Below are positions 1 to 64,000 of a stretch of 64,000 nucleotides of DNA, in pieces (the first letter of the stretch is position 1; each line of letters starts with the position of its first letter). Origin of the DNA: an uncultured Clostridia bacterium (GTDB lineage Bacteria > Bacillota > Clostridia > Oscillospirales > Oscillospiraceae); NCBI GenBank assembly GCA_937967235.1, contig CALCJW010000192.1:4533-68532 (forward strand). The letters are read 5' to 3'. A program made the translations under genes and the position numbers. The notes under the pieces were generated by a model. It saw only the letters and a program-made list of their open reading frames with translations. It searched no databases and had not been told where the DNA came from.

Positions 1-1305
1 CATCGCGCAAATGCGGCCCAGCGCCTGCTGCACCGGGATGCGCTCCTGCGGGGCAAACACTGCCTGCCGGATGGTACAATGGGCCCGCGCCTGCTGTGCC
101 AGTGCCACGAATTCCCCAGCCAGCTCTTCCGGCTGCAGGAGCCCACCCGCTGCGGGCAGGCCGTGCAGACACTGCCGGAGCACCGTGCGCAGGCGCGCAT
201 AGTCCTGCGGTGGGTTGCAGGGGGTGAACATCAGCACCACATAACGCGGGTCGGCATATTCACACTCGAGCTGCCCGCCGCGCAAGGCATCCGCCAGCGC
301 GGTGCCGGTCATGCCAAGGGCCGCAGCGTCCAGCGTCAGCTTCAGCGGTTCCCGGCCCGGGCCGTCCAATGCCAGCGGCACCGGGCAGCCCGCCGCCTGC
401 GCCGCCGCGTTCAGCTCCCCGCGCAGAGCGGCAAGCCGGGCACAGCACCGCTGCAGCCCCACAGGGTAGGTTTCTGCCAATACCCGGTTGCAGGCATCCA
501 GCGACTGCAGGATCAGGTAGGACGGGCTGGTGGAGCCGAACAGGGCCAGTGCACCGCGCACTGCAGCTTCCTCCTGCACCGGGGCGTTCTCCCCCAGATG
601 CAGATATGCTCCGCCGGTGACCACCGGCAGGGTCTTGTGGGCCGAATCGCAGCACATGGCAGCCCCCAGTGCGATGGGGTGCAGCGACTCTCCGGGCAGA
701 AAGCGCAGGTAGGCCCCGTGGGCGTTGTCCACCAGCAGCGGCATCCCAAAGGTGTCGCACACAGCCGACAAGGCCCGGATGTCCTGCATTCCGCCCAGAT
801 AATCCGGGCTGGTGACGTAGACCCCAAAGGGGGTACTCCCTTGCCCGGTCAGCTCCTGCAGCGCTGTTGTCAGCATCTGTGCGGAGATGGGGCAGCTGCA
901 CAGCGCCCCGGCATTCTCTGCCGCAGGCCAGAGCCACCGGATGTCGAAGTCCAGCAGCGCGGCAGCGTACAGCAGGGCTTTGTGCGCGTTGCGGGCCGCC
1001 AGCAGTACCGGACGTTTTCCAGTGCGGGGTGCTGCCTGCAGTGCCAGACACAGCATGGCCCGGATGCACTGGGACGAGCCCTCGGTGCTGTAATAGGTGT
1101 GCTGTGTGCCGAACAGCCGGGTAGCGTTTGCTTCGCTTTGGGCAATGATGCCTTCCGGCTCGTACAGCTCGTCGGCGCCCCGGATCTCGGTCAGGTCCAG
1201 CGGCTCAAAGCCTAACAGGCTCTGGCCCTTGTGGCCGGGCATGTGCAGGCGGGAGGTGCCGGACTGTGCATAGCCGCGCACAAAATCCACGATGGGTGTG
1301 TCCAT
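1..1305 (-). CDS. Orn/Lys/Arg decarboxylase-fold PLP-dependent enzyme (3' end truncated by the window edge)
   Basis: Manual reverse translation from the ATG at 1305 gives MDTPIVDFVRGYAQSGTSRLHMPGHKG; the HMPGHKG motif is typical of the OKR decarboxylase major domain. This frame is missing from the ORF track because it runs off the window. The plus-strand ORFs here are antisense artefacts. Confidence 0.7.
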   Translation of the reverse strand, partial: MDTPIVDFVRGYAQSGTSRLHMPGHKGQSLLGFEPLDLTEIRGADELYEPEGIIAQSEANATRLFGTQHTYYSTEGSSQCIRAMLCLALQAAPRTGKRPVLLAARNAHKALLYAAALLDFDIRWLWPAAENAGALCSCPISAQMLTTALQELTGQGSTPFGVYVTSPDYLGGMQDIRALSAVCDTFGMPLLVDNAHGAYLRFLPGESLHPIALGAAMCCDSAHKTLPVVTGGAYLHLGENAPVQEEAAVRGALALFGSTSPSYLILQSLDACNRVLAETYPVGLQRCCARLAALRGELNAAAQAAGCPVPLALDGPGREPLKLTLDAAALGMTGTALADALRGGQLECEYADPRYVVLMFTPCNPPQDYARLRTVLRQCLHGLPAAGGLLQPEELAGEFVALAQQARAHCTIRQAVFAPQERIPVQQALGRICAM

Positions 1306-1307
1306 GC

Positions 1308-2771
1308 TTATTCGCAGGCTTCGCCGTCTGCGCAGGCGTTGCAGGTGGAACCCAGCTCAATGGGCACCTCGATGCCCTGAGCAGCCAGTTCCTGGTTTTC
1401 CGCCACCTTGATCATGATGGCGCACTCCATGCGCTTCTTGAACAGCTCACAGCCGTACTCGTACACACCGGTAATGCTGCCGGTGGCATGATAAGAGTTG
1501 GCAGCGCAGCCGCCGGAGCAATACAGCTTGGCCCAGCAGTCCTTGCACTCCTTGCGGGCATAGGCGTTGCAGTGCTTGAACTCATCCCGCACGGCCGTGT
1601 TGGTGACGCCCTTCCAGATGTCGCCCATCAGGTACTTGGGGTCGCCCACGAACTGGTGGCAGGGGTACAGGTCGCCCCAGGGGGTCACGGCCATGTACTC
1701 GGTGCCGGAACCGCAGCCCGAAATGCGCTTGTAGATGCAGGGGCCGCCGGTCAGGTCGATCATGTAGTGGTAGAAGGTAAAGCCACGGCCCTCGCGGTCG
1801 CGCTTGATCATCTCCTTGGCCAGGATCTCGTACTGCTCCTTCAGGATGGGCAGATCTTCTGCGGTCAGGGCGCTGGGGTCACCGGGCTTGGACACCACCG
1901 GCTCCATGCTCAGCTCGGTAAAGCCGAGGTCCGCCATGTGGAAGATGTCGTTGGTAAAGTCGGTGTTGTAGTGGGTGTAGGTGCCGCGCATGTAGTAGTT
2001 CTTGTCGCCGCGCTTCTTCACGAACTCCTGGAACTTGGGCACGATGGTGTCGTAACTGCCGCGGCCGGCATAGTCCTTGCGGAAGCGGTCGTTCACTTCC
2101 TTGCGGCCATCCAGGCTCAGCACCACGTTGTGGCACTCCTTATTGCAGAAGTCGATGACATCGTCGTCGATCAGCACACCGTTGGTGGTCATGGTAAAGC
2201 GGAAGTTCTTGTTGTGGATCTTCTCCTGCTCACGGCAGTAGGCCACCAGCTTTTTGACCATGTCAAAGTTCATCAGAGGTTCGCCGCCGAAGAAGTCCAC
2301 TTCCAGATTGCGGCGGGTGCCGCTGTTCTCGATCAGGAAATCCATGGCGCGCTTGCCCACCTCGAAGCTCATAAGGGCGCGGTCGCCGTGGTAGCGGCCC
2401 TGGGAGGCAAAGCAGTAGGAGCAGCTCAGGTTGCAGGTGTGCGCCACATGCAGGCACAGCGCCTTGACCACGGTGCTGCGGTTCTTGAAGTCGAACGCCA
2501 TGTTTTCGTAGACATCCGGGCTCCACAGCTTGCCGGCTTCCTTCAGGCTGGTCACGTCGTCGATGCACTGGCGCAGATCCTCTTCGGTGACGTCCGGGCG
2601 GCTGCCGTATTTGTCCATCATAGCCGAGACGATCTCGTCGGCAGTGTGATCCTGATACATGGCAATGACGTCATAGGCCACGTCATCCACCACATGCACC
2701 GAACCGCTGCAGGTGTCCAGCACGATGTTATAACCGTTCAATTGATACTGATGTACCATTTTACACTCCAT
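1308..2771 (-). CDS. scfB: SCIFF radical SAM/SPASM maturase
   Basis: CLHVAHTCNLSCSYCFA is a CxxxCxxC radical SAM motif, followed by C-terminal Cys-rich SPASM-like clusters. It lies directly downstream of the SCIFF peptide gene. Confidence 0.85.
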   Translation of the reverse strand: MECKMVHQYQLNGYNIVLDTCSGSVHVVDDVAYDVIAMYQDHTADEIVSAMMDKYGSRPDVTEEDLRQCIDDVTSLKEAGKLWSPDVYENMAFDFKNRSTVVKALCLHVAHTCNLSCSYCFASQGRYHGDRALMSFEVGKRAMDFLIENSGTRRNLEVDFFGGEPLMNFDMVKKLVAYCREQEKIHNKNFRFTMTTNGVLIDDDVIDFCNKECHNVVLSLDGRKEVNDRFRKDYAGRGSYDTIVPKFQEFVKKRGDKNYYMRGTYTHYNTDFTNDIFHMADLGFTELSMEPVVSKPGDPSALTAEDLPILKEQYEILAKEMIKRDREGRGFTFYHYMIDLTGGPCIYKRISGCGSGTEYMAVTPWGDLYPCHQFVGDPKYLMGDIWKGVTNTAVRDEFKHCNAYARKECKDCWAKLYCSGGCAANSYHATGSITGVYEYGCELFKKRMECAIMIKVAENQELAAQGIEVPIELGSTCNACADGEACE

Positions 2772-2826
2772 TTCAGATTACACAAAAAAATGCCGCCCGG
2801 CAAAGGCGGCATAGGGTTTGCAAAAA

Positions 2827-2973
2827 TTACTTGTTGCTGTTCTCGCACTGCTGGTTAGCCACGCCGCAGGAGGTCTTGCAAGCGGACTGGCAGGAAGTCT
2901 GGCACTCGCCGCAGCCGCCGGTCTTCACGCTCTTGGTCAGGTCACGAGTAGCAATCGTCTTAATACGTTCCAT
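2827..2973 (-). CDS. scfA: SCIFF (six cysteines in forty-five residues) ribosomal peptide precursor
   Basis: MERIKTIATRDLTKSVKTGGCGECQTSCQSACKTSCGVANQQCENSNK is a 48-aa peptide with the canonical GGCGECQTSCQSACKTSC core. The start was placed at the internal MERIK, not the ORF-track M. Confidence 0.9.
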   Translation of the reverse strand: MERIKTIATRDLTKSVKTGGCGECQTSCQSACKTSCGVANQQCENSNK

Positions 2974-3100
2974 AGTAGAAACCTCTCTAACTCTCAAAAT
3001 TTCCTCATGCCGGGGGACTGCCCCACCATGCATTTATCTTGGACTAGGATAACACATCCGACGCCTTCTGTCAAGATTTTTGTTCCGATAAATCGCCCCG

Positions 3101-3391
3101 TCATATCTGCGGCTGATATTTCGTCAGCACGGTGTGCAGCCCCAGCTCCCGTGCACGGGCCAGTAAGTACCGGTAGCGGCACAGCAGTGCCTGCCGCTCA
3201 TAAATGCGCTGCTCGATCAGGTCGGTGTCCACCTCCAGATCAAACATCATTTCGTTGCGCTTGAGGCAGAACAGGCATTCCTTCAGCTCCTCTTCCAGTT
3301 CCGGGTGGTAGCGCTCGTGTTCCGTATCCCGCGGGATGCGCGGTGACAGCAGGGTGTGTTCGTTTTGCATCGGTCGAAGTTGTTCCAGCAT
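3101..3391 (-). CDS. hypothetical small protein (host side)
   Basis: 96-aa ORF. AAAGAGGAGG sits upstream of the second ATG (MLEQLRP...). No recognisable domain. Confidence 0.4.
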   Translation of the reverse strand: MLEQLRPMQNEHTLLSPRIPRDTEHERYHPELEEELKECLFCLKRNEMMFDLEVDTDLIEQRIYERQALLCRYRYLLARARELGLHTVLTKYQPQI

Positions 3392-3414
3392 AGGCAGCAT
3401 CCTCCTCTTTGTGC

Positions 3415-3452
3415 GTCTTTGCATTGTTCTGATTTCCAGTATATGCAAAGAC
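3415..3452. promoter_or_regulatory. 10-bp perfect inverted repeat (GTCTTTGCAT-N18-ATGCAAAGAC) in the upstream region of the 3101..3391 gene; possible operator
   Basis: The palindromic arms were read directly. The repeat sits 24-60 bp upstream of the start codon. Confidence 0.3.
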
Positions 3453-3625
3453 CACGCAAAGGATGCCGGTTTGTGGGGTCAGGCAGGCAGCTGTTTTATG
3501 AATCGTTACAGTACCGCCACACACAGAAGCCGATTGCCCTGCTGTGCGATTCCAAACGAGATCAATTCTCCCCGATGAACACCAAAATCAGAATCCGGTT
3601 CATTATCGGATTCTGCCATTTTCCA

Positions 3626-3676
3626 CCAAAAAACAAAGCCCCAGGAAAGCTACGTTTTTTCGTTTCTTTCCTGGGA
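3626..3676 (-). terminator. rho-independent terminator; likely the original guaA terminator, displaced by prophage insertion
   Basis: Stem CCCAGGAAAG...CTTTCCTGGG followed on the minus strand by GCTTTGTTTTTT. It lies immediately outside the distal att repeat. Confidence 0.6.
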
Positions 3677-3690
3677 CTTTTAACAATTCA

Positions 3691-3709
3691 TCAATTATTC
3701 GAGCTCGAT
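3691..3709. repeat. prophage attachment-site core, distal copy (attR-like), tcaattattcgagctcgat
   Basis: A 19-bp exact copy of the sequence at 62634..62652, which overlaps the guaA stop codon and last codons. Confidence 0.7.
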
Positions 3710-3965
3710 TGAAGCAGGGCATTTCCTGCTCTTTTTGGAGTTTTTGAGGTGCGGTTTCACGTTGTTATTTCCTCGTATTCTTCCTGTTCTCCCTCTTTGA
3801 CGGGTGCCGTAATGCCATGTGAATGCCACAGCTCAAAAAAGAGGCCCCAGCGTCGAGGCCCTGCGCTCAGCGTAAGGTTTCGGACGTCGGGGCCTCTTTG
3901 TCCAAGAGAGCGTTTCCTGCATTTCATTTTACCGCAGCAGGAAGCAGCTGTCAAGCGGGAAGCAT

Positions 3966-4517
3966 TTAGTCCCAGATGTGCTCGTCAAGATACGCTTTCC
4001 ATTCAGCGTCTGCATCTGCAAGGGCCTTCTCGTAGTCATCACCATTGATGATGCGCTCCAGAGCCTTCTTGTATGCGCTTGCCTGAGCATAATTGGCAGC
4101 AAGCGAACCGGCTTCAGCCTTGCGGTATGCTGCGGCGCGGGGGTATTTCTTCCGCAGGGCTTCAATGCCTTCAGGGGTAACAGAAGGCTTGCTCGGAAAA
4201 ATTGCATCACCACTTTCAATGGCCTGGTTGAACGCCTCTCGGTAGTTCAGCAGAGCTTCGTTCGCTGCCTCCAGCTCTTTCAGGCCCTCGATCGCCTCGA
4301 TCTTCGCCTGCCGTTCCCGCGCCTTCTGTGCGTCCTCTTCGGCCTGCTTTTCCTTTTTGAGCAGGTACTCCATGATCTCCGGTTTGTGAGCCTTCGCGTA
4401 TGCAGAGTACGCCGGGACGTCCTCTTTGCTGACGCTCCGCGTTCCGATCTTGTCGCCCTGACGGAAGGTGTGAGTGACCTCCACGAAATGCTCGACGCAC
4501 ACATTGTCAAATTTCAT
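3966..4517 (-). CDS. hypothetical protein (prophage end, moron-like)
   Basis: AGGAGG lies 7 nt upstream of the ATG of MKFDNVCVEHF... Lys/Glu-rich C-terminal region with no recognised domain. Confidence 0.5.
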   Translation of the reverse strand: MKFDNVCVEHFVEVTHTFRQGDKIGTRSVSKEDVPAYSAYAKAHKPEIMEYLLKKEKQAEEDAQKARERQAKIEAIEGLKELEAANEALLNYREAFNQAIESGDAIFPSKPSVTPEGIEALRKKYPRAAAYRKAEAGSLAANYAQASAYKKALERIINGDDYEKALADADAEWKAYLDEHIWD

Positions 4518-4679
4518 AGTATTTCCTCCTGGCATTTGATGTGGTTAGTGTATTGTTCCTAACAATATTATACTCCTGTATATGCCGGGTGTCAATTTAT
4601 TTTTCTCTTTTGAGCGGATTTTATCTTGACAGGCGAGACAAAATCAATTATACTAGGATGTGGAAAAGGGGGACTCCAG

Positions 4680-4904
4680 ATGTCAGCAGCGAAAATCATC
4701 AAGCAGATCATGGTCGAAACAGGAACGACCGTCCGAGAGCTGGCTGGAAAGCTCGGATGCACGCCGCGGAGCTTGAGCAACAGGCTTTACCGGGACACAT
4801 TCACATATTCGGACTACATCAAAATTGTTTCCGCTTTGGGCTGTACGGTACAGACCGTCACTGGCACAGGGAAGGTCTTCCAGAACGAAAATGAACCAGA
4901 TTGA
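4680..4904 (+). CDS. small helix-turn-helix DNA-binding protein
   Basis: MSAAKIIKQIMVETGTTVRELAGKLGCTPRSLSNRLYRD has an HTH signature. The start was placed at the internal ATG with AAAGGGGGA upstream. Confidence 0.5.
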   Translation: MSAAKIIKQIMVETGTTVRELAGKLGCTPRSLSNRLYRDTFTYSDYIKIVSALGCTVQTVTGTGKVFQNENEPD

Positions 4905-4921
4905 AGGAAGGATGCTGAGTC

Positions 4922-5302
4922 ATGAAAAAATTTCTTTCCACGCTTGCTGTACTTTTGGCAGCCTGCTTGCTGCTGTGCTCGTGCGGCAAAAAGACGAAAT
5001 GCAGCGGTCAGGCTGTTTCCGTTGGCAAGAGCGCGATCGAAGCCGCGGACGACTACCTGGACAACAACCAGTCGGCACACGACGCTCTGGACAGGCTGGA
5101 CGAGCTCAAAGAGAAGATGGAGTATGTGGACTCTGAGGACGCATCAAAGCCCACCCACAGTGCAGACTACTCCGTTTCCTCCGATCTAGTTCTGCTGTCC
5201 CACGAGATCACGTTTGACAGCATCGACCACGATCGGTACGACAAAATTTTGGAGAAGCGGAACGACATAGCAAAAACCATCGGCGAGAAAAAGCGCAAAT
5301 GA
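4922..5302 (+). CDS. putative lipoprotein
   Basis: MKKFLSTLAVLLAACLLLCSCGKK has a signal peptide with a lipobox. Confidence 0.55.
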   Translation: MKKFLSTLAVLLAACLLLCSCGKKTKCSGQAVSVGKSAIEAADDYLDNNQSAHDALDRLDELKEKMEYVDSEDASKPTHSADYSVSSDLVLLSHEITFDSIDHDRYDKILEKRNDIAKTIGEKKRK

Positions 5303-5405
5303 GATCAGACCGGCAGGCTTTCAACGGCCCGCCGGTTTTTGCTTTCAGCACTCAAATTCCAAGTCCACAGTTGAAAGCTATGTGCAAAATGTGGAAAACA
5401 AAATA

Positions 5406-5453
5406 AGGCCCTCCCCAGACCATTGCGATCAGGGAGGGCCTTGCTTATTTTTG
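5406..5453 (+). terminator. rho-independent terminator
   Basis: AGGCCCTCCC...GGGAGGGCCT stem followed by TTGCTTATTTTTG. Confidence 0.5.
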
Positions 5454-5647
5454 CTTATTCGCGGTTTACGCTGACTTTTTCGCTGAATTTTTGTAAATCG
5501 CGCGAATAACGCGCACCGCGCGTTTTCCAGCAGCAGACCATTTTCGTTGCGCCACGAAAATGGTTATCCACGGGTTGCTACCTCACGGGGTACTTCTTCA
5601 TCCGTCATATCGAAGCTCCTTCATGTTTTCGTGGCGTCACGCAGACA

Positions 5648-6046
5648 TTACTTGCTGACGCCCTTGTTGCGGCTGATCTGGGCCTGGATGCGGGTCGTCA
5701 GATAGCCCACGGTATCGCCGCCGCTGATCTCCTTGATGTAGTCCAGAGCATCTTTGCTCAGGCTCTTAATCGCTACCGAGATCGCACGGCTCAACGCCTG
5801 GGCCTGCTCCTCCTCTTTGAACGTGCCGGCCTTTTTCAGATCGTCAACGTAGGACTGGTTCATGGCTGCCACGGCGTCGGCCACCGCGTTTGCGATCTCC
5901 TGGACGAGGCGACAGGTCACTTCGCTTTTGGCGTTCTCCTCAGCAGATGCGCCGATCGAGGCCGCGGCCTTCTTCACGCAGGCAGTTGCAATGGGCAGAC
6001 AGACCATCAGGACGGCCCAAGAGATTTCACGCAGAATGTTGTTCAT
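5648..6046 (-). CDS. hypothetical membrane-associated protein downstream of the lysis genes
   Basis: 132-aa ORF with an N-terminal hydrophobic segment. Confidence 0.45.
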   Translation of the reverse strand: MNNILREISWAVLMVCLPIATACVKKAAASIGASAEENAKSEVTCRLVQEIANAVADAVAAMNQSYVDDLKKAGTFKEEEQAQALSRAISVAIKSLSKDALDYIKEISGGDTVGYLTTRIQAQISRNKGVSK

Positions 6047-6064
6047 AGTCGTTCTCCTCTCAAA

Positions 6065-6730
6065 TCACAGTTTTGCCAGGTACTTATCCGCACCCGACAG
6101 TTTTTTCCAGGAAGCAGGGCCGCAGATGCCATCTGCAACAAGCCCGTTCTGCTTCTGGGCAGACAAAAGGGCCTGCGTGGTGGCAGGCCCGAAGTTTCCA
6201 TCCTCTTTGATTTTGAGCAGCTTTTGCAGCAGGATGATCGCCGATCTGTTCGCTGCGCCGACGCTCCCCTGCCGGATGGTGGGCAGGATGAAGCTATTGT
6301 ACGTCGTCGAGGGATAGACACCCGGAGAGGTACAGAGCCAGGTTGCCTTGCCTGCGCGGGTGTCCGCGTGGCACATAGCAGCCTCGGAATGCCAGTAGAT
6401 GCCGATGCCGCCGAAGCCCACCGCCTGCGCGATGATGCCCAGCGCGACCGGATTCACGACCCGATCGAGGGTGCGCCAGTCGGCAGCAAACCCATAGAGG
6501 TGCTTGCTGCGCGAGCTGCCGTGTACCTTGGCGTTGTGCGTGATGCAGCGATACCCGGACGTGACCTTCAACTTGACGCCCAGCACATCCCGGATGCTCT
6601 GGAGCTTGTCTACGAGCTCCAGATCGATCATCTGGGCGTCGCACTTCTTGCACTGGCATTCAAATTCATCCCTGGTAAAATTCTTCGTCAGCGCGGTTTT
6701 GTCCCCGCGCTTATAGGTTACGATGCTCAT
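6065..6730 (-). CDS. endolysin: peptidase M15 (D-Ala-D-Ala carboxypeptidase-like, M15_3) plus C-terminal peptidoglycan-binding domain
   Basis: DEFECQCKKC...TSGYRCITHNAKVHGSSRSKHLYGFAAD is zinc-peptidase M15-like. The C-terminal LQKLLKIKEDGNFGPATTQALLSAQKQNGLVADGICGP is PG_binding_1-like. Confidence 0.85.
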   Translation of the reverse strand: MSIVTYKRGDKTALTKNFTRDEFECQCKKCDAQMIDLELVDKLQSIRDVLGVKLKVTSGYRCITHNAKVHGSSRSKHLYGFAADWRTLDRVVNPVALGIIAQAVGFGGIGIYWHSEAAMCHADTRAGKATWLCTSPGVYPSTTYNSFILPTIRQGSVGAANRSAIILLQKLLKIKEDGNFGPATTQALLSAQKQNGLVADGICGPASWKKLSGADKYLAKL

Positions 6731-6748
6731 TGAAAACAGCTCCTTAAT

Positions 6749-7189
6749 TCATTCCTCCATGTTGTCCTGTTCGGACTTCTGTTTCAGGATTTCGATAGCC
6801 CCGGTCAGTGCCTTGGGGATTGGCACCCCCATCAGGCCAGCATTTTCGATGATGGACAGCGTCTCGTTTGCGATGAATGCGATCACGGTAGCATCTCGGA
6901 TAAAATTAGACCCCATCACCGTGTCGAGGTGGCAGGCCACCAGCACGATCAGCAGGGTTACACCTTTGCGGCACAACCCTTTCCACCCGGCGCGGGATTC
7001 CAGTGCGCCGTCTTTGCTCTTCGGGCTGGCGTGGAAAACCCCGGCAACCACAAGCCCCGTGATGTAATCGACTGCCATGAACAGGATCAGCGTCGAAAGT
7101 GCCGCATCCCATCCGCCGAATTGACTTGCAATCAGACTGCCGATTACTCCAACCATGGTGCAAACTCCATTCTTCATTACATCACCCAT
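6749..7189 (-). CDS. phage holin (holin_4_1 / toxin-secretion-lysis family)
   Basis: 146 aa with multiple TM segments: MKNGVCTMVGVIGSLIASQFGGWDAALSTLILFMAVDYITG. Confidence 0.75.
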   Translation of the reverse strand: MGDVMKNGVCTMVGVIGSLIASQFGGWDAALSTLILFMAVDYITGLVVAGVFHASPKSKDGALESRAGWKGLCRKGVTLLIVLVACHLDTVMGSNFIRDATVIAFIANETLSIIENAGLMGVPIPKALTGAIEILKQKSEQDNMEE

Positions 7190-7412
7190 CTGCTTTTTAC
7201 CTCCCGGACGTGGAAGTTCTTGCTCAGGGCCTTGTTCCCGTCCTTCGCATACGAATAGGCTTTAATTGCCATTGCTACCATCTCCCTTCATGCCCAGATC
7301 AGCACCGCACCCGCGCATGGCACAGTCCACCATCAGCACCCCGAACTCGGCCCGTTCGGTGCTCATGTTTTCGCCCTGCGCTTCAAGGCGGGTCAGCAGC
7401 CGCTCGACCAGC

Positions 7413-7583
7413 TCAGGCCACGTCATAGTCGTCACCGGTGATGCGCTTGTAATCCTCGGCGGTGATCTCGCCCTTGTTTACGCGCTCGGCCAGAACTTTC
7501 TTCACGCCAACGCGGCGGGATGCGGGCATCTCTGCCCAAGTCTTAGTGCCTGCAATCAGGCGGTTTGCCCAGATAATGTTCAT
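7413..7583 (-). CDS. XkdX-like small phage protein
   Basis: Manually translated 56-aa MNIIWANRLIAGTKTWAEMPASRRVGVKKVLAERVNKGEITAEDYKRITGDDYDVA with an AAGGAGG RBS. Below the ORF-track size cutoff. Confidence 0.55.
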   Translation of the reverse strand: MNIIWANRLIAGTKTWAEMPASRRVGVKKVLAERVNKGEITAEDYKRITGDDYDVA

Positions 7584-7595
7584 GGTGATACCTCC

Positions 7596-7799
7596 TTATT
7601 CCTTGTTCAGCGCTGCGTCCAGCTCACACAGCGCGGTTTCGATGTCGGTCAAGCGCTTCTCGTTGGCCGCGTCCTGTTCGCACAGGGCATCTTCCATTTC
7701 AGCCACACGGTCGGGCAACTGTTCGTGCTCCTGCTGCTTCTTGGCTGCGGCTTCCTTCTCCTGCCGGGTGGGCAGATTGTCCTTTTTCCACTGAATCAT
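7596..7799 (-). CDS. small coiled-coil phage protein (XkdW position)
   Basis: 67-aa Glu/Lys/Ala-rich ORF. Confidence 0.4.
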   Translation of the reverse strand: MIQWKKDNLPTRQEKEAAAKKQQEHEQLPDRVAEMEDALCEQDAANEKRLTDIETALCELDAALNKE

Positions 7800-7813
7800 G
7801 GTGACTGTCCTCC

Positions 7814-9073
7814 TTACTGGAATGCGCCGGAGACGGCTTCGATGTAGCCGCCCTCGCCGGATTCGCCGCGCTCCACGCTGACGCGGAAATTGAATGCAGC
7901 GCCAGCCGTGGCGGTCTTATTCTCAAAGACGATGTTTACGCCTTTTTTTACCTCGGTCGTGGCATCCTGCCAGACCGGGGAGCTGTCGAGTGCGTTGTTG
8001 GTCACTTCGGCTTTGAACTTCGCATCATCGGGGATGGAGCCGGTCACCTGAAGCACGGCAACGGTAATGTCGCCCTCAACGGCCAACGGTTCAGCCAGCG
8101 TCACGCTTGCGGCGTGGACGGCCTTGGTAAAGGTCGCGGACGTGCTGACGGTTTCCTTGCCGTCGCTCACCTCAACGGTGATGGTGTGGTTGCCGTTCAG
8201 GATTTTCTGGAATCCGGCAGCGCTGGCCGTCTGCTCAAAGGTCAGGGCCGTGCCGCTGGCAACGCCGGTGCGGGTCTTGGTGGTCTTGCCGTCCAGCTTT
8301 TCGGTGACGGTCAAGGTGTCGCCGTCGGCATCCCTGACGGTGTACTTCCACGCAAAGGCCGCGTTCTTCTGCCCCAGAGCTGCGCCGTCCGTGCTGACGG
8401 TAGGTGCAGTGTTGACACTGACCGTGCCGTCGTCAGAGACCACGAGTGTAGAGGGAAGAATGAAAGCGGGGCGAACACCATAGGAGCCGCTACACCAGTA
8501 GCTGCCGTTGGAGCCAACCGAACTGACGTACCAGACGTTGCCGGTGCTGCCGGTGTACGGAGAGCGCAGCCACCAGACGGCAGCGGAGCTGCCATTGTAT
8601 GCAATACGCTTGCTGTTACCGCCGGAGCTGTTGCCAAAGTATGCCAGCCTCACGCCGTCCTTCGGGAAATAGCCGTTGTCGCTGGTCGTCCAGCCAACCT
8701 CATAACCAGACAGCAGGAACACTTTGGTGCTCAGGCCGTTGGAGCCGGTGGCAAGGCTGCCACCGGAACCAGTGCCGTTCTGATACGGAATCTTGACCTG
8801 CTTGATAGCGTTGCGAATGTCCGCGTCAATCAGGTTGAAGAACGTACCGTTCAGGTATGTGTGGATGCTGGAATCCTTGTAGGAGTTATTGTTGCCGAAC
8901 GTGGACGTTGTGTAGATGTCCTTCATCAGCAGCCACGTTCCGGCGCAACTCGAATCATAGGTGCTGGTATTCGGATTGCCCTGCTGCACGACAATAAAAT
9001 CTTTGGACGCGCCGTTGACCTTGATTTTGACAATGCTGCCAACGGCTTTCGTGCCCAGTTTTACGTTTGCCAT
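7814..9073 (-). CDS. DGR target protein: tail fibre / receptor-binding protein with a lectin-like variable region and C-terminal Ig-like extension
   Basis: True start MANVKLGT has AAGGAGGT upstream; the ORF-track N-terminal extension overlaps the RT gene. Residues ~163-203 (SAAVWWLRSPYTGSTGNVWYVSSVGSNGSYWCSGSYGVRPA) coincide with the VR. The WLRSP...GVRPA pattern is typical of CLec-fold DGR variable regions. Confidence 0.8.
   Translation of the reverse strand: MANVKLGTKAVGSIVKIKVNGASKDFIVVQQGNPNTSTYDSSCAGTWLLMKDIYTTSTFGNNNSYKDSSIHTYLNGTFFNLIDADIRNAIKQVKIPYQNGTGSGGSLATGSNGLSTKVFLLSGYEVGWTTSDNGYFPKDGVRLAYFGNSSGGNSKRIAYNGSSAAVWWLRSPYTGSTGNVWYVSSVGSNGSYWCSGSYGVRPAFILPSTLVVSDDGTVSVNTAPTVSTDGAALGQKNAAFAWKYTVRDADGDTLTVTEKLDGKTTKTRTGVASGTALTFEQTASAAGFQKILNGNHTITVEVSDGKETVSTSATFTKAVHAASVTLAEPLAVEGDITVAVLQVTGSIPDDAKFKAEVTNNALDSSPVWQDATTEVKKGVNIVFENKTATAGAAFNFRVSVERGESGEGGYIEAVSGAFQ
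8465..8585 (-). repeat. DGR variable region (VR)
   Basis: 121 bp aligning to the TR at 10493..10613 with 16 mismatches. Fifteen of them are at positions where the TR coding strand has A. Confidence 0.85.
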
Positions 9074-9093
9074 TGTTACCTCCTTGTTTTCGT

Positions 9094-10323
9094 TCAGGCC
9101 CACGGCATGATCTCCGCAGGCCGCGTGTTCTGCGATACAGAGAGGGACAGGGCTTTGTGCTGCTTCTTGTAGATGCAGCGGCATTGCCGCGCCCGCCGTC
9201 TGTCACGCGCGAGTTTGTTCGAGTTGATTTTTCGATGGATAGGGATTTTACAGTCAAGCAATTTTTCGAGCCGGTCAGCGTACTTGCGGCGTAAAGAGTA
9301 GGTTTCACCATGGGCAGCATGGGCATCCCACGCATCAAAGCTCCGCAGGATTTCCTGCTTGGTCACTTCGCCTGCGGGGTATGCCGTCTCCCAATACTTG
9401 ATCTTGTTCTTCATCCGCTTAGAGCTATCCCGGCGCAGCTTTTGGATGACCGCGCCGGTGTCGGTCAGGTAGCTATGGAATCCCAGAAAATCAATACCGT
9501 TCCGCAGCGGGAAAATGGCGGTTTTCTGGTTCAGCTCAAGGCCGTAACTGTCCATGAGCGCCCGAACATCCCGGAGAATGCACTGCAATTTCTTCTTGTC
9601 CGAACAGATGATATAGAAATCATCCATGTATCGGCCATAGTATTTGATGCGGTACTTCTCTTTGATGATGTGGTCGAACTCATCCAAAAACATCAGCGCA
9701 AAGAGCTGGCTCGTCTGGTAGCCCAGCGGCAAGCCGTCCTCCATCACGTCGATGTAGATGCAAAGCAGCTCATAGACACGCGGGTCAACGCCGCGCTTGT
9801 CCAGCACGGCTTTGAGCTTGCGTTTTAGCTTCCGGTGGTCGATGCTGGCGAAGAAATGCCGCACGTCGCCTTTCAGCACCCAGCCGTCCGCGCCGTGGCC
9901 CTCACGGCGGTAATAGTCCACCATGTGAGTTTTCAGGCGCATCAGACCGTCGTCTGTGCCTTTGCCGGTCTGGCTTGCGTGGCTGTCCCGGATAAAGCTC
10001 TTTGTCAGAGCATCATACAGGATGTTATCGACCAGCGCGTGCAGCACCACCTTGTCCACAAACGCCGGGGCGTGTACCATGCGGCGCTTCGGCTCGTAGA
10101 CGGCAAAGACCTCAAACTTACTTGGCACATAGCATATCTGCTGCCGGATATCGCCGCCCGGCTGGCGTACATCGCGCACGGCCAGCTTGCGGGACAGCTT
10201 TTCCGTGCAGGCCAGCGCCTGCGCTTCGTACTCGATTGTTTTGCTTTTACTGTGCTTTCCCTTCCGGGCTTCAAGGTAGGCTTTGTAAAGTACCTCAAAG
10301 CTGCACAGTTCTTCGTATGTCAA
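9094..10323 (-). CDS. DGR reverse transcriptase
   Basis: 409-aa protein containing RYMDDFYIICSD, the YMDD RT active site, and finger/palm motifs. It lies between the TR and the target gene. Confidence 0.9.
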   Translation of the reverse strand: MTYEELCSFEVLYKAYLEARKGKHSKSKTIEYEAQALACTEKLSRKLAVRDVRQPGGDIRQQICYVPSKFEVFAVYEPKRRMVHAPAFVDKVVLHALVDNILYDALTKSFIRDSHASQTGKGTDDGLMRLKTHMVDYYRREGHGADGWVLKGDVRHFFASIDHRKLKRKLKAVLDKRGVDPRVYELLCIYIDVMEDGLPLGYQTSQLFALMFLDEFDHIIKEKYRIKYYGRYMDDFYIICSDKKKLQCILRDVRALMDSYGLELNQKTAIFPLRNGIDFLGFHSYLTDTGAVIQKLRRDSSKRMKNKIKYWETAYPAGEVTKQEILRSFDAWDAHAAHGETYSLRRKYADRLEKLLDCKIPIHRKINSNKLARDRRRARQCRCIYKKQHKALSLSVSQNTRPAEIMPWA

Positions 10324-10492
10324 AATGACCCTCCGCTGGTTCGCGTTACGGTAGTGGGCTGCATCCGGCAGGGATGGCCCGCCTCAGCGGGATGTATTTA
10401 TCACTTGCCTGCATCGGCAAGCGACGGGATATAGCCTCCTTTGATGGGCGCACTACTTTCAGCCGGGCTTACTCGTTTCACGGTTCCATCAG

Positions 10493-10613
10493 AGCGGGGC
10501 GAACACCATAGGAGTTGCTGCACCAGTTGTTGTTGTTGGAGCCATCCGAATTGACGTTCCAGACGTTGTTGGTGTTGTTGGTGTTCGGAGAGCGCAGCCA
10601 CCAGACGGCAGCG
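10493..10613 (-). repeat. DGR template repeat (TR)
   Basis: Non-coding 121-bp partner of the VR. It is rich in AAC triplets on the coding strand (plus-strand gttgttgtt). Confidence 0.85.
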
Positions 10614-10646
10614 TCAGAAAATAAGCTATACCCCTATGCAAAGCGG

Positions 10647-11249
10647 TCAGCCGCTTGCTTTTTCTTCTTCCGGGTCAGGCGGTGCGAGGGCGGCCCTCAG
10701 GGCTTTTACAAGCATGTAAAGCCGTTTCTTTTCTTCCGCCTGCCGGAGGGACTCGGCACGTTCGCGTTCCGACGTCAGCCACTTCATAGCCGGGTATTTC
10801 ACGTCCGTTACCTTTTTCGTCCAGATTCCGGATTTCTTCACGCTGATAATGCCGTCTTCTGTGCAAAGTTGCAGATATTGCAGCATCAAAGAGCAGCCAT
10901 CAATGACGTCACCGATCTTCTCAAGGCGCTTGTCATAGTCGGTCTGGAAATTGACGTTGTTTGCTGCGTAGGCATCCAGCAGGATTTGCCGGGCAGTCAT
11001 GCGAATGCCCTCTCCATAAAGCCGGTAGGTGCTTTTGGTAAAGCCTTCCCGGTTTCTCGTATCGAGGGCATGAACGGCAGTTTCGCACACTCTCTGAATG
11101 TCCTTGACATCTTCAAGGGCCGCCGCTTTTTGAAAGACCGCCCGCGCATCGCTCCGGCTTATATCGTCGGACACGGTGCGCGTTGCCCGCAGTGTGTAGC
11201 GCAGGAGCTCTTTTGCATTACGCCCAACTTTGAACGGTTGTTCAGCCAT
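10647..11249 (-). CDS. basic ~200-aa protein in the Avd position of the DGR (candidate accessory variability determinant, not a canonical Avd)
   Basis: Lies immediately upstream of the TR on the same strand. The start MAEQPFKV overlaps the upstream stop as TGATG. Arg/Lys-rich. No recognisable Avd four-helix-bundle motif. Confidence 0.45.
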   Translation of the reverse strand: MAEQPFKVGRNAKELLRYTLRATRTVSDDISRSDARAVFQKAAALEDVKDIQRVCETAVHALDTRNREGFTKSTYRLYGEGIRMTARQILLDAYAANNVNFQTDYDKRLEKIGDVIDGCSLMLQYLQLCTEDGIISVKKSGIWTKKVTDVKYPAMKWLTSERERAESLRQAEEKKRLYMLVKALRAALAPPDPEEEKASG

Positions 11250-11635
11250 CAGAACTCCACCCTCGCCTGTTCGGCGTTCCACGCACCGGTCACGGTCAGG
11301 CCGTCCAGACTGCCGAACGTGGCAGAGAACGGATTTTTCGTGACATTCGTGCCGAACTTCAGCTCAATGGCCTTGATGCTGGCGTTCATGGCTGCCACAC
11401 TGGCGCGGATGTCGCTGTGGGCGTTCTCCGCGTTGTTGTGGGCATCCACCGCCGCGCTGATGCGCTGGTCGGTCTCGGCCTTTTTGTAGCCGTCCAAATC
11501 CCACCGCTGGCTCTCGGTCAGGTGGCCGTCTGCATCCAGCGTGGCAATGCCGCCCGGCACACCGATCTGGTCAGTGCGGACAACATCTTCATCCGGCGCC
11601 TTGCCGGGGCCTGCGTTAAAAGGACCGTATGCCAT
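11249..11635 (-). CDS. tail fibre-associated protein
   Basis: IGVPGGIATLDADGHLTESQ resembles the GGxAxLDxxGKxP motif common in phage fibre proteins. Confidence 0.5.
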   Translation of the reverse strand: MAYGPFNAGPGKAPDEDVVRTDQIGVPGGIATLDADGHLTESQRWDLDGYKKAETDQRISAAVDAHNNAENAHSDIRASVAAMNASIKAIELKFGTNVTKNPFSATFGSLDGLTVTGAWNAEQARVEF

Positions 11636-12085
11636 TTAGGTTCCCCCTTCCTGTGCATCCGTGTATTTCACGGTGCTTGTAATGTGATACTGTGCAGAAA
11701 TTTTCTCGGTCGGAGCTTTGGCGGCCCTCAGCCGCAGCTTTCCTTCGAGGCTTTCGGTCGCAATAAAGCCCACCGCACCCGCCACATCGTAAAATTTCGG
11801 CAGTACCGTAACATCCACAATGTCGGTAGCCAACAGGCCCGCAATAGGGATGTCACAATAAAAATAGCCGGGGAAAGAATCATCTTCGCCCCAGCCATCG
11901 ACCGGAATCGTAAAAGACACCGCAGCCGTGACATCCTGCTTTTCGTGCAGGATGTCATCAGTTTCCTCGAATCCGTTTGCAGTTGCTTCGGAAAGGTCTC
12001 CGAGTGCGGTGTCGCACTGCTTGATGTGGCTGCAAAGCGCGGCAAGCCCTGTGCCCAAAAGCGTTTTGATCTTCGCTTTTGCCAT
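11636..12085 (-). CDS. hypothetical phage tail protein
   Basis: 149-aa ORF, syntenic within the fibre module. Confidence 0.45.
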   Translation of the reverse strand: MAKAKIKTLLGTGLAALCSHIKQCDTALGDLSEATANGFEETDDILHEKQDVTAAVSFTIPVDGWGEDDSFPGYFYCDIPIAGLLATDIVDVTVLPKFYDVAGAVGFIATESLEGKLRLRAAKAPTEKISAQYHITSTVKYTDAQEGGT

Positions 12086-12105
12086 AGAGCTTACCTCCTC
12101 ATGTC

Positions 12106-12975
12106 TTAGTCAGCCAGCAGAGCGGCGATCTCCTCTGCGGAGAAGTCCTCCACGTCCTCGTCGTGCAGAACATTCTCCGGCTCGGCGTACACGACGACTT
12201 CCTTGCCGTCGATGTTCACATTGCCGTTGGTGGAGCTGGCGGCAGTCTTGGTTGCGCCCTCAGAGACACCGGCCAGCTTTTCGCCCTCGGCATCGCTCAT
12301 CAGGCGCTTGCCAGCCTCGGCGCCCACGAAGTCCGCAGGCTTCTTGCCGCTGTCGGTCAGATTGCCCTCGCCATCCAGCGCAGCAAAGTTGCCGGTGGTG
12401 GCACCGGTGACCTTATCGGCCTTGCCGGAGATGTCCACTTCCTCAGGGGTGGGAACATACAGACCATCGTCCTTCAGAACCAGGGCGTTGCCGGCAGCAG
12501 CGGAAACGTTAACCTTGACATCCACCTCATAACCAGCGATGGTAACGGTGGTGGATGCATCCTTGCCAGTGGCCTTGGCCTTATAGGTATCGACCAGAGC
12601 AGCCATGTTCAGGAAAGAGTAGGTGCAGCTGTCGGGGTTCTCACCCTTGACGGCCAGAACCATGACCGGCTTGCCGTCCAGCTTGGGGTCGGTGGCGCCG
12701 GGATAGGTGGTGTCGGAGAACTTGAACTTGCCGACGAACGCGGTCTTGGTCTGGTCGAGGAACATCTCGGTCGGGAAGTCAATGGAGAAAGCAGCTGCGC
12801 CGGTCATGCCGGTGTTGGAGTAGAAGTTGACGGTGTTACCGGTCACCTTCAGGGCCTTAATGGCGGCGTTGGCAGCGGCCTCGACCGGGGTGAAAGCGTC
12901 CTTCTTGACGAAAGTCTTCTTGATCTCTGCGGTCAGGTTGCGGATGGTGGTCTTGGTAGAAATCTGCTTAGACAT
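12106..12975 (-). CDS. tail fibre protein
   Basis: TGNFAALDGEGNLTDSGKKPADF fibre motif; Gly/Thr/Ala-rich. Confidence 0.55.
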   Translation of the reverse strand: MSKQISTKTTIRNLTAEIKKTFVKKDAFTPVEAAANAAIKALKVTGNTVNFYSNTGMTGAAAFSIDFPTEMFLDQTKTAFVGKFKFSDTTYPGATDPKLDGKPVMVLAVKGENPDSCTYSFLNMAALVDTYKAKATGKDASTTVTIAGYEVDVKVNVSAAAGNALVLKDDGLYVPTPEEVDISGKADKVTGATTGNFAALDGEGNLTDSGKKPADFVGAEAGKRLMSDAEGEKLAGVSEGATKTAASSTNGNVNIDGKEVVVYAEPENVLHDEDVEDFSAEEIAALLAD

Positions 12976-12993
12976 AGTAGTGTCCTCCTAAAA

Positions 12994-14121
12994 TTATTTC
13001 AGCATATCAACGATTTCCTGCTGCGTTTCTTCCTCGTTCAGCAGGTCTTCGCTCGTCATAACGGTTTCTTTGCGGACAGTCAGCGCGTTTGCGCTGTCAA
13101 AGTCAAGGCCTTCGCCAATGCGGACGGCAATAGCGCCGCTCGCGTCACGCTTCAAGCCCTGACCGATGCTTACGCTACCGGTTTCACCCGAACCACCTCC
13201 TTTCCCGAACAGGGTTACGGTCGTCTGAATGTCTGCTTTCGGGATGCGCTGAGAAAAGAATCTGATGAAACCATCATGCGTTTCGCACCCGTTCAGGACA
13301 CCCGCTTTGGTCGTAGTATAGAAACTGCCGGGAGATACAACGCCAACGGGTACAAGCTCACTGGTGCTGTCCGACAGTTCTGCATCATAGATACACTGGT
13401 AGTAATCCATACCACCGGCATTTTCGTAATCATCCTCGCTGCGGGCGGGCTTCCACCCGTCCGCTGCAAGAGTGAGTTCGTAGGAGCCATAGTAGCCGCC
13501 GCCCGTACCGCCGTCCACCTGCTCCTTGATAAGGGCCTTGACCTGTTCTTCGTTCAGGATTTCCCCGGATTCAGACAGGTTCTTCACGGCAGCGCTGACC
13601 GCTGCCGTGATGGTCGCTGCATGGGCATCAGCGGCTGCGTTGTGCTTCTCAATTTCCGCCTTGACCAGCTTCATCAACGTCTGCACCTGAGGGTCAACGG
13701 TGATGGACAAGTTGGCTTCTGCCGAAACGGCCAGCAGAACGGCGATTTCAAACGAAAACTCGGAGTTTGTGCTTGCGGCAGGGACTTCAATGCCGCGCTC
13801 GTCCTGCATCAGGAACAGGAGTGTTTCGGCGCCGTCATTCAAGACACCGAAAACGCCGATCTGGTGCATAACGTAGGTGTCTGCTGCACCGGTGACCTGA
13901 ATGCTGACCTTACGGGCGGTTTTGCCGTCGTCTGTGACGGTTTCGATGCCCAGCAAGGACAGCTCGTGCGTGTTGCCGCTGACTGCGGTTTCTGCCGACA
14001 AGTCGGTGTCAACAGAGCCGGTGCCGCTCACGGCGCGGGTGATGGTCAGTGCGCCGCCGGAGAGAGATTCCGACAGCAGGGCGGCACCGGCTTTCGTGTA
14101 ACTGGATTTTTCCCAACTCAC
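12994..14121 (-). CDS. tail fibre / host-specificity protein (XkdV position)
   Basis: 375 aa, Gly-rich, positioned after the baseplate genes. Confidence 0.5.
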   Translation of the reverse strand: MSWEKSSYTKAGAALLSESLSGGALTITRAVSGTGSVDTDLSAETAVSGNTHELSLLGIETVTDDGKTARKVSIQVTGAADTYVMHQIGVFGVLNDGAETLLFLMQDERGIEVPAASTNSEFSFEIAVLLAVSAEANLSITVDPQVQTLMKLVKAEIEKHNAAADAHAATITAAVSAAVKNLSESGEILNEEQVKALIKEQVDGGTGGGYYGSYELTLAADGWKPARSEDDYENAGGMDYYQCIYDAELSDSTSELVPVGVVSPGSFYTTTKAGVLNGCETHDGFIRFFSQRIPKADIQTTVTLFGKGGGSGETGSVSIGQGLKRDASGAIAVRIGEGLDFDSANALTVRKETVMTSEDLLNEEETQQEIVDMLK

Positions 14122-14891
14122 GTTGTCTGTCCTCCAATCGTAATAGTTACGGTTTCATGTGTGTGTGCAAGTCTGCCTGCGGCATAGGCTTGCGCGGAAA
14201 CGGATTTCGGGGTGATGATTCCGGGGATTTCGACTTCCGCCATCATCCTTGCCGAAGCGGCGGCACCGGCAGTGTATGCCGTGGCTCCAACAGCTCGCGG
14301 CTTGATTACGCCAGGCAGCCGGATGGTGCAGGACATAGCCGTGCCGAGCTGAGCGACGGCAATGTATGCAGGCGGAGCTTCGGGCTGATAGGTAAATGCA
14401 ATGGAAAAAGGGATATGTGCCGGGACCTTTTTTGACAGAATGTCGAGAACGTCACTTGCAAAAAAGAAAAAATCGTTTTGGGGCGATGTGGAGATGTAAA
14501 GTTTGTTGTTGCGCTGATCGTCAAACGGTTCGAGCTTTATAATAGACGGCGATCCAGTATAGGCTTGAAGCATATCAGACAGAAGCGTCGCAGAAATTTT
14601 TCCAAATCCAATGATATAGGATTTAATGAGCCTGCGCCGTTCTTCCAACGTGCGCTGGCTTCGCGCTCTGATATAAAGAAAGCGTTCCAATTCAGCAATG
14701 GCCGCCTCGTCCATCGAGTCGATAAAGCCATTCTTGTAGATGTTCTCAATAGCATCCTGCGCATCATCCAGCAGCCTTCCGTTCGCTTTGAGGATAGCTA
14801 CCATTTCCCAAACCTCACGATAATACCGCGGGTAGTAGGAGATCAGCTCCTCGTAGTTGCTGGCAAACTGCCGGTTGTAGAATTTCTTCAT
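14118..14891 (-). CDS. XkdU-like (DUF2313) baseplate-associated protein
   Basis: Synteny with PBSX XkdS-T-U; N-terminal MKKFYNRQFASNYEELISYYPRYYREVWEM. Confidence 0.55.
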   Translation of the reverse strand: MKKFYNRQFASNYEELISYYPRYYREVWEMVAILKANGRLLDDAQDAIENIYKNGFIDSMDEAAIAELERFLYIRARSQRTLEERRRLIKSYIIGFGKISATLLSDMLQAYTGSPSIIKLEPFDDQRNNKLYISTSPQNDFFFFASDVLDILSKKVPAHIPFSIAFTYQPEAPPAYIAVAQLGTAMSCTIRLPGVIKPRAVGATAYTAGAAASARMMAEVEIPGIITPKSVSAQAYAAGRLAHTHETVTITIGGQTT

Positions 14892-16000
14892 GTGGCGACC
14901 GTCACCTCCCCGGCAACAGGGATAAAGTCAGCACCGGGCTTGATGTTTTCCGTGCCCCCGTTCAGCGTCAGGTCTTTGTAATCGAGCACGCTGTCCAGCT
15001 CGATGATGATCGCGCCGATGCGGGCGGCACGAATAACCACGTCGTCCGCTGCTGCCGTCGTCAGTGTCAGGTCTTTCAGGTATGCTGCGATCGCCTCCTG
15101 AGCCTGCGATCTCACCTCCTGCGGTGTGAAGCCGCTGGCAAGATCGGCAGTAAATGACACGTCGATCTTGATCTCACGGGCAGACACAGCGGTGAAGTGC
15201 GCACCGAGGTTAGCGACGCCTTCGCCCAGGCCATCGCCTACGGTATAGGTGTAGCCGTCCACCGTGGCCGTGTAGCCGTTGGTGGCAGGGTCGATGTACT
15301 TCTGCACCTCCGCGATCTTTGCGCTGGAGCAGGCGCGCCCGGAAGAGTCGATCAGGACAGCCTTCACGGTGTTCGGGCCGTTCCACAGTGGGTAGATACG
15401 AGCATGACCGATGCCATCGATGGACTCGCACCAGGTCTTGTAATGCTGTTTATTACCGTTCTCAGCAGGGCCCGCGATCTTTTCCCGAACGCGGGTGCGC
15501 AGGCTTTCGTCCTTCTCGCGGTCGGTGCCGTTCTCGTAAATCTCGCCGAACTTGGCATTTTTCAGACCTTCGATTTCGTTTACCGGGATTGCGGCCGTGC
15601 CGGCATAAACTACATTGCCAGCTTCACCTGGAACTTCTGCTTCCAGATAATACTCGCCTTCCAGTGTGTTGTAGCGCAGCAGGAAGTAGCGGCCGTCGTT
15701 ATAGAAGCGCGTCCCGGTGTCCGGGGTCGTACCCTCAAACGAAAACCTGTACTTCGCAGGGGTCGCAGCATGGCGGGTCACGCCGTACTCGTCCGCCTTG
15801 TCGTCCAGATCATCACCGGTAGCGGTGGCGATCGAAGCCATCTTTCTTGCAATGCCGATGTCGGTATACAGCTTTGCAATTTTGAGGCACGGGCCCGCGA
15901 CTGCATCATAGAAGATCGAACCCTGCCGGGTGTCGATGCCGTCCGGCGCATTATCCAAGACGTCTTGCAGAATCTTCTCATAGGTCATTTCTTCAAACAT
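14888..16000 (-). CDS. baseplate J-like protein (XkdT-like)
   Basis: 370-aa Baseplate_J-like sequence adjacent to XkdS/XkdU-like genes. Confidence 0.75.
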   Translation of the reverse strand: MFEEMTYEKILQDVLDNAPDGIDTRQGSIFYDAVAGPCLKIAKLYTDIGIARKMASIATATGDDLDDKADEYGVTRHAATPAKYRFSFEGTTPDTGTRFYNDGRYFLLRYNTLEGEYYLEAEVPGEAGNVVYAGTAAIPVNEIEGLKNAKFGEIYENGTDREKDESLRTRVREKIAGPAENGNKQHYKTWCESIDGIGHARIYPLWNGPNTVKAVLIDSSGRACSSAKIAEVQKYIDPATNGYTATVDGYTYTVGDGLGEGVANLGAHFTAVSAREIKIDVSFTADLASGFTPQEVRSQAQEAIAAYLKDLTLTTAAADDVVIRAARIGAIIIELDSVLDYKDLTLNGGTENIKPGADFIPVAGEVTVAT

Positions 16001-16404
16001 TAGATCACCTCCTCCACTTCGATTTCTCCATAGATGGTGTCAGCCGTAAACACGATCTGCGCCTGATCTTTGCCGAACGAGATGTCGAAGTCGTGACATT
16101 CTAGGATGCGGCTGTCCGGCGCGAGAGCATCTTTTACGAATCCCTCAATGACGGATTGCGCATACTCGCGGCTTGCATCCTTCGCAATAACGGCGTCTTC
16201 GATCTCAGAGCCGTACTGTTTATCGTAGATCAGGCACTTAAAACGCGGGGTGATTATGGCCTTTCGGATAGCCTGCTGCACCGCTTCGAGGTTATCCACG
16301 AAGCCGACGATTCGCCCCGCGTCAAGATCAAGACGGTACGTCCTGGACGGCATTTCCTGTGCATCCTGGACATCCGCGATATTGATTGGGATATAAACGG
16401 CCAT
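16000..16404 (-). CDS. XkdS-like (DUF2634) baseplate protein
   Basis: Internal start MAVYIPINIADV; synteny. Confidence 0.55.
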   Translation of the reverse strand: MAVYIPINIADVQDAQEMPSRTYRLDLDAGRIVGFVDNLEAVQQAIRKAIITPRFKCLIYDKQYGSEIEDAVIAKDASREYAQSVIEGFVKDALAPDSRILECHDFDISFGKDQAQIVFTADTIYGEIEVEEVI

Positions 16405-16405
16405 T

Positions 16406-16858
16406 TCAGATGTCCTTTCCGGCCACCTGGCCCGCCACTCGATCGAGGACGTAGTACAGCTTTCCATTGTTGATGGAAAGCAGATAAACCAGGTCGTCTT
16501 TTTGCAGATGGTTATAAACCTTCAAAGTCATTTTGTAGGCGTTGAGTTTTTCAACGTAGTGTTTGTGCTTGACCTTTGAGGTGTCACCGCCACGCGAATC
16601 AACGTGCTGGTGCTCGCCATCAACCTTCGTGTAGGTTTCATCCCGTAGCTCGCCCTTGTCTCCCATCGTATAGTCTGCATGGGTGGTGTAGTCGGTAAGG
16701 TGCCAAGGTACTATTAGCTGTTCGCCTGAGATCACGAGTTTGCTGTCATTGGCGGCGGTGATCTCCAGCGGGTCGTCCTTCGTGACGGTTCCTTGCAGGA
16801 TTGCACTTCCGGGCGGTATCAAGCCCTGAAAAAGCTCTTTCAAGCTGTTTGCCTCCAC
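16406..16858 (-). CDS. XkdR-like (DUF2577) baseplate/spike protein
   Basis: 150-aa ORF; synteny. Confidence 0.5.
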   Translation of the reverse strand: MEANSLKELFQGLIPPGSAILQGTVTKDDPLEITAANDSKLVISGEQLIVPWHLTDYTTHADYTMGDKGELRDETYTKVDGEHQHVDSRGGDTSKVKHKHYVEKLNAYKMTLKVYNHLQKDDLVYLLSINNGKLYYVLDRVAGQVAGKDI

Positions 16859-16863
16859 TCAGA

Positions 16864-17850
16864 TCAACCCTCCTTCTTGATCTCTGCTGCCGTTGTCAGC
16901 GTCAGGCTCATGGTATGCATATTGTCCTCAAACGCGTGGTCGTCGCTGTCCACATAATAGGCACGGCTTATGCCCAGATGCGGAATCTTTACCAGAATCG
17001 CCTTGCCGGATATAACGTCCGGGTCGCCCAGGATGTTGAGCGTCAGCGTTTCCTCCGGGTCGTCCAGGGTGTCGAGAACGCTCCCCACCAGGTCTTTGAC
17101 CTGGGCTTTCGTGAGGGATTCGTCTGGCTGCTGGATTTCCTGGAAAATGCCGATCTTTTGCTCCAGGGCGGAATTACTCTTCTCCGCGAGGGTGGTTCCC
17201 TCTTTCGAGATCATCCTCACGCGGGTTTTGATGGACTCAATGCTTTTTGTGTAGGAATAGCCATACAGGTTGGCGTCGCCGTCCACGACGAAGGAAATGA
17301 CCTGATCTTTCCGCTGAAGAAGGCTCAGTTTTCCCTTGTCGCTGCTGATAAAGTGCCGGGTGCCGGTCGCCTTGTAGTCAAGTCCGAGAGCGTCCAGCAC
17401 TGCATCCTGGCCGGTGGTCTTGCTCTTCGTAAGCTCAGGGATTTTGTAGGAACACTTTGCGACCTCTCCTGTGGGGATGCCAAAACGGGAGCACACGTCG
17501 GAGAATACCTGATCGGCGGTCTTGTTCTTGTAGACGAAAGTATCCTTGTTGTTGGCGAGGTAGATGCCGTTGTCGTATGCCTTGAATTTGAGCTGCTTCT
17601 TGTCGCCCTGGTTCTGGTTCATGAGGATGCCTCTGAACCGTTCCTTGCCATCGACCAGGAAAACGCACTGGTTTCCATCCGCAACATCGATGCCGCTGCG
17701 GGCGTGACGATAGCCGTCGTCGTCGATCATCGTCACGGTGATGGTGCGGGCAGAGCTGCCCTTGCGACCACTCCATCGGACGGACTGCACAAGGTTCGTC
17801 ATGTCGATCGTCTTCTTGTCCTTGACGACGAGCAACTGAATTTTCGCCAT
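16864..17850 (-). CDS. XkdQ-like / late control gene D-like baseplate hub protein
   Basis: 328 aa; synteny after the LysM protein. Confidence 0.6.
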   Translation of the reverse strand: MAKIQLLVVKDKKTIDMTNLVQSVRWSGRKGSSARTITVTMIDDDGYRHARSGIDVADGNQCVFLVDGKERFRGILMNQNQGDKKQLKFKAYDNGIYLANNKDTFVYKNKTADQVFSDVCSRFGIPTGEVAKCSYKIPELTKSKTTGQDAVLDALGLDYKATGTRHFISSDKGKLSLLQRKDQVISFVVDGDANLYGYSYTKSIESIKTRVRMISKEGTTLAEKSNSALEQKIGIFQEIQQPDESLTKAQVKDLVGSVLDTLDDPEETLTLNILGDPDVISGKAILVKIPHLGISRAYYVDSDDHAFEDNMHTMSLTLTTAAEIKKEG

Positions 17851-17862
17851 GCACAGTCCTCC

Positions 17863-18519
17863 TTACGGAATCTGCAAAACCTGTCCAGGTTTAATAAGAT
17901 TCGGATTGCTGCCGATCAGCGACTTGTTGGCGGCGTAGATACTAGAATACTTGGAGCCGTCCCCGTAGAGGGATTTTGCGATGTTGTACAGGCAGTCGCC
18001 TTTCTTGACGGTGTAGGTCTTCGGGGTGGACGTGCTGTCAACACGGGCCACGGTGTCCTGCACGGTAGCCACCAGGGACGAGTCGATCGTTACCGTTTTC
18101 AGCGACACCTCCTGATACTCTTTCAGTGTGATGTCGTAGTGATAGGTTCCGACGTCGCCGCCATCCTCACGGTAGTTGAAGCTCTCGATCGTACAGTAAA
18201 GGTTGATATACATTCCGGTGCAGATGAAGTGTATCGGAACGCGGCTCTTCTTCCACCGCTCGATCATACGGACATACAGAATCGGCGGAACGGCGATCAG
18301 GGACTTCATGCCCGGAAAGCCGTGCGCCGGAAAGAAACTGGAAAAACTGAACTGCAAAGCAGGACGGCTCTGCATGATCGTGACTTCACCCAGGCCGGTG
18401 AGATCAACAGAGCGGTTGTTGCTGCCGTTCTTGACGTCGAACTTCTCAGGCAGCACGGGCAGCCGCATCTTCTCTTTCTCCGCGTTCCAGGTGAGCCAAA
18501 TTTGGTAGTTAATAGTCAT
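17863..18519 (-). CDS. XkdP-like LysM-domain protein
   Basis: C-terminal YTVKKGDCLYNIAKSLYGDGSKYSSIYAANKSLIGSNPNLIKPGQVLQIP is a LysM domain. Confidence 0.65.
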   Translation of the reverse strand: MTINYQIWLTWNAEKEKMRLPVLPEKFDVKNGSNNRSVDLTGLGEVTIMQSRPALQFSFSSFFPAHGFPGMKSLIAVPPILYVRMIERWKKSRVPIHFICTGMYINLYCTIESFNYREDGGDVGTYHYDITLKEYQEVSLKTVTIDSSLVATVQDTVARVDSTSTPKTYTVKKGDCLYNIAKSLYGDGSKYSSIYAANKSLIGSNPNLIKPGQVLQIP

Positions 18520-21500
18520 AGGACAGTTGGCCCTCCTCGAAGATTTCATCCTTGATAACGCCCATCAGAACAGGCTTGATGTTGTTCGTGAGCAGTTCAA
18601 GTACAGCCTTCTCGGACATGCCACCGCCAGAGCCACCAGAAACGACCACAGAGCCATTGCCGACGATCTCCAGGATGACTCTCTTGTTGATCTCTTTCGT
18701 AGCGTCTGTGCTTTCCTGGGCCGCTGGCTGGGCATTCGGCTGAACATTCAGCGGTGCAGCCTCGGCAGCAACGGGGGCATTGGAGGCCGGAAGCGCGACC
18801 GTCGATACTCCAGGAAGGCCAGTGTAGGCGGCGTTAATTGCCTCCAGATCGGAGTTCTTGCCAGACACGATGTCTGCAACCTTGCCCAGCACGGAATCGA
18901 AGAGCGATTCGCCCGGGCCAGGTTCAGGAGCATCAACAGTAACACCCGTGAGCGCCTGCAAAAACTGGTCAAATTTTTTCTCATTTGATGTATCGGATGC
19001 AGGCTCCATGCCATTCAAAGCATCGACGATTTTGTCTGTTTCCTCGGTCGGGAAGACGGTGCTCCCCTGCTTGCCGACGATCAGCTCCGGGCCATTCTCA
19101 CCGGCCACGAACACATCTTCAGCGTCCGTCGTGCCTCCAGCATGGCCGGGAACAGTCGTTGTGGTAGACGTGGTAACAGAGGGCGTAGAGCCGTTCTGCA
19201 AGGCCAGAGCCACAGATGCGGCCACGTCCTTTGCGGCGGCTACGGCGTCCTTCTTGCCGTCTTTGAGCTTCTGGACATACTCGGCAATGGTGTCCTTCGC
19301 GGCCTTCCCTGCCTCGTCGGAGAGGTTGAGAGAGTCCACCGTGCCTTCCATTTTCTTCTGGAAGTCGTCGAGCTGGTTCTCGTAGTCCGTTACCCAGTCG
19401 GCGGTTGCCTGAGCCGCCGCATCCTGCTTGGCGGTGACGTCGGCCAGGGTGTCGGCCAGCTTTGCCACAGCGTCCTTGTTGCCGCTGTTGATCGACTTGA
19501 CCATGCTTGCGGCAAGACCAGCGGCCTGTTCGCTGCCGTCCTGGACGTAGGACATCAGAGCCTTGTAGTTCTCCTCGGTGATGCCCAGATCGTCCGCGGA
19601 GGTGGCTTTCAGCGTTTCAATGTTGGCGGTGTAGGTGTTCCAGTAGTTGAGCTGCGAGTCGAGAGCTGCCTGTGCGTTGGAAACGCTCGCGTTCAGGTAG
19701 TCGCTCGACTTCGTGGACGCCTGATCGAAGAGATCGAACTGGCCCTCGAAGCTATCCTTTGCCGCCTGGTATGCGTCGTCGTATGCCTGACAGAGCTTTT
19801 CCACATCAGAACGCACATCGCTGTACGCCTGGGAAATGGCCTCGCCATAGGTAGCGCCTTCCTCTGCGGCGGCCTTCGCAGCATCAGCGGCGGCGGTGTA
19901 GCCCTCCTCGATCTCCTCGATCTTCTTGCCGGTTTCGTCGTAGGCATCCTGTAACTTGGCCTGTTTGTCCAGAACCTCTTGCAAAGCATCAGCAGCAGCG
20001 TCGGCGTTGGCCGCCTGCTCCGACCACTGTGCAGAGATCGTAGACATCCCGGTCGGGTCTTGTGCGTAGAGATCGGCGATGTAGTCCTGGTAGACCTTCT
20101 GCGCATCGTTGGCCCGCTGCTGGGCGGCTGTGACTTCATCCTGAACCTTTGCGAGCTCCCCCTGCTCCTGAGCCTGCTGCTTAATGAGATCGACGTACTC
20201 CTGGTACTTCTCGTTGTAGGCTTCCTGCTTTGCCTGTTCCTGAGCCATCTGCTTGATGTAGGCGAGGCTCTTGTCCTGGTTTTCGGTCAGGTCTTCGTAG
20301 GTCATGTTCAGGCCGTCGATGCTACCGTTCAGCTCGTCGAGAATGGCCTGCATTTCCTGCTGCTTCCCTGCCGCCTCCCCGGTAGAGCTTGCCAGCTCAG
20401 ACAGGCGGGCGATCAGCGCGAGGTTTTCCAGCTTGTTCTTATGCACAGACTCCGTGTTGTTGTCCAGCTCGTCCATCAGGGAGTTGTGCTTGTCGATCAG
20501 GTTGTCGCACTCAGAAATGAGATCACCGACGGACTGCCCGTTGCTGTTCAGAGACTCAGACAGGGTGTCGATGCGGTACTTCAAAGAGGACGCCTGATCG
20601 GACGTGTCGCCGTAGGTATCGCAGGCGATCTGGTACTGTTCCTCCAGCGATTCCAGCTCTTTCTGCTGCTCAGCAGTTACGGCGGTCATGGACTGCGTTT
20701 CCTTGTAGGTGTCCTCGTACTTGTTGCCCAGCATGGTGACGGCAGCAGTTATCGCCGTGACGCCAGCCGCCACGCCGAGCAGCACCGGCAGATACGGAAC
20801 CAGCGGAGCGAAGAACCCGGCTTGAATCACCTTTGCGGCAGACATCGCCGCGGACAGACCGGCCACGCCAACGGCCACCGTGCCCAGGCCGGTGCCGATC
20901 GCGGTCAGGGCCTTCACGACGTTCGGGTGCTCAGTGAGGAAGTCCCCAACCTGTCCCCAGAGGTCGGCCAGCTCAGCCGACGTATCATGGATAGCAGGCT
21001 CCAGAACTTGAGTGAAGGCAACATTCATTTTGTTGTTGGACTTCTCCCACTTCTCGCTCAGACTCTCGCCAGCCTCAGCGGTTTTCTCCAGCGTGCCCAC
21101 GGCAGCGTCCAGAGATCCCGTCAGGGTGTCGGTCGTGATTGCGCCGTCGCGGATAGCCCGCGCAAAGTCAACGCCCACTTTGCTGCCGAAAATCTCAACG
21201 GCCTCCGTGGTCGCCTCGGAGCTGTCCTTCATGTTGGCGATCTCGGTTATTGTGTTCTGCAAAGCCGTCTGTGCATCCAGGCCATCAGAAGCAAACTTCT
21301 TGACAGCAGTGCGCATGGCGGTGATTGTAGAGGTCCCCTCGACGCCGTAGAGCTCCATCTGAGCCAGCAGGCCGATCGCGTTCTCCAGCGACAGACCCAG
21401 CTCCTGCAAGGACGATGCGCCCGTAATCAGGGTATTGCTCAGAGTGGTAACGGACAAGCCAGAAATTTGTCCGGCATAGGCCAGATCGTCGAGAACATTC

Positions 21501-22735
21501 GGCAGCTTGGATGCGTCCACGTTCCATTTGTTCATCACCTTGGTAACAAGCTGAACGGAACCAACGACATCCTGGCCGGTAATGTCCGCGAAGTCTAGGA
21601 ACTGGCCCGTAACCTCAGAAAGCGTATCGCCGGTGTAGCCTAGGCGGGTGTTGATCTCGCCGACGGCACCGGCCACGCTGTCAAGGGCGTCGTCGTTGCC
21701 AGAGTAGGCTTTCAGCATACTCGCGCCCAAGCTGTCCAACGCCTCGCCCGTCGCACCGGTGGCGTTGACGACGATCTTCTCGGCGTTGCTGTAACTGTCG
21801 GTCAGCTCGTAAACCGAGGATGTGATCTCCTTGATTGTGGCCGTGATGCCCGCCGTAGTGAGGGCCTGAGCGATCGTTTCGACAGCATCAGCACCAGTCT
21901 TTCCGGCGTCTTCGGCCTCGTCGCTGGCCTTTTGGGTAGCCTTAGACAGCGTGTCGGTTGCGTCGCTGGCCTTACCGTTGGCTTCCGCCAGGGTCTCCGC
22001 TGCATGGCCTGCCTGTTCAGCCGCAGCCTCCAGCTTGTCGAGGTCTTCCGTGCCGGACGACAAAACAGCCTGGTAATTCTGCATCGCAGCATCGGCGTCG
22101 CTCTGGGCTTTTGCAAGCTCTTTGAGGGCGTCTGCTGCTGCGGTGCTGGCCTCCTCCAGCTCCTTTTTGGTTTCAGCCGAAACCTTTTCGTTCTGCATGA
22201 GGTCTTCGAGCTGATCGCCGGTCTTCTTGACGGCAGCGGTCAGATCGTTATGAATTCCGGCTGCGGCCTCCACGGACTCGGACAGCTCATCGGAGGACTT
22301 CTCGCAGAGAGCCATCATGTCGTTTAGGTCGTTCAGGGCAGCGGTGGATTTCAGCCCCATGTCCACCAGCTCTTTGGTGGAATAAGACGCCTCCAGCATT
22401 GCCTTGTCATAGCCACCGACGGCGTTCGTCCAGTAGTCGGCCTTCTCCGCGGCCTCGTCTGCTGCCGCACCGTACCGATCGAGGGACTCCGCGAGCTCGT
22501 CTGCCGCAGAGCCCGCGCCGCTGACCGCCCCTTCGATGCTGCCGATCGAGGAAGCAACGCCATCAGCGGCAGCAGCTACATTGGAAGCCGAGGACGAAAT
22601 GCCGTCCAGGGCCGCGCTTGCTGCATCACCCGCAGACTCCCACTTGCTCAGCATGGACTCGCCGTTGTTGGCGATGTCAGCCATCTTCTGACTCATCTGG
22701 TCGATGAGCTGAAATCTTGCGGTCAAGTTTGCCAT
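18509..22735 (-). CDS. tail tape measure protein
   Basis: 1408 aa, Ala/Glu-rich coiled coils, TP901-type architecture, positioned after the tail chaperone. Confidence 0.9.
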   Translation of the reverse strand: MANLTARFQLIDQMSQKMADIANNGESMLSKWESAGDAASAALDGISSSASNVAAAADGVASSIGSIEGAVSGAGSAADELAESLDRYGAAADEAAEKADYWTNAVGGYDKAMLEASYSTKELVDMGLKSTAALNDLNDMMALCEKSSDELSESVEAAAGIHNDLTAAVKKTGDQLEDLMQNEKVSAETKKELEEASTAAADALKELAKAQSDADAAMQNYQAVLSSGTEDLDKLEAAAEQAGHAAETLAEANGKASDATDTLSKATQKASDEAEDAGKTGADAVETIAQALTTAGITATIKEITSSVYELTDSYSNAEKIVVNATGATGEALDSLGASMLKAYSGNDDALDSVAGAVGEINTRLGYTGDTLSEVTGQFLDFADITGQDVVGSVQLVTKVMNKWNVDASKLPNVLDDLAYAGQISGLSVTTLSNTLITGASSLQELGLSLENAIGLLAQMELYGVEGTSTITAMRTAVKKFASDGLDAQTALQNTITEIANMKDSSEATTEAVEIFGSKVGVDFARAIRDGAITTDTLTGSLDAAVGTLEKTAEAGESLSEKWEKSNNKMNVAFTQVLEPAIHDTSAELADLWGQVGDFLTEHPNVVKALTAIGTGLGTVAVGVAGLSAAMSAAKVIQAGFFAPLVPYLPVLLGVAAGVTAITAAVTMLGNKYEDTYKETQSMTAVTAEQQKELESLEEQYQIACDTYGDTSDQASSLKYRIDTLSESLNSNGQSVGDLISECDNLIDKHNSLMDELDNNTESVHKNKLENLALIARLSELASSTGEAAGKQQEMQAILDELNGSIDGLNMTYEDLTENQDKSLAYIKQMAQEQAKQEAYNEKYQEYVDLIKQQAQEQGELAKVQDEVTAAQQRANDAQKVYQDYIADLYAQDPTGMSTISAQWSEQAANADAAADALQEVLDKQAKLQDAYDETGKKIEEIEEGYTAAADAAKAAAEEGATYGEAISQAYSDVRSDVEKLCQAYDDAYQAAKDSFEGQFDLFDQASTKSSDYLNASVSNAQAALDSQLNYWNTYTANIETLKATSADDLGITEENYKALMSYVQDGSEQAAGLAASMVKSINSGNKDAVAKLADTLADVTAKQDAAAQATADWVTDYENQLDDFQKKMEGTVDSLNLSDEAGKAAKDTIAEYVQKLKDGKKDAVAAAKDVAASVALALQNGSTPSVTTSTTTTVPGHAGGTTDAEDVFVAGENGPELIVGKQGSTVFPTEETDKIVDALNGMEPASDTSNEKKFDQFLQALTGVTVDAPEPGPGESLFDSVLGKVADIVSGKNSDLEAINAAYTGLPGVSTVALPASNAPVAAEAAPLNVQPNAQPAAQESTDATKEINKRVILEIVGNGSVVVSGGSGGGMSEKAVLELLTNNIKPVLMGVIKDEIFEEGQLSYDY

Positions 22736-22742
22736 TTAGTCC

Positions 22743-23413
22743 TCACCTCCTCATATTTCTTTGAGCCTCCGCTACGATCTTCGCCTGCTTGCGTTCATCA
22801 TCAACAACAAGCTCAGAAGCGATGTAGAAGAGTTTCGTCTTCCGCGGCATGGCGTCGTACTCTTCCGGGTGCAGCCCGTGTCGCTGCCATAGGGTGTGCG
22901 CCCAGTAGCCGTCCGAGCCCGCCGCGCAGATCAGTTTTTTGCGGCTTTCAGATCGTCTTCATCCGGGGCGTCGATCATGCCGAGAATCTGCATGACGTTC
23001 CGAGTGACGTAATCATAATCGCCCGGTTTGCTGAACACCAGCAGCGGCATATCGGTGATGTCCACGCAGTTGTAGAACTTCATCAGCTCCGGGTCGTCCA
23101 GCTTCGGGTACTGGAGGGACTTCACGACGATATGGCGCAGGGCGCGGGCATTGTCGCGCTCGGTCTTCCAGACGACCTCGCCGCCGTTCACGAGGGGATT
23201 GCCCTTCTTGTCGGTGGCGAGGCTGCGGCGACGGTAGTTTTCGTTGATCTGGGTGATCTCCTGCTGAGTCAGGATTTTGGCCTCGAAGTTGATGGGGTTG
23301 CCGTCGTCGTCCTTGAAGGACTCCGGGCCGGTAAAGGTGATGATCTCCTGCTGAACAGGACGCATAAAGTATTTCAGGCTCTTGTTTTCGGTCGCCATAG
23401 TAAAATCCTCCAT
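22743..23413 (-). CDS. tail assembly chaperone (XkdN-like) with a programmed -1 frameshift extension
   Basis: The main ORF 22931..23413 ends AAKN*. The slippery heptamer A AAA AAC (22934..22940) lies immediately before the stop. The -1 frame continues LICAAGSDGYWAHTLWQRHGLHPEEYDAMPRKTKLFYIASELVVDDERKQAKIVAEAQRNMRR to a stop at 22743, just before the tape measure start. Confidence 0.6.
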
Positions 23414-23522
23414 AAAAAGAAAAGCCTGCTCTTTTCCACAGATGCGGTCAAAAGAGCGGGCTTTGATGGTGTATTCAGAATCTCAGTGATGAAAACAGCC
23501 CATTTTCACCACTGTCGCGGCC

Positions 23523-23951
23523 TTACAGGAAGTCGCGTGCGTTAAAAGTCAGGTTGTCGGTAACGACGTCGCCGCCGCTGTCCAGAGCGGTGAGGGGCAT
23601 TGCGCCGGTCGGCACACAACCGACGAAGGTGCAAACATCGTTCTGGCACTTGTCGAAAAAGTCGGAGTCCGGGTCATTCATGATGCCCTGGATAGTCAGC
23701 TCCGGGGTCTTGTGGGTGGCCTGGTACTTCTTAATCATGTCCTTAATCCAGGGCGTAGAGCGGTGCTCAGACAGGGACACGGTGATGTTGTAGCCCAGCC
23801 AGCGGGTGCTGTTGGAATAATCACCGAGCTGCTTGCCGCTCCAGGTGTCCGGGGTGAAGGTTCCGGTCGCGGAAACGGAGTCCGCAACCTCGATGCCGTC
23901 AATGACGATCTTGCCCATGCGAATATTGATCGGGCGGGTATTGAAGTCCAT
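23523..23951 (-). CDS. tail tube protein (XkdM-like)
   Basis: 142 aa; synteny between the sheath and the chaperone. Confidence 0.7.
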   Translation of the reverse strand: MDFNTRPINIRMGKIVIDGIEVADSVSATGTFTPDTWSGKQLGDYSNSTRWLGYNITVSLSEHRSTPWIKDMIKKYQATHKTPELTIQGIMNDPDSDFFDKCQNDVCTFVGCVPTGAMPLTALDSGGDVVTDNLTFNARDFL

Positions 23952-23971
23952 ATTTTAGCTCCTTTCTCCCA

Positions 23972-25315
23972 TCAGCGGGTATGGGTGGTAAAGAACAGCT
24001 TCTCCGCGCTGTCAACGGGTTTCAGGTTGACGTTGAAATAGGTCTTGTCGCCGTAGGACGCATCACGATCGACGAGGAAGTCGTTGTCGTAGTCCACATC
24101 GGTGATCGCACCAGCTTCCGCAAACTGTTTCAGGATGGACTTTCCGACGCCCTCCATGATGTCCCAACCGTCGCTGTCGTTCGCATACTTATTGGGCGGG
24201 AAGTTCAGCTGAATGGACTCCTGGAACGTGTCCATAACACGGACGACGCGGTTCTTGCGATAGGTTTCATCCTTGGGCTGCTTGAAGCTCGTAAGGGAGT
24301 TGATGTCGTATTCCACAATAACCTTGTTTTCCTCGGAAATGGAGAAAGCAAAGTGGCCTTTGTTGATCGCGTCCACATACTCCTCATGCGTCAGGGCGTC
24401 CACCAGATCGGTTGCGCCATCAACTGCATCGTAGGTCAGGGACTCCACATAAGATGCGCCAGCGGACGCGCCAGCCACCCATGCGGTTGCCTCGGCTGCG
24501 GACAGCTTGTCGTCGTCGATTGCATAGCCGTTCTTAATGGAAATGATGCCCTCGTAGTCTGCCGGGAAGTCCGGGACAACGGCCTGCACGCCGCGGCCCA
24601 TGCTCTCGCGCAGATACTTGATCTTGGTCTTGATCGCCGCCTTCATACTGCTGTCGGTAACGGGCATTGCCACGGTGTTGAACTTGACCTTCTCCCAAGT
24701 GTCCATAAAAGTGGTGAGATCGTCGTTCTGGGCCGTAGCATCAGTGCCGCCGGTGAGGTTCATCGCGGCAATGGCGGCCAGTGCGCCAGAGCCGGTGAAG
24801 GTGACGTACTCGCAGTCCTGCGCGATCAGATCATCCACAGTGGACAGACCCTCGTAATAGGCCACGGTGTTGCCAGCCAGACTCACGGTAACGTCGAAAC
24901 CGCCCACCGGATTTGCGGCGACGGTGACGGTCAGCGCGTTGCCGCGGGTGCCACCATGCTTTGCTGTCGCAGTCAAGTTCGGCTCCAATTCGTTCTTTGC
25001 GACCGCTTTAGTTCCTTCCTTCGGAATGTAAACCAGAACCTTGCTGGCGTTTTTGAATGCCTCACGAATGAGAAGCATCTGCCGGTTGGGGTCGCTGTCG
25101 TAGACGCTGTAACCCAGCTTGGCGTATGCAGCATCCGGGCCCGCATTCGTCAGTTCGATGTAGGAACCGGCGGGGCCGTAGGAGGGCTTCAGCAGCGGGA
25201 TAATCGCAGTACCACGCTCGCTGGTGCCGACGGTATCGCTGCGAGTGCTTTCAAAGTTCATGTAAGTGCCCGGACGCACCTTGCCTGCCAGCTTATCAAA
25301 CTTGCCACCAGCCAT
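23972..25315 (-). CDS. contractile tail sheath protein (XkdK-like)
   Basis: 447 aa with sheath-like composition and position. Confidence 0.8.
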   Translation of the reverse strand: MAGGKFDKLAGKVRPGTYMNFESTRSDTVGTSERGTAIIPLLKPSYGPAGSYIELTNAGPDAAYAKLGYSVYDSDPNRQMLLIREAFKNASKVLVYIPKEGTKAVAKNELEPNLTATAKHGGTRGNALTVTVAANPVGGFDVTVSLAGNTVAYYEGLSTVDDLIAQDCEYVTFTGSGALAAIAAMNLTGGTDATAQNDDLTTFMDTWEKVKFNTVAMPVTDSSMKAAIKTKIKYLRESMGRGVQAVVPDFPADYEGIISIKNGYAIDDDKLSAAEATAWVAGASAGASYVESLTYDAVDGATDLVDALTHEEYVDAINKGHFAFSISEENKVIVEYDINSLTSFKQPKDETYRKNRVVRVMDTFQESIQLNFPPNKYANDSDGWDIMEGVGKSILKQFAEAGAITDVDYDNDFLVDRDASYGDKTYFNVNLKPVDSAEKLFFTTHTR

Positions 25316-25503
25316 TATTTAGCCTCCTTCACACGCCACGCATCAATGCGGGACTGAATTTCTTCCTTGGTGTACTCACCGTCCGGGAGATCAGTAGTCG
25401 CGCCAACAAAAGTGACGAGAGAAACGCCAAAGACCGCACGGCAGTTGTTGCGCAGGGACTCCAGCGGATATTTCACCGCGGCCTGCTTTACTTTAGTAGC
25501 CAT
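25315..25503 (-). CDS. small phage protein
   Basis: 62-aa ORF with tight coupling to its neighbours. Confidence 0.35.
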   Translation of the reverse strand: MATKVKQAAVKYPLESLRNNCRAVFGVSLVTFVGATTDLPDGEYTKEEIQSRIDAWRVKEAK

Positions 25504-25518
25504 ATAATACCTCCAGTA

Positions 25519-26034
25519 TTACTTTGAGCCTTTCGGCTCCTGCCCTGCAAAAGCAGGGTTGGAATAGCTCACAGTGCAAAATCTCACGGCTGCACTGTAC
25601 GCCGTTTCGATGCTGCGGGCAGCACATTTGTCAGACTCGATCAAGAACGGCTTTCTTGCCGTCCAGTCAATTTCTAACTGCACTGCGCCTTCATCAACAG
25701 CCCTCAAAGTGGGGTCTCGGACATGGATGTATTTTCCTGTCGGCTTGCCGGTTTCGTCGATCAATGGGACTCTGTTCCGACGCTCCAGCAGCGCGCTCAT
25801 TGCTGCATAGCCCAGCTCGTAGGCTTCCTCTTTCGTCTTGTGGAAGAACTTTACGAACAGAGAAAAATCCAGAGCATAGGTGCCGAACGTATCGCCGCTA
25901 CTGCCGATCTCGGGCCGCGGGAAGTACACCGCCGGAACGCAAAATTGCTCCGGCACATTCTTGTAGTACGGAGCAGGGTTCCCACTGTGAATTGTCAGAA
26001 AGCTCATGATGCTCGCTAAATCCTGTTCAAGCAT
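25519..26034 (-). CDS. hypothetical tail-completion protein
   Basis: 171 aa; synteny. Confidence 0.45.
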   Translation of the reverse strand: MLEQDLASIMSFLTIHSGNPAPYYKNVPEQFCVPAVYFPRPEIGSSGDTFGTYALDFSLFVKFFHKTKEEAYELGYAAMSALLERRNRVPLIDETGKPTGKYIHVRDPTLRAVDEGAVQLEIDWTARKPFLIESDKCAARSIETAYSAAVRFCTVSYSNPAFAGQEPKGSK

Positions 26035-26131
26035 GGAACTCCTCCTTTTTGTGTGTTTCGTTCTGCCGAACAGCCTTCAAAATCAGTTGCTTACAAAATG
26101 AAATCAACCCTCCGAGGTTGAAAAGTTCAAC

Positions 26132-26647
26132 TCATTCAAAATAGTTGTCCATCCAGTCTTGGAGCTTTGCATCCAGCAGATCAGGAAGCATCTTGTCCAG
26201 GATGCGCAATGCGCTCTCCCAGTAGTGCTTGCCCTCTACCCAGTGCTGCTTCAAGACCATGCCGCCTTTCGCGGACGGGTCATAAACAAACCGTCCGTCC
26301 CCCTGCCAGTAGCCGGGGACAAAGCGGCATTTGACGCCTTTCGGGTTTGTCCAGTGGCCGTCATTGACGTATGACGCATATTCGACATTGGTGCCCACTT
26401 CCAATGTCAGATCGCCCTCGGTGAGCTCCCAGATGTTCCCTTGGGAGCCTTTCTCGAATGACGCGAGCAGTTGGCGGGTGTCCATGACCTTCCGCCGGAT
26501 GATCTCGTCCTGGAGGACTCTCAGGAACTCGTTACCCAGGCCCTCCAGAAAGAGCTCCATTTCGTGCCGAAAGTCGCCGGACGCGGCCTGTCCGATGCGG
26601 GAAAAGAACTCCCGAAATGCGGAGACGTCAACATCAACCGTCGCCAT
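26132..26647 (-). CDS. HK97 gp10-like tail component (tentative)
   Basis: 171 aa; position between head-tail joining genes and the sheath. Confidence 0.45.
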   Translation of the reverse strand: MATVDVDVSAFREFFSRIGQAASGDFRHEMELFLEGLGNEFLRVLQDEIIRRKVMDTRQLLASFEKGSQGNIWELTEGDLTLEVGTNVEYASYVNDGHWTNPKGVKCRFVPGYWQGDGRFVYDPSAKGGMVLKQHWVEGKHYWESALRILDKMLPDLLDAKLQDWMDNYFE

Positions 26648-27012
26648 CAGAGATACCTCTGTGTGCCCTTCGCCACGACGTAGACGAAGAGGTGGTGGCC
26701 GTGGATGTCGTGTGGGATCTCCGCGATATACTCGCAGCCGTTCTTCCTGTCCACGATCTTGTCGTTGAGTCTCACGTCGGTGCCGGTGGGCAGGGCCAGC
26801 TTGATGCGAGACTCTTTGATGTTGGCCGGGGCGGTCTGCGAAATGGATGTGCTCTCGCTCTTAACCGCGAAATGGCAGGCCACAGAGAGCACGTCCGGCT
26901 CCTTTGGATAGGAGAAGGAAGGCTGCTCGGTCAAGCCGTAGCCGGGGGATTCGTCGCCTTTCTGTGCGTGGTAGATGTCGCACAAATCGTTCAGGTAGTC
27001 TTCAAACGCCAT
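26647..27012 (-). CDS. head-tail adaptor / head closure protein (tentative)
   Basis: 121 aa; synteny. Confidence 0.45.
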   Translation of the reverse strand: MAFEDYLNDLCDIYHAQKGDESPGYGLTEQPSFSYPKEPDVLSVACHFAVKSESTSISQTAPANIKESRIKLALPTGTDVRLNDKIVDRKNGCEYIAEIPHDIHGHHLFVYVVAKGTQRYL

Positions 27013-27024
27013 GCTGGGCCCTCC

Positions 27025-27414
27025 TCACAGTACACGCATACGCATGGTAACAGTTCCGTTTGCTGCCGTGACGACATAATCATCCAGCAGGGCGGCCAGA
27101 TCGAGATCGGTAACTTCGATGTCGGAGTGATCTGCCGAGTAGCTGTAATCGTCGAATGTTTCGGATTTCAGCACCTTGGAGGAGGTCAGAGCGGCGTTGT
27201 GGGCATAGGCCTCGGCCAGCAAGATGCATGCCGTCCGCACGCCCTCCGGCAGCTCTGCCATTTCCTCCAGGCCCTTGTTATGGGTGTAGGTGATGATGTA
27301 CTGCTCTGCCCTGGAAATGTCCACACTCAACTTTGCATCGCTGCGTTTGAGCACTTCCGGGGTTTCGGAGTAATCACGCACCTGCTGCGGGGTTATCCAG
27401 GGGCGTTTCGGCAT
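27025..27414 (-). CDS. gp6-like head-tail connector protein (tentative)
   Basis: 129 aa; synteny. Confidence 0.45.
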   Translation of the reverse strand: MPKRPWITPQQVRDYSETPEVLKRSDAKLSVDISRAEQYIITYTHNKGLEEMAELPEGVRTACILLAEAYAHNAALTSSKVLKSETFDDYSYSADHSDIEVTDLDLAALLDDYVVTAANGTVTMRMRVL

Positions 27415-27417
27415 GGC

Positions 27418-27819
27418 TTAGTCCTCCCCGAAGTCGGGCTGTGCATCATCCGCCGCCGGGACGGTGACGGTTTCTGCGGTAATGGCGGCCACAAGGTCGT
27501 CCTTCTTCATGCCCTTGGTAACATCTACACCCAGATCACCGGCCAGCTTTTTCAGGTCTGTAATGGACAGGCTGTCCAGATAGCCCTTGTCGAAGTGCGC
27601 CGGAATAGAGCCCTCCTCTGCCTCCTCGCCTGCCGCTGTCAGCAGAGCGGAGTCAGCCTTTGCTTCGTCCTCCTCGACATCGATCAGATCAAAATAACCG
27701 CTGCGCACAGCAGCGGTCGCAATGTCCTTATCGTGGGTGTAGACGTTCGGCTCTTCCCTGGTTGCATTGACGATGCCGGTATAGGACATCGCCTTTTTCA
27801 GCTTGATGTGATACAGCAT
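27418..27819 (-). CDS. hypothetical head protein with a Rho-N/SAP-like segment
   Basis: LDSLSITDLKKLAGDLGVDVTKGMKKDDLVAAI. Confidence 0.4.
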   Translation of the reverse strand: MLYHIKLKKAMSYTGIVNATREEPNVYTHDKDIATAAVRSGYFDLIDVEEDEAKADSALLTAAGEEAEEGSIPAHFDKGYLDSLSITDLKKLAGDLGVDVTKGMKKDDLVAAITAETVTVPAADDAQPDFGED

Positions 27820-27840
27820 ACTTCTCTCTGCCTTTCTGCC

Positions 27841-28902
27841 TTACTTAATGCCCTTGATGATGGCCGCGGCGTCCATTTCCTCGATGATGGGGTCGAAGTC
27901 GAAGTGGATAACGTAGAAACGCTTATCCTTCATGATGGCTTCCTTGCCCTCGGTGGTCTTTCTGATCTTCATGCCGTAGGTGTTGACGACCACCAGATTC
28001 TTGGGGTCAGTCAGCAGAACGGAGTCGTCGCTGAGGGACGGGCACTCGACAACAGGAATCTTTGCGGGACTGTTGTAGACAGACTCAGGCACCGCACCGC
28101 CCTTCTCGATGATCTTGTTCAGCAGATGCAGCTCCCACTCCTGCGCACGGTGCGGGCTCATGAGCCAGCGCAGCTTGCCGTTGTTATACTTGTTCGGCAT
28201 GGAGTGCAGCGTGTTGTAGAACATATCCAGGTTCATGCCGGTGTCGCTGGAAGCATCGACGACATGAGCGTTATTCGTCAGCTGCTTAATCCAGCCGTCG
28301 TTGACCTTGAGGAAGTCTGCATCGCCGGTGGTGCAGAGAGCCTTCGCATCAGTGCCAGTCCACGCGCCTGCGCTGTGCTGTGCAGTGAGCTCGTAGACCT
28401 TGCCTCCAGTGGACACCAGATCGCCCTTGTTGAAGGTGTCGCTGGTGTTGAACGGCTTGACACCGGCAAACTTTTCGTCACCGTTCAGGCACAGGTCGAT
28501 GTGGTCGATGCCGAGCTGGGTGGTCATAAGGTTGGTGATGATGGCTTCGAGGTTCTGGCCCTCGATGTTCTCACGCAGCGTTTCCTCGGTGATCTCCCAG
28601 GGCAGGCGGACGTCGGTGCAGCTGTACTTGATGGAGCTGGTGTTGACGCCTGCACGATAGCCGTCGTCGTTGTCCTCGGTCTTCTCACGCAGGATACGGG
28701 AGGCGATGCCGATCTTGTCGATCTCGCCAGCCTTGGCGGTGCGCATTTCGTGGCGAACCAGGTTGCCCAGGGTAGTGGCCTCGAAGGTCTGCTGAATGAA
28801 TTTGCGGGCCTGCTCGCTGCTCAGGATGCCCGCGCCAGCACTGGGCGTAAAGTCGCCGGTGTTGATGGCGTTGCGAATGATGTCCTCGATAGAACGTGCC
28901 AT
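27841..28902 (-). CDS. major capsid protein (HK97 fold)
   Basis: 353 aa, positioned after the protease/scaffold gene. Confidence 0.8.
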   Translation of the reverse strand: MARSIEDIIRNAINTGDFTPSAGAGILSSEQARKFIQQTFEATTLGNLVRHEMRTAKAGEIDKIGIASRILREKTEDNDDGYRAGVNTSSIKYSCTDVRLPWEITEETLRENIEGQNLEAIITNLMTTQLGIDHIDLCLNGDEKFAGVKPFNTSDTFNKGDLVSTGGKVYELTAQHSAGAWTGTDAKALCTTGDADFLKVNDGWIKQLTNNAHVVDASSDTGMNLDMFYNTLHSMPNKYNNGKLRWLMSPHRAQEWELHLLNKIIEKGGAVPESVYNSPAKIPVVECPSLSDDSVLLTDPKNLVVVNTYGMKIRKTTEGKEAIMKDKRFYVIHFDFDPIIEEMDAAAIIKGIK

Positions 28903-28923
28903 GTGGTTTTCCTCCTTCTGTTC

Positions 28924-30402
28924 TTACAGGATGCCGTGCAGATAGTGCTGATCGGCGGACTTCTGAACGGTGCCGGATGCGTCGTTCAGGTTGGTGGGGT
29001 TGGCGCGGGAGCCGCGCACCTCAGCGACGGACTTCTTCACGATAGCCTCAATGAAGCCCTCCAGGTCGGCCTTGGTGAGCTGCTGCTCCTGCTTCTGTTC
29101 CTGCTCCTGCTGGCCCAGGGCCTTTTTGATGGCTGCATCAACGGCCTTCTGGACAAAATCAGGGGTGATCTCCTCGTCCTCTGCCTTGGTGACGGCGGCG
29201 GGGGTCTGCTCGGTATGCTGGCCCAGGGCCTTTGCAATAGCGTCCTGCACCAGCTTCTCAGCTTCGCTCTTAGTCATGGTTTTACCCTCCTTAGTGGTCT
29301 TGGTTTTCTTGGCGGTTTCTGCGGAATTGTCGTCACCGGGCTTCTTGCCGGTGTCGTCGGTGGCATCAGTCCCGGCGGCCTCGGAGTCGGTTTCGGGCTT
29401 CTCCGCGGGCTGCTTCTCAGCGCCCTTGTCGGCCTTCTTGCCCTTCTCCTCGCCGTCCTGCTGCTTGTCCTCCTCGGTGCCGGTTTCGCCGTCGGGTTTA
29501 TCCTTCTCAGCGTCGGCGTCCGCAAGGAACGTGCCCAGGTCGTCGTAGAGGTTCTGCAAGGCAGCCCGGTTCTTTGCACTCAGGGTGCGTCCGGACTTCT
29601 CAATGCGGCCGGCCTCCGGGGTAGGCTTGCAGTCAAACAGCGACTTGGTGAGAGGCTGCGAAGCATCGGTCAACAGCTCGGTGATGATGCCGTTGAAGTC
29701 CTCCAGGGCCTCTTTGATCTTGCTCTCGTCGGTCTGGTAGGTATAAACGCCCGTATAGCTGTTGTAGCTGTACAGGCCGTTCCGCAGGGCGTCGAAAGCG
29801 TTCCAAAAGCTGGAACTGATATTCGCCTGCTTGTAACTGTCCGCGACCGCGCCTTTGGTGACGCGGCCTTTGGACTTCTTCACGGATGCTTCGCTCAATT
29901 CTGTATCCTCCTTAGAAAAGACTCCGAGGCCGCCCATAGACAGCCCGGTGATCTCGCCCTTCTCGATGGACTGCCACAGATCGTCGTCTGTGATCTCTAC
30001 GGTCATCAGCCATGTGCCTTCCTTGATGTCGGCACCGCCGATGTTGGAGTCAGATTTTGCAATCCAGCTCTCCACAACAGCGGTGCCATCGGCAGACACG
30101 AAATTGTGCTGGAGATCGACGCGGTTCCCATTCTTCGCAAACCAGTACGCGGCCTTTGCGATCTCGTCCGCTGTCATGTAATTGCCGTGGGCGTCCTCGA
30201 CCATAGGCTCGTACACAACGCCTGTGACAAAATGGGACTCCGAGTCAGTCTTGATGATCTTGCCATAGGTGGTGAAGGCTGCTTTCCCTTCCTCGTCCTT
30301 GACGATCAGGAATTGCCGCTTGTTCGCCGCCTTGTCAACCAGGGACACAAAAGAGATTCTTGCATCAGTGATTTCCTTTGCCTTTTTTACTTTTCTCGTC
30401 AT
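28924..30402 (-). CDS. prohead serine protease (XkdF / S78-like) fused to an acidic scaffold region
   Basis: N-terminal ISFVSLVDKAANKRQFLIVK is XkdF-like, followed by a long Glu/Lys/Asp/Thr-rich region. AAAGGAGGTG RBS before MTRKVKK. Confidence 0.65.
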   Translation of the reverse strand: MTRKVKKAKEITDARISFVSLVDKAANKRQFLIVKDEEGKAAFTTYGKIIKTDSESHFVTGVVYEPMVEDAHGNYMTADEIAKAAYWFAKNGNRVDLQHNFVSADGTAVVESWIAKSDSNIGGADIKEGTWLMTVEITDDDLWQSIEKGEITGLSMGGLGVFSKEDTELSEASVKKSKGRVTKGAVADSYKQANISSSFWNAFDALRNGLYSYNSYTGVYTYQTDESKIKEALEDFNGIITELLTDASQPLTKSLFDCKPTPEAGRIEKSGRTLSAKNRAALQNLYDDLGTFLADADAEKDKPDGETGTEEDKQQDGEEKGKKADKGAEKQPAEKPETDSEAAGTDATDDTGKKPGDDNSAETAKKTKTTKEGKTMTKSEAEKLVQDAIAKALGQHTEQTPAAVTKAEDEEITPDFVQKAVDAAIKKALGQQEQEQKQEQQLTKADLEGFIEAIVKKSVAEVRGSRANPTNLNDASGTVQKSADQHYLHGIL

Positions 30403-30462
30403 GTGTTCACCTCCTTTCAGGGTTTCAGACAATATAAAAAGCAGCGTCGCCGCTGCTCTTTA

Positions 30463-30714
30463 TCAAGTATTAGATTTTGCCGGGTCTTCGGTCGTTTCCT
30501 CCAGCACCGCCGGAACGGAAATGTTCACAAGCGGGTTGTCCAGAATGGCCTTGACCTCGGCCAGATCGGTGCCGGGTAAAAGCTCCAGCTCCAGAACGGG
30601 AGCTTCATCGACACCGTGGCGCAGGGTGTAGGACTTGACCATACCGGCCAGCTCCATGCCGTCCAGCTTGATGCTGGGATGCCCTACGCGGGCTTCGTCA
30701 ATGGTAACGATCAT
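30463..30714 (-). CDS. hypothetical protein
   Basis: 83-aa ORF. Confidence 0.4.
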   Translation of the reverse strand: MIVTIDEARVGHPSIKLDGMELAGMVKSYTLRHGVDEAPVLELELLPGTDLAEVKAILDNPLVNISVPAVLEETTEDPAKSNT

Positions 30715-30716
30715 TT

Positions 30717-31727
30717 CTAATCATCCTCGATTCCGGCTTTCGCCTTGTTCTGAGCATCGAGCTCGGCCTCCCAGTCGTCGTCCATTTCGTCGATCGCCTG
30801 CTGCTGGAGCCTTTGACGTTCCTCCAGAGGCAGGCCCAAAATCTCCATGTCAACAACGGGCTGCTCGATACAATGGCAGTTGATGCTCTCGGCTGCGGGA
30901 AGGCACGGGTCCCGCGGGTACATGGGGTAATATATCATGCCGTCCGCGCCGACCAGCTCGAAGGGCTGATCTTTGAGAACGACCTGACCGTCCATATCGA
31001 CGTGATTCTGTCGAGGCTCGTTTCGGTAGTTGCCGGTGTGCCTCCACGACTTGCTCTCCACCGCCGGGGATTGCATATAGGCTTCGTGCTGGGCTACGCT
31101 GTGGGCCCGAAGAACCTCCGTAACAGCCACCTTTCGGGCCCTGTAATGCGATGTCCAATATTCGCCTTTGCCTTCCTTTTCCATGCCGGAGTTTATGAGA
31201 TCGACGCAGAGCTGCGATATGTTGCCACCGTTCTCGATCTCTTTTTTCAGCATGGCTTCCAGGTGCTCGGTACTCGTGGTCTTCATGAGCTCAGCCAGGT
31301 CGTCGCTCCAGGTTTCAATCCAGGCGGTCGTCCTCTTTGATACACGGTCGAGCTTCAAGCCCTTGTCGGTCTTTTTGAGGTAATAGGCCGCATACTCAGG
31401 GAGGAATTTCGATAGCCTCGCGGAAAATGCCTTGCTCAGCTTGCCGGTGGCAGGCGTCGCAGCAGCTATCTCTGGGAGTCGCTTCTGGAGATCATCGAGG
31501 TTATCAGACGCCTTAGCTTCTCGAACAAAGTAGTCCGTCTCCTCGGTGAGTATGTCGGCCACGTCGTCCTCGATACCTTTCGCGTACTGGAGCGTCTTCT
31601 TGGGTTTCGCATAGCCTTCCTTTCCCAGCAGATCAGACAGGTCGTTGTCCGCCTTCTGGATGTAGTTGTCGATCGCCTTCACCAGCCGATCGCAGTAGCA
31701 CGGCTTCATGATGAAACGTGTTTTCAC
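30717..31727 (-). CDS. head morphogenesis protein (SPP1 gp7 / Mu F family)
   Basis: Conserved Cys motif INCHCIEQPV; downstream of the portal gene. Confidence 0.75.
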   Translation of the reverse strand: MKTRFIMKPCYCDRLVKAIDNYIQKADNDLSDLLGKEGYAKPKKTLQYAKGIEDDVADILTEETDYFVREAKASDNLDDLQKRLPEIAAATPATGKLSKAFSARLSKFLPEYAAYYLKKTDKGLKLDRVSKRTTAWIETWSDDLAELMKTTSTEHLEAMLKKEIENGGNISQLCVDLINSGMEKEGKGEYWTSHYRARKVAVTEVLRAHSVAQHEAYMQSPAVESKSWRHTGNYRNEPRQNHVDMDGQVVLKDQPFELVGADGMIYYPMYPRDPCLPAAESINCHCIEQPVVDMEILGLPLEERQRLQQQAIDEMDDDWEAELDAQNKAKAGIEDD

Positions 31728-33325
31728 GGTTCGTCCTCCTCCTGCTGCTCTTTGAGATCGAGCAGCAGGCCGCGGACTTCCTTCATAACGGCCACGACCT
31801 GATCGTTGTCGCCCTGGCCCTCCGCCTTCTTGATCTGCCCTTCGAGGGCCATTGTCAGGCCGCCGAGGTCAAACCCGCCGCTGCTCTTGGACTGCGTGAT
31901 GGCGAGCGGGACATTGCCCCACTCTTCTTCGTAGTCGTCCGATGCTTCGCCCAGGTACTTGTACAGGATTTCCTTCGCCTTGTTGGGCGTCAGGCCGCCC
32001 GCTGCGGTGGCCGCCGTCATGATCTTGCAGATGTCATCCGGGTTGGAAATGTTGGGCTCCTGGAAGAACGCCTCGACGTATTGGAAGGCATAGCCGTTCA
32101 GCAGGCGGTTGTTGATCGCCCATGCGAGGCTCCTGCGCTCAGGCTGAAAAACCTGTTTCTCGGTCACTTCCTGCGCCGTCTGAGCGGTCGCACGGTTGAA
32201 GTCCGTAGTGTAGCCAACATAGATGTCCGGGAGCAGGAAGGACGACTGCACCTTCTTTCGGTTGTTGTCCATATAGGTTTGGAACAGCTCGTCCTTCTGC
32301 AAGATGGAGGCCAGGTCTTTGACCTCGATCTTCGGTTTCTCGGTTTGATCGAAGTCGGTCTTTCCGTCGGAGGATTCCGTTTCCAGGACGATGAAGGCAT
32401 GCTGTCCAGCCTCGCCCTTGATGTCGTCCATGTACTTTGTCAGCTTCTCGTAGCTGTCCTCTGTGAGCGTGCCGCCCTGAATCATAATCATCAAGGGCGT
32501 GTGTCTGCCGTTGATGAAATAATTGTTGTTCAGGCGTTCCGCTCTCTGGCTGCCGTCAACGCCGAGAATCTGGCCCGTCCAGCGCACCTCGCCGTAAGGC
32601 TGGATGCCGATTGGGAACTCCAGAATCTCGTTGGCCTCGTAATCGACGGGGAGCTCTTTTATGTCCTCCGGCGACTCAACATAGACACCGTTGCGTCTGT
32701 CCATCACGCGGGGATCTCCGAACTCCTTGAAATACACGGTCTTGCCGCCGAGCTGCTGCCGGTACTTTCGGAACTTCTTTTTGCGCTCGATTGGAACGCC
32801 GTGGTTGTAATAGGTCGTGTCGATGTAGGGCTCCAGCGGAACCGTCTTCCTGACGGACGGCGTGTCATGCAGAAACTCGATCTGCTGTACCTCGCCGTCC
32901 AGGTTACGAATGACTTCCAGATACGCGATGCCGTAGGTTTCGCGGGCCTCGATCAAGTCCTCGAAGACCTCTTTCGTGTCCTGGTCTGTGTTCAGCAGCT
33001 CGATGATCTCGACCATGCGCTTGTACTCGACCTCAGCCTCCGGGGTTTCCTCGATGTCCTCGATGTACTTCACCCCGATGCCGAAGCCTGCAATGTTGTC
33101 CTTGTAGGCTCGGATGCACTGAGGCAAGATCGTGGACTCGGCGACCAGCTTATGCAGGCCTGCCAGCGGAGCAGGCGGCTCTATCCAGTCTCCTGCATTG
33201 TAGGCTTCCTGCTCTGATACCTGAGTAGGCCCCTCCGCCTTCTTGATGGGCTGGAGGGGCTGCGTCGGCTCGTGGGCCTTGATGATACGCGCCTGCATTG
33301 GGCGCGGTTTCTTGTTCGTTGCCAA
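31724..33325 (-). CDS. portal protein
   Basis: 533 aa; positioned after the terminase large subunit. Confidence 0.8.
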   Translation of the reverse strand: MATNKKPRPMQARIIKAHEPTQPLQPIKKAEGPTQVSEQEAYNAGDWIEPPAPLAGLHKLVAESTILPQCIRAYKDNIAGFGIGVKYIEDIEETPEAEVEYKRMVEIIELLNTDQDTKEVFEDLIEARETYGIAYLEVIRNLDGEVQQIEFLHDTPSVRKTVPLEPYIDTTYYNHGVPIERKKKFRKYRQQLGGKTVYFKEFGDPRVMDRRNGVYVESPEDIKELPVDYEANEILEFPIGIQPYGEVRWTGQILGVDGSQRAERLNNNYFINGRHTPLMIMIQGGTLTEDSYEKLTKYMDDIKGEAGQHAFIVLETESSDGKTDFDQTEKPKIEVKDLASILQKDELFQTYMDNNRKKVQSSFLLPDIYVGYTTDFNRATAQTAQEVTEKQVFQPERRSLAWAINNRLLNGYAFQYVEAFFQEPNISNPDDICKIMTAATAAGGLTPNKAKEILYKYLGEASDDYEEEWGNVPLAITQSKSSGGFDLGGLTMALEGQIKKAEGQGDNDQVVAVMKEVRGLLLDLKEQQEEDEP

Positions 33326-33331
33326 TGGGGT

Positions 33332-34786
33332 TTACTCCTTTCCTCCTGCCTTCTTAGGCGGCTTCGCCTTGGACGGCTTGACCGGCAGACAGAGTAAAAG
33401 CACACAGTCGCCTTCATCAGGGGAAGGCAGGCCGCGTGCTTTGACGTCCTTTTTGCTCTCAATGCGGAGCTTGCTCTGCTCAGATATTCCGTATTTACGG
33501 CCTGAGAGCTGAGCTGCCAGGTCTGCATCGTCCGGCAGAATGAGCTCGACGGGCTTCTCGTGCCCTTCGTCGTCGGTCGTCTGGAGCAGCTTCTTGACGA
33601 TCGACATCATGTAGGTGGTCGTGTCGTAGTAGTAGCGGTGGCGGATGCGCTCGCCGAACTTCACGGGAATAACGGATAACCACCAGAAGCGATCAGGGTC
33701 GCCGCGCTTGATCTCGCGCAGGCGGTCGGTCACGCCGCCGCCAACGCCGCCGTCGTCGATCTTGACGGGTATCGCGGTTTCGAGGTGGTACTTGTCCACC
33801 AGGGAGCATCCAAGCAGAGCGATCTCGTGCGCTGTCCGCACGGTGTCCTGGCCTCTGATCTTTTGATGGAAGAAAACTTTCTCGTTGACCTTGTACCCAA
33901 TGATCGTCTTGTCGTCGCCGAAGCGGGCCACGTCGCAGCCGATGTGTACCGTCGGCTGTTCCGTCGGTTCCTGCCAGTCGGTCGCCATGCTCTTTTCGAT
34001 CATACTCAGCGGGATGAAGACATCCTTCTCCTGCTTCGGAAAATCACCGGCAACACGGACTCGGAACACATCGGAGTCCTCACCATACATGGTGCGGATG
34101 CGCTCGATGTACTCTTTCGACACACGGGGGCTATCCCGGTCGTCAACATGGATTGTATGGTACTGGGTTCGGTTCTTGTGGTGGCTGTCATAGAAAAAGC
34201 CGGTCAGCTGCGTGGGGTTTCCGCACATCAGCAGCCGCGCTCCCTCGGTAGACAGAGCACCCAGAACGGGCTCAAAGACTTCATCATCGACACCGCTCGC
34301 CTCGTCGATGATGAACAGCATACTCTCAGAATGGAAGCCCTGCAAGGCGTCTGGGGTGTTCGCGGTACGGGCCACAGCAAACCACTCTTCCTTCGCTCCG
34401 TTCATGTAGACGCGCTCTTGCGTCCAGGTGATCTCCCGTTGCAAGGCGGGGTTGCTGCGGAGCCACTTCGATATTTCTGCCCAGAGGATGTCGTACAGCT
34501 GGTGCTGCGTGGGAGCAGTACAGGGGATTTTGGGATATGGCCGCGTGCAGATGAACCAGATCACGGCCCACGCCTCAACCGCGCTCTTCCCGATACCATG
34601 CCCGGAACGAACGGAAGTCATGGGATATTTTGCGAGGCTGTTCAAGATCGCCTTCTGGTTGACATCAGGTTTTGCTCCGATGATGTCCTCCACGAAGTCC
34701 ACCGGATTGTCGATGTAGTATAAGATTGCGTCACTCGTCAGGCCCTTCACCGTTACGCCTCCTCTCCCATGCCTCTGCAATGACAT
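33332..34786 (-). CDS. terminase large subunit
   Basis: N-terminal ATPase with Walker A-like SGHGIGKS, followed by a nuclease region. Confidence 0.85.
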   Translation of the reverse strand: MSLQRHGRGGVTVKGLTSDAILYYIDNPVDFVEDIIGAKPDVNQKAILNSLAKYPMTSVRSGHGIGKSAVEAWAVIWFICTRPYPKIPCTAPTQHQLYDILWAEISKWLRSNPALQREITWTQERVYMNGAKEEWFAVARTANTPDALQGFHSESMLFIIDEASGVDDEVFEPVLGALSTEGARLLMCGNPTQLTGFFYDSHHKNRTQYHTIHVDDRDSPRVSKEYIERIRTMYGEDSDVFRVRVAGDFPKQEKDVFIPLSMIEKSMATDWQEPTEQPTVHIGCDVARFGDDKTIIGYKVNEKVFFHQKIRGQDTVRTAHEIALLGCSLVDKYHLETAIPVKIDDGGVGGGVTDRLREIKRGDPDRFWWLSVIPVKFGERIRHRYYYDTTTYMMSIVKKLLQTTDDEGHEKPVELILPDDADLAAQLSGRKYGISEQSKLRIESKKDVKARGLPSPDEGDCVLLLCLPVKPSKAKPPKKAGGKE

Positions 34787-35246
34787 CCACCAGAGTGCTC
34801 TCTCTGTTCTCCGCCTCGATCTTGTGCTCGGTCTCTCTCACGATCTCGGCACGGCTCTCGCGCTCCAGCTTCGTGGCCTCCCTGAGCATCGAAACAAGCA
34901 CTTTGGTGTTGATGCTCTCGGCAGGCGTCTTGGCAAGGGCCTCCAGAGCCTTCTCCTGCATTTTCAGAGCTATCCCTATATGGCGGTCATTCATCTTTCG
35001 GGCCTTTTTGACGGCCTCTGCGTGGGCTTTCCGTTGAAGGTCGGCGTCGTACTCAGCAGCACGCGCTACCCAACTGTAGGTGCTGCTCCACCTATCCATC
35101 AGCGTTTTACTCTTGCCCAACTGCTGAGCAACGGCCCGGAGGCTGCGGTCTGCCCCCAATCCAGCGTAGATCGTGAACGCCTCAAATGCCTTTGCGCTCT
35201 CGCCTTCCTGACGCTCCCACGGCTTTACGTCGCTACGCTTCGGCAT
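34731..35246 (-). CDS. terminase small subunit
   Basis: 171-aa basic HTH-like N-terminus; overlaps the TerL start. Confidence 0.65.
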   Translation of the reverse strand: MPKRSDVKPWERQEGESAKAFEAFTIYAGLGADRSLRAVAQQLGKSKTLMDRWSSTYSWVARAAEYDADLQRKAHAEAVKKARKMNDRHIGIALKMQEKALEALAKTPAESINTKVLVSMLREATKLERESRAEIVRETEHKIEAENRESTLVDVIAEAWERRRNGEGPDE

Positions 35247-35277
35247 TTTGTTCTCCCTCCTTTTGCGGGCGGGGCCG

Positions 35278-35973
35278 TTACTTAACGGCTATCCATCCGC
35301 AGAAGTTCAGGCAACGCCAAAACATATCCACCTTATCGAAGCCAGCAGTCCGCAGCATATCGACGTTCCACTCAGGTTTCAGCGGCGACAGCACATTCTC
35401 CAGGCTGCGCCGCTTGTCCATGATCTGCTCTTCCGAGTAGCCGTTCCTGCGCTTCATGTCGTAGTACAGCTCAACCATGAGATCGTCCATGTTTTCGCTC
35501 ACGATCTTTTCCACAAAAATGAAGGCCCCGCCGGGAGTGAGGCTTTCGTAGATGGCCGAGATCATGCTCTGCCGGTATGCCGTCGGCATAAACTGGAGGG
35601 ACAGCACAGAGAGTACCAGGCTCGCCGTGTCTTTTAATGGTAAATTTTCCCAGAGGTTCCCTGCCCGGACTTCGACGCCAGGGTACTTGCTGAACCGATC
35701 TTTGCTCGCCGCGGCCATCGCCGGGGAGTTGTCGATCAGCAGAAAGTCGTTGGTGTCCTTGAACCTCTCCACAAACGGTTCAACGGCCATGCCGGTGCTG
35801 CATCCTGCATCCACGATCAGGGTGTCCGGCTGCACGAAGCGCGTACCCAGCTCATGGGAGAGGGCCCGCATGGACTGGTAGTCCGGGATGCTGCGCTCCA
35901 GCATATTTTTGAAGCAGCGGGCAACTTCGTCGTTGAACTCCCACTTTTTGCCGGGTTTCACATTATCTTTCAC
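35278..35973 (-). CDS. CmoA-like carboxy-S-adenosyl-L-methionine synthase homologue (class I methyltransferase fold)
   Basis: Blocks resemble E. coli CmoA as recalled from memory. SIPDYQSM aligns with [24 protein letters not shown] aligns with FVQPGTQVYDLGCSLG. IDNSPAM is identical. GGAFIFVEK aligns with [31 protein letters not shown] aligns with [37 protein letters not shown] aligns with FQCFNFGSLVALK. Confidence 0.65.
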   Translation of the reverse strand: [231 protein letters not shown]

Positions 35974-37535
35974 GGCGCTACCTCCTTATTCTCCGCGGGC
36001 GGCGGGAGCTTGATGCCCAGGCGGTGCTCGAACGCTTCACGCGCTCTTGCGGACAGGCCCATCTTGGTGCCGTCCGGGTACGGCAGCTCGAACTCGAAGT
36101 CAAGCGCAGCAGCCAGAGCCGCCGGGTCAACCTTCGGGTTCTCCGCCTCCAGATACCAGAATTTGCTTATGAGCTCCAGGCGGGCGATCTTTCCAAAGCA
36201 GGGGGTGAAGATTTCCCGCATTTCCGCTTCGGTGTGGCCCTTCTGCACCTTCGGATGTTCGCCCAGGTCGCCCAGAATGGTGTTGGGCTCATAGTCCAGG
36301 TCAAATGTCAGGGTCTTCTCAGCCGTGAGGAACTTCTTCTTTGTGTTCACGAACTGCGGGGCCTTATCGCTCTGGCACCAGCAGACCACCATACCGTCCC
36401 GGTAGCACAGGGCCGCCGCGATCACCGCGATCTGCTTCCGATCGGTCATGAAGGGCACGCTGTTGAACACGCTGGAGATAAACACGCTGCTGTACGGTGT
36501 GCCTGCCTCCACTTCATCCAGGAACCGGCTTGCGATCTCCAGGCTCTTTTCCTTATGGATTTTGTCGCCCATCGTCACGAAGTACGGCTCGAAGGCAGAC
36601 ACATTGATGCCGGCCTTTCTGAGCGTCCGGGTGTTGCTGAGCTTTCCCGCGCCGAAGTCAACGATGCTGGAGCCATAATGCCGCTTCCAGGCTTCCAGGG
36701 CCGCGCCCTCCAGGATGCAGAAGTCACGCCCGTTGTTCTTCGGGAAAACGCCCTTGAAAAATCCATCGCCCAGGGCTGCATTGCCCGCGGCATCGGTTTC
36801 TCTTGTGTTCCGCTCCCGCATGAAGCTGTTGAAGCGGAGATCATCTGCATAGTTGGACTCCATGTCAAAATCCATAGACAGCAGATTCAGCATTGCCGAC
36901 GCGAAGGCTTCCTGTTCCTTCTTGATCTGGACGCAGGGAACGACCTTCCGGCTTGCCTCTGCTGCCGTCTGGAGGCGACCGATGCCGTTTATGACGTTGC
37001 CCTCCTCACCGATCACGATCGGCATGAAGGCTCTGATCTTCCGTTCCAGGGATTTTGCGAGCTGCTTTGTGTGGGCGTCGAAATTGCGGTGGTTCGCCTT
37101 TGCGAGCTTCACGGTGTCCATCCGGCGCAGCGCATAAACGCAAGGGTAGGATTCCGGGCTGCCCGGTTCGATGTCGGGCAGGGCCTCCGTCATGGCCTGG
37201 ATGTCCATTTCGTACAGACGCTTCTTGACGATCGCGCAGGTGTCCTGCTTCTGGAGGTCGTTCGTGGCCCGGTTGAACAGGACGTTGACTGCCTTCCGCT
37301 CGCCGAGCTCTTTTTCGCTGACGTACTCCACAGGGATTTCAGGGAAGCCCATGCGACGGGCGACGAGCTGCCGCTGGTGTCCGCTCAGAATTTCGCCGTG
37401 CTCGTCCGCGTAGATGGGCAGCAGGAAGCCGAGCTTGCGCAGGGACAGCTCCGCCAGGGCCAGACGCTTTTCGTCATTCCGGCGGGGGTTATACTCTGAC
37501 GCCTTCACAGCGTCGATAGGAACCAGCTTAATCAT
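35970..37535 (-). CDS. ParB/Srx-like N-terminal domain fused to a putative SAM-dependent methyltransferase-fold domain
   Basis: N-terminus LVPIDAVKASEYNPRRNDEKRL...LSGHQR is ParB-N. The C-terminal half has a GxGxG motif (IVDFGAGKLS), an acidic residue after beta2 (SAFEP) and a degenerate motif IV-like FNSVPF about 60 aa later. Confidence 0.55.
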   Translation of the reverse strand: MIKLVPIDAVKASEYNPRRNDEKRLALAELSLRKLGFLLPIYADEHGEILSGHQRQLVARRMGFPEIPVEYVSEKELGERKAVNVLFNRATNDLQKQDTCAIVKKRLYEMDIQAMTEALPDIEPGSPESYPCVYALRRMDTVKLAKANHRNFDAHTKQLAKSLERKIRAFMPIVIGEEGNVINGIGRLQTAAEASRKVVPCVQIKKEQEAFASAMLNLLSMDFDMESNYADDLRFNSFMRERNTRETDAAGNAALGDGFFKGVFPKNNGRDFCILEGAALEAWKRHYGSSIVDFGAGKLSNTRTLRKAGINVSAFEPYFVTMGDKIHKEKSLEIASRFLDEVEAGTPYSSVFISSVFNSVPFMTDRKQIAVIAAALCYRDGMVVCWCQSDKAPQFVNTKKKFLTAEKTLTFDLDYEPNTILGDLGEHPKVQKGHTEAEMREIFTPCFGKIARLELISKFWYLEAENPKVDPAALAAALDFEFELPYPDGTKMGLSARAREAFEHRLGIKLPPPAENKEVAP

Positions 37536-38211
37536 TGTGCAGCAGCCTCCGTTTCAGCTCCTCCGCGATCTCTGCGCGGTCGAAAATACCTTTGTCCCGG
37601 ATGCCGTCCAGGGTGCGGTTATAGCGGACGACCTCGACCTTGAAATGGAGGTGTCCAACTCTCACCAGGGTGGAGCCCAGGGCGGGCACGTCGTCCGCGT
37701 CCGCATCCGGCTCCTCGTCCGGCTCTTCTTCGGCGTCTTCTTCCTCCAGGTCTTCCAGGTCGTCGGGCTCTTCCTGTTCTCCGACGTCCGGCTCCTGAAC
37801 ATCTTCAAGCTGCCGGTACAGACGTACCTCGTCAGCATCAAAGCCGGTTTCGTAGTCCAGCACATCGTCGTCCCGCAGCAGATCGCCCAGGGCGTCATTA
37901 TCCCAGCGGCCTTCAATGCGGTTCAGGGACAGGCACAGCTTCTTTTCCTTCTCCTCGTCGGGCTGGTCGATGATGGAGCAGAGCACTTCTTCCACGCCCA
38001 TGTCACGCAGCACGGTGATTCTCTGGTTGCCGCCGATGCAGCGCATATTGTGGATGTTCACCACAGGCGGCTCAACCATGCCGTGCTGCTCCAGGCTCCG
38101 GCGCAGGGCTTCGTACTCGTCGCTGCCCTTCACGATGTCCTCGCGGGGGTTGTACGGGGGAGGCACAATGTCCTTCAACTTCAAAACCCGGAACTCGGTC
38201 TTAAATTTCAT
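37528..38211 (-). CDS. ParB/Srx-like N-terminal domain protein with an acidic C-terminus
   Basis: KDIVPPPYNPRED...IGGNQR; paralogous to its neighbours. Confidence 0.55.
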   Translation of the reverse strand: MKFKTEFRVLKLKDIVPPPYNPREDIVKGSDEYEALRRSLEQHGMVEPPVVNIHNMRCIGGNQRITVLRDMGVEEVLCSIIDQPDEEKEKKLCLSLNRIEGRWDNDALGDLLRDDDVLDYETGFDADEVRLYRQLEDVQEPDVGEQEEPDDLEDLEEEDAEEEPDEEPDADADDVPALGSTLVRVGHLHFKVEVVRYNRTLDGIRDKGIFDRAEIAEELKRRLLHND

Positions 38212-38809
38212 CGAACATCCTCCTTCTCAGCTCCTCGCACACAAGCTCCTGCGTAAAGCCGACCTTCTCGCGGACGTCCGCCATCAGGTCTTCAAACTCA
38301 ACCTCGGTGAGCTTGAAGGAAAATTCACCGACCAGGCACTTGATGCCGTCTGTGGCGTCTTCCTTCTTGTCCTTCAGCTCCGGCTCGTCACCGTCCAGCT
38401 CGTCGCCGATCTCACCCAGGAGCTCGTCGATGTCCTTCTGCGTAAAGCCGGTAGATGCAAGGTTCTCCTGCTCCTCGATCAAGTCCTGGAGGAGTTCTGC
38501 CAGCTTGCCGTAGTCCCAATCGCCGTCCAGCTTGTTCAGGGCGATGCACAGGGCCTTTGCCTGAGCCTCGTCCATGTCCACGACCACCGCATTGGTTTCG
38601 GTTTCGCCTTCCGCCAGCAGGACGCTGAGTCGCTGGTGTCCACCGATCAGGCAGTTGTCCCGGAGGTTCACGATCAGAGGCAGAACCAGGCCGTGCTCTT
38701 CGATGCTCGCGTCCAGGGCCTTGTATTCCTGATCTTTCGCCGTCAGCTCGACCCTGGGATTGTACGGGGCCGGTTTGATCTCCGACAGCTTAACAATTTT
38801 CGTTTCCAC
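38201..38809 (-). CDS. ParB/Srx-like N-terminal domain protein
   Basis: LSEIKPAPYNPRVE...IGGHQR. GTG start with AAAGGAG 7 nt upstream. Confidence 0.5.
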   Translation of the reverse strand: METKIVKLSEIKPAPYNPRVELTAKDQEYKALDASIEEHGLVLPLIVNLRDNCLIGGHQRLSVLLAEGETETNAVVVDMDEAQAKALCIALNKLDGDWDYGKLAELLQDLIEEQENLASTGFTQKDIDELLGEIGDELDGDEPELKDKKEDATDGIKCLVGEFSFKLTEVEFEDLMADVREKVGFTQELVCEELRRRMFDEI

Positions 38810-38882
38810 GCCTTTACTCCTTTTCTGTAAATTTTGCATGAAAAAAGCGGGGTGCTTTCGCACTCCGCTTTTCGTTGCCTAT

Positions 38883-39371
38883 TCAGAACATTTTCAGTTG
38901 GAAGCATTCGGGCTCCTGAGCCATCACCGGCTGCGGGGTCAGACGCTTCTTCATGAACATATCGTAGGGAGCAGCCTCGATGCCGTAGCGTTTGTACATC
39001 GTCCGCGTCTTAGGGTTGCTCTCCACGGCGTAGTAGTGGGCTCCCTTCGGGCCGTCCTGCTCACCATGCTTGGGGAAAATCCAGTTTTTGAGGGCACGTT
39101 CCTTGAACACCGGCGGCTCACCGTTGATGTCATTGAAGTACCATTCATCCGGCTGCCAGCCGGTCTTCTTCTTGATGTTCTCCATCGTCTGCCGCATCTG
39201 ATAGTCCGGGCGGGCTGTCACGATGATAACGTAATCGTCGCGGATAGCCTCGATCAGATCAGCGCGGTACTCCTCCGCGGCCATACGGCGGGTGAAGGGG
39301 CGAAGCAGCCGGGTGTCTGCCTGGTTGCCAACGAGGGTGTAGTTCAGGTCGAGCAAGCAAATATTTTTCAT
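38883..39371 (-). CDS. HAD-like fold protein (putative phosphatase; catalytic DxD is degenerate as DLN)
   Basis: MKNICLLDLNYTLV...YVIIVTARP resembles HAD motifs I and II. Confidence 0.35.
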   Translation of the reverse strand: MKNICLLDLNYTLVGNQADTRLLRPFTRRMAAEEYRADLIEAIRDDYVIIVTARPDYQMRQTMENIKKKTGWQPDEWYFNDINGEPPVFKERALKNWIFPKHGEQDGPKGAHYYAVESNPKTRTMYKRYGIEAAPYDMFMKKRLTPQPVMAQEPECFQLKMF

Positions 39372-39530
39372 GGTTAGTTATCTCCTTTACATTGCTTCTG
39401 TAATAATTATACCACTTTTTTCACGTTCTGTCATAGGTTTTTGAAAAGATGGTGCATATTTTTTCAGCAATGAAGGGAGTCAACCGCCTGTCCACACTCT
39501 TTCATTGTGGAAGAGTATACCACAGATAAA

Positions 39531-39573
39531 TTGCACCTGTCCATTGCACAATTTTTGCACCGGCAAATTGCAC
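39531..39573. promoter_or_regulatory. four direct TTGCAC repeats (spacings 14/10/13 bp) immediately downstream of the ArpU-like gene and upstream of the late operon
   Basis: Read directly: TTGCAC at 39531, 39545, 39555 and 39568. Confidence 0.45.
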
Positions 39574-39577
39574 GCCC

Positions 39578-40084
39578 TTATCTGAGGGCGTCCGCGCCGT
39601 AGAGCCACACCGCAAGCCGCTGTACAAGCCGTTTTCGGTTCCTCCAGACGGTCGAGGTGTCGCACGGAATGAGCTTTGCAACGTCCTCGTCTGGAAGGTT
39701 GTCGATGTACCGCCCAACGACGGTCTGATAATAGGCGTCGTCCTGAATGACCTCCAGGGCCCGCTCCATCGTATTGATCTCGTGCTCGTCCGCTGCGATC
39801 GTAGCCTGCATATCAGTCAGCACCGCTTCCCAGATTTCCTCTGGGGTAAGCCGCACGCCGGTCTTGATAAAACGGGTAATGCTCTTGCTGCGCTCCTTCG
39901 GCCCGTACTTCAAGAACTCCTCCAGCTTGTCCTTGTCCTCGGCTTGCTTCTGGAGTAGGGTCGGTAGGGCGTAAAGACGGCGTTCGGTCGCCTTGAACGC
40001 ATCCTTCGCGGTGTGCCCTGCTGATACGCGACCAGCCTGCACGGCCTCTACGATGATCGCCCGAATATCCTCTGCTTTGTTCAT
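39578..40084 (-). CDS. ArpU/RinA-like late transcriptional activator (sigma region-4-like HTH)
   Basis: C-terminal LIPCDTSTVWRNRKRLVQRLAV; positioned upstream of the packaging module. Confidence 0.6.
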   Translation of the reverse strand: MNKAEDIRAIIVEAVQAGRVSAGHTAKDAFKATERRLYALPTLLQKQAEDKDKLEEFLKYGPKERSKSITRFIKTGVRLTPEEIWEAVLTDMQATIAADEHEINTMERALEVIQDDAYYQTVVGRYIDNLPDEDVAKLIPCDTSTVWRNRKRLVQRLAVWLYGADALR

Positions 40085-40124
40085 TGGCTTCCGCCTCCTG
40101 ATTTCTTCCGCCCCACCGGGGCTT

Positions 40125-40307
40125 TTACTTTTTACCGGTCAAAACGCCTGTGATCTTCTCGCGGATGGTCTTCGGCTTGGCCTGCACCTTCGGCTCTACG
40201 GTGACTTCCTGCTTGCTGCGGCAGGCGCAGCCGGTTGTCTGCTGCTTCTCCAGCACAGCAAGGCGGCGTTCCAACTGTCGGATGCGTTTATTCTCCCTTT
40301 TGCTCAT
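40125..40307 (-). CDS. small basic coiled-coil protein
   Basis: 60-aa ORF. Confidence 0.3.
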   Translation of the reverse strand: MSKRENKRIRQLERRLAVLEKQQTTGCACRSKQEVTVEPKVQAKPKTIREKITGVLTGKK

Positions 40308-40842
40308 TGCGTACCTCCTCCAGCTCTCTCACATAGCCCCAACTCTGAGGCGGGCGGGTGATCTCCACGGGCTCCATGCCAAACCTTGTATTTCGCAAGC
40401 CGGTGAGCTCCTGGAGCTTCCGGGGCCTGTCGTAAATTCTGAGATCGGAAATGTGCCAGCCGTAGCCGTCGCCGCCTTTGAGATACTTTTCAGCTTCCGC
40501 TTTAGTCAAGCAGGCAGCTTGAAGCAGCTCGTCGGCAGGCTTATACCACAAGTCCGGGGTCACAATTTGCAGCTTCGGCGGTTCGTTGCTTCCCATCGCT
40601 TCAACATGGGCCAGCCTGTCGATTTTGTCACAAGTGAACTCGCCGATCACTCTGCTGTCCATTTTCTGCACGCCCGCCTTGGGCGATTTCATAACCCAGC
40701 CATCATGACCGGTGCAGTAGATGTACGCCTTGAACGGCGTTTCCAGTGTCGGACGTGTCTTGCGTACCTCGACTTCCTTCATTCCTGCCCAGATCATCTT
40801 GCACCAGTTGGGCCGGATGCTCAGCAAAACAGCTTTACTCAC
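40288..40842 (-). CDS. ASCH (PUA-like) domain protein
   Basis: GTG start after GGAGGTG: VSKAVLLSIRPNWCKMIWAGMKEVEVRKTRP. The ORF-track N-terminus is spurious. Confidence 0.6.
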   Translation of the reverse strand: MSKAVLLSIRPNWCKMIWAGMKEVEVRKTRPTLETPFKAYIYCTGHDGWVMKSPKAGVQKMDSRVIGEFTCDKIDRLAHVEAMGSNEPPKLQIVTPDLWYKPADELLQAACLTKAEAEKYLKGGDGYGWHISDLRIYDRPRKLQELTGLRNTRFGMEPVEITRPPQSWGYVRELEEVRNEQKGE

Positions 40843-41506
40843 TTTGCACCTCCCCGCCGTCCAGGTCGTCTTTGAGCTGTTCGAGCTTTTCAAGCACGAT
40901 CTGTTGTACCTCTTCCGGCTTGCCGACGATCTCAACGAGCTGCGCCAGCATGATGTAAACGTCCGCGATTTCTCCCCTGACGCTCTCGTGGGCGACCTTG
41001 ATCTTCGCACCGTTGCGGTAGTTGAAGGTCACGGCCCGCTGGAGATTGCAGATCGCCTTCGTGAGTTCCGACATTTCCTTGATCGCCATCTGGAGCTGAG
41101 GGGCGGTGCCATACCGATTGATCGCCCGCCGGATGGTATTCAGGCCATAATCAGGAATGGCCGGGATGCCTGCATCCTCGTACCATTTGAGCTTTTCCCG
41201 CAGGGTCGCATAGGCCCACAAGATCGTGTAGTGCTCCGCGATCAGGCCATCGATGCTCTGCTTCGGGTCGTCGAAGAGGTGCTCGGTCAGGATTTCGGAG
41301 AGCTCCATATCGTTACAGTCCAGGTCGATGCTGCTGCCGTGGCCCTTGACGAGCTTCCGCATATACTCGGTCAGTGCCATTTCAGGCTGCCGCAGCCACA
41401 CCCAGCCGTCCTCGCTGACGTCGGTGAAGTTGAGGGCCGTCTGAAAATTGTCCACCGGGTTGTCGGTCGTCAGCCTCGGAACGCTCTTGATCTTCTGTTT
41501 ATCCAT
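40835..41506 (-). CDS. hypothetical phage protein
   Basis: Start MDKQKIKS with GGAGGAG RBS; 224 aa. Confidence 0.45.
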   Translation of the reverse strand: MDKQKIKSVPRLTTDNPVDNFQTALNFTDVSEDGWVWLRQPEMALTEYMRKLVKGHGSSIDLDCNDMELSEILTEHLFDDPKQSIDGLIAEHYTILWAYATLREKLKWYEDAGIPAIPDYGLNTIRRAINRYGTAPQLQMAIKEMSELTKAICNLQRAVTFNYRNGAKIKVAHESVRGEIADVYIMLAQLVEIVGKPEEVQQIVLEKLEQLKDDLDGGEVQSE

Positions 41507-41684
41507 CCTGCTCCTCCTTCTTTTCGAGCCGCAGGCAGCGGCCATCACGATACGCCATGCACCGCTCACCGCAGCAGCCACCAAACCGATCTTTGAAGTT
41601 TTCCTCTACGCGGTTTCCCGTGATGCGGGTACGCTGCCTCGTCAGAACCCGCCGGAACGGGCAAAATCTTGTTTCTTTGCTCAT
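41499..41684 (-). CDS. small Cys-rich (zinc-ribbon-like) protein
   Basis: MSKETRFCPF...GGCCGERC; ATGA overlap with the upstream gene. Confidence 0.3.
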   Translation of the reverse strand: MSKETRFCPFRRVLTRQRTRITGNRVEENFKDRFGGCCGERCMAYRDGRCLRLEKKEEQDG

Positions 41685-42238
41685 GAGTATTCCTCTCTTT
41701 CTACGCTCTGGGCCTCCAGGCCCTCCAAAAACAACGGCACGCCTGGAGCACCGATCTTCACCCGGTATTGCTCCACATCGGCCGGCATGATGTACTTCCT
41801 GCCGAAATTGCCCTTCATGTCCCGCCATACCACCCAGGGGATGCGGTAGAAAGCCACGCTTCCGAACGAGCACAGAACGAAGGCTACGCCTCCATACTGC
41901 TGCGCACGCTCCAGGCGTTCGGCCTGATCTTTCGTCACGCGATCCTGCATCATCTTCCCGGAGTCCGTGTACTTCGCCTCGAAATTCACGGCCCTGCCGC
42001 CCCACAGGAAGCCCTTGTAGTCGGCCTGTCCCTTGCCGGTATAGTGGGCAATGAACTTCCCGCCGCCCAGGTCTTTGGTGGGCTGCATCGGCTCAGGCGT
42101 CTTCTCGATGTCTGCAATCTGCCGCTCGCGGTATAGATTGCAGGCTGCGCTTATCATCTGTTCAAAAAAGGCCCCCTGGCACCGGCTCACCTTGCCGCGG
42201 TAGCTCCGGCGCAGGGCTTCTTGTTCACGATTCGTCAT
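41681..42238 (-). CDS. RecU-like Holliday-junction resolvase (tentative)
   Basis: 185-aa PDDEXK-like composition; common in Firmicutes phages. Confidence 0.45.
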   Translation of the reverse strand: MTNREQEALRRSYRGKVSRCQGAFFEQMISAACNLYRERQIADIEKTPEPMQPTKDLGGGKFIAHYTGKGQADYKGFLWGGRAVNFEAKYTDSGKMMQDRVTKDQAERLERAQQYGGVAFVLCSFGSVAFYRIPWVVWRDMKGNFGRKYIMPADVEQYRVKIGAPGVPLFLEGLEAQSVEREEYS

Positions 42239-42512
42239 TCAGGTGTGATCTCCCTTCCTCTTCGGTGGCAAACACGCTCTTGCCCCATTCATCCAGCAGG
42301 CGCAGGGTGAACGGCGTTTCCTCAACGATGCGGCGCGGCGTGACGACCTCTCCGAATAGAAAAATCTCTGCCTGCCGGACTCCGTAATGGCACGCGGGGT
42401 TCTCGCGGACTCTCCAGACCGCGGCTCCCAGCGGCACAGGAAGGCGGAGCAGCAGTCCGCGCTCCTCCTCTTCCCTGTACCGCCTCAGCTCTTCCCGATC
42501 TGCATCAGCCAT
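42225..42512 (-). CDS. hypothetical protein
   Basis: Internal start MADADREEL. Confidence 0.35.
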   Translation of the reverse strand: MADADREELRRYREEEERGLLLRLPVPLGAAVWRVRENPACHYGVRQAEIFLFGEVVTPRRIVEETPFTLRLLDEWGKSVFATEEEGRSHLNDES

Positions 42513-42807
42513 CCGACACCTCCGCGCTCTTGATAAACCCGCGATCGACCGCGATGCTGCGAATCTTGCGGATGGTGGCGTCACTGACGCGCAGGCCGCT
42601 CGTGGTGCGGATGCTCAGGGTGTCCAGGAACTCGTTCACGATCTCCTCTTTGGACGGTGCAGGGGCCGCACTGCGGGCCTCCCGCTCCCTTTCGAGCAGG
42701 CCGTCCAGATACTCACAGATCTGGGCGTCGGTCATTTTGCGGAACTGTACGGCGCGGGCGTGCTGGGCACGCTCCAGGTCAGTCATTCGGCAGTTTTTCT
42801 TTTTCAT
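42505..42807 (-). CDS. hypothetical protein
   Basis: Start MKKKNCRMTDLERAQ with AGGAGGG RBS. Confidence 0.4.
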   Translation of the reverse strand: MKKKNCRMTDLERAQHARAVQFRKMTDAQICEYLDGLLEREREARSAAPAPSKEEIVNEFLDTLSIRTTSGLRVSDATIRKIRSIAVDRGFIKSAEVSDG

Positions 42808-42850
42808 TCTGGTTGTCCCTCCTGTTTGGTGGGGAGCTTCCAGGGCTCGA

Positions 42851-43039
42851 TCATGGCCTATGGCCTCTCCCCATCCATCTTTCTTGTTCAAAAGCGTTCT
42901 TGCCAACATAGCAAGAGGCATTTTGTTCTTTCTCGCGGGCCTTCTCAGCGAGGTGGAATTTTCTCCACGCTGCATACTTCTCGCAAGAATCGTGACAGAT
43001 CGGGTGCCGGTCGGCACAGTCTTTGCACGGGTTAGTCAT
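42851..43039 (-). CDS. small Cys/His-rich protein
   Basis: CKDCADRHPICHDSCEKY. Confidence 0.4.
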   Translation of the reverse strand: MTNPCKDCADRHPICHDSCEKYAAWRKFHLAEKAREKEQNASCYVGKNAFEQERWMGRGHRP

Positions 43040-43283
43040 TGTTTAACATGGCCTCCAGGGAAAATTTCAGGTTGTCGTACTGATCGTTGAAGACCTTCTC
43101 AATGAAGCTCGTCCGGCAGCACTCCGCCAGGAACCCGAACGAGAGCTCCGTCCGCACGCCGAACGATTCATGTTCCAGCCCCAGGATTACAAGATTCCTG
43201 CCAACATCGAAGATGTAGGCGAACTTGTACCCGTCTGCCTCTGCCCTGGCAGCCAGCTTCGCTACGGCTTCTTTGATGCTCAT
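43032..43283 (-). CDS. hypothetical protein
   Basis: Start MSIKEAVAKLA with AAGGAGG RBS. The ORF-track N-terminus is an Arg-rich artefact. Confidence 0.4.
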   Translation of the reverse strand: MSIKEAVAKLAARAEADGYKFAYIFDVGRNLVILGLEHESFGVRTELSFGFLAECCRTSFIEKVFNDQYDNLKFSLEAMLNND

Positions 43284-43711
43284 TCGTTCGCCTCCTTGAA
43301 CGTGAACCAGCTCCAGTCGATGATCTTCCCACAGATCGGGCAGACCTCCGGCATGTCGCCGGTTTCGTGATCGCACTCCAGCTCCGCGCCGCAGCTGCAC
43401 AGCACGCGCCCGTCGCCGGTCATAGTGGCCCGCGCCCTGTCCGAGCCCGCGATCTTCACCGTGACGCCGAGCTCGGCTTCCAGCTCCTCGTAGAGCTTCA
43501 CCAGATGCGAGCCATCGCCGCCGGGGATAGCCCTGCCGTGTTCGTCTAGGAAGATTTTGTCCGATGGAACAGAACGGCTCGCGTGCTTCTTGCCCGCCGT
43601 CAAGCTCAGGGTTATAGCCCCGTGCTCGACGTCGTAATTCCACGTCCAGCCAGCAACGCCGTTGGCGCAGGCCCGCCTCCTGAGCTCGTTCACAGCCTCA
43701 TTCGCCGTCAT
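43280..43711 (-). CDS. hypothetical protein with a C-terminal zinc ribbon
   Basis: CSCGAELECDHE...CPICGK. Confidence 0.45.
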   Translation of the reverse strand: MTANEAVNELRRRACANGVAGWTWNYDVEHGAITLSLTAGKKHASRSVPSDKIFLDEHGRAIPGGDGSHLVKLYEELEAELGVTVKIAGSDRARATMTGDGRVLCSCGAELECDHETGDMPEVCPICGKIIDWSWFTFKEANE

Positions 43712-44246
43712 TCTCGTTCGCCTCCTTTATCACCCATACCTTGTGTTTTCCGTAGCCAGACCAGGCCAGCGCGTCCTCGTGCGTGCCGGACACGGCCACG
43801 TCCAGGTGCTTGCCCTGGATGCCAGAGCCCTTATCCTGCACCACGCGGACTCCGACGCCCTCGATGTAGAGCACCGTCCCGAACGGGAAGATCGACTGAT
43901 CGGCGGCGACGGTCTGATCTGGAGTAAAGGGAGCACCACTTGCCGTGATGCCTTTCCCCTCCCCGCAGATGTGCGGGTACTTCTCGCCGCAATACGCGGT
44001 ACACTCGAACTCTCCAGCGTCTATGAGCTCCAGGCCATCCGGCAGCACGATCTCTGCTTCATCGGCGGCTTTCTGCAAGTCCTCGATCGTCTGTTCGTCC
44101 CGCATGGCCCGCGTCTGCCAGTTCTCCAGGCGGCTCCTGTTGATGATCTGCTGGCCCTCCAGGTCGTCAATGCGGGCATCCTTCAAGCTGAGCTGTGCGC
44201 AGTTGACAGCCTCCAGGACGATCAGCAGGCCCAGGATAGCCTTCAT
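43698..44246 (-). CDS. secreted 3D-domain (MltA/RlpA-like) protein
   Basis: Signal peptide MKAILGLLIVLEA; TAYCGE...GTVLYIEGVGVRVVQDKGSGIQGKHLDVA is a 3D domain. Confidence 0.6.
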   Translation of the reverse strand: MKAILGLLIVLEAVNCAQLSLKDARIDDLEGQQIINRSRLENWQTRAMRDEQTIEDLQKAADEAEIVLPDGLELIDAGEFECTAYCGEKYPHICGEGKGITASGAPFTPDQTVAADQSIFPFGTVLYIEGVGVRVVQDKGSGIQGKHLDVAVSGTHEDALAWSGYGKHKVWVIKEANENDGE

Positions 44247-45082
44247 TCTCCATCCCATTCAGCCACCGCCTTTTTGTCTGCCAGGTCGATGCCCTCCGGG
44301 CACTCCCTGAGCAACTGATCTCCCCAAACGCCTTTGAGGTTGTCCTTCATGAACACCGGCACGCCCGCGGTCTTCGCATCGGTCACGATCGACTCTACCC
44401 ACTCCCGCTTCGGCTGGTGAGCCTTGCTGCCAGGGCCCGTCATGGCACCGATGATGCACCAGCCCACCTTCTTGACGGCCTGAGCACCGACGCCCTCGAA
44501 GGGCTGGAGCAGCGGCTCCATGCTGACGAAGGTGTTGTGGTAGTCACTCCACCAGAAAGAATCCTCCGGGCCGGTGATCGTCGAACCGTACCAGAAGTTC
44601 GGCTCCTCCGGCAAAATGCCCTTCCGGGCCAGCTCCATATACCGGCTCGGATTCTTCGTCAGGAACAGGTAGACGTGCTGCGGGGCCTCTTTGCAAGCCT
44701 CCAGCACTTCGGCGATCCACTCGTCCGGCACCCAGTCGCCGAACAGATCGGCCATGCTGCACACGAACACCACAGACGGAATCAGCCGCTTCCGCGGGTA
44801 GTCCATCATGTAGCGGTGGAACGTGGGCAGGAAGCCCATCGGGTAGGGCGTGCTCCGAATGTACTTGCCGGACTCGTCCAGCAGCTTCACCGGTTTCTCG
44901 GACACGAAACATCCTGCTGCGCCCTTCGCCTCGCTCAACTGCTCGTCGGGCCACTCGCACGGGTGCGGCGCAAAACGGTCGATGAACCGGCGGGCATAAC
45001 AATAGCTGCATCCGTTCCGGCAGCCCGTCACCGGGTTCCAGGTGTGAGTACACCACTCGATCTTACTCTTGTGCAGATTCAT
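44243..45082 (-). CDS. phage Gp37/Gp68 family protein (DUF5131)
   Basis: MNLHKSKIEWCTHTWNPVTGCRNGCSYCYA. Confidence 0.65.
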   Translation of the reverse strand: MNLHKSKIEWCTHTWNPVTGCRNGCSYCYARRFIDRFAPHPCEWPDEQLSEAKGAAGCFVSEKPVKLLDESGKYIRSTPYPMGFLPTFHRYMMDYPRKRLIPSVVFVCSMADLFGDWVPDEWIAEVLEACKEAPQHVYLFLTKNPSRYMELARKGILPEEPNFWYGSTITGPEDSFWWSDYHNTFVSMEPLLQPFEGVGAQAVKKVGWCIIGAMTGPGSKAHQPKREWVESIVTDAKTAGVPVFMKDNLKGVWGDQLLRECPEGIDLADKKAVAEWDGE

Positions 45083-45374
45083 GGTTAGTTTCCTTTCCTG
45101 CCGCTTCCGCGCTGTCTTCCGAGTCCCGGAAGATGTCAGCCGCGGGCTGAACGGCAAACTTCTCTTTTGCGGGGGTCTTGGCGGCTTCCGCCTCGGCTTC
45201 CATGTCGAAGAGGCTGTACTGCTTCTCCATAAACTGCCGGTATTCCTCTTCCTCCCGCATCTTCTTCAAGCAGCAGGGCCCGTACCCATCCCGCAAGCCC
45301 TGTTCGCTTGTCAGGATGCCGCCGCACCTCTTGCAGCGGCGGGCCGGTACATTGAAAATGACGCCATCGCTCAT
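45063..45374 (-). CDS. hypothetical Cys-containing protein
   Basis: RRCKRCGG...GPCC. Confidence 0.4.
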   Translation of the reverse strand: MSDGVIFNVPARRCKRCGGILTSEQGLRDGYGPCCLKKMREEEEYRQFMEKQYSLFDMEAEAEAAKTPAKEKFAVQPAADIFRDSEDSAEAAGKETNHESAQE

Positions 45375-45553
45375 TTCTTTTCCTCCGTACCCTCCAGATC
45401 AGGGGCCTTACATAACCCGCATTTGGCAGGGTCGTTCTTGCAACTGTTGTAGCAGCCCCGCCGACGAAACCCGCAGTCGGAACAGCAGACGCTCTTCCGA
45501 CGCCGATCGCAGTAAAAGATCGTGCAGACGCGGGGCTTATTCTCACTCGGCAT
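45371..45553 (-). CDS. small Cys-rich protein
   Basis: Ten Cys in 60 aa. Confidence 0.35.
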   Translation of the reverse strand: MPSENKPRVCTIFYCDRRRKSVCCSDCGFRRRGCYNSCKNDPAKCGLCKAPDLEGTEEKK

Positions 45554-45917
45554 TTGGGCCTCCGTTCTCCGGCACGATCTTCCTCAGCGTGAGTGTGACC
45601 TCGCTGCCGTCGCCGGTCACCCACTTGTACTCCATGCTGTCCACGCCGTCGATTTCCCGGATTGCCAGGAAATAGTCGCGGACAGCCTCGACCGCCTCAG
45701 TTGTAACGCGATCTCTGTCTTTCCATTCGCCCTTGCTGTTGGTGATGCCGGCATAAATGCCGCCAATCCCAGCACTCACATGAAACCCAGGCATTTTGAC
45801 GTCCTCCTCCGCCCAGCTCGACGCCTCCAGGCAGTCGATTACAAACCAGACCAGCAAGCCGCAGATTACAGCAGCAGCCACCGGCACAACAATTTTGAAA
45901 AAGATGGTCTCGATCAT
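45543..45917 (-). CDS. small membrane protein
   Basis: Start MIETIFFKIVVPVAAAVICGLLVWFV. Confidence 0.4.
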   Translation of the reverse strand: MIETIFFKIVVPVAAAVICGLLVWFVIDCLEASSWAEEDVKMPGFHVSAGIGGIYAGITNSKGEWKDRDRVTTEAVEAVRDYFLAIREIDGVDSMEYKWVTGDGSEVTLTLRKIVPENGGPNAE

Positions 45918-45933
45918 GTTCCGCCTTTCTTTG

Positions 45934-46495
45934 TCACTCCGGCGGCAGCTCGTCGCCCCAAGCGTCCCATCCAGTCGCTCGCTGCCTCGCAAAAAGCTCG
46001 ATTCTGGGTACGTCGCCCATCAAGGTTACGATGCGCTTCCGAACCTCGTCCGGCTTTACGCTGTGCGCCTGTATCGGTTCCTCGACAATTTGATGCACGG
46101 CATGGCTCTTGATCTGCTCTTTTGCCTTGAAGTCTGGTGTGATACCGAGCAGGCAAACCTCCGCGTTGGCGCGGGTATATGCTCCCATGCCCCAAAACGG
46201 GGTACCGCTCTTGCGGTTTTTCTTCACCCAGACGAAAGCTGCCGTCTTGTACTCGAACCCCCATGCCCGCATCACGCGTAGCGCATCCGGGATAGTCGGG
46301 AAGGTTGCCCACATAAACAAGGCGCAGCCCCCCCCCCGCAAGCCTCTGAACCGGAAGTGCGCAGATGTCCTCAACCGCCATCGTGTGATAGTGCTGCACC
46401 GCGTTCCCGCGGCTCTTCGGGCCCGTCCCGCACTGGCGGTACGACCACGGCGGGTCAGCATAGATAACGGAATAGGTCTTGTCAGGAAGATTCAT
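45934..46495 (-). pseudogene. MT-A70 family N6-adenine DNA methyltransferase, frameshifted at a C10 (coding-strand G10) tract; phase-variable or assembly error
   Basis: N-terminus MNLPDKTYSVIYADPPWSY...HYHTMAVEDICALPVQRLAGGG is in one frame. The rest, ALFMWATFPTIPDALRVMRAWGFEY...ARQRATGWDAWGDE, is in the -1 frame. The junction falls exactly on the homopolymer at 46328..46337. Confidence 0.7.
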
Positions 46496-46781
46496 CTTCG
46501 GCTCCCTTCATGCAGCCTTCGCGCTTTTCGCCGCGGGACCGCGCATCGGCTTCCGCAAGGGTTTCGATGTCGAACGAATCAAGCCCGCCGTGCTGGACGA
46601 TCGCATTCAGGAGTTTTACCTCCTTCGCCAATTCAAGCAGCGTTCTTTTACCCGTCATTGACTTTGTTGCCCCATACAGAAGGTTGTTCAGAGAGATTAT
46701 CTCCTCGCCGGTCAGTATGACCACTGCAAAGCCGTTCTCATTTTTTGCGTCGTCACGATGGACGAGTGAATGTATTCTCAC
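46482..46781 (-). CDS. hypothetical protein
   Basis: 99-aa ORF. Confidence 0.35.
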   Translation of the reverse strand: MRIHSLVHRDDAKNENGFAVVILTGEEIISLNNLLYGATKSMTGKRTLLELAKEVKLLNAIVQHGGLDSFDIETLAEADARSRGEKREGCMKGAEDESS

Positions 46782-47329
46782 TGTTTCCTCTCCTCCTCCC
46801 GAATAATTTCGAGATCGTAACCGCTCGCCACGAACCGAAGGCAGAGGTCGTGCTGGATGCCGTTGCCCAGGTAGGTGTAGATCAGCTCCATGTCGTCCCG
46901 CGTGAACTTCGTGTCCAACAGCTTGTTGATGCCGTCCAGGTGTTCATCCTGGAGCTTGCAAGAGCGCCCCTTGAACGCGTTCCGGGAACAGTCCTCCAGG
47001 ACAGCCGCCTTGAAGTCCTGCTCGTCGCGTACCTGATTCAGCATAATGTACGTGTTGGCCTTCGGGATCAGAATGAGCTCGTTGTACATATTGACGAATG
47101 CTGCCGGGAAAGCTGCCCGGATTTTCCGGGCCCAGGGAGCGGCGAGCGCGTCGAACCTGTCGTCCAGCACATCCTCTTTGGCCTCCGTACTGCCGATCGT
47201 CGGGGCCTGCAAGACCATTGCCATGATCTTGGAAACGATGATGCCGGGCGGCTGTTTGAGCATCGAGCTCGCCTCGGCCGCAATTTGCTCGTAGAGGACA
47301 ACTGCGTCGATCGGTCTTTCCTCAACCAT
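46778..47329 (-). CDS. hypothetical phage protein
   Basis: 183-aa ORF. Confidence 0.45.
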   Translation of the reverse strand: MVEERPIDAVVLYEQIAAEASSMLKQPPGIIVSKIMAMVLQAPTIGSTEAKEDVLDDRFDALAAPWARKIRAAFPAAFVNMYNELILIPKANTYIMLNQVRDEQDFKAAVLEDCSRNAFKGRSCKLQDEHLDGINKLLDTKFTRDDMELIYTYLGNGIQHDLCLRFVASGYDLEIIREEERKQ

Positions 47330-47586
47330 CTTCTTTCACCTCCAAGCCGATGAAGTCGCACACACAAACGCGGGAAGAGTCGCAGCGGTGGAGAAGATAA
47401 AGCCCATTGTGAAGGCCACCGGTAAAAACGTGAACCTTTTTTGCGCTCTTTTCGCCGACAAGATTCACATTCGCGGACGTTCCGTTGATTGCAAGCATCG
47501 TGTCGCGTTCGTCGGGCAGGGTAATGATCTGTCCGCATCCGAGGCATTTGTAGAGGCCTCCGCGGATGCTCGTATGTTTTTCAGCC
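47322..47586 (-). CDS. small CxxC zinc-ribbon protein, paralogue 1
   Basis: MAEKHTSIRGGLYKCLGCGQ...DFIGLEVKEDG. Confidence 0.45.
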
Positions 47587-47826
47587 ATCTTCATCCACCT
47601 TTCTGCTGCCGATAAAGTCCGAAACGCCATAGCTGCCATCTGCGCAGTAGTGCATTTCATACATGGTGAGCGTGTCGTTCTTTTTCCACATTGGAGACAT
47701 CCCGCTTGCTCGCAAAACCTCATTCAGCGTGGATTGCTCCGCGACCTTTTTGCTGACCGTGCCGCAGTTGACGAAGACCTGCCCGCACAGGCGGCACTTG
47801 TAAAGAACCTGGTAGGATTTAGCCAT
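47581..47826 (-). CDS. small CxxC zinc-ribbon protein, paralogue 2
   Basis: MAKSYQVLYKCRLCGQ...DFIGSRKVDEDG; shares start and end motifs with paralogue 1. Confidence 0.45.
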   Translation of the reverse strand: MAKSYQVLYKCRLCGQVFVNCGTVSKKVAEQSTLNEVLRASGMSPMWKKNDTLTMYEMHYCADGSYGVSDFIGSRKVDEDG

Positions 47827-47860
47827 CCTCTTTGCCTCCGTTCCTGGCTTACAGCCTCCA

Positions 47861-48040
47861 TCAATTCTGTTCCTTCGTTCTGACCGGCTCGAACTCGTCG
47901 AACTCCGGGTAATACCGGGCCGCCTGCTGGACGGCCAGGTGTTCTGCCTCAGCTCCATTCGGAGCCTCGATGCCGCTCCAGCAATGGATGTCGGCGCCGC
48001 CTTCATTCCGGCACTCGACGATCACTCTGTACTTAGGCAT
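47861..48040 (-). CDS. small hypothetical protein (59 aa)
   Basis: Manually translated MPKYRVIVECRNEGGADIHCWSGIEAPNGAEAEHLAVQQAARYYPEFDEFEPVRTKEQN with AAGGAGG RBS. Confidence 0.3.
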   Translation of the reverse strand: MPKYRVIVECRNEGGADIHCWSGIEAPNGAEAEHLAVQQAARYYPEFDEFEPVRTKEQN

Positions 48041-48272
48041 GGCCTCGCCTCCTTTCCTCGAAGTGTGTCTGCATCAGCTCAGAGGCTCGCTCCGGGTCTT
48101 CCGACACGCTGTCTCGGCAGGCCCTCGCGGTCGCCCGCAATGCGAAGAGCTTGCAGTCAGTGGAGCATCCGGGTACACCGTGCGTCATTTTGTCGCAGAG
48201 TGCCCGCCGCTGCTCCAGCAGCTCAGTGAGCTTCTTGTTACGCTTTTTCATGATCTCCGCTCCAATGTCCAT
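48033..48272 (-). CDS. small hypothetical protein
   Basis: 79-aa ORF. Confidence 0.35.
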   Translation of the reverse strand: MDIGAEIMKKRNKKLTELLEQRRALCDKMTHGVPGCSTDCKLFALRATARACRDSVSEDPERASELMQTHFEERRRGHA

Positions 48273-48978
48273 TCTTGCGATCTTCTCGCCGATATTCGCT
48301 CTCTTCGATCTCGCTCAGGGTCTTGTACCCGTTGCGGCTCCAGACCTGGTAAATGCCGTTGACATAGCCCCAGTTGAGCTTGCCTTGCTCGCGGGCTATG
48401 TCGAAGGCATGAGCCAAAATCTGCTTTTTTTCCTGTGGGAAGCTCATTGTCCAACTGCCATCCTCGTGCTTTTCCTGCACTCGGATGCGGTGGAACACTT
48501 GGCGGACGTCGTTCTGGTTCGGCTGCTGCCGTGGGAAGAACTCTTCCCAGAGCGTGAGCGCGATCTGCTGGAGTTCTTGTCCCAGGGCCTCGGTATAGCC
48601 GAAGTAGGTTGTGATGTCGTCCTTGACATCCCAGAGGAACGAGTCGGGGGCCTCCTGGCTCTCTTCCTCCGGCTGCTCGGCGGCCCCCTCCAGGGCCGCA
48701 ACCGACAACATTTTGTAGACGCTTGGCTTTCCTTTGGCTCCGGCGATGAACTCCAGCAGTCCGTCGTCCACCAGCTCTTGGCGGGCAGCGGCAGCGGTAT
48801 GTCTGGAGCCGACGTTCATCATCTGCATTATGCGAGCGTTGTCCAGTTGGAATGTTTCAGGCCAGTGCAGGCGGTTCGCCGTGTCCATGAGCTTGTACCA
48901 TAGGAGCTGCGCATTGTTGGAGAGCGGGTTCCGGCGCATTCGTTCTGCGAACGCATTCAATTCCGGCATATAATTCAC
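48238..48978 (-). CDS. DnaD-domain replication initiation / replisome organizer-like protein
   Basis: C-terminal KLNWGYVNGIYQVWSRNGYKTLSEIEE resembles the DnaD/DnaB C-terminal (DDBH2) motif. Confidence 0.55.
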   Translation of the reverse strand: MNYMPELNAFAERMRRNPLSNNAQLLWYKLMDTANRLHWPETFQLDNARIMQMMNVGSRHTAAAARQELVDDGLLEFIAGAKGKPSVYKMLSVAALEGAAEQPEEESQEAPDSFLWDVKDDITTYFGYTEALGQELQQIALTLWEEFFPRQQPNQNDVRQVFHRIRVQEKHEDGSWTMSFPQEKKQILAHAFDIAREQGKLNWGYVNGIYQVWSRNGYKTLSEIEESEYRREDRKNGHWSGDHEKA

Positions 48979-49018
48979 GGCGAGCCCGCCCTCCTTTCGT
49001 CAAGCGCGTTTCTGCCGT

Positions 49019-52000
49019 TCATTCCATCGTAACCGTACTTCCGTTTTCTCCGCCAGTGACGATGATGTTCTGCGAGAACCGTGCCTTCATGGTCGGGTCG
49101 TGCGAGATCGCCAAAATGCGCATACCGGGGTTTCGGGTCGCCATGTTGGACAGGGCGTCCGCGTAGGCGTCCGTGCCGTCTGCATCCAAGAACGGCGGCT
49201 CGTCGATGAACAGCATACCGAGCTGAACACCGGCGCGGCGGGCCTTCACGTCCGCAAGGCCCAGTGTGACGGCCAGGGCGATCTTGACCTTCTCGCCTCC
49301 GCTGTGGCTCTGGTACGGGCGGGTGCCGCCGGTGATCGTGTTAATCCAGACCTCCAGGCTGTTCACGATCTGCTTCGTGGACTTCTGCTCGCGCTCGGTA
49401 CGGAAGTCCACCGCCATCCTGCCGCCGGTCATGGATGCAAGGATGTCGTTACTCTGCCGCATGATCTCCGGCACGACGCCGCGAATAATCATGTATTGGA
49501 TGCCGTCGATGCCGAACGCCTGAACCAGCGTGGTGTAGTCGTTCAGCTTCTCCGCGATCTCGGTCAGCTCAGAGCGAAGCTGGGTGATCTGCTCGGTCGC
49601 CTCGTCGATCATCTGGAGCTTTGCCTTGATCTCGCCGCGGCGGAGGATGCAGCACGACACAATGTCATTTGCGGGTGCAAGCCTCCTCTGGATGCTCTGC
49701 CATGCGTCGTAGGGTACGGGCTTGATGCGCTCCCGGATGGAATATGCCTCCAGGTGGGCCGCGGCGCTCTGGCCGTTCAACTCCTCAATCTCCCGGTTGA
49801 GCCGGTCGATCTGAGGTTTCAGGGCCTCCATTTTGGCGGCAGCAGCTTCACAAGCGGCCAGACGGTCGGCCATCCGCTCGTTGTCCTCGATCTGCTTATG
49901 TGCCGCGTTGTACCGCTCGACCACATTCTGCATGGACTTTATCTGGCCGTTGAGCTCGGCTGCTTTCTGGAGCGCAGCGGCCTCCCGATCGGTGGCCGCC
50001 TGGATGTCGGCCTCGACCTTCTGGAGCGATGCTTCCGCAGCCGCAAGCCGCGGAGCAAGATCGGCGAGGAGCCGCAGCGTTTCTTCTTCGGCGGCCAGGT
50101 GCAGCAGCTCGGTTGCCGGGTCGCCCAGGGCCTCGTCCGCTGTCTTGGCGTCGTTGTACGCTTTCAGTAGCTTCTCATACTGGGCCTTGCGGTCTGCCTT
50201 GGTCTGCGCCAACTCCTGCTCCAGAGCGGGAATAGACCGCTTCGCGTTGGTGGCGGAGATCAAGAACTTACACGTTGCGGTGTCCGGGTTCGGACAGCCG
50301 CTCCCCTCCAGGCGGGCAGCCTCTTTGCGCAGGGCTTCCAGGTTGCTTTCCATGCCGCGGATAGTCACCCGGCTTTCTGCCAGGTGCGCGTCAACCGCAG
50401 CCTTCGCATCGCGGGCGGCCTGCGCGGTCTTTTTCTGCTCCAGCACGCGGGTCTGGACTTCCTTTCTCCGGGATGCCAGGGATTCAAGACTGGCTTGCGC
50501 CGCCTCGATCTCAGCCTTTCTCTTGACCGTTCCCTCGTACTCGCACCGGTAGGCCGTGAGCTCACCGATGGTGTCGTGGGCAGCCTGCGCGTCGCTCTGC
50601 GCAGTCTTCATGTCGTGGAGGATAGCCGTCAGCTCATTCATCTTCGGGGTGAGCTCCTGGAGCTCAGAACGGGCGGCCTTGACGAGCTGGGCGGCGGTGC
50701 GAGCCATGTCCAGGCGGGCGCCGTCGGCGGCTGCCGCGTCGTACTCGCTCTGGAGCCTCACTCCCTCGTCGGCCTTCTGGTTGCGCTTCCGGGTACACTC
50801 CGCGGCCTGGGAGTCCTTTTCATCGGCCTGCTTCTTGATCTCGGCGGCCAGAGCCTCGGCCTGTTCGAGAGCCTTCTGCTCCTGCTCCGCCTCCGCGATC
50901 GTCCGCTTGGCCTCTTCGATCTTCTCCACCTTGGCCGCGTCCTCGATCATGAGGTCTTCGCGCTTCTCGACCTGTTCAGTCAGGACGTCGATGCGGTCTT
51001 TGGTCGCCGCGATCTTCCTGCGCTGCTCTTTGGCTGCGTCCTTGGCGATTTCCTCCATGCGGGAGTAGACGCCCAGGCCCAGCAGCGAGCTCAGAACCTC
51101 CATGCGCCGGTCGCTATCCGCGTCCAGGAACAGGCCGTAGGCATCCTGCCGAATGAGGGCGATCGAACAGAATGTATCGCAGTCCATACCCAGCAGCCGC
51201 TCGATCTTCGCCTGAGTCAGCTTCATGGTGGTGTCGCTCTCGTCCGCCCAGGAACCAGCTTCCGGGTCGAGCCGCTGGAGAGCCAGCGTGCCGCGTCCGC
51301 TCTTCGTGCGGGTGCGGATAACGCGGTACTCCTGGCCGCCCATGCCGAAGGTGAATGTGATCGCGCCGCTCTTCGTACCGTCGCGCACCCAGCCGCCGAT
51401 GTCCTCTTTGCGGGTGTGCTCATAGAGGCAGTCGGCGATCGCGTCCATGAACAGGGACGACTTGCCGACGCCGTTCTGACCGTTTACCATAGCCATGCGC
51501 ACCGGCCCAAAATCAAACTCAGCCTCCGTATAGCTGCGGTAGTTCTTGACCTCGATCTTGTGCGGGATGAAGGCTCCCGTGTGCTTCCCGTCGTCCCGGC
51601 CATCGTCCGCTTTCTTGATGATCGGTTCCGCCAGGACTTTGAGCCGGTCGGCCTTGTCGCCGGTGATGTCGTTGTGCTCCAGCCAGCGGCCCAGGGCCTC
51701 AAACGGGCCGTCGTGTTCAGTGAGCTGGTCTTTCGAGTCCAGCTCCTCCACGTCCTCCGGGACGATCTCGGCGACGTAGAACGCACCGTCGGCAGTCAAC
51801 GCCTTCTGGATGTCGGCCCGGTTCAGAGCCTTTTCCTGCTCTGCCGTGCAGGAATAGCGCACCCGGATGATCTTATCCCTTACGAGCTCCCCAAAGCTGA
51901 CGCTCTGAGGGTCTGCAATGAACTGGGCCACGGTGTCCGGCGAGAGCCGCAACGTCAGGTGTTCGCGCTCCGGCAGGCCGATGAAGCCGGACGCGACGGC

Positions 52001-52816
52001 GTTGCCGCCCATCATCGGCTGCAAGGTGTGGAGCCAAAAACCATGCTCCGTGCCCTCGTCGTTGAAATTCAACTGGTTCACGCTGCCGCAGTAATAGGCC
52101 GGAGTTTCGCTGGCAAGACGCTGGGGCTTGTGGATGTGTCCGAAACAGGCAAGGTCAACGCCTGCCGCGTCGATCGTGGAGGGCAGAATCACCACGTCCT
52201 GTCCCGCCAGGAAGGTACTGCCGTTGTCCGCCTCGCTGCCGCTCACGGTGTAGTGGGCGGTCATGACAGCCGGGATGCTGTGATCGAGCTGCGTTGCAAG
52301 GCCCAGAATCGTGTCGTTTATGAGGGCTGTCGCGTTGCGGTTCTCCTCCTCCTTGTCCATGCCAGGGTAGAACAGGCGCAGGCGGGCTTTATCGAAACCA
52401 GGAACAGCCATGATCTGCACCGGGCCTTCCTTGGTGTCCAGCTTCTCGACCGCGGGCGTGGTGTAGATGTGCAGATTGCTCAGGTTCTCGGTCGCCTTCT
52501 TAATGAGCTCGAAGGCACGGGGGTTGTCATGGTTCATGGTGCCGAACAGCAGCACCACCTCGTCGCTGCACCCGCACAGCGGAATGACGAACTTCTCCAG
52601 GGCGTCGTTTACGTCGTCCAGAGCGGTGTCAGCCCAAACGCGGGAGCGGTTGAACAGATCGCCAGCGATGATCGAAACCTCCGGCTTGATGCTCTGCGCA
52701 TCCTCCACGATAGCTTTCATGCAGCCGATCGTGTCCAGGCGGCGGAGGTTTTCGCCGTCTTTTGTGGGGCCTGCCAGGTCGCCCAGGTGGATGTCACCGG
52801 TATGCAGTATCCTCAT
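49019..52816 (-). CDS. fused SbcD(Mre11)-SbcC(Rad50)-like nuclease/ATPase
   Basis: N-terminal calcineurin-like phosphoesterase MRILHTGDIHLG...GDLFN...GNHD. Then an ~900-aa AAA_23/SMC-like coiled-coil ATPase. AGGAGG RBS. Confidence 0.75.
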   Translation of the reverse strand: MRILHTGDIHLGDLAGPTKDGENLRRLDTIGCMKAIVEDAQSIKPEVSIIAGDLFNRSRVWADTALDDVNDALEKFVIPLCGCSDEVVLLFGTMNHDNPRAFELIKKATENLSNLHIYTTPAVEKLDTKEGPVQIMAVPGFDKARLRLFYPGMDKEEENRNATALINDTILGLATQLDHSIPAVMTAHYTVSGSEADNGSTFLAGQDVVILPSTIDAAGVDLACFGHIHKPQRLASETPAYYCGSVNQLNFNDEGTEHGFWLHTLQPMMGGNAVASGFIGLPEREHLTLRLSPDTVAQFIADPQSVSFGELVRDKIIRVRYSCTAEQEKALNRADIQKALTADGAFYVAEIVPEDVEELDSKDQLTEHDGPFEALGRWLEHNDITGDKADRLKVLAEPIIKKADDGRDDGKHTGAFIPHKIEVKNYRSYTEAEFDFGPVRMAMVNGQNGVGKSSLFMDAIADCLYEHTRKEDIGGWVRDGTKSGAITFTFGMGGQEYRVIRTRTKSGRGTLALQRLDPEAGSWADESDTTMKLTQAKIERLLGMDCDTFCSIALIRQDAYGLFLDADSDRRMEVLSSLLGLGVYSRMEEIAKDAAKEQRRKIAATKDRIDVLTEQVEKREDLMIEDAAKVEKIEEAKRTIAEAEQEQKALEQAEALAAEIKKQADEKDSQAAECTRKRNQKADEGVRLQSEYDAAAADGARLDMARTAAQLVKAARSELQELTPKMNELTAILHDMKTAQSDAQAAHDTIGELTAYRCEYEGTVKRKAEIEAAQASLESLASRRKEVQTRVLEQKKTAQAARDAKAAVDAHLAESRVTIRGMESNLEALRKEAARLEGSGCPNPDTATCKFLISATNAKRSIPALEQELAQTKADRKAQYEKLLKAYNDAKTADEALGDPATELLHLAAEEETLRLLADLAPRLAAAEASLQKVEADIQAATDREAAALQKAAELNGQIKSMQNVVERYNAAHKQIEDNERMADRLAACEAAAAKMEALKPQIDRLNREIEELNGQSAAAHLEAYSIRERIKPVPYDAWQSIQRRLAPANDIVSCCILRRGEIKAKLQMIDEATEQITQLRSELTEIAEKLNDYTTLVQAFGIDGIQYMIIRGVVPEIMRQSNDILASMTGGRMAVDFRTEREQKSTKQIVNSLEVWINTITGGTRPYQSHSGGEKVKIALAVTLGLADVKARRAGVQLGMLFIDEPPFLDADGTDAYADALSNMATRNPGMRILAISHDPTMKARFSQNIIVTGGENGSTVTME

Positions 52817-53847
52817 TTTCTGCCTCCTCTTGCCTTGCGCTGGCACTCGTTACACAGGATGCGTCCGAAAACCCTCTGACTGTACCCTGCAATGTCGTCC
52901 GGCGTCCAAACCGCGCCGTTCCGGGTATTTACTGCCGTGATCTCTTTGTGGCAGTCTGCGCAGTAGATACCGGGCTGCGGCTGCTGACGCGGTGCGGGAG
53001 GCTCCTCGTAGTAGGGCTCCTGCCAACCGGTGTCCGGCTCCTCGTAGTCCTCCGGCGGAGGCGGGGCCTCGTAGCCCTCGTCCTCGTAAGGCGGAACCTC
53101 TTCGGCCTGCTGAGCCGGAGGAAGGGCTGCCGGGGCCGGTGCTGCCGGAGTCTCGAACAAGAGGCCCATACTCTGCAAATAGCTCCCGGCCACGGCCTGC
53201 TTGATCTCCGGCGCATCCAGATTCGGAACGACGCGGGCCACGATGAATGGCTTTTTCAGATCGGGGAGCTTGTATGTACCGGCCAGCCCCAGGGCGGCGC
53301 GGATAGCACGCATGAATGCTTTGCTCTCCGCCATCGCGGTGCGGTGCGGCAGGAACCTCCTGTACTGCTGCCCGGTTGCGCCGTCCTTCATGGAGGCGGC
53401 CTCCAGGGCGCAGTCGATCTCTTTCGTGGCCTTCATCAGCCGGAAGCCGCCGGACGGTTCAGGCACGCGGATGGTGACGGTAACGGCGACGTCGTGGACG
53501 TGCTCGCAGTTGCCGCATACTCTGGGCTTGCCAGAGGCGCGGGCCATTTCGATGCACCGCTGGCAGCCTTCCGTTCTGCCTGGGGTCGTGTCCACGATGC
53601 TGATATTCGCGGCAGCGGCCAGCTTCATGCCGCCCACCTTCGTGATCGCAAACGCGCCGCTGGACTTTTCAAAATAGATGTCCTTGCTGGGTCCGCGGTT
53701 CGTGTTGTCCTGCCTGGTGTCCAGCTGCACCTCGGAAACGACGATGCGCTGGAGGTTGGACGCCGCCTGCATCGTAGTGACCGGCACCAGGACGTTATAC
53801 TGATCTGTCGGGTATTTGTTGAGTTGGAGTACGCTCTCGTAGTTCAT
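52813..53847 (-). CDS. hypothetical DNA-metabolism protein with a C-terminal zinc ribbon and Pro/Glu-rich linker
   Basis: CADCHKE...CNECQRK. No confident family assignment; it did not resemble RecT or ERF on inspection. Confidence 0.45.
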   Translation of the reverse strand: MNYESVLQLNKYPTDQYNVLVPVTTMQAASNLQRIVVSEVQLDTRQDNTNRGPSKDIYFEKSSGAFAITKVGGMKLAAAANISIVDTTPGRTEGCQRCIEMARASGKPRVCGNCEHVHDVAVTVTIRVPEPSGGFRLMKATKEIDCALEAASMKDGATGQQYRRFLPHRTAMAESKAFMRAIRAALGLAGTYKLPDLKKPFIVARVVPNLDAPEIKQAVAGSYLQSMGLLFETPAAPAPAALPPAQQAEEVPPYEDEGYEAPPPPEDYEEPDTGWQEPYYEEPPAPRQQPQPGIYCADCHKEITAVNTRNGAVWTPDDIAGYSQRVFGRILCNECQRKARGGRK

Positions 53848-53899
53848 ATTTGCTCCTTTCTCTTGACAAAAGAGCCTGGGCGTGATAATATGACATCGG

Positions 53900-54403
53900 T
53901 TAGTTATCGGGCACTTCTCGTTCAGGCATTTGGCGAGAGGTGCCTTCTCTTTTTCCCAGGCCTATGAGGATGATGTCGTTGATGCTCGCTTCAAGCTGCC
54001 GCAGGAACCGCAATGCCTCCTCGAAGTCCCTGCGCTCCGACTCGTCGATCACGCCGTCGAAGGCGATCTCTTCCAGCCGGTCGGCCACGGCCTGCGCATC
54101 CACGATCAGACGCCGGATGCGCAGCGTTGCGTGGGGAAGCGGAATGTCCGCCGCCGTCCAGCCCATCTTGCAACCCACAGGGCACGTCGCGCAGTAGCGA
54201 AGCAGGATGTCCGGGCTCTTGTAGCTCTCGGCGTAGACCACTGCGTCCGCCGGGGTCAGATCAACTTCCCCGCGCTCATGCCGCCCGATGGTTTCCGGCG
54301 AGTACGGGACCGCGATAGATGCCGTGCCACGGCTGACATATCCAGCCTTTACTCTTGCCTCCCGCAGATACGCGGGAGGCTTTTTTGTTACCATGATCGC
54401 CAT
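53900..54403 (-). CDS. XRE-like HTH regulator
   Basis: LREARVKAGYVSRGTASIAVPYSPETIGRHERGE. Confidence 0.45.
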   Translation of the reverse strand: MAIMVTKKPPAYLREARVKAGYVSRGTASIAVPYSPETIGRHERGEVDLTPADAVVYAESYKSPDILLRYCATCPVGCKMGWTAADIPLPHATLRIRRLIVDAQAVADRLEEIAFDGVIDESERRDFEEALRFLRQLEASINDIILIGLGKREGTSRQMPEREVPDN

Positions 54404-54445
54404 GCTGCTGTCCCTCTCTTTCTGGTATTATTTTGGCAGAGGGAA

Positions 54446-55351
54446 TCACTTCTCCACAGGCGCCAGGGCCTCGATTCGCTTGGCCGCATACAGGGCGTTC
54501 TTTGTGAGCTGCCGCTGCCACACACCGACAGACGGAGCCCAGTGAAAACCGTTCTGTTTGAGCTCCTGCCGCAAATCGTCGTCCGGCTTGTCGTAGAAGA
54601 TGATCTGGAGCCGGTTCGCAGATGTACTCACGACCACCTCGCCGCCGTCAAAATCCCAGCCTGCCGGAGGCGGTTCTGTCTTCTGCTTGCGCAGCTCCTC
54701 GATACGGCCACGCAGACGCCTGATCTCCGCATTCTGGTTGCTCAGGGTGTACGACTCGAAGGGCTTGTCCGAGAACCGCCAGGACGACTTCATGTCGGCC
54801 TTGATCTTCCTGATTACCTCCTCAGAGGCCAGCGTGCAGCCGTCCAGGGTGCCGTGCTTGCGGTAGTAGGCGTTAATGTCCTTCATTGTCTGCTGCGACC
54901 TCTCCAGCCTTGCCAGTTTCTCCTCCAGCTTCTCAATGGCGTTCGGGTCGTCCGCGCTGATACCGCCCATGCCCACGCTCTCGATCTTCCGCAGCAAACC
55001 CTGGATGTCCGCGTACTCACGCGCCAAGGTGTCGCGGCGGGCGTTCTGCTTTTCCTTCTTCGCCACCGGGAAATTAGAGCCGCCGGTAATGAGAATAGAC
55101 GGGCACGCCGCCTCGTTGCGGTAGTAGTCGTTGTAGTAGTCCGCAAGCCGGTGTGCGTACCGATCGAGTAGGCCATCCAGCTTGTCATGGTGCATGGGGT
55201 CAACCTTGGCCTTCTGCTTCTCAGCCAGGGCAGCGGCCTTGTCCACCTCGGCACGGTAGGCAGCCGTCGCGCTGCCGGGTTTGTAGTCGCGGAACGAGTT
55301 GGCGTCGTTCGCACGCTTGGCGGTGTCCTCATTGATGGGATAGTACGTCAT
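54446..55351 (-). CDS. hypothetical protein
   Basis: Start MTYYPINEDT with GAGGAGGTG RBS. The ORF-track N-terminal extension is spurious. Confidence 0.45.
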   Translation of the reverse strand: MTYYPINEDTAKRANDANSFRDYKPGSATAAYRAEVDKAAALAEKQKAKVDPMHHDKLDGLLDRYAHRLADYYNDYYRNEAACPSILITGGSNFPVAKKEKQNARRDTLAREYADIQGLLRKIESVGMGGISADDPNAIEKLEEKLARLERSQQTMKDINAYYRKHGTLDGCTLASEEVIRKIKADMKSSWRFSDKPFESYTLSNQNAEIRRLRGRIEELRKQKTEPPPAGWDFDGGEVVVSTSANRLQIIFYDKPDDDLRQELKQNGFHWAPSVGVWQRQLTKNALYAAKRIEALAPVEK

Positions 55352-55364
55352 GATCTTCACCTCC

Positions 55365-55688
55365 TCAGCTCTGGCCCTTGCCGACGTAGACGAGCGGCCT
55401 GCCGCGCTGGGCGATCTCGCCGCGGAAGCAGTCGCCGCAGTACCTCCAGACGTCCTCAGCCACCTTCGTGAAGGTTTCGTAGGTTGCCCGCCAGCGGTGG
55501 TTGTCCGGGTCGAAGCGGTCGCTGATCGGCTCACCCATCTGGGAACAGTGGGCGGTCATGGATGCAGGCGGCAGGCAGTTGATCGCGTCGTCCACGACCT
55601 CCTCCGTCACATAGTCGCCGATCTTCGCCAGTTCATAGCTGAACGACTCCCGGTCGTAAACCTTCTTGCCATCAAACATCTTCGCCAT
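55365..55688 (-). CDS. hypothetical protein
   Basis: Start MAKMFDGKK. Confidence 0.4.
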   Translation of the reverse strand: MAKMFDGKKVYDRESFSYELAKIGDYVTEEVVDDAINCLPPASMTAHCSQMGEPISDRFDPDNHRWRATYETFTKVAEDVWRYCGDCFRGEIAQRGRPLVYVGKGQS

Positions 55689-55702
55689 GTTGAGTCCTCC
55701 TC

Positions 55703-55954
55703 TCATTCATCAGCTCCGAGATCGTGGAGCTTCCAGCCTGTGAACACCAGGGCGGCAGCCGCCAGAACGACGTTGCCTGCGCCGGTTGTATGGATGCTCG
55801 CACTCTGGGCAATCATAATACCCAGGTACAGCAGCACTGCCGCGAGAAATGCCTGCATCAGCAGATGGGGCCATACAGCCCGCTTCTTGGCCTTCCGCTT
55901 CGGGCGGGGTGCCGCTTCCTGCTTGACGCTCAGGGTGAAACTTGTGCTCTCCAT
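55703..55954 (-). CDS. small membrane protein
   Basis: 83 aa with two hydrophobic segments. Confidence 0.4.
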   Translation of the reverse strand: MESTSFTLSVKQEAAPRPKRKAKKRAVWPHLLMQAFLAAVLLYLGIMIAQSASIHTTGAGNVVLAAAALVFTGWKLHDLGADE

Positions 55955-55966
55955 CGTGTTACCTCC

Positions 55967-56194
55967 TCATGCCCGGCTCTTCTGCCGGGTGTCCATATCC
56001 AGGCCCAGCCGCTCGTTGAAGTACCGCTTGCTGACGCGGCCTTCAAACGTCATCTTGCCTTGTGCCTCCAGCTCCTTGTTCATCTGCTTGATGATCTTGT
56101 AGCTCTTGCTCTGGGAAAAGCCCGTGATCCTCATGATGTCGTCCGAGAAATAGAACAGGTCGCGGGCGGTGTTGATCTTCGCCTTCGCTGCCAC
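55967..56194 (-). CDS. HTH DNA-binding protein (excisionase/Cro-like)
   Basis: GTG start after GGAGGAG: VAAKAKINTARDLFYFSDDIMRITGFSQSKSYKIIKQ. Confidence 0.45.
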   Translation of the reverse strand: MAAKAKINTARDLFYFSDDIMRITGFSQSKSYKIIKQMNKELEAQGKMTFEGRVSKRYFNERLGLDMDTRQKSRA

Positions 56195-56196
56195 AA

Positions 56197-56409
56197 TTAC
56201 TCCTCCTTCCGGTAGTTCTGCATGAACTCCCGAACCACGGGAATGAGCTGGTGCCCAGCACAGCGGCCCGTGGTGGTTTCCACCAGCGTGGTGTACTTGA
56301 CGCCTGCGCGCTCGGCCAGCTCCTTCACGGTCATGCCGGTCTGCGCGGTAAAGACGCGCACCTCGATGCCGAAGTCTGTCTTCGGTTTTGTGCGATTCGC
56401 AGTTTTCAT
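56197..56409 (-). CDS. Cro/CI-type HTH regulator
   Basis: RVFTAQTGMTVKELAERAGVKYTTLVE. Confidence 0.55.
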   Translation of the reverse strand: MKTANRTKPKTDFGIEVRVFTAQTGMTVKELAERAGVKYTTLVETTTGRCAGHQLIPVVREFMQNYRKEE

Positions 56410-56493
56410 TGTTTTTCTGCCTCCTTCGTACCTTAAAAATAAGGCTTATTTCTTGTGTTTTGCTTCCCGGTGCGCTATACTGATACCGGGTGT

Positions 56494-57210
56494 TTACCGG
56501 CACGACGCCAGCTGAGCGTATTCCGGCCTGCCCTCCAGCCTGGAGTTCGGGTCAAACTTGAGGCCGTCCCGGTAGCCCTTCTGTCTAGCTCCCAAGGCGT
56601 CCATGTCAACCTCGTTCCTGCCGATCGCCCTTGGCTTGCCCAGGCCGTCCGCCTCCTCGACGACGGCCTGGGGTGTCACCATGACGAGGCCCCATTCCTG
56701 GTGCTCCGCCTTCTGAGCCTTGAACGCATCCTGCAGGCCCTCGCAAAAGCCCCAGCCGTAGGCGTTCACCGCCTTGCGGTAGGTTCCGCGATCGTCCCAA
56801 GGGTTCCGCTTGATCTCGCGCTTGCATGTCGAAGCAATGCAGTCGTAGGCGTAGAGGAAAATCCTCTTGCAGATCTCGAAGTCGTCCTCCAGGCCGATGA
56901 AGCCGATGGTCGCCGTCTTGTAGCCCTTGCGCTTCCGATTGATTGCGCGGCAACAGTAGTTGTCGGCTATCACCGCCGAGAGGGAGGCTGCCCAGGGGTT
57001 CGTCATGGCTGTACACTGGATGTCGGTGAAGTCCTTGACGACCTTCTGGTTCTTCTGCTTCTGGCACTCCTCCGGGGTGAGCTTGTTCTTTGCCATCAGC
57101 TCGCGGGCCTTCAGGAGCGCGGCCTTGGCCTCCGCCTCGTTGGGGCTCTCTGCCAGGGCCAGCAGCTTTGCAATCTTGTCTTTGATGTCTGCCATGATCT
57201 TTACCTCCAT
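56494..57210 (-). CDS. DUF2786-domain protein
   Basis: IKDKIAKLLALAESPNEAEAKAALLKARELMAKNKL is the DUF2786 N-terminal hallmark. Confidence 0.55.
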   Translation of the reverse strand: MEVKIMADIKDKIAKLLALAESPNEAEAKAALLKARELMAKNKLTPEECQKQKNQKVVKDFTDIQCTAMTNPWAASLSAVIADNYCCRAINRKRKGYKTATIGFIGLEDDFEICKRIFLYAYDCIASTCKREIKRNPWDDRGTYRKAVNAYGWGFCEGLQDAFKAQKAEHQEWGLVMVTPQAVVEEADGLGKPRAIGRNEVDMDALGARQKGYRDGLKFDPNSRLEGRPEYAQLASCR

Positions 57211-57464
57211 TCGGGAACATAGTCGCCGTAGCCGCGGGTGATGTAAGCATCCAGAACCGCGACGGCCTCCGGGTTGAGGATGAACTTGGAACGATCGGTC
57301 AGGAGCTCCTTCAACTGGGAGATCGTGGCCCCCGGGTAGGTTTCGTGTACCAGCACCAGAAAATCGTTGGTCGCAGTCGTGGAACCGGCGATCGGGCGAC
57401 TCCCGCGCTTTGACTTTGGCGCGAAGAACACGACATCCTTGTGGCCATTCGGGTACTTAGGCAT
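57201..57464 (-). CDS. hypothetical protein
   Basis: 87-aa ORF. Confidence 0.4.
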   Translation of the reverse strand: MPKYPNGHKDVVFFAPKSKRGSRPIAGSTTATNDFLVLVHETYPGATISQLKELLTDRSKFILNPEAVAVLDAYITRGYGDYVPEWR

Positions 57465-57915
57465 TGTGCTCCACCTCCTCCGCAGCCGGAATCTTGCACC
57501 GCTCCAGATCGAGCGGGGTCATGCAGTACGGGTTAACGCGCTTCCCTGTCCGCAGGACGACCGGGTCGTAGACCAGGCGGCGTTCGCTGTCCACCATGCA
57601 AACCAGGATGTCTTGATCGGGCTTCACGATCGGAGCGTTGGTGTACTCCAGCATCCGCTCGTAATCGCTGTAACTGAGGTTCGCTTTCAGAGCGACGCCT
57701 CCAGCGTCGAACGTCAGGACGTTCTCGTCCTTGAATGTACGGAGATAGCCGCGGACGAAATACGGCTCGCCGGTCGTAAACGTGCCGTTGTCGATTCTGA
57801 CCGGCGCACCCACGACGCCGTATTCATCGGTCTGGCTCAGGTCGATGCGGACGACGGGGTACTGGTTGAAGTTGATCGCCGCGGCGATCTTGGTTCTGTT
57901 GGAAAGCACCTTCAT
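57457..57915 (-). CDS. hypothetical protein
   Basis: 152-aa ORF. Confidence 0.4.
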   Translation of the reverse strand: MKVLSNRTKIAAAINFNQYPVVRIDLSQTDEYGVVGAPVRIDNGTFTTGEPYFVRGYLRTFKDENVLTFDAGGVALKANLSYSDYERMLEYTNAPIVKPDQDILVCMVDSERRLVYDPVVLRTGKRVNPYCMTPLDLERCKIPAAEEVEHNA

Positions 57916-57930
57916 GGTTTAGACCTCCTG

Positions 57931-58590
57931 TCATTCGATGACGATCTGATAGTCGAGAGCATCCGACATCGGCAGACCGGGCTCACCGTCCCGGTCGTTG
58001 CTAGATGCAGAATAGAGCTTGTCGTGCCGTTCCCGCGGCATCGAGCCGGGTTCTGTGTACTTCCAGACCGTTCCCAGTTCATCAACGAACACCTCACGGC
58101 TGAGGTCGTCCGTACCGATGAAGTGCAGGCTCCTCACGTTGCCGGAGAGTCGAGCGGCCACAGCCAGGAGGTGAGCCTCGGTTTTCAGTTCTCGCTTGAC
58201 GTCCTGGCAGTCCTCGCCGAAATGCAGCTTGTACCACTCGATCGTCACAGACAGGTCGTCAGCCGCTTTGCGGAACCACCCGGCAACGAAGCTCTGGTTG
58301 ATGTCGGTGCGAACCTCAATCTGGGCGTGCTCGCTGTTCCAGAGGTTGGCCCTGGCTGCCTTCTCGCGGTCGTTGACGTAAGCTTTCAGGGGCCAGAAGC
58401 AGGTCGAATACTTCGTGCTGGAGAGCTTGCCGGACTTGCCGATCATGTGCAGGCAGATGTCTCCGCCATTCCAACCGGGGTCGCCGGGGATGTGCTCGAC
58501 GAAGTAGAGGGCGTTGTCGTGCTTGAAGTACGCGCCGGTGATCTCCACGATGTCCCCGGCCTTGATCTCCACGTTGTTCTTATCGGTCAT
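57931..58590 (-). CDS. hypothetical protein
   Basis: 219-aa ORF preceded by the conserved GGAGATAACTAACC-ATG leader. Confidence 0.45.
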   Translation of the reverse strand: MTDKNNVEIKAGDIVEITGAYFKHDNALYFVEHIPGDPGWNGGDICLHMIGKSGKLSSTKYSTCFWPLKAYVNDREKAARANLWNSEHAQIEVRTDINQSFVAGWFRKAADDLSVTIEWYKLHFGEDCQDVKRELKTEAHLLAVAARLSGNVRSLHFIGTDDLSREVFVDELGTVWKYTEPGSMPRERHDKLYSASSNDRDGEPGLPMSDALDYQIVIE

Positions 58591-58659
58591 GGTTAGTTAT
58601 CTCCTCTCAGGTGCTTGCGGGTTTGCAGCCGGTCGGCTGCTCTTGTTGGCTCCCACGAC

Positions 58660-58857
58660 CTACCCTGGCTGGCTTGCCAGGTGGTTTCGGCCTTCGCTAG
58701 ACTGAGTCCAGTAGTCGAAATCCTTCAGAACCTTCTCGCGGTTCTTCGGGGTGTCCGGCAGATTATAGCCGGAACGGTTGCCTCCGACGAACAGCTCCCC
58801 GCTGTCGTTGATGCCGCAGGCAATACCCAGTACCTTGTCTTCCTTGAAGATCGTCAT
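58660..58857 (-). CDS. small hypothetical protein
   Basis: 65-aa ORF. Confidence 0.35.
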   Translation of the reverse strand: MTIFKEDKVLGIACGINDSGELFVGGNRSGYNLPDTPKNREKVLKDFDYWTQSSEGRNHLASQPG

Positions 58858-58870
58858 GGCTGTTACCTCC

Positions 58871-59305
58871 TCACTTCATCAGGATGTCGTACAGGCGGGC
58901 TTTCAGGTGGACGTTTTCGTTCTCCAGGGCCATGACACGGCTCGCGGAGCTCTCGACGCCCTCCTCCAGTTCCTTGATCCTGTCGGCCTGCATCTTGATG
59001 ATGCTGTTCAGGTTGGCGATCTGCTCGTCCCTGCCGTCGATGTTCTTCTGCTTCTGGGCAACGGCCTCGGACAGTGCTTGCAAGCTGTCCGCCTGCTTGC
59101 GGTTCTCGACCAGGAGGCTGGCGGCCTCCTTCTGTGCGTCCTCGGCCCTCGCCTTCATGCTGCACATGAAGTCGTTGCCGATGTTGTCCTCTGCCATATC
59201 AAGGCACCCGTCGAAGGCAGCTGCAATGTAGCTGTCCTGGCCCAGTCCCTTGATGATCTCGGCGATCTTGTCGAGTGCTTCGCGCTCCTGCTGCTTCGTT
59301 GCCAT
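58871..59305 (-). CDS. coiled-coil protein
   Basis: 144-aa Glu/Ala/Lys-rich ORF. Confidence 0.45.
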   Translation of the reverse strand: MATKQQEREALDKIAEIIKGLGQDSYIAAAFDGCLDMAEDNIGNDFMCSMKARAEDAQKEAASLLVENRKQADSLQALSEAVAQKQKNIDGRDEQIANLNSIIKMQADRIKELEEGVESSASRVMALENENVHLKARLYDILMK

Positions 59306-59307
59306 GT

Positions 59308-59542
59308 TCAGTCCTCCTTGTTCTGTGCGTTCTGCTCGATCTGGAGCAGTTCATTGTAAATCCGGTTGGCTTCCTCGCTGGTCAGGTTGTACTGCTCGAT
59401 CAGGTCGGGAAGATCGCGGGCCCGCCAGCCGCCCTCGTACAGGGGGGGGCGCGGAATACTGGGTGTCGTACTCCTCCTGGCCGCCGCAGCGGAGATCATC
59501 GCGCCAGCTCTCGTAATCGGCCTCCGTCATGATCATCATCAT
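59308..59542 (-). pseudogene. small early gene split by a frameshift at a G8 (coding-strand C8) tract
   Basis: MMMIMTEADYESWRDDLRCGGQEEYDTQYSAPPP is in one frame, then PLYEGGWRARDLPDLIEQYNLTSEEANRIYNELLQIEQNAQNKED is in the -1 frame. The junction is at the homopolymer at 59452..59459. Confidence 0.4.
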
Positions 59543-59545
59543 GGC

Positions 59546-59725
59546 TTAGCCCTCCTTCTCGACACCCAGCAGCTCCAGGCTGCCATACACGCAGCCCTCG
59601 GCGATCTCACGGGCCTTCTTGCGAGCGGACGTGATGGACACGGCCTCGATCTTGCGGGTGGTCTGGTAGCCGCCGCTGCTCAGCTGGGGGTTGTGGCGGT
59701 AGTAGGTGGCGATGTAGGTCTTCAT
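59546..59725 (-). CDS. small hypothetical protein (59 aa)
   Basis: Manually translated MKTYIATYYRHNPQLSSGGYQTTRKIEAVSITSARKKAREIAEGCVYGSLELLGVEKEG with GAGGAGG RBS. Confidence 0.35.
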   Translation of the reverse strand: MKTYIATYYRHNPQLSSGGYQTTRKIEAVSITSARKKAREIAEGCVYGSLELLGVEKEG

Positions 59726-59737
59726 GGTTTTTCCTCC

Positions 59738-60076
59738 TCAGTAGCAAGCATGTGCGGTGTTGATGATCGTGTAGGCCATCATCTTGATTGCCTCTTCGAT
59801 TGGCGTGTTCAGGCTCGGAAGGCCCACGCACTCGACCATCTCGACATTGAGGTTGTCGCCGTGCTCGTCCTTCGCGTAGATCAGGCAGCCGTCCTCGTCT
59901 TCTACGAGCTCGATCGTGAAGCACGGCTTTTGATCTCCGTACTTCAGATAGCTCCAGAAGATGCTGGCCTTGGTCTTGTTGATGGCCTTGATCGACCACT
60001 TCCAGTTGGGGTCATTCTGGTTGGCCTCGGAAACCAGCCTGCGAATCAGGCCCTTGTGCTCGCGCAGATCGAACAT
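59738..60076 (-). CDS. hypothetical protein
   Basis: 112-aa ORF. Confidence 0.45.
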   Translation of the reverse strand: MFDLREHKGLIRRLVSEANQNDPNWKWSIKAINKTKASIFWSYLKYGDQKPCFTIELVEDEDGCLIYAKDEHGDNLNVEMVECVGLPSLNTPIEEAIKMMAYTIINTAHACY

Positions 60077-60079
60077 AGT

Positions 60080-60223
60080 TCAACCCTCCTTGACAAGCTG
60101 CACCATCTTGAAGATGCGAGCCCACTGCTCTTTGTTCATGCACCCCCCGTTGTTCACGAACTCCTTAGCGAAGCTGATCTCCTGCTCCATCTCGGCCTTG
60201 CTCATCTCATTCAGGTTTTTCAT
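60080..60223 (-). CDS. first small ORF of the leftward early operon (47 aa)
   Basis: MKNLNEMSKAEMEQEISFAKEFVNNGGCMNKEQWARIFKMVQLVKEG preceded by the conserved leader. Confidence 0.3.
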   Translation of the reverse strand: MKNLNEMSKAEMEQEISFAKEFVNNGGCMNKEQWARIFKMVQLVKEG

Positions 60224-60389
60224 GGTTAGTTATCCTTTCTCTTGTTCCTTAATTCTTTGGCTTATCTTCTATAAGTATTATACCACATTTGGATAACAAA
60301 TCAACATTTTTTAGTGTTTTCAAACAGAAGAAAACGCGAAAAATATTCCCAAATTTTTAGTTAGTCTGTATATCATACGGAGGGAAGAT
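60224..60389. promoter_or_regulatory. AT-rich divergent promoter/operator region between the CI-like repressor and the early operon
   Basis: About 70% AT in an otherwise ~58% GC prophage; flanked by divergent starts. Confidence 0.5.
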
Positions 60390-60788
60390 ATGACTATCTG
60401 TGAACGGCTCTTTGAAGAGCTAAAGCTCCGCGGGTTTACCGCGTACAGCCTGTCAAAAAGCATCGGAGTCAGCACTGCCACAATATCGAATTGGAAGCAG
60501 CGAAACACCGACCCGCCATCCAAGTGCATAATCCCAATTTGTGAATTTCTGGGATGTTCGATCGAATATTTGTTGACAGGTGAGGACACCGGGGCCCCTG
60601 TGGTCATAAAAAAAGAGCCCGTCCCCGGAATATCCGAGAACGGGCGCGAAATGCTGGCCTTGTATGAAAAGCTGTCAGAACGCGATCAGCTGCTCTTGCT
60701 GGGCCGTCTGCAAGAAATGGCCTCCCCCATGCTGGGCGACTCCAGGGAAAAGAACCAGAAGGACGACGCACGCAGCGCGGCAGGCTGA
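60390..60788 (+). CDS. CI-like XRE-family repressor
   Basis: N-terminal HTH LKLRGFTAYSLSKSIGVSTATISNWKQ. Divergent from the early operon. Confidence 0.7.
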   Translation: MTICERLFEELKLRGFTAYSLSKSIGVSTATISNWKQRNTDPPSKCIIPICEFLGCSIEYLLTGEDTGAPVVIKKEPVPGISENGREMLALYEKLSERDQLLLLGRLQEMASPMLGDSREKNQKDDARSAAG

Positions 60789-60891
60789 TCTATTTTGACT
60801 TCCAGACCGGGAAAATCCTGGAGCCGGAATGTTGAAAACTCGGTGAAAAACCTGTTTTATTTGCAGACCGCCGAAAGCCTGAAATAAAAAT

Positions 60892-61009
60892 AGGGGGCAA
60901 AAATTGCCCCTTATCTTGAGAATAGGGGGCAAAATCTGCCCCCTATTTGCCCATAAAGGGGGCAAAAATTGCCCCTTATCTTGAAAAATAGGGGGCAAAA
61001 TCTGCCCCC
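60892..61009. repeat. two ~54-bp direct repeats, each containing two GC stem-loops (GGGGCAAAAATTGCCCC and AGGGGGCAAAATCTGCCCCCT)
   Basis: Read directly at 60892..60945 and 60957..61009. Located between the repressor gene and the int-proximal genes. Confidence 0.5.
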
Positions 61010-61123
61010 ATAAATAGACGTTATATTATATAAGACGTTTAGTAAGACTATGTTGTTATAGTTATTTACTTACTTTCACACACAATTATTTTTTATTTTT
61101 GCGGACGGGGTGAAGTTTTCAAC

Positions 61124-61384
61124 ATGACGGGCTATATTCGCTGTCGCTCGTGCTTCGAGCTGTTCAACTGTGCCGACCTTGTGTCGGGCCTCTGCCCCGC
61201 TTGTGCGAAAATCAGAGCCGATCGGCTGTCTGATCTCCAGCGTGCATACCAGGCCGCCGTTGACGCTGGAGAGCCTGGAGCCTCGGAGCAGATCGCCGAT
61301 CTGATACGGGCATACCAGAGATCAGAGGGCGTCCGGCTGCGTACGAAGCGGGCCGAAAACCCGAATCCGATAAAACCGGCATAG
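61124..61384 (+). CDS. small zinc-ribbon protein
   Basis: CRSCFELFNCADLVSGLCPAC; preceded by an AT-rich region. Confidence 0.4.
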   Translation: MTGYIRCRSCFELFNCADLVSGLCPACAKIRADRLSDLQRAYQAAVDAGEPGASEQIADLIRAYQRSEGVRLRTKRAENPNPIKPA

Positions 61385-61475
61385 GAGGGCTTACAGCACG
61401 TTTTCGGTTCTGGAGGTAAAGAGAGATTCCGAAGCTACAAAACGTCGCTCAGGGCCCGCTCTGCGGCCTTGTGGC

Positions 61476-62561
61476 ATGATTCTGGCAGAATACAGGGAGG
61501 TGAGCGTTATTCCTGCGTACAAAGACAAGGAACGGGGTACATGGTACGCCTCGTTTTACTACACCGATTGGCAGGGCCACCGAAAGCTGAAAAAGAAACG
61601 GGGCTTTGCTCGGCAGAAGGACGCGAAGGCGTTCGAGGACGAATTTTTGAAGACCAGGGCCCAGAGCTGCGACATGACGTTCGGCTCGATGGTGGAGCTG
61701 TACCTGGACGACATGGAGCACAGGTTGAAGGCGAACACGATGCGCAACAAGCGGTATCTGTACAAAGCCCGCATCTTACCCTTCTTCCAGGACTTGAAGA
61801 TCAATGACATCACACCGGCCCACGTCCGCAAGTGGCAGAGCAATCTGCTCGCCGAGGGCGTCGCTCCCACCTATGCGAAGACGATCAACAACCAGCTATC
61901 CGCCGTGTTCAACTACGCCTGCCAGTATTACGGCCTTGCCCGGAACCCCGCGAAGGTGGCAGGCAGCATCGGCAAAGAGAACGCGGATGAAATGAAGTTC
62001 TGGACGGTGGACGAGTTCACGAAGGTTGTCGAGAACGTGCCGAAGCTCCCAGGCAGAACCGGCCTGTCCGTTCTGTTCTGGACGGGCCTGCGCATCGGTG
62101 AGCTGCTGGCCCTGACTCCGGCAGACATCAACCTGGAGGACTGCACGCTCTCGGTCAACAAGAGCTTCCAGACGATCGACGGCGAAGAGGTCGTGACAGA
62201 GCCGAAGACGCCGAAGAGCCGCCGTGTGCTGCCCATCCCGCCGAAGCTGGCCGATATGCTCAGGGTGTATCTGAACGCCCTGTACAAGCCTGACCCTGCC
62301 GATCGGCTGTTTCCCTTCACCAAGCACTACTTCCGCCAGCAGATGCAGAAGGGATGCAAAGCGGCCGGCATCGAGCCCATCCGCCTGCACGATCTCCGAC
62401 ACTCTCACGCTGCCCTGCTTATCCACCTGGGGACTCCGATCTTGATGGTGAGCGAGAGGCTGGGCCATGAGGACGTCGAAACGACGCTGCGGACATACGG
62501 GCATTTGTACCCGTCGGCGACGTCGGATGCGGTGAAAAAACTGAATGATTTGATGCGGTAA
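61476..62561 (+). CDS. int: tyrosine recombinase / phage integrase
   Basis: C-terminal RLHDLRHSHAALLIHLGTPILMVSERLGHEDVETTLRTYGHLY carries the R...HxxR...Y catalytic signature. The exact start codon is uncertain; the RBS is nearer an internal GTG. Confidence 0.85.
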   Translation: MILAEYREVSVIPAYKDKERGTWYASFYYTDWQGHRKLKKKRGFARQKDAKAFEDEFLKTRAQSCDMTFGSMVELYLDDMEHRLKANTMRNKRYLYKARILPFFQDLKINDITPAHVRKWQSNLLAEGVAPTYAKTINNQLSAVFNYACQYYGLARNPAKVAGSIGKENADEMKFWTVDEFTKVVENVPKLPGRTGLSVLFWTGLRIGELLALTPADINLEDCTLSVNKSFQTIDGEEVVTEPKTPKSRRVLPIPPKLADMLRVYLNALYKPDPADRLFPFTKHYFRQQMQKGCKAAGIEPIRLHDLRHSHAALLIHLGTPILMVSERLGHEDVETTLRTYGHLYPSATSDAVKKLNDLMR

Positions 62562-62589
62562 TGCCAAAATAATGCCACAGGGCAAAAAG

Positions 62590-62631
62590 AAAAGCCGAAA
62601 ACCCGGATGATTCCTAGGGTTTTCGGCTTTT
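62590..62631. terminator. bidirectional rho-independent terminator between int and guaA
   Basis: AAAAGCCGAAAACCC...GGGTTTTCGGCTTTT. Confidence 0.6.
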
Positions 62632-62633
62632 TG

Positions 62634-62652
62634 TCAATTATTCGAGCTCGAT
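62634..62652. repeat. prophage attachment-site core, int-proximal copy (attL-like), overlapping the guaA stop codon
   Basis: 19-bp exact match to 3691..3709; encodes ...IELE* of guaA. Confidence 0.7.
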
Positions 62653-64000
62653 CGTGGCCGGCGGCTTACCGGTGCAGTCGTAGAACACGCGGTTGACGTG
62701 CTTGACCTCATTGACGATGCGGCTGGTGACGGTGCCCAGAACGCTCCAGGGCATATCGTAGCTCTCGGCGGTCATGAAGTCGGTGGTGGTGACGGCACGG
62801 AGGGCCACGGCGTAGTCATAGGTGCGCTCGTCGCCCATGACGCCCACGCTCTGCATATTGGTCAGGGCAGCGTAATACTGGCTGATCTCCTTATCCAGAC
62901 CGGCCTTAGCGATTTCCTCACGCCAGATGGCATCGGCATCCTGCACGATAGCCACCTTCTCCGGGGTCACTTCGCCAATGATGCGGATGCCCAGACCCGG
63001 GCCGGGGAACGGCTGGCGGCTGACCAGATATTCGGGCAGGCCCAGCTCACGGCCGGCCTGACGCACCTCGTCCTTGAACAGGTTCCGCAGGGGCTCCACC
63101 AGTTCCTTGAAGTCCACGGTGTCGGGGAGGCCGCCTACGTTGTGGTGGCTCTTGATGACGGTGGACTCGCCGCCCAGGCCGCTTTCCACCACGTCGGGGT
63201 AGATGGTGCCCTGTGCTAGGAAGTCTACCTTGCCGATCTGCTTTGCCTGCTCCTCAAAGACCCGGATGAACTCCTCGCCGATGATCTTGCGCTTGCGCTC
63301 CGGCTCGGTGACGCCCTTCAGCTTGCTGAAGTAGCGGTCCCGGGCGTCCACGCAGATGAAGTTGATGTCAAAGCCGTTGGCATTGCCCGGGCCGAATACG
63401 GAGCAGACTTCCTCTTTTTCGTTCTTGCGCAGCAGGCCGTGGTCCACAAACACGCAGGTCAGCTGCTTGCCAATGGCCTTGGCCAGCATGGCTGCCAGCA
63501 CCGAGGAGTCCACGCCGCCGGACAGGGCGCACAGCACCTTGCCATCGCCGATGCGCTCCCGGAGAGCCTGGACGTTGTTCTCCACAAAGGAGTCCATCTT
63601 CCAGTCACCGGAGCAGCCGCAGACGTTGTACACAAAGTTCCGCAGCATCTTTTTGCCCTCAGCGGTGTGCAGCACTTCCGGGTGGAACTGCACGGCGTAG
63701 AGGCCCTTTTCCGCATTTTCCACAGCAGCCACAGGGCAGTTTGCGGTGTGGGCGGTGATCTTGAAGCCGGGGGCAGCCTGCTCAATGTAATCGTTGTGGC
63801 TCATCCAGCAGATGGTGGAGGGCTGCACATCGGCGAACAGCTTGCTCTGGGTGTCCACGAACACCTCAGTCTTGCCGTACTCACGCTCCGGTGCACGGCA
63901 GACATGGCCGCCCAGCAGATGCATCATCAGCTGGCTGCCGTAGCAGATGCCCAGCACGGGCACGCCCCAGCTGAAGATCTCCGGGTCGATCGTGGGGGAA
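62638..64000 (-). CDS. guaA: GMP synthase (glutamine-hydrolysing), 5' end beyond the window
   Basis: GATase catalytic GICYG region, ATP pyrophosphatase SGGVDSSV, and the C-terminal dimerisation domain. Confidence 0.9.

Follow-up and report, generated by a model that had tools for sequence, protein, structure and literature searches.

The window analyzed here, a 64,000-nucleotide stretch of a contig from an uncultured Clostridia bacterium, is prophage DNA with long ORFs on the minus strand from ~7.8 to 59.3 kb. It carries a gene for an MT-A70 family adenine methyltransferase that is split at a run of G residues. The features at this locus are as follows.

45934..46495, minus strand: MT-A70 family N6-adenine DNA methyltransferase gene, out of frame (OFF) in the window, recognized from its frames and their in silico repair, PF05063, phrog_359, and MT-A70 chains in the PDB
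46328..46337, minus strand: poly-G tract ("site A"), G10 on the coding strand and C10 on the plus strand, uninterrupted, encoding a Gly run before the strand ALFMWA
46338..46495, minus strand: N-terminal segment in the frame of the start codon, 56 codons, containing the catalytic DPPW at 46456..46445
45934..46327, minus strand: C-terminal segment (CALFMWATFP...WDAWGDELPPE), 129 codons, 1 nt out of register with the N-terminal segment and within the frame of a 175-aa ORF
45914..46495, minus strand: 193-aa ORF of the G10 state, 56 native residues followed by 137 wrong-frame codons, extending beyond the native stop
46482..46781, minus strand: upstream 99-aa ORF, its end overlapping the methyltransferase start by 14 nt, called in all ten near-identical prophage copies compared below
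45543..45917, minus strand: downstream 124-aa ORF, starting 17 nt past the methyltransferase stop

The methyltransferase gene starts at ATG 46495, preceded by a GGGAG ribosome-binding site, and ends with TGA at 45936..45934. From this ATG, the encoded N-terminal sequence MNLPDKTYSVIYADPPW... reads into G10. The preliminary description, made from the letters alone, had placed the split of an MT-A70 gene exactly at C10 with the two frames 1 nt apart, and every detail of this was accurate by sequence. It had also predicted that a tract of 9 or 12 would restore an intact enzyme of ~190 aa; in silico editing of the tract to G9 gave a single 186-aa ORF, and editing to G12 a single 187-aa ORF. The G9 product aligned with the Pfam MT-A70 model (PF05063) over positions 1-172 of 172 (85.5 bits; cutoff, 23.9) and with phrog_359, annotated as "DNA methyltransferase" (E value, 6e-75), and the MT-A70 chains matched in the PDB were 7f4r (E value, 1e-14) and METTL3 (E value, 4e-7). 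DPPW occupies residues 14-17, of which D14, P15, and W17 were invariant and P16 was conserved in at least 90% across an alignment of 61 homologues. The enzyme is predicted to methylate DNA.

For the G10 state, most gene callers report the 193-aa wrong-frame ORF as the product. Dual coding of this frame was considered and rejected, as relatives L007 and L026 reach a stop 25 to 28 codons into it. An AlphaFold2 model of an ON allele (pLDDT 80.7; pTM 0.81) placed the Gly run of site A in a loop joining helix 49-52 to strand 59-64. Because the run sits in a predicted surface loop, three, four, or five Gly residues should all be tolerated.

G10 is the longest homopolymer of the window, which has a G+C content of 57.6%; it is followed in length, among G/C runs, by a G8 and after that by C6 and G5. 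As an uninterrupted run inside an ORF, it exceeds the length of at least 7 to 8 G/C nucleotides expected of an SSR contingency locus. However, runs of at least 10 G arose in 11 of 100 dinucleotide-preserving shuffles, and within the window alone G10 is statistically unremarkable. As these window-only statistics are weak, the weight was placed on comparison with other sequences, and the case rests there.

The 183-aa protein encoded just upstream (46778..47329) was used as a probe, and its exact sequence was found in 195 public-assembly blocks. Ten contigs of 50 to 120 kb were fetched, from different samples and sources and independently assembled, all encoding the identical 183-aa neighbor. The phage is present in public sequencing runs such as SRR7750072, SRR21969528, and ERR14000985. 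In these copies, which were at least 98% identical, the tract was G11, G10, G9, G9, G10, G10, G10, G13, G10, and G7. The preliminary description had proposed comparing tract length across strains or metagenomes, and the lengths did differ, toggling the frame between near-identical genomes from G7 to G13 as in an SSR contingency locus. Gene order and the flanks of the tract were identical, and the sole indel in 8.5 kb was the tract itself. Four different lengths were present in four copies differing by 9 to 13 substitutions (at least 99.85% identity), so a change in tract length is at least as frequent as the gain of a handful of substitutions across the whole 8.5 kb of flanks. The only pair of copies with 100% identity were both G10. 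All of the evidence on tract length is comparison between assemblies, in which an Illumina consensus at 10 or more G can err by one and single calls, the window's G10 included, may be wrong.

The products predicted for the window allele at each tract length were also looked up by exact sequence in contigs from NCBI, ENA, and Logan, mostly short-read assemblies, as follows.

G9: 186 aa, ON, 53 contigs
G12: 187 aa, ON, 34 contigs
G15: 188 aa, ON, 1 contig
G10: 193 aa, OFF, 63 contigs
G7: 192 aa, OFF, 6 contigs
G13: 194 aa, OFF, 4 contigs

The ON products totaled 88 contigs, and the G10 of the window is the commonest state for this allele, and an OFF one. Counting of the third frame class (G8, G11, or G14) through C-terminal fragments of 128, 126, and 112 aa (89, 13, and 33 contigs, respectively) was dropped, as these fragments are not assignable to a frame; of four such loci fetched, three were G10 and the fourth (L184) had an interrupted 11-nt tract. 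Consequently, the ON fraction of the window allele is bounded only to ~30 to 55%. A metagenome pattern scan with the exact tract flanks identified one locus (L091), with G10, and BLASTN against an annotated phage collection returned only two weak, unannotated matches.

These counts bear on the possibility, raised in the preliminary description, that the frameshift is a homopolymer sequencing or assembly error and the true sequence is an intact G9 gene. Runs of at least 10 G are error prone, one extra base is sufficient for a frameshift, and five related loci (L146, L154, L156, L174, and L163) have a contig break or N exactly at the tract. However, the G10 product was the commonest, on 63 contigs, and lengths at least 3 nt apart (G7, G9, G12, G13, and G15) are not explicable by errors of plus or minus one; G9 and G12 differ by 3 nt, and each occurs on dozens of contigs. 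The ten copies had no other indel in 8.5 kb, and the locus would be hypermutable even were the window's own call wrong. Error alone is therefore an improbable explanation.

A second homopolymer frameshift elsewhere in the prophage had been given as a reason for caution.

59442..59449, plus strand: G8, equal to C8 on the coding strand of a 77-aa ORF

This frameshift exists. Nine of the ten near-identical copies have GCGGCCTCCCTG here, with an intact 77-aa ORF, whereas the window and the independent assembly L092 share GCGCCCCCCCCTG, which differs by two substitutions and one extra C. As the same allele was assembled independently, it is not evidence of poor sequencing but a reproducible, derived allele rather than random noise. 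Exact look-ups of products from the allele of this second tract gave no matches, and no other lengths were found.

To place the window allele among its relatives, 160 related loci were surveyed, 80 from species-representative genomes and 80 from IMG/VR. At the codon position of site A, immediately ahead of the ALFMWATFP strand, 62 loci had a tract of G7 to G14; their alleles shared 55 to 98% identity with the window protein. The tract-bearing loci from genomes were mostly from gut Clostridia (Oscillospiraceae, Faecalibacterium, and "Clostridiales" MAGs); one of them, L007, with G11, comes from the isolate Faecalibacterium tardum CLA-AA-H175. Among full-length genes with an uninterrupted site A tract of G7 or longer, 41 of 59 were disrupted, every break lying at the tract, compared with 2 of 71 tract-free genes (Fisher P, 3e-17). 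When frame was classed by the relative frames of the DPPW and WGFxY motifs, a test that agrees with the separate disruption tally, the three reading frames of the 59 genes were occupied 20:19:20. This even occupancy suggests that selection does not see the phase in the state sampled, which is mostly that of integrated prophages. An even spread of this kind denotes no selection for ON in the sampled state, and a neutral hot spot would give the same.

With about two thirds of the tract-bearing copies out of frame and evenly spread, the gene could be viewed as a decaying pseudogene, in which the methyltransferase is dead and the tract drifts. A second lesion was identified in 3 of the 41 disrupted genes (L135 and L136 have a 1-nt deletion, and in L026 an A run is shortened), and thus certain tract-bearing copies do decay. 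However, among tract-bearing alleles the median dN/dS was 0.040 downstream of the tract (residues 64-181), the part translated only when ON, and 0.066 upstream of it (residues 2-48), and these values were unchanged when the comparison was limited to alleles that are currently OFF. No internal stops in the proper frame were found in any tract-bearing allele. Apart from its tract the gene is thus intact (dN/dS 0.04 to 0.07), as is typical of an SSR contingency locus, and such long-term purifying selection shows that the ON state is regularly used. For the window allele alone, ON forms were present on 88 contigs, and the same tract site recurs in alleles 55 to 98% identical. The fixed frameshift with further disruptions that the preliminary description had named as the mark of a pseudogene was not what was found, the window gene having no other lesion, and decay is the least probable of the explanations considered.

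The composition of the tract itself also speaks against drift. Synonymous divergence among tract-bearing alleles is saturated (dS > 1), yet G persists at the third position of each Gly codon in the run, although GGG accounts for only 8% of the Gly codons in the prophage. More distant relatives carry Asp-Asp or Glu-Asp instead of Gly at site A. As GGG is rare and distant relatives have Asp-Asp, neither a requirement of the protein nor codon bias explains why a pure G run has been kept. The closest "tract-less" clade has interrupted tracts (GGGGGGTGGA, GGGAGGGGGA, and GGGGAGGGGG), and every one of its alleles is in frame; these are locked-ON alleles of the type seen in contingency-gene families. 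A separate clade (52 to 62% identity), which lacks the site A tract, has G7 to G10 at a second position, site B (nt ~452 to 462, before RIELFAR), which the AlphaFold2 model places in a loop joining helix 150-160 to strand 165-168. Of the six loci with a site B tract, three were in frame and three out.

Programmed recoding was weighed against the same data. A G run lets tRNA-Gly re-pair in the +1 frame, and G10, the modal length for the window allele, could be the designed state, with +1 ribosomal frameshifting or transcriptional slippage yielding the full-length enzyme; a degree of leaky +1 read-through at G10 is possible. However, recoding sites hold a fixed length that always needs the shift, and here no such conserved length was found: the genes are spread equally over the three frames, lengths that keep the frame are frequent, and the ON length differs from one allele family to the next, with both shorter and longer OFF states around it. 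The interrupted, nonslippery alleles are in frame. No stimulatory element was seen at the tract, where the only structures were two short terminator-like matches that derive from the G run itself and the GC-rich bases after it. Recoding as the designed state is thus very unlikely.

Slipped-strand switching between ON and OFF, as the preliminary description had suggested, is strongly supported by the comparative data, namely the G7 to G15 polymorphism among near-identical phages, the common occurrence of both ON and OFF lengths, the locked in-frame alleles, and purifying selection. One further feature is relevant to the position of the gene in the prophage.

60390..60788, plus strand: CI-like repressor (HTH_3/Phage_CI_repr); the 132-aa gene at the equivalent position in L092-L101 has PF07022/PF01381

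In terms of lytic transcription, this repressor, which marks the lysogeny switch, is ~14 kb upstream of the methyltransferase. In the sense of transcription, the methyltransferase is preceded by an SbcC-like ATPase, a DnaD-like helicase loader (Pfam DnaB_2), and small ORFs, and followed by small ORFs, a DUF5131 protein, and a 3D-domain protein. No restriction or specificity partner (res or hsd) was identified among its neighbors, and the gene is thus an orphan within a lytic-direction block of replication and early genes. A scan for promoters and terminators around the gene gave few, weak consensus matches, not clearly above shuffle expectation, and no separate transcription unit was shown. 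After induction, the methyltransferase would most likely be cotranscribed with the replication and early genes.

The preliminary description had labeled the switch "phasevarion-type." A phage-borne phasevarion would be expressed in the lysogen, methylate the chromosome when ON, and thereby switch a set of host genes. SSR-switched methyltransferases act in this manner in pathogens (PMC5909438, PMC4889913), the prophage methyltransferase PamA alters host gene expression in S. aureus (PMC13076061, citing Ulrich 2025), and the switch itself is supported. However, the label as given does not fit an orphan gene without res or hsd, which is not part of a bacterial Type I/III (or IIG) restriction-modification system. 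The gene lies within the minus-strand lytic-direction block and overlaps its upstream neighbor, and the even frames in prophage samples look as if its state were invisible to selection in the lysogen. Given the lytic-direction block, the lack of a clear promoter, and the distance from the CI-like repressor, the methyltransferase would be expected to be silent in lysogeny. Overall, a host-directed phasevarion is unlikely, although it deserves more credence than error or recoding.

The distribution of G/C runs of at least 8 was determined across 443 kb from 66 relatives whose MT-A70 gene carries a tract, as follows.

MT-A70 gene: 37.6 kb, 63 runs
Other DNA methyltransferase genes: 57 kb, 37 runs
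Everything else: 348 kb, 6 runs

Thus, 100 of the 106 runs lay inside DNA methyltransferase genes of four families, and all 106 were G on the coding strand. The other DNA methyltransferase genes had 0.65 runs per kb versus 0.017 in the remaining DNA, a 38-fold difference (binomial P, 8e-26). A 643-aa C5-cytosine methylase (PF00145; E value, 4e-32) carried up to three tracts and 29 runs in total, a ~216-aa phrog_757 "DNA methyltransferase" carried 6, and N6_N4 methylases (PF01555) carried 2. Tract lengths at the same position vary between near-identical loci (for example, G8 to G11 at a site ~1443 nt upstream of where the MT-A70 gene starts), and in many copies the C5 methylase gene shifts frame at its tracts. 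The window phage has a tract in its MT-A70 gene only.

The tract could also be simply a neutral mutational hot spot, variable without adaptive value and kept by descent in a mostly dispensable enzyme. The even frame distribution would suit such a hot spot, and site A across the clade could stem from one common origin. However, an independent tract exists at a second site in another clade, and the same phages show a 38-fold concentration of runs of at least 8 G in three further, unrelated families of DNA methyltransferase. Synonymous interruption is easy and is seen in the locked alleles, yet the pure run was retained in 62 loci. A neutral hot spot is therefore about as improbable as sequencing error. 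The confinement of the runs to four unrelated methyltransferase families, together with the independent second site in MT-A70, argues that the switchability of methylation may itself be selected.

Taken together, G10 is probably a genuine simple-sequence contingency locus in a functional, orphan, phage-borne MT-A70 N6-adenine DNA methyltransferase. Slipped-strand mispairing during DNA replication would add or remove G's. At lengths of 9, 12, and 15, the DPPW-containing N terminus and the remaining fold would share one frame (ON), with three to five Gly residues in the surface loop, and at other lengths the enzyme would be truncated or mistranslated (OFF). Within one lineage, this switching would be reversible and fast, of which the contigs that end at the tract may be a hint. 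As the gene lies in a lytic-direction block and poly-G runs occur almost only in methyltransferases, the likeliest role would be stochastic variation of the methyl marks on phage DNA; this bet-hedge on methylation has about an even chance of being correct. The mark would be favored in hosts whose restriction-modification systems demand it and penalized by methylation-dependent defenses or by the cost of methylating the lysogen. More tentatively, and with somewhat less than even confidence, temperate phages of dominant gut Clostridia (Oscillospiraceae and Faecalibacterium relatives) may maintain a hypermutable "methylation switchboard," keeping poly-G contingency tracts almost only in DNA methyltransferase genes (MT-A70, C5-cytosine, phrog_757-type, and N6_N4), sometimes several per gene. 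Progeny with differing combinations of methyl marks could then form a combinatorial bet-hedge against restriction-modification and methylation-dependent defenses, possibly with epigenetic heterogeneity in lysogens.

To our knowledge, work on phase-variable methyltransferases has dealt almost exclusively with chromosomal restriction-modification genes of pathogens, and phage contingency loci have been recognized recently and chiefly in receptor-binding genes. In phasevarions, SSRs switch Type III mod or Type I hsdM/hsdS genes of Haemophilus, Neisseria, Helicobacter, Moraxella, and Actinobacillus (PMC5909438, PMC7383803, PMC6902483). The likeness lies in a simple repeat within an N6-adenine methyltransferase ORF, whose length shifts the frame, and in the coexistence of ON and OFF alleles in a species. 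However, phasevarion genes are chromosomal, belong to restriction-modification systems of host-adapted, mostly Gram-negative pathogens, and have demonstrated regulons, whereas the window gene encodes an orphan MT-A70 family enzyme in the lytic-direction block of a temperate phage of gut Clostridia. Similarly, a polyG tract in the coding region of the Type IIG gene cj0031 of Campylobacter jejuni gives ON/OFF methylation, but this enzyme belongs to the bacterium itself, fuses restriction with methylation, and comes from another methyltransferase family (PMC4889913).

On the phage side, Campylobacter Fletchervirus phages have polyG tracts in genes for receptor-binding proteins (Sorensen et al. 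2021 Cell Rep, as cited in PMC12823448 and in bioRxiv 10.1101/2025.10.21.683753), and the same preprint describes contingency loci in T2/T4. They share with the present locus phage-borne hypermutable homopolymers as a bet-hedging device; in those lytic phages the device acts on host-range or other genes, whereas here it acts on DNA methyltransferase genes of temperate phages that infect Gram-positive gut anaerobes. The nearest precedent for polyG in a phage methylase is Bordetella phage BPP-1, in whose methylase gene a tract is noted but only mentioned (bioRxiv 10.1101/2025.10.21.683753); this is a single anecdotal case from a proteobacterial phage, without population data. Stand-alone adenine methyltransferases on (pro)phages, with anti-restriction roles or acting on the host, include hin1523/hia5/nma1821 (PMC3299994), M.EcoGII (PMC5778455), and PamA (PMC13076061). 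They resemble the window enzyme in being orphans, but none is reported as switched by a repeat tract. M.EcoGII is silent in its prophage (PMC5778455), as is expected of the window gene. In the literature searched, including reviews of phase variation and prokaryotic epigenetics (PMC11868660, PMC13076061), repeat-switched methyltransferases on phages of gut Firmicutes were not found.

The locus thus appears to place a known contingency device on the orphan methyltransferase of a very common human-gut prophage, one whose neighbor gene occurs in 195 public-assembly blocks, and the relatives carry this device on four unrelated methyltransferase families. It also provides a system in which one can test directly how phages weigh restriction-modification against methylation-dependent defenses. 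If the switch is adaptive, the methylation state of gut phages would be a stochastic, heritable, and rapidly reversible trait, and the matching of phages to hosts by methylation motif in metagenomes must allow for ON and OFF states. Split methyltransferase gene calls would then be biology rather than error, and the PHROG database looks as if it already holds such splits. Three of its families cover just the post-tract parts of these enzymes, namely phrog_10837 (from residue 61), phrog_16888 (from residue 156), and phrog_27471 (the phrog_757 enzyme), and they look like collections of tract-split genes.

In the 443 kb of sequence from 66 relatives that carry a tract within the MT-A70 gene, 100 of the 106 G runs of ≥8 nt were located within DNA methyltransferase genes, and in every case the G residues were on the coding strand. 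The six long runs outside methyltransferase genes were hosted by a PemK/MazF-like toxin, a PAPS-reductase-like protein (phrog_424), a weakly sigma-70-like protein, and open reading frames (ORFs) of unknown function (L numbers denote loci fetched for comparison):

L004, 5581 and 7800; L009, 643; L162, 5989; L002, 1642 and 3168: G runs outside methyltransferase genes.

Poly-G tracts were identified in methyltransferases other than MT-A70, including a ∼216-aa phrog_757 "DNA methyltransferase," for which no Pfam match was found, N6_N4 (PF01555) methylases, and, in related phages, C5-cytosine DNA methylases, the last with up to three tracts per gene:

L104, 1647; L161, 2126; L176, L164 and L163, about 569; L004, 8588; L135, 5567; L012, 623: tracts in phrog_757 and N6_N4 (PF01555) genes.
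L171, 15..1946: C5-cytosine DNA methylase (PF00145), 643 aa, directly upstream of the MT-A70 gene; tracts at 123, 1475 and 1556.

Tract-bearing C5 methylases were also present in L168, L170, L172, L175, L181, L105, L142, L169 and L111. Their tract lengths vary among near-identical loci, and frame breaks in the gene coincide with the tracts.

Three PHROG families of "unknown function" (phrog_10837, phrog_16888 and phrog_27471) match methyltransferase sequence only 3′ of the poly-G site. The first two align with residues 61-182 and 156-181 of the window MT-A70, respectively, while phrog_27471 matches the phrog_757 enzyme over its C-terminal half. From these alignments, all three look like families built on deposited phage genomes in which the gene was called in split form. 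Among IMG/VR contigs, the poly-G run forms the contig end in four (L146, L154, L156 and L174), adjoins N in L163, and in L162 and L177 is preceded by unrelated sequence. Breaks, scaffolding or sequence changes exactly at the tract would be expected if reads disagreed on its length or if quality dropped there.

In the window, the wrong frame of MT-A70 remains open, giving a 193-aa ORF that is the one most gene callers report:

45914..46327, minus strand: wrong-frame stretch, open for 137 codons and extending beyond the native stop (G10 frame, also G7 and G13).

This open frame was not found to be conserved in relatives and thus probably reflects chance in G+C-rich DNA. One copy of the window allele (L184, about 581..591) carries an interrupted, out-of-frame 11-nt run, GGGGGAGGGGG; this copy is locked OFF unless the run was misassembled.

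A second homopolymer frameshift in the prophage had been raised in the preliminary description as grounds for caution:

59442..59449, plus strand: G8 (C8 on the coding strand), in an early ORF.
About 59545..59310, minus strand: 77-aa early ORF, frameshifted by C8.

The frameshift does exist, and it is a real derived allele, as C8 is common to the window and L092. Nine of the ten near-identical copies have GCGGCCTCCCTG at this site and an intact 77-aa ORF; no other tract lengths were found. Additional lesions in tract-bearing genes were rare, comprising a 1-nt deletion outside any homopolymer in L135 and L136 (about 3460) and an A6-to-A5 change in L026 (about 6440); therefore, decay does affect some tract-bearing copies.
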